From Coleofasciculus chthonoplastes F2-STO-03 (GTDB lineage: Bacteria > Cyanobacteriota > Cyanobacteriia > Cyanobacteriales > Coleofasciculaceae): a stretch of 19,392 nucleotides of DNA. Positions 1 to 19,392 of the stretch are shown piece by piece (position 1 is the stretch's first letter; every line of letters starts with the position of its first letter). The translations under genes and the position numbers were made by a program. Where the stretch lies: positions 1-19,392 of the forward strand of contig JAVJWO010000025.1 of the NCBI GenBank assembly GCA_040222015.1. Reading direction: 5' to 3'. The notes beneath the pieces are model-generated. The model ran no database searches, was not told the origin of the DNA, and saw only the letters and a program-made list of their open reading frames with translations.

Positions 1-138
1 AGCCTTTATATAACAAAAGGTTTGGGCGTTATCTGGATGTTTTTCTCAATTTTGAATAGCTGAGGCGCTACAATTATTATGGGGCTTGGTTTTTGATTGT
101 TTAAACTGATAGTTTAGCATAGTAACTCCGGAAGAACC
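1..138. mobile_element. Probable terminus of an ISL3-family IS or derived MITE, extending beyond the left window edge
   Basis: Minus strand from 138 reads GGTTCTTCCGGAGTTACTATGCTAAACT, matching the GG(C/T)TCTT start typical of ISL3-family inverted repeats. It begins exactly where the histidine kinase loses HATPase similarity (E-V-I|W). No transposase or second IR in the window. Confidence 0.55.
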
Positions 139-763
139 AAATAACCTCCTGTTCTTGACAGTGACAGTTAAACTGCACCACAGAACCTGGCGGTGAATAC
201 TTGACCGCATTCGTCAGCAAATTAGTCAAAATATGCCGCAGGAGTTTTTTATCCATGCAAGCCTTGCTCGCCATACCCGAATTAACCCAACTTATTTCAT
301 GCTGCTTACCGATACCCAGTTGAATATCTTCGACTAAATCCCTGCACAACTGGTTTAAGTTTAAGGGTTGAGGATTAAACTCCAATTTGCCCGATTCCGC
401 TTTGTTGGCAATCAACACATCATCCAACAAGGCTGTCATGCGGTTCACTGAGTCTTTAATTCGATTAAAGTGTTTGAGCTTTTTCTCTTCCGCCCAATTA
501 TTACTATACTGTTCCAGTAATTCTGTCGAGGAAAAAACCGCCGTTAAGGGAACCCTAAATTCATGACTCGTCATGGAAATAAAGCGAGATTTTATTTCCA
601 TACCGACTAATTCTGGAAAGGCTAAGCGGACATCTTCGCCTAATTTTAAATTTTGAGGAGATTCCGCAAAATTAGGAACACCGTCAGAAAATTCTTGGAC
701 GATTAACTCGCGATTAAGGGTTAGATAATCGTAGCCGGGGGCTAATATTTTTAAGGACGGCAT
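101..763 (-). pseudogene. Sensor histidine kinase, disrupted (partial PAS-like N-terminus, HisKA, truncated HATPase_c)
   Basis: H-box SRFISMTSHEFRVPL and N-box ILTNLLTNAVKYS are present, but G1/F/G2 boxes (DxGxG etc.) are absent and the ORF ends in WFFRSYYAKLSV encoded by the IS-like end. The N-terminal sensor-like segment joins HisKA abruptly at FPELVGME|IKSRF. Confidence 0.75.
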
Positions 764-770
764 AAAAATC

Positions 771-1277
771 CTAAGCCTTTAATATTTGATCAGCAAGTTG
801 TTGGAAAATTTCATCGACATAAGCACCTGTTTTCGCTGAGGTTTGATAAAGTCCGGCTTCGAGATTTAAGTCTTTATCTTGAAGGATTTGAACCAGTTGG
901 TTCAGTTTTTCAGGTTCGACTAAATCCGATTTATTTAAGGCAATGGCAATTTTGCCTTTAGGATTAACCGATAAAAACAGGTTAACGTGTTCATCTAATC
1001 GCTCAACGGTTTCCAGGCGGCTAACATCAGCCACGACGATGACACCACTCGCCCCCTGTAAGTAACTGGGAGCGATGGATTTAAATTTAGTATGTCCTTC
1101 CAAGTCCCAGATGAGCAACTGTAAATTTACGGATTCTAGTGCTTTTCGAGAAATCTTCACACCAACGGTGGACAGATACTGATCGCTAAACTGGCGTTCG
1201 ACGAAACGGCGAATCAAGCTAGTTTTGCCCACACCAAAGTCACCGACGAGACAAATTTTTTTTGATATTTTAGCCAT
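771..1277 (-). CDS. Stand-alone Ras-superfamily (Rab-like) small GTPase
   Basis: G1 GDFGVGKTS, G2 YLSTVG, G3 WDLEG, G4 NKSD, G5 TSAK in 168 aa; no C-terminal Cys lipidation motif. Confidence 0.93.
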   Translation of the reverse strand: MAKISKKICLVGDFGVGKTSLIRRFVERQFSDQYLSTVGVKISRKALESVNLQLLIWDLEGHTKFKSIAPSYLQGASGVIVVADVSRLETVERLDEHVNLFLSVNPKGKIAIALNKSDLVEPEKLNQLVQILQDKDLNLEAGLYQTSAKTGAYVDEIFQQLADQILKA

Positions 1278-1317
1278 TGGTTATTGGTTATTGGTTATTG
1301 GTCATTGGTAACATTGG
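1274..1317. repeat. STRR heptamer tandem array (TTATTGG/TCATTGG), about 6 copies
   Basis: CCATTGG TTATTGG TTATTGG TTATTGG TCATTGG TAACATTGG, overlapping the GTPase start codon. Confidence 0.85.
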
Positions 1318-1336
1318 TTCAGGGTAATCCTTCTTA

Positions 1337-1357
1337 CCGTTCCCCGTTCCCTGTTCC
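1337..1357. repeat. STRR heptamer array (CCGTTCC/CTGTTCC) x3
   Basis: CCGTTCC CCGTTCC CTGTTCC read directly. Confidence 0.7.
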
Positions 1358-1402
1358 CTTGTCCTCATGTTTAACTTTAATTATGTCCAACTACTTATGC
1401 TT

Positions 1403-3877
1403 TTAACGTGCGATCGCCTCAAATTCGACAAATCGGCTGTATTTATGGGGTTCATCATCATACACGCCTGTGGGGGGTTTGGTGGTTCCGGAAACTTCTA
1501 AGCGTCTCGCATCGATTCCTTGACGCACCAGTACCTCAGTCACGGCTTTTGCTCGTTCTAGGGCTAATTCCTGATTTTCTAAGGGTGTGCCACTGGGATC
1601 ACTATGACCAACGACTCGGAGTGACTGGTTGGGGTAATCGTTGAGGAATGCGGTCAAGGCGTCCATTTTGGCTTGTTCTGACGCTTTTAATTCGGCGGAA
1701 TTGAGATCGAAGTAGATGCGAGAGGCTAAGGCTAGAGGTTGCAGTTGCACGGTGTTGGTTACAGAGTCTACTCCCGGAATTTTCTCTAAAGCCTGGGTAA
1801 TTTTCTGGGCATCTTTGACCTGAATCACGCTACCTTCTACGGTAACTTGACCATCTTGAAAATTTGTCCAAATTGCTAAACGTTCGGTTTGATTGAGAAT
1901 AGCGGTGACACGATCAACCTCGGCGGCAACTTCGACGAGATCGGGTGGAACCTTGATGGCAATGATATCATTATCTATCTCACCATTTGGTATAGTCGTT
2001 TGGGCAATTTGTCCAGCTTTTTCGACTAGATATTGATTCGGTAATTTGCCAGACAGCGTAATCGTATCGCCTTGTGCATCGACATTTAACCGATAAACAG
2101 CGAGTTCGGGATCGGATGCCAAAGCCACTGCGGTTTCTTCCTCAAACTGCTGATTGACGCCACTGCGATGTAGATGAATACCCCAAGGAATAAAAATTAT
2201 ACCCAATACAGCAGCACAAAGGCTTAACAAGGCGACAGGAACTTTACGCGGTGACTGTTCTGATTTAGGATTAACCAGAGTTAATGATTCCAGAAGGGAC
2301 TGGATTTGCTCCGGTACATTATCCGGATCTCCATCAAATGATTCCATCGCCTTCCCATGGCGCAGAACAATGGTACCCAACGCCTCGCGCATTTTATCGA
2401 TGAATGACTGTGGGGGATCGCCTTGTGTCACCACAGCGAGATAACAGTATCCGGCGACTTCCAAGAGAATGTCACAATGTCCGTATTCGATGCGATCCAG
2501 TTCGGAGATTTCACCGGATTGCATAATACAATCATTGACAAAACTGCGAATGGCTGTCAGCATCCCCGCCACCATATCTGACTCTAATTGTTGTTTGCCA
2601 AAGGGTTGAACTTCAGCAATGACTAATCCGGATGCTTTGTGGATAAGAAAAATCGCTTTGATGCTAAAGGGCATCGACTCTTTAAAAATGAGTTCCGCTT
2701 CAGAGAGTCCCTGACTTTTTGCCCGAATTTTGCGAGCAATTCCCTCCGGACTTAGGGAGTTTTCAACTTTCTGATCAATCGCCCGCATCGCTTCGGACAA
2801 ATATTTATAGAATGTCCCGCCCATGACTGGATAAAGGGCGTCTACCATCGTATCCCGTTCAATATCAATTTGTTCTTTAATCGCCGCACTCATTTCCGGG
2901 GCAATTGCTCGGGCAAATTCACCGGGGTTGCTGAGAATTTGATAGTTAACGGCAGATGGGATAATCGGCGCTAAGGCGGAACAGATGCCCTCTTTATCTT
3001 CTTTGGTTTTCGCCTCGATCATTTCATCCACAATGGGCGCGATCGCACTTGCCATTTCTTCTCTAGCTTCAGCAATTTTCATGCTTAAAATTTGAGTGAT
3101 TAATGGCAGCATTAATTTAATTAAATTACTTGGATTATAAATCTGGCTTTCTAAAGATGAAAATTTTTCTTTTAGCAGTTCAATGCCTTCTTGCGAATCG
3201 AGAATATCCGGTGTTAACAATAATTTCTGCAAGCGTTCAAATTCATCCTCGATATTTGCATCATAAGCGACAATGGATTCCTGGTTAGCGTTTTCGGGTA
3301 CATATTGAAGCTGAGATGATGATTTAAAATACTGGTCAGAGTCTTCGGTTGGCGACTGATCAGATTCGGTCAACCAGGATGAGGATGTTGTTCCATTTTC
3401 TGATGAATCGAAATGATCCGTGTAATTTGGCTGTGATTCTTCTAAATGAGTTTTACTTGGCACGGGATCTGGAAAACCTTTCTCCAAATCTCTCTCCTGC
3501 TCTTGAGAGGGCTTTGAATGGGGGGGGGTTAGGTCTGGCGTTGATTTTTCCAGATGGCGTGAAGAGTCTGCTAGATTAGTAGAGTCTGACTTATCGTCGG
3601 ATTCTGGCGATTGAGGTAAGGTTTCTGACAACGGCGGCGATTTTTTATCTTCCCTTACTTCCAGAGGTTCCACCGGAACGTCTTTACCCGCTTCTACAAC
3701 TTCCTGTTGTTTTAACTGATCAGTATGAGATTTACCCTGAGTTTCCCCGTTCTTCTGAGCGGAAGACATTTCTGGTGCGGTGGCTTCAGTCGAGTTAGGA
3801 TCTTGTAAATCCATCAATAAATCCAGCAAGCCTTCTAGCTGGGATATGCCAGATCCCTTTTTTCCTGGTAAAGCCAT
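1403..3877 (-). CDS. Membrane-anchored OmpA-family protein: disordered N-terminus, helical repeats, longin/roadblock-like segment, TM, two BON-like domains, OmpA_C
   Basis: C-terminal OmpA_C motifs IYFDLNSAEL, VVGHSDPSG, NQELALERAKAV, SRFVEF; BON-like segments LNVDAQGDTITLSG and DGQVTVEG...IPGVDSVTNTV; one TM stretch VALLSLCAAVLGIIFIPWGI. Start placed at ATG 3877 (MALPGKKG) rather than 3988. Confidence 0.85.
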   Translation of the reverse strand: MALPGKKGSGISQLEGLLDLLMDLQDPNSTEATAPEMSSAQKNGETQGKSHTDQLKQQEVVEAGKDVPVEPLEVREDKKSPPLSETLPQSPESDDKSDSTNLADSSRHLEKSTPDLTPPHSKPSQEQERDLEKGFPDPVPSKTHLEESQPNYTDHFDSSENGTTSSSWLTESDQSPTEDSDQYFKSSSQLQYVPENANQESIVAYDANIEDEFERLQKLLLTPDILDSQEGIELLKEKFSSLESQIYNPSNLIKLMLPLITQILSMKIAEAREEMASAIAPIVDEMIEAKTKEDKEGICSALAPIIPSAVNYQILSNPGEFARAIAPEMSAAIKEQIDIERDTMVDALYPVMGGTFYKYLSEAMRAIDQKVENSLSPEGIARKIRAKSQGLSEAELIFKESMPFSIKAIFLIHKASGLVIAEVQPFGKQQLESDMVAGMLTAIRSFVNDCIMQSGEISELDRIEYGHCDILLEVAGYCYLAVVTQGDPPQSFIDKMREALGTIVLRHGKAMESFDGDPDNVPEQIQSLLESLTLVNPKSEQSPRKVPVALLSLCAAVLGIIFIPWGIHLHRSGVNQQFEEETAVALASDPELAVYRLNVDAQGDTITLSGKLPNQYLVEKAGQIAQTTIPNGEIDNDIIAIKVPPDLVEVAAEVDRVTAILNQTERLAIWTNFQDGQVTVEGSVIQVKDAQKITQALEKIPGVDSVTNTVQLQPLALASRIYFDLNSAELKASEQAKMDALTAFLNDYPNQSLRVVGHSDPSGTPLENQELALERAKAVTEVLVRQGIDARRLEVSGTTKPPTGVYDDEPHKYSRFVEFEAIAR

Positions 3878-4071
3878 AATTTGATCCTGCCTTATTCTAT
3901 ATCGGCACCGAGTTCGTAAATGACAAATTGAGTCAAAGTTGGCATTTGACTCAATTCTAATCCTATTCATTAAGAACATCCACACCATTGCTAGCTTTGA
4001 GCCAACATTTGGCTGAAACTAATCACTAGCAACTTGAGTAAATGGCAACATGTCCTCTGTTATTGCTTATT

Positions 4072-4683
4072 TTACTGAGATAGAGGACTTGCTTCTAAAA
4101 GCCTAACATCAACATCCACATCACTACCCGCTGCTTCTTTCAGCTCTGGAGCAAACTCTGTTCCTTTAATTCTTAATCCTAATTCAAACAAAATATCTGC
4201 CATATCATCTTTAGAAACTTTGCCTTCGTTAATTAAGGAAAAGCGCCGTTCGAGTTCTTCAAAAACATAGGATCTCAGGCTTCTAATATCATCTTGGATT
4301 TTTTCACGAGTTTCTGAGAGTTCGTTATGCAAATTATTGGTTTGTTTTTCTAAATTATTATCCAGGGATTCCATATTGCCGGAAAACTTTTTGTTAACCA
4401 TATCGATGGTTTGCCGAATCTCTGAATTATCGTTTTGAACCGTCATATTCAGCGACTTCAGTTTTTTCTCCAGGGAATCTACTGCGGCTCGTAACTCTGT
4501 CGCATAGACAGTCTTGGTTTGCTCGATGCGATCGCGCATTTCTTGCTGGATCAATGCCAGGTTCGATTCAATTTTGTCAATTCGGCTATCGTACTCTCGT
4601 AATTGAGCGCCGAAGATTATATCTCGGATCTGGTCAATATTACCTAGGCGCTCGCGCATTTGTTCTTTACTGATTTCTGCCAT
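4072..4683 (-). CDS. Coiled-coil hypothetical protein
   Basis: Long charged heptad-like helix after the N-terminal motif NIDQIRDIIFG; ATG at 4683 preceded by purine-rich GAGAGGGAAAAGT. Confidence 0.8.
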   Translation of the reverse strand: MAEISKEQMRERLGNIDQIRDIIFGAQLREYDSRIDKIESNLALIQQEMRDRIEQTKTVYATELRAAVDSLEKKLKSLNMTVQNDNSEIRQTIDMVNKKFSGNMESLDNNLEKQTNNLHNELSETREKIQDDIRSLRSYVFEELERRFSLINEGKVSKDDMADILFELGLRIKGTEFAPELKEAAGSDVDVDVRLLEASPLSQ

Positions 4684-4746
4684 ACTTTTCCCTCTCACTT
4701 GGTTAAACGTCTGGTTTGCTCAACTTGATAGGTTGGCGGTCAATAT

Positions 4747-4777
4747 CCCCCGATCGGGGGGTGACACTACTATAACA
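4747..4777 (-). promoter_or_regulatory. Candidate extended -10 promoter followed by a 14-bp palindrome
   Basis: Minus strand TGtTATAGT at 4777-4769, then perfect palindrome CCCCCGATCGGGGG at 4747-4760, upstream of the coiled-coil gene. Confidence 0.35.
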
Positions 4778-4964
4778 CTGCTGCTATCTCTAAAAGATAA
4801 GTCAGAATCTTTCAATTTAGAGTCTTTCCTACTCAGTCAGTTGTTGGATTGATAGGCTGTCTTATCTATTTTTTGCCGTTCCTATTTTTATCGAGTTTAC
4901 CGATTGTTTTCTTAGATTACCAATTCAGCTAAAAAGACTTGACAAATTTAAATTTATGTGAGAA

Positions 4965-4992
4965 GTAGGGGTACGACATGTCGTACCCCTAC
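4965..4992. repeat. GTAG-type REP-like perfect palindrome (28 bp)
   Basis: GTAGGGGTACGACATGTCGTACCCCTAC is its own reverse complement; it lies just 3' of the last DUF928 gene. Confidence 0.85.
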
Positions 4993-5025
4993 GATGGTGT
5001 ATATTAGTGGATCAATTTCGATTGA

Positions 5026-5844
5026 CTACGGTTGTGCCGAAGATAATGGTACATCAACAGGCGTATTCTGGGAGGCGAGTGACTCACCCACCAGATTCCT
5101 AAGTCCCGCCGCGTTCAAAAGGTTGACCCACTGATTCGCCACCTCCGAATCACTCGGATAATTGCGGCGCAGTTCAACGAGCTGTGCTAGAGTATCCTGC
5201 CACAGTTGTGCCTCAGCATAGAGTTCCACTTTTTTTGTCGGTGATGCCTGCGCTAACTGAGTTTCTAAGGTAGGAGCGATCGCAACCCGTCTCACCCATC
5301 CTTCAACCACCAGATCATTAGAGCGTTCCTCCTCGGGCGGACAGAGAATCGAGAACGTCCAACGATAATCCTCACCCACTGCCAACGGTGATAAGCTAAC
5401 GTCGTGGGGTAGATTTAAGGTGATGATTCCTGACTTGCCATTGGTACGGAATTTGCTTTGATAAACGAGATTTCCCTCGCTATCTTCCAGGACAAACTCC
5501 ACAGGTAAGGGTGTACCAGGATTGGGTGAGGCTGGTAAGTAAACAAAAAAGCTGGGATAAGCCGCAACAGTTGTACCAAAGCGATCGCTCGGCATTAAAG
5601 CCGTTAACGGTTTACCGACAACGGGACAATTTCCTCCAGCACTTCGGGTTGCCCCTCCTTCGACACGATTCGCCGAGCCGATTCCCCTTGGGGGTTCATA
5701 TTTGTTGGTTGTCCAGGTTTGGGGTATTCCTTGAGCCTGGAGAATTTGGGGGCTGTAGATCAGCGCAAAGCCTGCGGCAAATAGCGCCAGTTTTACCCCC
5801 ACAGCGAGAGAAAATCGACAAAAACGATGTCGTATTTGTGCCAT
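5026..5844 (-). CDS. DUF928 domain-containing secreted protein
   Basis: Signal-peptide-like N-terminus, RVEGGATRS..C, TTVAAYPSFFVYLP, YRWTFSILC, GWVRRV, YAEAQLWQDTL, W..LL..AGL. Confidence 0.88.
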   Translation of the reverse strand: MAQIRHRFCRFSLAVGVKLALFAAGFALIYSPQILQAQGIPQTWTTNKYEPPRGIGSANRVEGGATRSAGGNCPVVGKPLTALMPSDRFGTTVAAYPSFFVYLPASPNPGTPLPVEFVLEDSEGNLVYQSKFRTNGKSGIITLNLPHDVSLSPLAVGEDYRWTFSILCPPEEERSNDLVVEGWVRRVAIAPTLETQLAQASPTKKVELYAEAQLWQDTLAQLVELRRNYPSDSEVANQWVNLLNAAGLRNLVGESLASQNTPVDVPLSSAQP

Positions 5845-5860
5845 GACAGTTACTCAGTGA

Positions 5861-6694
5861 TTAATTCGGATTCGTTTTGACACCCTGAGCTACTGGTTCT
5901 TCAACAATTTGCTCGAGTTCGACTGAACGGAGTAATTGGTTCCACGCCGCCTTCAAGCCCTGATCATTGGGGCGATCGCGACGTAGTTCCACTAAGGTAT
6001 TCAACGTTTCATACCAAAGTCGCTCACTGGCGTAGATAGCCACTCGCTGTTCCGGCGTTGCTTGTTGGATGCGGCGTACCAAATTGGCATCAGGTTCCAC
6101 ACGCTCGAACGCACCATCGACATATACATCACCGGATGGTTCTTGAGTATTACAAATCAGTTTTAACGTCCACTTATATGTCTGATCAGTCTCTGGAGGA
6201 AGGACACTACTTTCTAAGTTGGGCAACGTTAAGCTCATAATACCGGGAGCGCCGACAACATATTGTTTTTCATCTCCCTGAGAATCTTTTCCGGTGTAAT
6301 GGGCGAAGGCGTACTTCGTGGAGTAAATTTCCTCACCTTTGGCATTACGCACCGTCAACTCTACTCCCCAAGCTTTGTTTTTCGGTAGATACCAAGAGAG
6401 AGTAGGATACTCAGCGATGGTTTTGCCAACACCAGACTCAGGAACCAATGCGATCGGAACTTGACCGGGTTTAGGGTTTGCAATACAAGGTCCTCTTGTA
6501 CCACCACCTTCTCTATTGCCTGGAATCGCTGGACCTTGACTGTCTGGCGGCGTGAATTCCCATTCGGTGGGAATATCACGGCTGAGGGGTGAACCCCCTA
6601 ACTGTGCTTGTACCCCAGCGGGAACATTAGCCACAAGTCCAAGGGTTAGCGCTAAAGCGACTGTAAAACGGGATGAACGGTTAAACCAAGCCAT
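5861..6694 (-). CDS. DUF928 domain-containing secreted protein
   Basis: Signal peptide (VQA|Q), NREGGGTRGPC, GKTIAEYPTLSWYLP, YKWTLKLIC, YASERLWYETL, WNQLLRSVEL. Confidence 0.88.
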   Translation of the reverse strand: MAWFNRSSRFTVALALTLGLVANVPAGVQAQLGGSPLSRDIPTEWEFTPPDSQGPAIPGNREGGGTRGPCIANPKPGQVPIALVPESGVGKTIAEYPTLSWYLPKNKAWGVELTVRNAKGEEIYSTKYAFAHYTGKDSQGDEKQYVVGAPGIMSLTLPNLESSVLPPETDQTYKWTLKLICNTQEPSGDVYVDGAFERVEPDANLVRRIQQATPEQRVAIYASERLWYETLNTLVELRRDRPNDQGLKAAWNQLLRSVELEQIVEEPVAQGVKTNPN

Positions 6695-6931
6695 AATAAA
6701 TTAGAACTCCTTCTTTATCAGAGTCTTTCAAAGTTTTTGGAAAAATCTGTCTGAGCAGATACTTAACCTTCCGACAAAAGGGATGATAATTGCAGAATTT
6801 TCAGGTTTCTCGCCGAATAATTTGCCTGAATAGTTCTATTCTAGCTTGAGATAGGGAGTGAACTGAAACCTGAGGTTGCACTTTTATCTGAATCTTTATG
6901 TTAGTTTTTCCCTATCTTTGTATTGGTTGTT

Positions 6932-7771
6932 TTATTCAACAGAAGTAGCTCCTGAGTTAGACAACGATTCAGTTAAAGCAGCACTCCTGTCTGGATTTAA
7001 TTGCTCAGAAAGACTTTGTAAACCGACTGATTGCAATAACTTGTTCCACGCGGTTTGCACGTTGCGATCATTGGGAAAATCCTGATGGAGTTCTACCAAG
7101 GTGTCTAACGTGTCATACCAGAGCAATTCCTTGGCATAGAGTGCCACTCGTTCTTGAGGAGTTGCCTGTTGAGTCCGCATTTTTAGCGTTAGACTCGGTT
7201 CAACTCGCTTAATCCCACCACCCACAACCATATCTGCTGAACGATCCAGGGCGTCACAAACCAATGCTAATTGCCAGTAATATAGCTGATTCGTTTTCAG
7301 GGGAGCAAGATTAGCAGAAGTAGGAATCGCTAAACTCATAATTCTCGGCATCTGTGTTTCCCCTGTCACCGACTGCTCCAAGGAATACTTAACCCGGTAA
7401 ATTTCTTCATCATTAGCATTTTTCAGTACAAACTCGACTGCCGATGCTGTTGTTGATGGCATATACCAGAATAATTTGGGATATTCCTCTAGGGTTTTAC
7501 CGATCAATGATTCTGGAACTAGGGCAATTAGTGATTGATTATTCGGCGTACAATTCTCTGGACCTCGCGTTCCACCCGCTTCTCGATTCACAGGAATCGG
7601 CTCAGGTGTTGAACCTTCTGGAGTTTTGAATTCCCACTGAGTTGGTAGTTCAGCACCCAGAGAGGTAGTCCTAACCTGGGTTGGCACTTGAGCGACTAGC
7701 TTGGTGGCTAGTCCTAGCATCAAAGCTATTGTTAAGAATGTTAGGTGTGATAAGCGGGTGAAACAAGTCAT
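6932..7771 (-). CDS. DUF928 domain-containing secreted protein
   Basis: Signal peptide, NREAGGTRG...C, GKTLEEYPKLFWYMP, YYWQLALVC, YAKELLWYDTL, WNKLLQSVGL. Confidence 0.88.
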   Translation of the reverse strand: MTCFTRLSHLTFLTIALMLGLATKLVAQVPTQVRTTSLGAELPTQWEFKTPEGSTPEPIPVNREAGGTRGPENCTPNNQSLIALVPESLIGKTLEEYPKLFWYMPSTTASAVEFVLKNANDEEIYRVKYSLEQSVTGETQMPRIMSLAIPTSANLAPLKTNQLYYWQLALVCDALDRSADMVVGGGIKRVEPSLTLKMRTQQATPQERVALYAKELLWYDTLDTLVELHQDFPNDRNVQTAWNKLLQSVGLQSLSEQLNPDRSAALTESLSNSGATSVE

Positions 7772-8248
7772 AATTCAGATATATGCTCGTAGAACCGAGT
7801 CTTTAGTATATAGATGTTAGAGCAGAAGCCAAGGTTCCAGACCCAGGTTAGTTTCCGTCAGACATAATCACCGTTTTGGCTCAGGCAAGCATCTACCTTA
7901 AGGGAAATGTTGCTGAATTAAGAGTTTGTCGTAAACGCTGCAAATCATGCTAGCCCACTTTTGGTCTGACTACGACCCCTGGTTATATCAGTACCATTGT
8001 CTTAAGTTGTTACTATTTTAACGTTAGACATGGGTAATCCCGGAACGTTGTTTCGACTCTTATCTAAATCTTCATCACTCTTAAAGCCAATTCCTGATTT
8101 CCATGCTTCTATCGCCTGAAAATTTAAATCTTTTGTAAAGATATAACTGTTCTCACTGGGGTGAAATACATGAATTCCTGCGAGATGGGGAATTCGCCCT
8201 TGTCCTCCAAGGCGACAAGGACTAGAGAAACTGGGCATCCAATGTTCC

Positions 8249-8268
8249 AGACGTGCTAGGGCGCGTCT
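8249..8268. repeat. Degenerate REP-like palindrome
   Basis: AGACGTGCTAGGGCGCGTCT resembles the AGACGTGCCATGGCGCGTCT element at 19142-19161. Confidence 0.45.
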
Positions 8269-8295
8269 AGAAGCAGGGGGAACAGAAATTAGAGC

Positions 8296-9093
8296 TTATC
8301 CGAGTAGAATCATATCTAACCCGACAGACTTCAGCAGTTTGTCCCAAGCCGCAATCACCGCCGGATCATTCGGGCGATCGCGCTGGAGTTTCACCAACGT
8401 CCCTAACGCTTCATACCACAGTCGTTCTTTTGCGTAAAGTACCACACGATCCTCAGGTGGTGCTTGCTGTAAGCGACGGCTTAGGGTAGGGTCAATTGAC
8501 ACTCGCCGGATTGTGCCTGCCATATAAACATCACCAGATGGATCATTGGGGTTACAGATTATTCTTACAGTCCAGTCATACTTCTGATCCACTTTCAGTG
8601 GCAGAGAACTACCCTTTAATCTCGGTATCGTTAAACTGAGTATACCGGGCGTGCCAACGACCAATTGGGCATCTTGTCCCTGATCATCGCTTGAGGTGCC
8701 ATGGGCAAAGGCATATTTGGTCGAGTAAATTTCCTGACTATCACTATTGGTTAACTTAAACTCCATGCCCCAAGCCCTTGTCCGGGGTAGATACCAAAAG
8801 ATAGTGGGATACTCCGCAAGTGTTTGTCCCATACCAGACGCCGGTACTAAGGCAATGGGATAATTGCTGAGGCAACCCGCAAACGGTAAATTGCTGCTAT
8901 CTTGTAAACCTGAATCACCAGAATTAGGCAGTGGTGAGGATTCCCATTGATCGGGTAACTGAGAACTGATCGAGGCATTGCTTAACTGCGCTTGTACCCG
9001 AACTGGCTCTTTCAGGCTCAACCCCACGATTAAAAGCAATGTTACTAAAGCGGTTATGGCTAGTTTGTGTGGGAAAAAATGGATGAGTTTCAT
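8296..9093 (-). CDS. DUF928 domain-containing secreted protein (lacks the GGTRG motif)
   Basis: Signal peptide from ATG 9093 (MKLIHFF...VQA|Q), GQTLAEYPTIFWYLP, YDWTVRIIC, YAKERLWYEAL, WDKLLKSVGL. Confidence 0.87.
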   Translation of the reverse strand: MKLIHFFPHKLAITALVTLLLIVGLSLKEPVRVQAQLSNASISSQLPDQWESSPLPNSGDSGLQDSSNLPFAGCLSNYPIALVPASGMGQTLAEYPTIFWYLPRTRAWGMEFKLTNSDSQEIYSTKYAFAHGTSSDDQGQDAQLVVGTPGILSLTIPRLKGSSLPLKVDQKYDWTVRIICNPNDPSGDVYMAGTIRRVSIDPTLSRRLQQAPPEDRVVLYAKERLWYEALGTLVKLQRDRPNDPAVIAAWDKLLKSVGLDMILLG

Positions 9094-9168
9094 AATAAAT
9101 ACATAAAAATCTTTTTTTGTCAATAAAATTATTGAATGAAAATGGCTACCCCATAACAACCAATGTTC

Positions 9169-9188
9169 AAAGGTGCGATCGCACCTTT
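9169..9188. promoter_or_regulatory. 20-bp perfect palindrome centred on HIP1 in a divergent intergenic region
   Basis: AAAGGTGCGATCGCACCTTT between the divergent DUF928 and transglutaminase-like genes; regulatory role unproven. Confidence 0.4.
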
Positions 9189-9295
9189 AAAATATTGCAG
9201 ATGCACGCCCGGAGCATCCGCCTAAATGAGGGGGTATTGACACCACCTGAGTATAGATGGCGACGCTGAAATCTAAATCTTGATATAGACTGATC

Positions 9296-10975
9296 ATGAT
9301 TCCTAATCCTGATTCCTCTGTGTCACCTAAATTGAAATCTTTCCACACCATCAGACCGATTGGGGCGGCTGCCCTACAGGGTATTGCTTTTTGGGGAGAA
9401 AAATTGATTGCCATCGATGCCACGAGTGGCTATCTGTTGCAAATCAACCCCCAAACTGACGATACCAAAATTTTGAATTCCTCGCCGGATATCGATTTTG
9501 CCGATGCGACGGGTTTAGCCATCGTAGGTGATACGCTGTGGTTGACGCGGAAAGAGAGTGTATACTATTGCCAACTCAACGGCGATCTCCAGCTTCAGCA
9601 TTTCCTGACATTACCCTACACCGCCAATGGTATTGCACTCAAGGACTCGACGGTCTATATCACCTGTCAAAAAATGGGGTATATTCTGATTTACAGTCGG
9701 GATACCGGGCAGGAGATTACCCGCTTATATGCCCCAGGAATTGGCATGGAGAAGATTACGGTGCGGGATGAGGAACTTTGGCTCTCGGATCAGGAAGAAC
9801 AGACCGTGTATTGTCTCGATCGCGCCACCGGAAACATTATTTTCAGCGTCTTAACTCCTTTTGAGAATCCCACGGGTTTAACCTTCTACCGAAACCCGCT
9901 TTCCAATCAGGACATTCTCTATGTTGCCTATGCTAGCGTTGAACCCTATATCCGCGATAATCCCAACGCCCAACCTAATCATGAACTCCAATATCGCGAT
10001 CGCACGTTTATTCATCCTCTGTACTTTCACTACAATGCCGAGGAACGCTATGCCCTCTCCAATGGCTATTTAATTGAAATGTCTTATGTGGAGGAACTGT
10101 CCCCCCTAGACGACGTAGCCATTCAGGACTTAGAATGGCGTATCGCCTTACCCTCAGAAACCCCACGCCAAAAAATCCGCGCCATTGAAGCCGTTGGGAT
10201 TCCCTTCACCGAAGAAATCCAAGGCAATCAGCGGGTAGCGGTGTTTAAATTTGATCACCTCGCCCCCGGAGAACGTCATTTATTTGGCTGGAAGGCGCTT
10301 CTGGAAGTTTGGAGTATCAAATATCGGATTACGCCCAGAGATTTAGAAAATACGCCAGAATTGCCACTTGAATACAAATCCCGCTATTTGGTAGATGATG
10401 ACGAGTTAGCCATGGATACCGAAATCATCCGCCGCGCCGCCCTTGACGCTGCGGGTAGAGAAACGAATTTATTGCGACAAATGTATAGTATTCGCAATTA
10501 TGTCTATGACCAACTCGCTTATGGAATTAAGCCCCATATTGATACCCCCGATGTGGTGTTAGCGCGAGGGATTGGTTCCTGTGGGGAGTATCTCGGTGTC
10601 TTGTTAGCCCTATCCCGTCTCAGTGGGATTGCTTGTCGTACCGTTGGTCGTTACAAATGTCCCGCCCATCCCGAGCAACGAGACATTCCCTTACAACCTG
10701 ATTTTAATCATGTTTGGATGGAATTTTACTTACCAGGATTTGGTTGGGTTCCCATGGAATCTAATCCCGATGATACTCGCGAAGGTGGCCCTTACCCGAC
10801 TCGATTTTTTATGGGATTGGCTTGGTATCATGTAGAAATTGGTAAAGGAATTACGTTTGAAACCCTGACCAGTCAAGGTGTTCCAGTTAACAAGGAAGAG
10901 GTTTCGATTGGTGATCTGGCGATTAATCATGTCCGGTTCAAAATTCTCGAAGACTTACCACCTCCGGGAGAATAG
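9296..10975 (+). CDS. Transglutaminase-like superfamily protein with N-terminal beta-propeller-like region
   Basis: Core motifs GSCGEY (Cys), ACRTVG, FNHVWMEFYLPGFGWVPME; repeated GIAF/GLAI/GIAL/GLTF blade-like motifs in the N-terminal ~210 aa. Confidence 0.85.
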   Translation: MIPNPDSSVSPKLKSFHTIRPIGAAALQGIAFWGEKLIAIDATSGYLLQINPQTDDTKILNSSPDIDFADATGLAIVGDTLWLTRKESVYYCQLNGDLQLQHFLTLPYTANGIALKDSTVYITCQKMGYILIYSRDTGQEITRLYAPGIGMEKITVRDEELWLSDQEEQTVYCLDRATGNIIFSVLTPFENPTGLTFYRNPLSNQDILYVAYASVEPYIRDNPNAQPNHELQYRDRTFIHPLYFHYNAEERYALSNGYLIEMSYVEELSPLDDVAIQDLEWRIALPSETPRQKIRAIEAVGIPFTEEIQGNQRVAVFKFDHLAPGERHLFGWKALLEVWSIKYRITPRDLENTPELPLEYKSRYLVDDDELAMDTEIIRRAALDAAGRETNLLRQMYSIRNYVYDQLAYGIKPHIDTPDVVLARGIGSCGEYLGVLLALSRLSGIACRTVGRYKCPAHPEQRDIPLQPDFNHVWMEFYLPGFGWVPMESNPDDTREGGPYPTRFFMGLAWYHVEIGKGITFETLTSQGVPVNKEEVSIGDLAINHVRFKILEDLPPPGE

Positions 10976-10986
10976 TTTTGCCGAAT

Positions 10987-11119
10987 GTAGGGGCGGGTTT
11001 GTGGGCTTTCGTTTTGCTATTGATGATAACATTTGTTCAAAACCCGCCCTTTCTGAGTGTAGGGGTTGGTTTCACTATTATCGTTTTGGGTTAAATCCAG
11101 ATGTAACTCGCGCCCTCCC
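10987..11119. repeat. Tandem GTAG-type REP-like inverted-repeat elements
   Basis: GTAGGGGCGGGTTT (10987-11000) pairs with AAACCCGCCCT (11040-11050); a second degenerate copy starts GTAGGGGTTGGTTTCAC at 11059. Confidence 0.7.
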
Positions 11120-11173
11120 CGACTCATCCTTCGCGGCGTTCAAGGACATGGTTTTGATGCCCTGTTTTTCTAC

Positions 11174-11250
11174 GAATGACAAATGACAAATGACGAATGA
11201 CAAATGACGAATGACAAATGACAAATGACAAATGACGAATGACAAATGAC
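11174..11250 (+). repeat. STRR heptamer array (RAATGAC) x11
   Basis: Eleven consecutive AAATGAC/GAATGAC units ending 4 nt before the hisA ATG. Confidence 0.95.
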
Positions 11251-11254
11251 GAAT

Positions 11255-12028
11255 ATGAACGTTATTCCAGCTATTGATTTACTTGAAGGTCGCTGTGTAC
11301 GGTTATATCAAGGCGACTATGAACAATCGCAAGTTTATAGTGAAAACCCAGTTGAGGTGGCGAAACAATGGGTTGACCAAGGGGCGAGTCGGTTACATCT
11401 GGTAGATTTAGATGGGGCGAAAGCAGGACACCCTGTTAATACTAAGACCATCGAAGCCATTGTCCAAGCGGTATCGGTTCCCGTAGAAGTTGGGGGCGGA
11501 TTGCGGGACAAGGAAGGGGTTAGTCAACTGCTTTCTCTTGGGGTTCAGTATGCGATTCTGGGAACGGCGGCGGTTGAAGATCATCCCTTGGTCGAACAAT
11601 TGTGTGCTGAATTTCCCGATCGCATTATTGTGGGGATTGATGCGCGAAATGGACAGGTAGCTACACGGGGATGGTTGGAAACCTCAGCAATTACCGCCAC
11701 TCAATTGGCACAGCAAATGGCGAATTTGGGTGTATCGGCAATAATTTATACAGACATTCACCGGGATGGTACACTCACCGGACCCAACCGCGACGCCTTG
11801 CGAGAATTAGCCAGCCATGTTTCAATTCCAGTAATTGCTTCTGGGGGTGTCAGTTCGATTACAGACTTATTAAGTTTACTGGCGTTGGAACCCTTAGGCG
11901 TGATTGGTGCGATCGTGGGTCGCGCCCTGTATACTGGTGATGTTTCCCTCAAAGAAGCCATTCAAGCCGTGGGACAAGGACGCCTTCAGGATATTCCCCC
12001 CGACTTGGGATCGTCTTCACTGGCGTGA
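11255..12028 (+). CDS. hisA: ProFAR isomerase HisA (histidine biosynthesis)
   Basis: [81 protein letters not shown]. Start set at 11255 (MNVIPAID); 11246 lies in the repeat. Confidence 0.97.
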
Positions 12029-12105
12029 CATCCTCCGACGATGAATCAAAGATTACATCGTCAGGTTCCCAACCTCACGATTGGGCATTGCTCCCCTACG
12101 CCAGT
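12026..12105 (-). mobile_element. IS200/IS605-family right-end remnant (non-autonomous)
   Basis: Minus strand ends ...GGAGGATGTCA with a subterminal bulged hairpin GACGATG-AATC-AAA-GATT-A-CATCGTC (12037-12062) and a second stem CCCAA...TTGGG (12068-12085), the layout of IS200/IS605 right ends. The inner boundary is uncertain. Confidence 0.55.
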
Positions 12106-12140
12106 TATCTAGACACATATAAGTACACACGCCATTTAGG

Positions 12141-12170
12141 GTAAGGGCACGATAATCAGAGTGCCCCTAC
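12141..12170. repeat. GTAG-type REP-like inverted repeat
   Basis: GTAAGGGCAC-N10-GTGCCCCTAC. Confidence 0.7.
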
Positions 12171-12307
12171 AGGTAGCTCTCAAACTCCTCATTAGTTACA
12201 GGAAACAGGGAACTCAGGATCAAGGTGGCGGTTACTAGGGCTGACAGCAGTAGCCAAAATACCTAGATTTACCTATAATCGACCCAGAATTTTTGGCTTA
12301 AAAATCT

Positions 12308-12922
12308 ATGGGTCGATTCTTGTCGATAGGGGAAGCCGCCGCCGTCAAGGGGGTGTCAATAGACACCTTGAGGCGATGGGAGAAAGAAGGAAAAATTCAG
12401 TCAGTGCGGACAGAGGGAGGACATCGCCGTTATGATATCGACGATTTGATTGACTTTATCGAGAGCCGCAAAACGATTGCCTACGCTCGTGTTTCAAGTC
12501 ATGACCAGAAAAGTGACTTAGAACGACAAGCACTAGTTCTAGAGGCTTATTGCTTGCATCATGGCTACAACTTCGAGATTATCAAGGATTTAGGTTCTGG
12601 ACTCAACTACAAAAAACGAGGACTACAGAAGCTACTCCAGCTTATTATGGACGAACAGATAGACCGACTGGTGATTACCAACAAAGACAGGCTGTTGAGG
12701 TTTGGGTCAGAACTCATATTTAGTTTGTGCGAATACTCTGGGGTGGAAATAGTCGTCCTCAATCGAAAAGAGGATTCTAGTTATGAGGAAGACCTGGCGG
12801 CTGACGTGTTAGAGATTATTACGGTATTCTCCGCTAGACTGTATGGCTCACGTTCAAGGCGCAACCAAAAGATTTTAGAGAGGCTGGTTGAAGCTGTTGA
12901 CACCTCCGATAAATCTCTTTAA
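12308..12922 (+). CDS. tnpA: IS607-family transposase (MerR-like HTH plus serine recombinase)
   Basis: LSIGEAA...GVSIDTLRRWEKEG...RTEGGHRRY; YARVSSHDQKSDLERQ; DLGSGLN; KDRLLRFG; FSARLYGSRS. Confidence 0.95.
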   Translation: MGRFLSIGEAAAVKGVSIDTLRRWEKEGKIQSVRTEGGHRRYDIDDLIDFIESRKTIAYARVSSHDQKSDLERQALVLEAYCLHHGYNFEIIKDLGSGLNYKKRGLQKLLQLIMDEQIDRLVITNKDRLLRFGSELIFSLCEYSGVEIVVLNRKEDSSYEEDLAADVLEIITVFSARLYGSRSRRNQKILERLVEAVDTSDKSL

Positions 12923-12952
12923 TATACAGAAAGCATAGATTTTTATCCGGTC

Positions 12953-14173
12953 ATGACCCAAGCCGAATCCCGCACTTATGTCACTACAACAACCAACCGT
13001 TGGGCGGTTGCGTTTTTGAATGACGCGGCGACTGTCGGCTATGATGCCAAGATTGAGTCCTTGAAGCTACTATTAGAGCAAAAGCCTCCTAGTAAGTCAA
13101 AGATTAATACTCAACTACAGAAAAATCATGACATCAACAAACGACAGGCGAACAGCATTATCGCCTATGTTGAAGGCGCAGTTAAGTCGGCCATTGAATG
13201 CCGTAGTAATCATATAAAATTGCTGCAAGGCAAACTCAAGCACACAACGGAAGTTATAGAGAAACTCGAAAAAAAGATTAACGCGCACAGTAAGTATCTG
13301 CAAGCCGTAGAGCAGGTAAATCGAGGGAAAAAGAAGAAGGTCTCAAAGTCCCTCAAGCCCAAGTATCCAGACGCTTGCCCGATGCGGTGCGCTCATCATT
13401 TAACCCTGTACCAGTTTGCCAAAGTTAAGCTTCATCAAAAGAAGCGGTATGCTCATAAGTTAAGGCAGAAGATCGCCCAGATCAAAACCTCTCCTGTACA
13501 CGTAAATCTGGGCAACAAGTATACCGTGGATGGGAATCTAGACGGCTTTAGCCAAATCAAGGTCAATATTCAATCTCAGCCCAAGGGACGCACTGAGGCT
13601 ATTTTGGTTGATGTTGTTACCGACTTGACTGAATTAGCCTTAGAGCATAAGCGTCCCATCATTGTCGAAAAACTCGATTTTACCGACAAGAGAAAACGGT
13701 TGCGCGAGTTAAATGCAAGGGCACGCCGTATGCTGAGTAACTTTGCCTACTCAAAATTCCTTCAACTCCTATTAGCCAGATGCTTCAAGCTAGGCATCCA
13801 AGTCATTGAGGTCAATCCGGCTTACAGTAGCTGGATTGGATTGATTAAGTTCATGTCTACCTATGGAATGAACTCTGCCACAGCTGCTGCCTTCGTGCTA
13901 GCGCGACGTGGAATGTTTTTATCTGAAAGGCTGCCAGCCAGAACCGCCTATCAAGGAATGGAACCGAAGAAGCACACCTGGTCACATTGGCAGTCGGTGG
14001 CGAAACGAGCCAAAGGTTCGTCTCGCCACTCCTTCTATCAGCCCAGACTAACAGTCTACTCTAGGTTACGCTCAGTACGGAACGGGGGATCATGGGATGA
14101 ACCGTCATCGGCTGCTGTCAATCCCTTCGGGGAGCTTAGAGAGGTCGGTGAGAATCCGACGGGAAGTCGTTAG
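12953..14173 (+). pseudogene. tnpB: TnpB-related protein, probably internally deleted and nuclease-dead
   Basis: RuvC-II-like IIVEKLDF, LSNFAYSKF, VNPAYSS and AAAFVLARRG are present; no GxD(L/V) RuvC-I motif before DGNL, no Asp before AAA (MNSATAAA) and no CxxC zinc finger. The ORF remains open. Confidence 0.7.
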
Positions 14174-14225
14174 TACCGCATGACGGCGTATCTTGCATAG
14201 GGAAAGCATAGATATTTTTTAGCGG
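14060..14225 (+). ncRNA. Candidate omegaRNA (right-end RNA) scaffold of the IS607 TnpB
   Basis: Overlaps the tnpB 3' end; CCCTTCGGGG (UUCG loop), GTCGG-TGAGAAT-CCGAC stem, CCGTCAT (14102-14108) complementary to ATGACGG (14180-14186). The 5' boundary is a guess. Confidence 0.55.
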
Positions 14226-14299
14226 CAAATAGGAAACAATAGATCAGGAGAAACCATTTTTTCCTAACTGAACCCTGACTCCTCAATAAATGATCCCAG

Positions 14300-15661
14300 A
14301 TGTCTGCCAAAGTTATCCTCACAGTCATCACAGGAAGTCTCAAAGGTGAGAACTTTGAATTTTGCGATCGCACGACTTGTATTCTAGGTCGCGCTAAAGA
14401 TTGCCATCCCCGACTCCCTAATGATCGGTATCACAAGACTATCTCGCGCTATCACTGTTTGCTGGATATCAATCCTCCCGATATCCGTATCCGTGACTTC
14501 GGTAGTCTCCATGGCACTTATGTTAATGGTAAGATTATCGGCAAGCGTCACCGATATCAAACGCCAACTGAAGGGGCAAAGATACAGTTTCCAGAGTACG
14601 ACTTAAAGAATGGCGACGAAATCAAGCTTCGCCATACCCGACTGCGCGTCAAAATTGAAGGGGTAAACCACAGTGACGTGAACTCCTCTGAATCACAAAC
14701 AATTGGTGTTGATCCCAGTGAGAAACCTATCTTACCCCGTCAAAGTGGGTTAAAAAGCGCTTCAACGACTCTAGGATGTGACTCTTATCTACCTAAGATT
14801 CGCGGCTACACAACGCTGAAACGATTAGGTCAAGGGGGATTAGGAACCGTCTATTTAGCCCATCATGACCAAACCGAGGAATTAGTCGCCCTCAAAATCA
14901 TGCGATCGCACAACAGGCGTCCGAGTGATGCGATCAGGCAATTCCTGATGGAGGTTGACAAAACCAAAGCTTTACAACACCCTAATATTGTTCGACTCCG
15001 GGAATTGGGTTACGACCAGGATTCCTTTTTTTTTACCATGGATTATTGTAATGGTGGCAGTGTTCTGGACTTAATGCAGCAACGCGGCGGCAAATTATCA
15101 GTCAATGAAGCCCTGTCGATTACGCTGCAAGTCTTGGATGGGTTAGACTATGCCCACACTATCCAAGTACCCGATATTACCCTAGCCCAAAGTGGTAATA
15201 TTCAAGCCCAAGGATTAGTACACCGGGATCTCAAACCGGGGAATATCTTTCTTGCCAATCTAGGATTAGGGCGTCTTGCCAAAGTTGCTGATTATGGATT
15301 AGCTAAGGCGTTTGATTTGGCAGGATTAAGTGGGTTGTCTCGCAGTGGTCAATATGCGGGGAGTCCGGCTTTTATGCCCCGACAACAGGTTCTTGATTTT
15401 AAATATGCTCAACCCGATGTTGATGTTTGGGCAACAGCGGCGTGTTTGTACTATATGTTAACGGGCAGATTACCTCGCGATTTTGGTGATCAAGATCCAT
15501 TCTGGGTTGTATTGCAAACTCAGCCTGTACCGATTCGGGAACGAGATGCTGGAATTCCTAAGGGATTAGCGGAGGTGATTGATTTAGCGCTTACCGATAA
15601 CCCTCAGATCTATTTTAAGAGTGCTGCTACTTTTAAACGGGCGTTGGAAAGTGAATTATAA
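14300..15661 (+). CDS. FHA domain-containing Hanks-type Ser/Thr protein kinase
   Basis: FHA: ILGRAKDC, ISRYHC, DFGSLHGTYVNG, LKNGDEI. Kinase: LGQGGLGTVY, VALK, HPNIV, VHRDLKPGNI, VADYGLAK, DVWA. Confidence 0.92.
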   Translation: MSAKVILTVITGSLKGENFEFCDRTTCILGRAKDCHPRLPNDRYHKTISRYHCLLDINPPDIRIRDFGSLHGTYVNGKIIGKRHRYQTPTEGAKIQFPEYDLKNGDEIKLRHTRLRVKIEGVNHSDVNSSESQTIGVDPSEKPILPRQSGLKSASTTLGCDSYLPKIRGYTTLKRLGQGGLGTVYLAHHDQTEELVALKIMRSHNRRPSDAIRQFLMEVDKTKALQHPNIVRLRELGYDQDSFFFTMDYCNGGSVLDLMQQRGGKLSVNEALSITLQVLDGLDYAHTIQVPDITLAQSGNIQAQGLVHRDLKPGNIFLANLGLGRLAKVADYGLAKAFDLAGLSGLSRSGQYAGSPAFMPRQQVLDFKYAQPDVDVWATAACLYYMLTGRLPRDFGDQDPFWVVLQTQPVPIRERDAGIPKGLAEVIDLALTDNPQIYFKSAATFKRALESEL

Positions 15662-15712
15662 GTTATAAGGTAGATGTTTAATTAAGTGGGTTTGGTACAA
15701 GTTATGTTTTTT

Positions 15713-15755
15713 TAACGCTCCAGGTAGCAGAGGGTAACGCTCCAGGTAGCAGAGG
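15713..15755 (+). repeat. Tandem duplication of a 21-bp unit (period 22)
   Basis: TAACGCTCCAGGTAGCAGAGG at 15713-15733 and 15735-15755. Confidence 0.9.
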
Positions 15756-15833
15756 AGGTTGGCTGATTGGGTTGAAAGGTTTGTCGGATTTTATGTCCGG
15801 TGGAATCAATCAAATTTGGGTGAAGATAAGTTT

Positions 15834-17507
15834 ATGAGTCAGTGGAAATCAGGGCAACCTATTAAACAGGGTAAATATATTATTGAACAACTTCTGGGCT
15901 GTGGCGGTTTTGGTGTCACCTACCGAGCAAAAGAGTCATCATCCGGTAAATTAGTCGCGATCAAAACGCTTAATATTTACCAGCAATTTAAACCTGATTT
16001 TAGCCAAATCCAGGAAAAGTTTCTGAATGAGGCACTCTGTTTAGCCCGATGTCACCATCCCCACATTGTTGAAGTTTATCCTCAATTGTTTCAAGAAGAT
16101 GGTGTATGGTGCATGGTGATGGACTATGTTGAGGGGCAAGATTTAGCCTCCTATCGTCAGAGTCGAGGGCAGTTATTAGAAGCTGAAGCTTTAGAGATAA
16201 TTGAGCAGGTGGGAGAAGCTCTGATTTATGTGCATCAGCAAGGTTTTTTACATCGAGATATTAAACCTAAAAATATTTTGCTGCGGCGGGATAGTTTATC
16301 AGTGGTTTTGATTGATTTTGGTTTAGCTCGTGAGTTTATTCCCGGTGAGGAACAAAGTCTGGCGAATTGGGGAACTGAATGTTTTGCGCCGATTGAACAG
16401 TATGAACGACGGGGGAATTTTGGCGCGTATACGGATGTTTATGCTTTGGCGGCTACTCTCTATTTTGTTCTCACGGGAGAGTTGCCTTATTCGGCGACAA
16501 TTCGCCAACGAGGAAATATTCCCTTAGTTCCGCCCAAACATCATAATCATAAAATTAGCGATCGCGTCAACAATGCGATTCTTAAAGGGATGGAAGTTGA
16601 ACCGCAAAATCGTCCGCAAACGGTTCAGGAATGGCTGATGCTGTTATCATCTCCTCAATTATCGGTGTTTCATTTTGAGGTGATTACTGTCGATACGAAA
16701 GGAGAAATTATTAATCGCTGTCACCAGGATGCCCACTATTTTGTTGAAGTGTTAGATGATGAGATTAGTCTAGAAATGATGGCCATTCCAGGGGGTGAAT
16801 TCCTGATGGGGTCTCCACAGCCGGAAGAAGGGCGTCGAGATACGGAAAATCCACAACATCTCGTTAAGTTATCATCATTTTATATGGGTAAATACCCAAT
16901 CACTCAAGCCCAATGGCAACTGGCTACCACTTTACCTGAAGTGAATCAAGCGCTCAATCCTAATCCATCCAGTTTGAAAGGAAAAAATCGACCAGTTGAA
17001 CAAATTTCTTGGAATGATGCAGTAGAATTCTGTGCCAGACTTTCCCAGAAAACGGGACGGATGTATCGTTTACCCAGTGAAGCAGAATGGGAATATGCTT
17101 GTCGGGCTGGCACAACAACACCTTTTTATTGTGGTGAAACGATTACCCCAGAATTAGCAAATTTTAACGGCAGTTTCACCTATGCGGCTGCGCCAAAAAG
17201 TATTTATCACCGCCAATCAACGGATGTGGGTAGTTTTCCACCCAATGCATTTGGGTTATACGATATGCATGGTAATGTTTGGGAATGGTGCGCTGACCTG
17301 TGGCACAGTAATTATAAAGGTGCGCCCTTAGATGGTAGACCATGGAATGGTGCGGAGAATAATCAATTTAGTTTTATGTCGCGCTTTCGGGTTTTACGCG
17401 GTGGTTCTTGGGTTAGTCGCCCTAAACAATGCCGTTGTGCCTCTCGTCTGAATGGGAATCTCGATGATTGGTCTTTGTTTAATTTCGGCTTGCGGGTTGT
17501 GTGTTAA
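15834..17507 (+). CDS. Ser/Thr protein kinase fused to a formylglycine-generating enzyme (FGE/SUMF1) family domain
   Basis: Kinase: LGCGGFGVTY, VAIK, LHRDIKPKNI, IDFGLAR, FAPIEQ. FGE domain: IPGGEFLMGS, PITQAQW, RLPSEAEWEYACRAG, PNAFGLYDMHGNVWEWC, RVLRGGSW, GLRVV. Start set at ATG 15834 (MSQWKSG). Confidence 0.92.
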   Translation: MSQWKSGQPIKQGKYIIEQLLGCGGFGVTYRAKESSSGKLVAIKTLNIYQQFKPDFSQIQEKFLNEALCLARCHHPHIVEVYPQLFQEDGVWCMVMDYVEGQDLASYRQSRGQLLEAEALEIIEQVGEALIYVHQQGFLHRDIKPKNILLRRDSLSVVLIDFGLAREFIPGEEQSLANWGTECFAPIEQYERRGNFGAYTDVYALAATLYFVLTGELPYSATIRQRGNIPLVPPKHHNHKISDRVNNAILKGMEVEPQNRPQTVQEWLMLLSSPQLSVFHFEVITVDTKGEIINRCHQDAHYFVEVLDDEISLEMMAIPGGEFLMGSPQPEEGRRDTENPQHLVKLSSFYMGKYPITQAQWQLATTLPEVNQALNPNPSSLKGKNRPVEQISWNDAVEFCARLSQKTGRMYRLPSEAEWEYACRAGTTTPFYCGETITPELANFNGSFTYAAAPKSIYHRQSTDVGSFPPNAFGLYDMHGNVWEWCADLWHSNYKGAPLDGRPWNGAENNQFSFMSRFRVLRGGSWVSRPKQCRCASRLNGNLDDWSLFNFGLRVVC

Positions 17508-17563
17508 CACTAAGTAGGTTGGTGGAAATAAACTTAACTAGATTAAATTTTGTAAAAGATATT

Positions 17564-17630
17564 GTCGGGTGGGCAAATTACGTTCATTTAACAATTTCAC
17601 CAAAAATTATATCCAGAAAGCCCACCCTAC
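17564..17630. repeat. GTAG-type REP-like inverted repeat
   Basis: GTCGGGTGGGC (17564-17574) and GCCCACCCTAC (17620-17630). Confidence 0.65.
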
Positions 17631-17786
17631 TCGCCGACTTTATCTTCTAAATCTCGAAAATCCGGAACTTGTGGGAAATTCTCACCACAACGACATCCCC
17701 AATCTACTCGCTCCCTCAAGCGCGATCGCAGGTAGTGAAATCCTTAAGGGAGTGGTTTCATTTTGGATGAGTAGAGTTGTGGTCAT
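17627..17786 (-). pseudogene. Probable Uma2-family endonuclease 5' stub joined at a HIP1 site to the 3' end of another gene
   Basis: AGGAAGGA RBS then ATG 17786 gives MTTTLLIQNETTPLRISLPAIA, resembling the N-terminus of cyanobacterial Uma2 proteins as I recall them; resemblance stops at GCGATCGC (17722-17729). Beyond it another frame reads RSRLRERVDWGCRCGENFPQVPDFRDLEDKVGE* (stop 17627-17629). Confidence 0.5.
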
Positions 17787-17854
17787 AGAAATATTCCTTC
17801 CTGCCAAGACGTGCACCTTCCATAATTGGTCGAGATGTCCTGTATCAAATGCAA

Positions 17855-18112
17855 TTACAGTTCATACTTCTTCCTTATCTCTTCCAGACTAATACCCTTT
17901 CCTTCCCTCAAACTGCTTCGAGCCTTTTCTATTCGCTTAAGGAACTGTGGATTCTGTAAAAGTAACTCTTCCCACCAATCTTCCGAGTCTTCTAAACCAA
18001 TTAGAAGACCAATTGCCATTCCCTCACGAGTAATAACGATATAATCCTTTTCAGCGACCTGTAAGTAACCCGGTAAATCCTGGCTTACTTCTTCAATTGA
18101 TACCTGTTTCAT
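17855..18112 (-). CDS. Type II antitoxin, Phd/YefM family
   Basis: MKQVSIEEVSQDLPGYL...IVITREGMAIGLLI Phd-like N-terminus, acidic C-terminal half ending GKGISLEEI; ATGA overlap with the toxin stop. Confidence 0.8.
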   Translation of the reverse strand: MKQVSIEEVSQDLPGYLQVAEKDYIVITREGMAIGLLIGLEDSEDWWEELLLQNPQFLKRIEKARSSLREGKGISLEEIRKKYEL

Positions 18113-18432
18113 AATTCTGGTCTCCCATACTCAGCTAACCACTTAATTGCTTCAGCCTTCTCTTTAACAGCAAGAATTTCTACTGTCCCAGTATCTACAG
18201 TGTAAATCACATCATAGAAGACTCGCAGATCATCAACCCGTAACCGATACTGAGGCTGGGCGATCGCTTTAAGACGCTTAATCCGACTCTTACTCAGCTT
18301 TTCGGGTTCATATCTCAGGTGTATCTCAATTGCATCTAAAACTTTGGCGCGATCGCTAGCTCTAACTATTCCAATATCCTCCTGTGCTTCAGGGGAAAAA
18401 ATTATATCGTATTTCACGATAACTTGACTCAA
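18109..18432 (-). CDS. Type II toxin, RelE/ParE family
   Basis: YDIIFSPEAQEDI, IKRLK, YRLRVDDLRVFYDV, VEILAV; 107 aa. Confidence 0.85.
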   Translation of the reverse strand: MSQVIVKYDIIFSPEAQEDIGIVRASDRAKVLDAIEIHLRYEPEKLSKSRIKRLKAIAQPQYRLRVDDLRVFYDVIYTVDTGTVEILAVKEKAEAIKWLAEYGRPEL

Positions 18433-18483
18433 TAAATTGATGATTTATATTTGATATTTGAGTAGGATACCATATCTATAAAA

Positions 18484-19092
18484 TTAACAAATAGGACGCT
18501 GACCGAGGGGAACTGCATGAATATATTCGCTACCTGAGGCGGGCCACCCCCGGCGGTAAGAGGCTTCTTCTGGCTTTCCCCAGCCCAGCTGAAGGATGAT
18601 TTCCAGCATCTGGGAGTTCCCATAATGTAAAAGGTTAACCCATTCGGTTCGCGATGCGATCGCGTCCACATCTTCAGGCTGAATTTGACGATAGTCTTTG
18701 CCGAGACGGATACTCAGGTAGAAGTCCATACCCGGAGTAACGTGTTGCCAAAACTCCAAGATTGAAGGTTTAGCCGCTTTGATAATCTCTACGTCACTGC
18801 TTAACGCCACTAACTGATCATGCACTGTCGGATAGCGCAATGTTTTTCCTTCGAGGGTTACCTGTCGCCAAACAATACCCGAAACCTGATGTTGTCGCTG
18901 GTAGTCGTGAACTGCTGCTTTAAAATCCCGATAGGCACTAAATTTTTGAATACCCTCAGATTTGAGAAATCGGTCAATCACCGGATTTCCCGATGCAGAC
19001 GCGGCTAGATTCAGACGCTGACCATTCATACAGGCGCGACGTTCCTCTGCCAAAATTTGGATCAGTTCCTCAGTGCTGTAGACCCGTGACAT
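18484..19092 (-). CDS. Hypothetical protein
   Basis: Protein-like ORF from ATG 19092 (MSRVYSTEELIQILAEERRAC); the extension to 19233 runs through a REP-like repeat and is probably not translated. Confidence 0.75.
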   Translation of the reverse strand: MSRVYSTEELIQILAEERRACMNGQRLNLAASASGNPVIDRFLKSEGIQKFSAYRDFKAAVHDYQRQHQVSGIVWRQVTLEGKTLRYPTVHDQLVALSSDVEIIKAAKPSILEFWQHVTPGMDFYLSIRLGKDYRQIQPEDVDAIASRTEWVNLLHYGNSQMLEIILQLGWGKPEEASYRRGWPASGSEYIHAVPLGQRPIC

Positions 19093-19137
19093 CAGATGTG
19101 CGATCGATCGTAGTAGATTGGGGCAGCAGGGGCGCTT

Positions 19138-19176
19138 GTAGAGACGTGCCATGGCGCGTCTTGCCATGGCGCGTCT
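19138..19176. repeat. GTAG-type REP-like palindrome with an internal 15-bp duplication
   Basis: GTAGAGACGTGCCATGGCGCGTCT followed by a second TGCCATGGCGCGTCT. Confidence 0.8.
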
Positions 19177-19247
19177 GGGAGCTGGGGAAATTGGAGTTAC
19201 TTTAATATTACTATTATGGATGTTCTTCCCCAAACTCCCTGATCTGG

Positions 19248-19391
19248 TTACTCTTGGCTTAATTCCGTATTAATCTCGTTAATCGGTCGCCGTTTTAACT
19301 CTGGTGATTCAGAACGGGGGAGTAAGTCAAAAACCTCCCGAAAGACATCATCGACTTTTTCATAGCTGACTTGTCCCCTTTCATTCAACCG
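19248..19391 (-). CDS. 3' end of a CDS entering from the right edge, product unknown
   Basis: Open frame RLNERGQVSYEKVDDVFREVFDLLPRSESPELKRRPINEINTELSQE* with TAA at 19250-19248. Confidence 0.6.
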   Translation of the reverse strand, partial: RLNERGQVSYEKVDDVFREVFDLLPRSESPELKRRPINEINTELSQE

Positions 19392-19392
19392 A

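Follow-up and report, generated by a model that had tools for sequence, protein, structure and literature searches.

The window (the whole 19,392-nucleotide stretch of Coleofasciculus chthonoplastes F2-STO-03 DNA analysed here) begins within a repeat and carries four minus-strand ORFs in series, encoding a coiled-coil protein (DUFY), a membrane protein (DUFX-TM-BON-BON-OmpA), a Rup small GTPase, and the remnant of a kinase. The features are as follows.

4072..4683, minus strand: DUFY coiled-coil protein, 203 aa, Group 1 Rup component; ORF open from a GTG at 4698
1403..3877, minus strand: membrane protein DUFX-TM-BON-BON-OmpA, 861 aa as an ORF open from 3988, with Met38 (at 3877) the likely start
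2675..3250, minus strand: cytoplasmic helical stalk of DUFX, residues 247-438, a run of ~22-residue helices in the AlphaFold2 model
2264..2668, minus strand: predicted longin domain, residues 441-575 (AlphaFold2 model and structural matches)
2186..2242, minus strand: single transmembrane (TM) helix, residues 583-601, hydropathy 2.5
1724..2125, minus strand: two BON domains, periplasmic (Pfam BON, two stretches, E 4.8e-12; end of the second approximate)
1406..1714, minus strand: OmpA_C-type peptidoglycan-binding domain (Pfam OmpA E 9.5e-15; OmpA/Pal/MotB matches in the PDB)
771..1277, minus strand: Rup small GTPase, 168 aa (Ras E 6.5e-27)
101..763, minus strand: kinase remnant, 220 aa, from a PAS-PAS-HisKA-HATPase gene, in which HisKA now follows in frame directly after the 57 N-terminal codons
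593..599, minus strand: junction of a 657-nt in-frame deletion, from alignment to L031, L033, L034 and L035, with short GGAA microhomology
1..138, no strand assigned: right-hand portion of a MITE-like repeat (184 bp, imperfect terminal inverted repeats) within which the contig ends

A conserved Rup cassette

The earlier note had described four same-direction genes (coiled-coil, TM-BON-BON-OmpA, small GTPase, and kinase-type), and the ORFs at 4072-4698, 1403-3988, 771-1277, and 101-763, all on the minus strand, bear this out, as does the 7-bp gap (764-770) between the last two. The membrane protein has the architecture proposed for it, with two BON stretches, the OmpA match, and one hydrophobic segment, and the GTPase is Rab-like as claimed, both by its Ras match and by its best PDB sequence matches, which are Rabs (E 9e-23). 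The gene read as a histidine kinase is instead a remnant of one that encodes 504-553 aa.

In DUFY, the ATG at 4683 is preceded by an RBS-like GAGAGGGAAAAG, and the 203-aa form is found letter-identical in the Atlas. Domain searches returned weak matches of the coiled-coil type only; the N- and C-terminal motifs are conserved (68 sequences), and there is no TM. DUFY is present in 43 of 301 genomes, 42 of which also possess Rup. An N-terminal motif common to DUFY and DUFX, suggested by eye, was rejected as not significant (best iE 0.0055 among 223 proteins, a search in which the window's protein went unmatched). The N-terminal ~200 aa of DUFX are acidic, low in complexity, and variable in length, the number of stalk repeats differs between homologs, and the TM follows the longin in 130 of the 138 homologs with at least 80 aa beyond it.

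The Rup GTPase is a stand-alone protein and carries eukaryote-like motifs, among them GDFGVGKT (G1), DLEGH (G3), NKSD (G4), and TSAK (G5). Its G3 is without the catalytic Gln, and at least 90% of the 54 sequences aligned have His there. Eukaryotic Rabs bear a C-terminal cysteine prenylation motif; the Rup C-terminus, ADQILKA, has none, and the window's GTPase resembles Rabs in sequence but is not one. The 92 long relatives of Rup included four DUFX-TM-OmpA-Rup chains (P0175, P0185, P0225, and P0234), one OmpA-Rup (P0204), and one Rup-PAS-HisKA (P0166). These were rejected as evidence of interaction and look like frameshift read-throughs, because the OmpA tails resemble out-of-frame sequence, the lone TM would leave Rup on the periplasmic side, and P0175, P0225, P0234, and P0166 each stand alone in their cluster. 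As read-throughs, they still reveal the cassette's gene order in distant bacteria.

The gene-neighbourhood check proposed earlier covered 63 loci whose flanks reach at least 4.5 kb upstream and 1 kb downstream, and 58 of these hold all four genes (17 of the 80 fetched loci had flanks too short to count), so the cassette is real and syntenic, and its gene order exceeds chance by far. Judged on components, gene order, and motifs, it is a Group 1 Rup system, and the window thus holds a cyanobacterial copy of a cassette already known from a computational catalogue (Wuichet and Sogaard-Andersen 2014, Genome Biol Evol 7:57, PMC4316618). That catalogue gives the layout as coiled-coil DUFY, DUFX-TM-OmpA, Rup GTPase, and signalling output; lists Nostoc PCC 7120, Anabaena variabilis, N. 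punctiforme, Acaryochloris, and Cyanothece 51142, with members including all3030, Npun_F1891, and cce_4705; and states that Group 1 Rup GTPases strongly resemble Rab/Ran/Ras/Rho, none having then been characterised. In the literature searched, in which subscription journals are thinly covered, no experimental study of any Group 1 Rup was found, nor any paper with the six Nostoc/Cyanothece locus tags tried.

In three metatranscriptome runs, contigs of relatives match the cassette, mostly at 90-95%. One covers 1346-4874 and others 596-1299, the break falling in the repeat-rich gap between, and these contigs are no proof of a single transcript. A promoter/terminator scan of the cassette showed no excess over shuffles (7 vs 10.4; 7 vs 5.1).

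The broken kinase

As assembled, the last gene of the cassette has recently been broken in this strain. After codon 57, 657 nt are missing with the frame kept and most input domains gone. HisKA is recognisable (E 5e-12), and HATPase_c scores 21.5, under the Pfam cut-off of 26.4. Homology stops at residue 208 (window 139), before DQGIGI; from window 138 the 184-bp repeat takes over and cuts off the ATP-binding boxes, and the last 12 codons are read from it. The complete HATPase of an active histidine kinase has N, G1, F, and G2 boxes; here, the H and N boxes are present, and G1, F, and G2 are gone. Because it is broken, the adjacent kinase cannot be the output in this assembly, and the window's copy is a poor test object. 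Substitutions in the kinase number 21 synonymous to 10 non-synonymous. Kinase decay has occurred independently in four of eight Coleofasciculus copies (the window, L032, L036, and L037), with the core genes persisting. The 184-bp repeat is multi-copy, with 12 left ends and 7 right ends lying at contig ends; its terminal inverted repeats are identical at 24 of 30 positions, and one 8-bp flank is common to contigs C136 and C146.

Predicted folds of the partner domains

The cytoplasmic domain of DUFX is predicted to adopt a longin fold, as defined in PMC3747258 and PMC10933270. Longin structures align over positions 195-331 of the DUFX model, starting at longin residue 0-2 (DSSP and structural matches), with identities of 5-18% to eukaryotic and Asgard longins and 5-19% across all structural matches. 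Roadblock matches tie with longins in Z (12.5-12.6); roadblock chains cover only positions 196-305, from their residues 16-29 on, and the model helix at 185-193, ahead of the matched part, has no roadblock counterpart (read from aligned ranges, not coordinates). As modelled, the domain falls outside the roadblock/MglB type. The best 60 of 104 matches in the PDB sequence search with DUFX include no longin. Against the 92 long GTPase proteins, the DUFX longin made weak partial matches in five (iE 0.011-0.04), plus the four DUFX read-throughs, and an ESM Atlas search with the longin part returned only archaeal hypothetical proteins at 0.80-0.81, a lead at most. In genomes G068 and G170, both Rup and PAS are present and the longin search came up empty; in G152, PAS is present and Rup went unmatched.

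Helix 1 conservation may be structural, since the longin beta strands are equally conserved (0.64-0.75). Fold likeness alone shows no function: SNAREs and coat adaptors, too, contain longins, with no role in exchange (PMC10933270). No paper connecting DUFX with a longin was found in the literature searched, again with thin coverage of subscription journals, and Dey 2016 records 'Longin/Roadblock' in bacteria, the two not told apart; for these reasons, bacterial longins are not claimed as unreported.

The N-terminal domain of the outputs is predicted to be a dedicated PAS. PAS-bearing outputs include kinases (47 of 97) and class III cyclases (32 of 97), and carry further PAS and GAF sensors. 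No PDB sequence matched the PAS profile significantly, and Pfam PAS_9 matches only 7 of 53 members. In the N-terminal region of intact relatives, Q124 is invariant and Q128 is conserved in at least 90% (53 sequences), Q128 aligning with a Gln of the QxxNE helix kept in 9 of 9 diverse sequences. PMC4316618 describes an invariant Gln in this region, which may correspond to Q124 or Q128. The conserved Gln residues belong to a linker helix of the sort usual at PAS-coiled-coil junctions, and their role may be structural. The window's kinase lacks both glutamines, which fall within its deleted 219 codons, and on sequence grounds their loss is decay of one gene, not the mark of another family.

A proposed switch, its rivals, and known systems

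Our main reading, with a probability of roughly 0.6, is of a Group 1 Rup cassette in which a wall-tethered longin platform would load Rup, Rup would switch PAS-bearing outputs, and the last gene has recently been broken here. The membrane protein would be held at the cell wall by its BON-BON-OmpA part, because OmpA_C domains do so, and would offer the predicted longin to the cytoplasm on a helical stalk. By analogy with TRAPP, Mon1-Ccz1, and MglB, the longin, probably dimeric and perhaps with DUFY as scaffold, would form a docking platform for Rup, most likely for nucleotide exchange. Rup would then bind the dedicated PAS and QxxNE helix at the output's N-terminus and switch interchangeable outputs (histidine kinase, class III cyclase, or GGDEF); the helix may also provide the missing catalytic Gln, an idea found in PMC4316618. 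In this assembly, the adjacent kinase lacks the QxxNE helix and ATP-binding boxes, and for the three core genes that remain intact, the only signalling routes would be PAS paralogs elsewhere in the genome; candidates are a REC-wHTH-PAS regulator (contig C95) and, next to a second Rup on C52, a PAS-PAS protein.

The earlier note had suggested a trans-envelope switch with a two-component output. Synteny and co-occurrence agree with its wall-anchored protein, Rup, and output, and a longin, as predicted, would offer the membrane protein a plausible means of regulating the GTPase; an output that is specifically two-component does not hold, given the mix of kinases and cyclases, and the hypothesis is not new, since a nearly identical one appears in PMC4316618. 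A bolder reading, less likely than not, is a complete bacterial Rab-type switch, in which a true longin tethered to peptidoglycan would be the exchange factor, and PAS-QxxNE on kinases, cyclases, and transcription regulators both effector and Gln-donating GAP. If true, a longin-Rab module would exist beyond eukaryotes and Asgard archaea and would link envelope state to cAMP, c-di-GMP, and phosphorelay outputs. A longin that acts on a Rab-like GTPase in bacteria would be relevant to the origin of the eukaryotic longin-Rab pairing. The folds predicted for the two unnamed partner domains yield three small, soluble, assayable proteins (Rup, the longin fragment, and the PAS-helix fragment), and intact cassettes are listed in tractable Nostoc strains.

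These results leave the direction of signal flow unconstrained. An inside-out, conservon-like wiring, which we consider unlikely, would make the PAS-bearing kinase or cyclase the sensor and GAP, with Rup as end switch on the wall-anchored protein and coiled-coil, placing or remodelling an envelope or polar structure. PMC4316618 proposes that the output's invariant Gln completes the Rup active site and likens the system to a conservon, and both the fully kept QxxNE Gln and the additional PAS and GAF sensors of the outputs agree with this; however, the catalytic domains that follow the PAS are interchangeable second-messenger or phosphorelay outputs, which suits control by Rup, and persistence of the core beside decaying kinases is compatible with either direction. 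Also rather improbable is that the longin serves as an MglB-like GAP or passive membrane landmark instead of an exchange factor: the GP motif before beta2 that marks GAP-type longins (FLCN, SMCR8, and NPRL2; PMC12290439) is replaced by SGL in the DUFX loop HKASGL, whose S and G are invariant (106 sequences), and in four of the seven distant members listed, Thr or Gln stands in place of the Arg at issue. Finally, it is very improbable that no part of the cassette still works in this strain, or that the kinase lesions are a mere assembly artefact: although the second Rup locus on C52 has likewise decayed (what is left is a fragment of a cyclase tail and a protein with PAS alone), contigs break at the repeat in which the window ends, and a near-identical contig of run X1 has ~660 additional bases at 593..599 and neither kinase lesion, the three core ORFs are full length with divergence biased to synonymous changes, the deletion falls within unique sequence without a change of frame, the lost kinase parts occur nowhere in the 99.99% complete assembly, and the mutL-side contig C15 ends in the repeat's other half exactly where kinase-downstream DNA is expected.

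Among known systems, the Group 1 Rup cassettes of PMC4316618 match the window in their four components and order, and both Rups are without the G3 Gln. That paper gives no fold for DUFX and the output N-terminus, here predicted as longin and PAS, and names kinases and GGDEF/EAL as typical outputs, whereas about a third here are class III cyclases, one paralog in the window's own genome is a REC-wHTH regulator, and the window's own kinase is broken. MglA/MglB and the actinobacterial conservon (CvnA-D), like the window, encode a small GTPase with a roadblock/longin-superfamily partner, and conservons likewise include a histidine kinase gene. Unlike MglA, the window's GTPase is Rab-like (Rup), and unlike MglB, the DUFX domain aligns only from MglB residue ~27, without its N-terminal helix, has an additional C-terminal helix, and is membrane- and wall-anchored. 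Near systems also include the eukaryotic longin GEF platforms (TRAPPC1/C4-Rab1, Mon1-Ccz1-Rab7, and Fuzzy-Inturned-Rab23) and Asgard longins, from which DUFX differs as one longin, single-pass, with a peptidoglycan anchor and at 5-18% identity; relative to the eukaryotic platforms, the GTPase has no prenylation motif, and the DUFX dimer and exchange activity are putative.

Gene content and conservation of the cassette

The four co-oriented genes described in the earlier note, the last two of them 7 bp apart, are borne out by ORFs on the minus strand:

4072-4698, minus strand: coiled-coil protein (DUFY), with weak coiled-coil-type Pfam matches only
1403-3988, minus strand: membrane protein, DUFX-TM-BON-BON-OmpA, with Pfam matches to two BON stretches and OmpA
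771-1277, minus strand: Rup small GTPase, 168 aa, Pfam Ras/Roc
101-763, minus strand: kinase remnant, Pfam HisKA, with HATPase_c below threshold

The coiled-coil protein likely starts at ATG 4683 and the membrane protein, which has a single hydrophobic segment (residues 583-601), likely at Met38 (position 3877). The GTPase carries the G3 motif DLEGH, whose Glu (residue 60 of the protein encoded at 774-1277) is invariant across 54 cyanobacterial sequences, while distant members have DLAG, DIYG or DLYG. This Glu stands where Ras has Ala59, with a possible effect on exchange or hydrolysis. The gap that separates the membrane protein gene from the Rup gene (1278-1402) contains short tandem TTGGTTA repeats whose length differs between relatives, and the contigs of related strains break within this gap.

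Among the best 80 of 271 GTPase loci, in which Coleofasciculus genomes are the nearest named relatives (GTPase identity 90-98%), 63 carried enough flank (4.5 kb or more upstream and 1 kb or more downstream); all four genes are present in 58 of these 63, which shows synteny in the gene-neighbourhood check that the earlier note had proposed. In one sample of 301 genomes from the phylum, the GTPase was matched in 46, the membrane protein's central domain in 44, all within those 46, the coiled-coil protein in 43 (42 among the 46) and the N-terminal domain of the output, the PAS-bearing protein encoded after Rup, in 45 (44 among the 46); like the synteny figures, these counts describe linkage and are no test, because the relatives are non-independent. 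Gene order is unchanged in a distant subgroup with GTPase identity of ~40% (L113-L115 and L117). In this subgroup, a stand-alone protein of ~132 aa with a C-terminal QQxxN-like helix can follow Rup (L113:4794-5192 and L117:6452-6853), and the kinase or other output is then encoded separately. Among 50%-identity representatives, 3,629 sequences are related to the DUFX region (E <=0.001), and a second DUFX paralog of ~1,205 aa was seen in G005, G056, G062 and other g5 genomes, on other contigs apart from the main cassette.

Flanking features of the window are:

5026-9159, minus strand: tandem array of four DUF928 genes whose products have signal-peptide-like N-termini, directly upstream of the cassette
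12308-14173, plus strand: MerR-resolvase gene and TnpB-like ORF
17855-18432, minus strand: ParE-like toxin and Phd/YefM-like antitoxin pair

At least three DUF928 genes hold the same place in Coleofasciculus relatives. The pair at 12308-14173 is taken to be an IS607-type element; its TnpB-like ORF is a weak match, possibly with an internal deletion.

Kinase lesions and the 184-bp repeat

The last gene had been read as a histidine kinase; the HisKA domain stands, but the gene is broken, with sub-threshold HATPase_c and homology that ends at residue 208, ahead of the G1, F and G2 boxes. Intact relatives (L033-L035) encode 504-553 aa with PAS, HisKA and HATPase_c domains, and the L031 reading reaches its contig end. 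Relative to the intact gene, nucleotides 167-824 are absent, an in-frame loss of 219 codons, and where homology stops a repeat starts:

1-138, and 18 other contig ends: MITE-like repeat, 184 bp, near-identical copies

This repeat has imperfect terminal inverted repeats, is seen at 19 contig ends (12 left, 7 right) and at one site is flanked by an 8-bp target duplication; the repeat ends may resemble those of ISL3-family elements. By eye, one copy appears to interrupt a kinase-like reading and another a DUF1016-like reading.

The missing kinase parts were not found elsewhere in the same assembly. Another of its contigs, C15, carries mutL, the gene after the kinase in relatives, and terminates within the repeat's other half just beyond the kinase stop, which suggests insertion of the repeat with an adjacent deletion; we infer that the window and C15 join. 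A contig from run X1 has 6 differences from the window in ~4,960 bases, ~660 additional bases at the deletion junction and 1,272 letters beyond window position 139 without the repeat. Its lack of both lesions, together with the codon changes in the remnant (21 synonymous versus 10 non-synonymous), suggests that both are recent, although this contig, which may come from a sibling or the source culture, is no independent support. The kinase is lost or truncated in other ways in three of seven close relatives (L032, L036 and L037), while the three core genes persist.

A putative longin-Rup switch and its outputs

The observations comprise which genes are present and in what order, their co-occurrence, the domain calls and, for this assembly, the lesions of the kinase; a longin fold in DUFX and a PAS fold in the output N-terminal domain are predicted. 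In our preferred reading, to which we give a probability of roughly 0.6, the wall-anchored longin would dock and load Rup, Rup would bind the PAS-helix module and switch the attached enzyme, and the PAS-associated helix may donate the Gln missing from Rup. Judging only by the anchor, one might guess that the system senses envelope tension or wall remodelling. Apparent fusion proteins were rejected as interaction evidence, being likely read-throughs, and co-transcription from RNA contigs of relatives was set aside, such contigs being unable to show one transcript. Inside-out wiring is an unlikely alternative, and a longin that serves as a GAP or a passive landmark is somewhat less likely still. 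It is very improbable that the cassette is dead or that the kinase damage is an assembly artefact; the three core genes are intact, with synonymous-biased divergence.

Two further loci of this genome carry Rup or its associated PAS domain:

L118:2971-4080 (contig C95:9970-11079), plus strand: OmpR-type REC-wHTH response regulator with a C-terminal Rup-associated PAS domain and helix
L111:3967-5939 (contig C52:115966-117938), minus strand: second Rup, intact, G3 DLEGN, and following genes

Through the C95 regulator, Rup might act on transcription. On C52, the second Rup is followed by a fragment that, by its motif, we take to be a cyclase tail, and by a 255-aa PAS-PAS protein without a catalytic domain; these genes look like a second decayed output.

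Comparison with the Group 1 Rup system

The Group 1 Rup neighbourhood comprises a coiled-coil protein, an unknown domain-TM-OmpA protein, the GTPase and a signalling output (a kinase, or a diguanylate cyclase/phosphodiesterase) whose N-terminal region has an invariant Gln; the GTPase lacks the G3 Gln, and a conservon-like signalling complex has been proposed (Wuichet and Sogaard-Andersen 2014, PMC4316618). The available part of that text makes no mention of a route from Rup to transcription like the C95 regulator. No experimental study of the system was found in the literature searched, most subscription journals lying outside its reach. The fold assignments make the 2014 hypothesis testable; the window copy itself adds little. 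As far as the available part of the 2014 text describes the system, the cassette in the window shares its gene content and a G3 without Gln (DLEGH), and it is a new, partly decayed copy of this published, apparently uncharacterised system.
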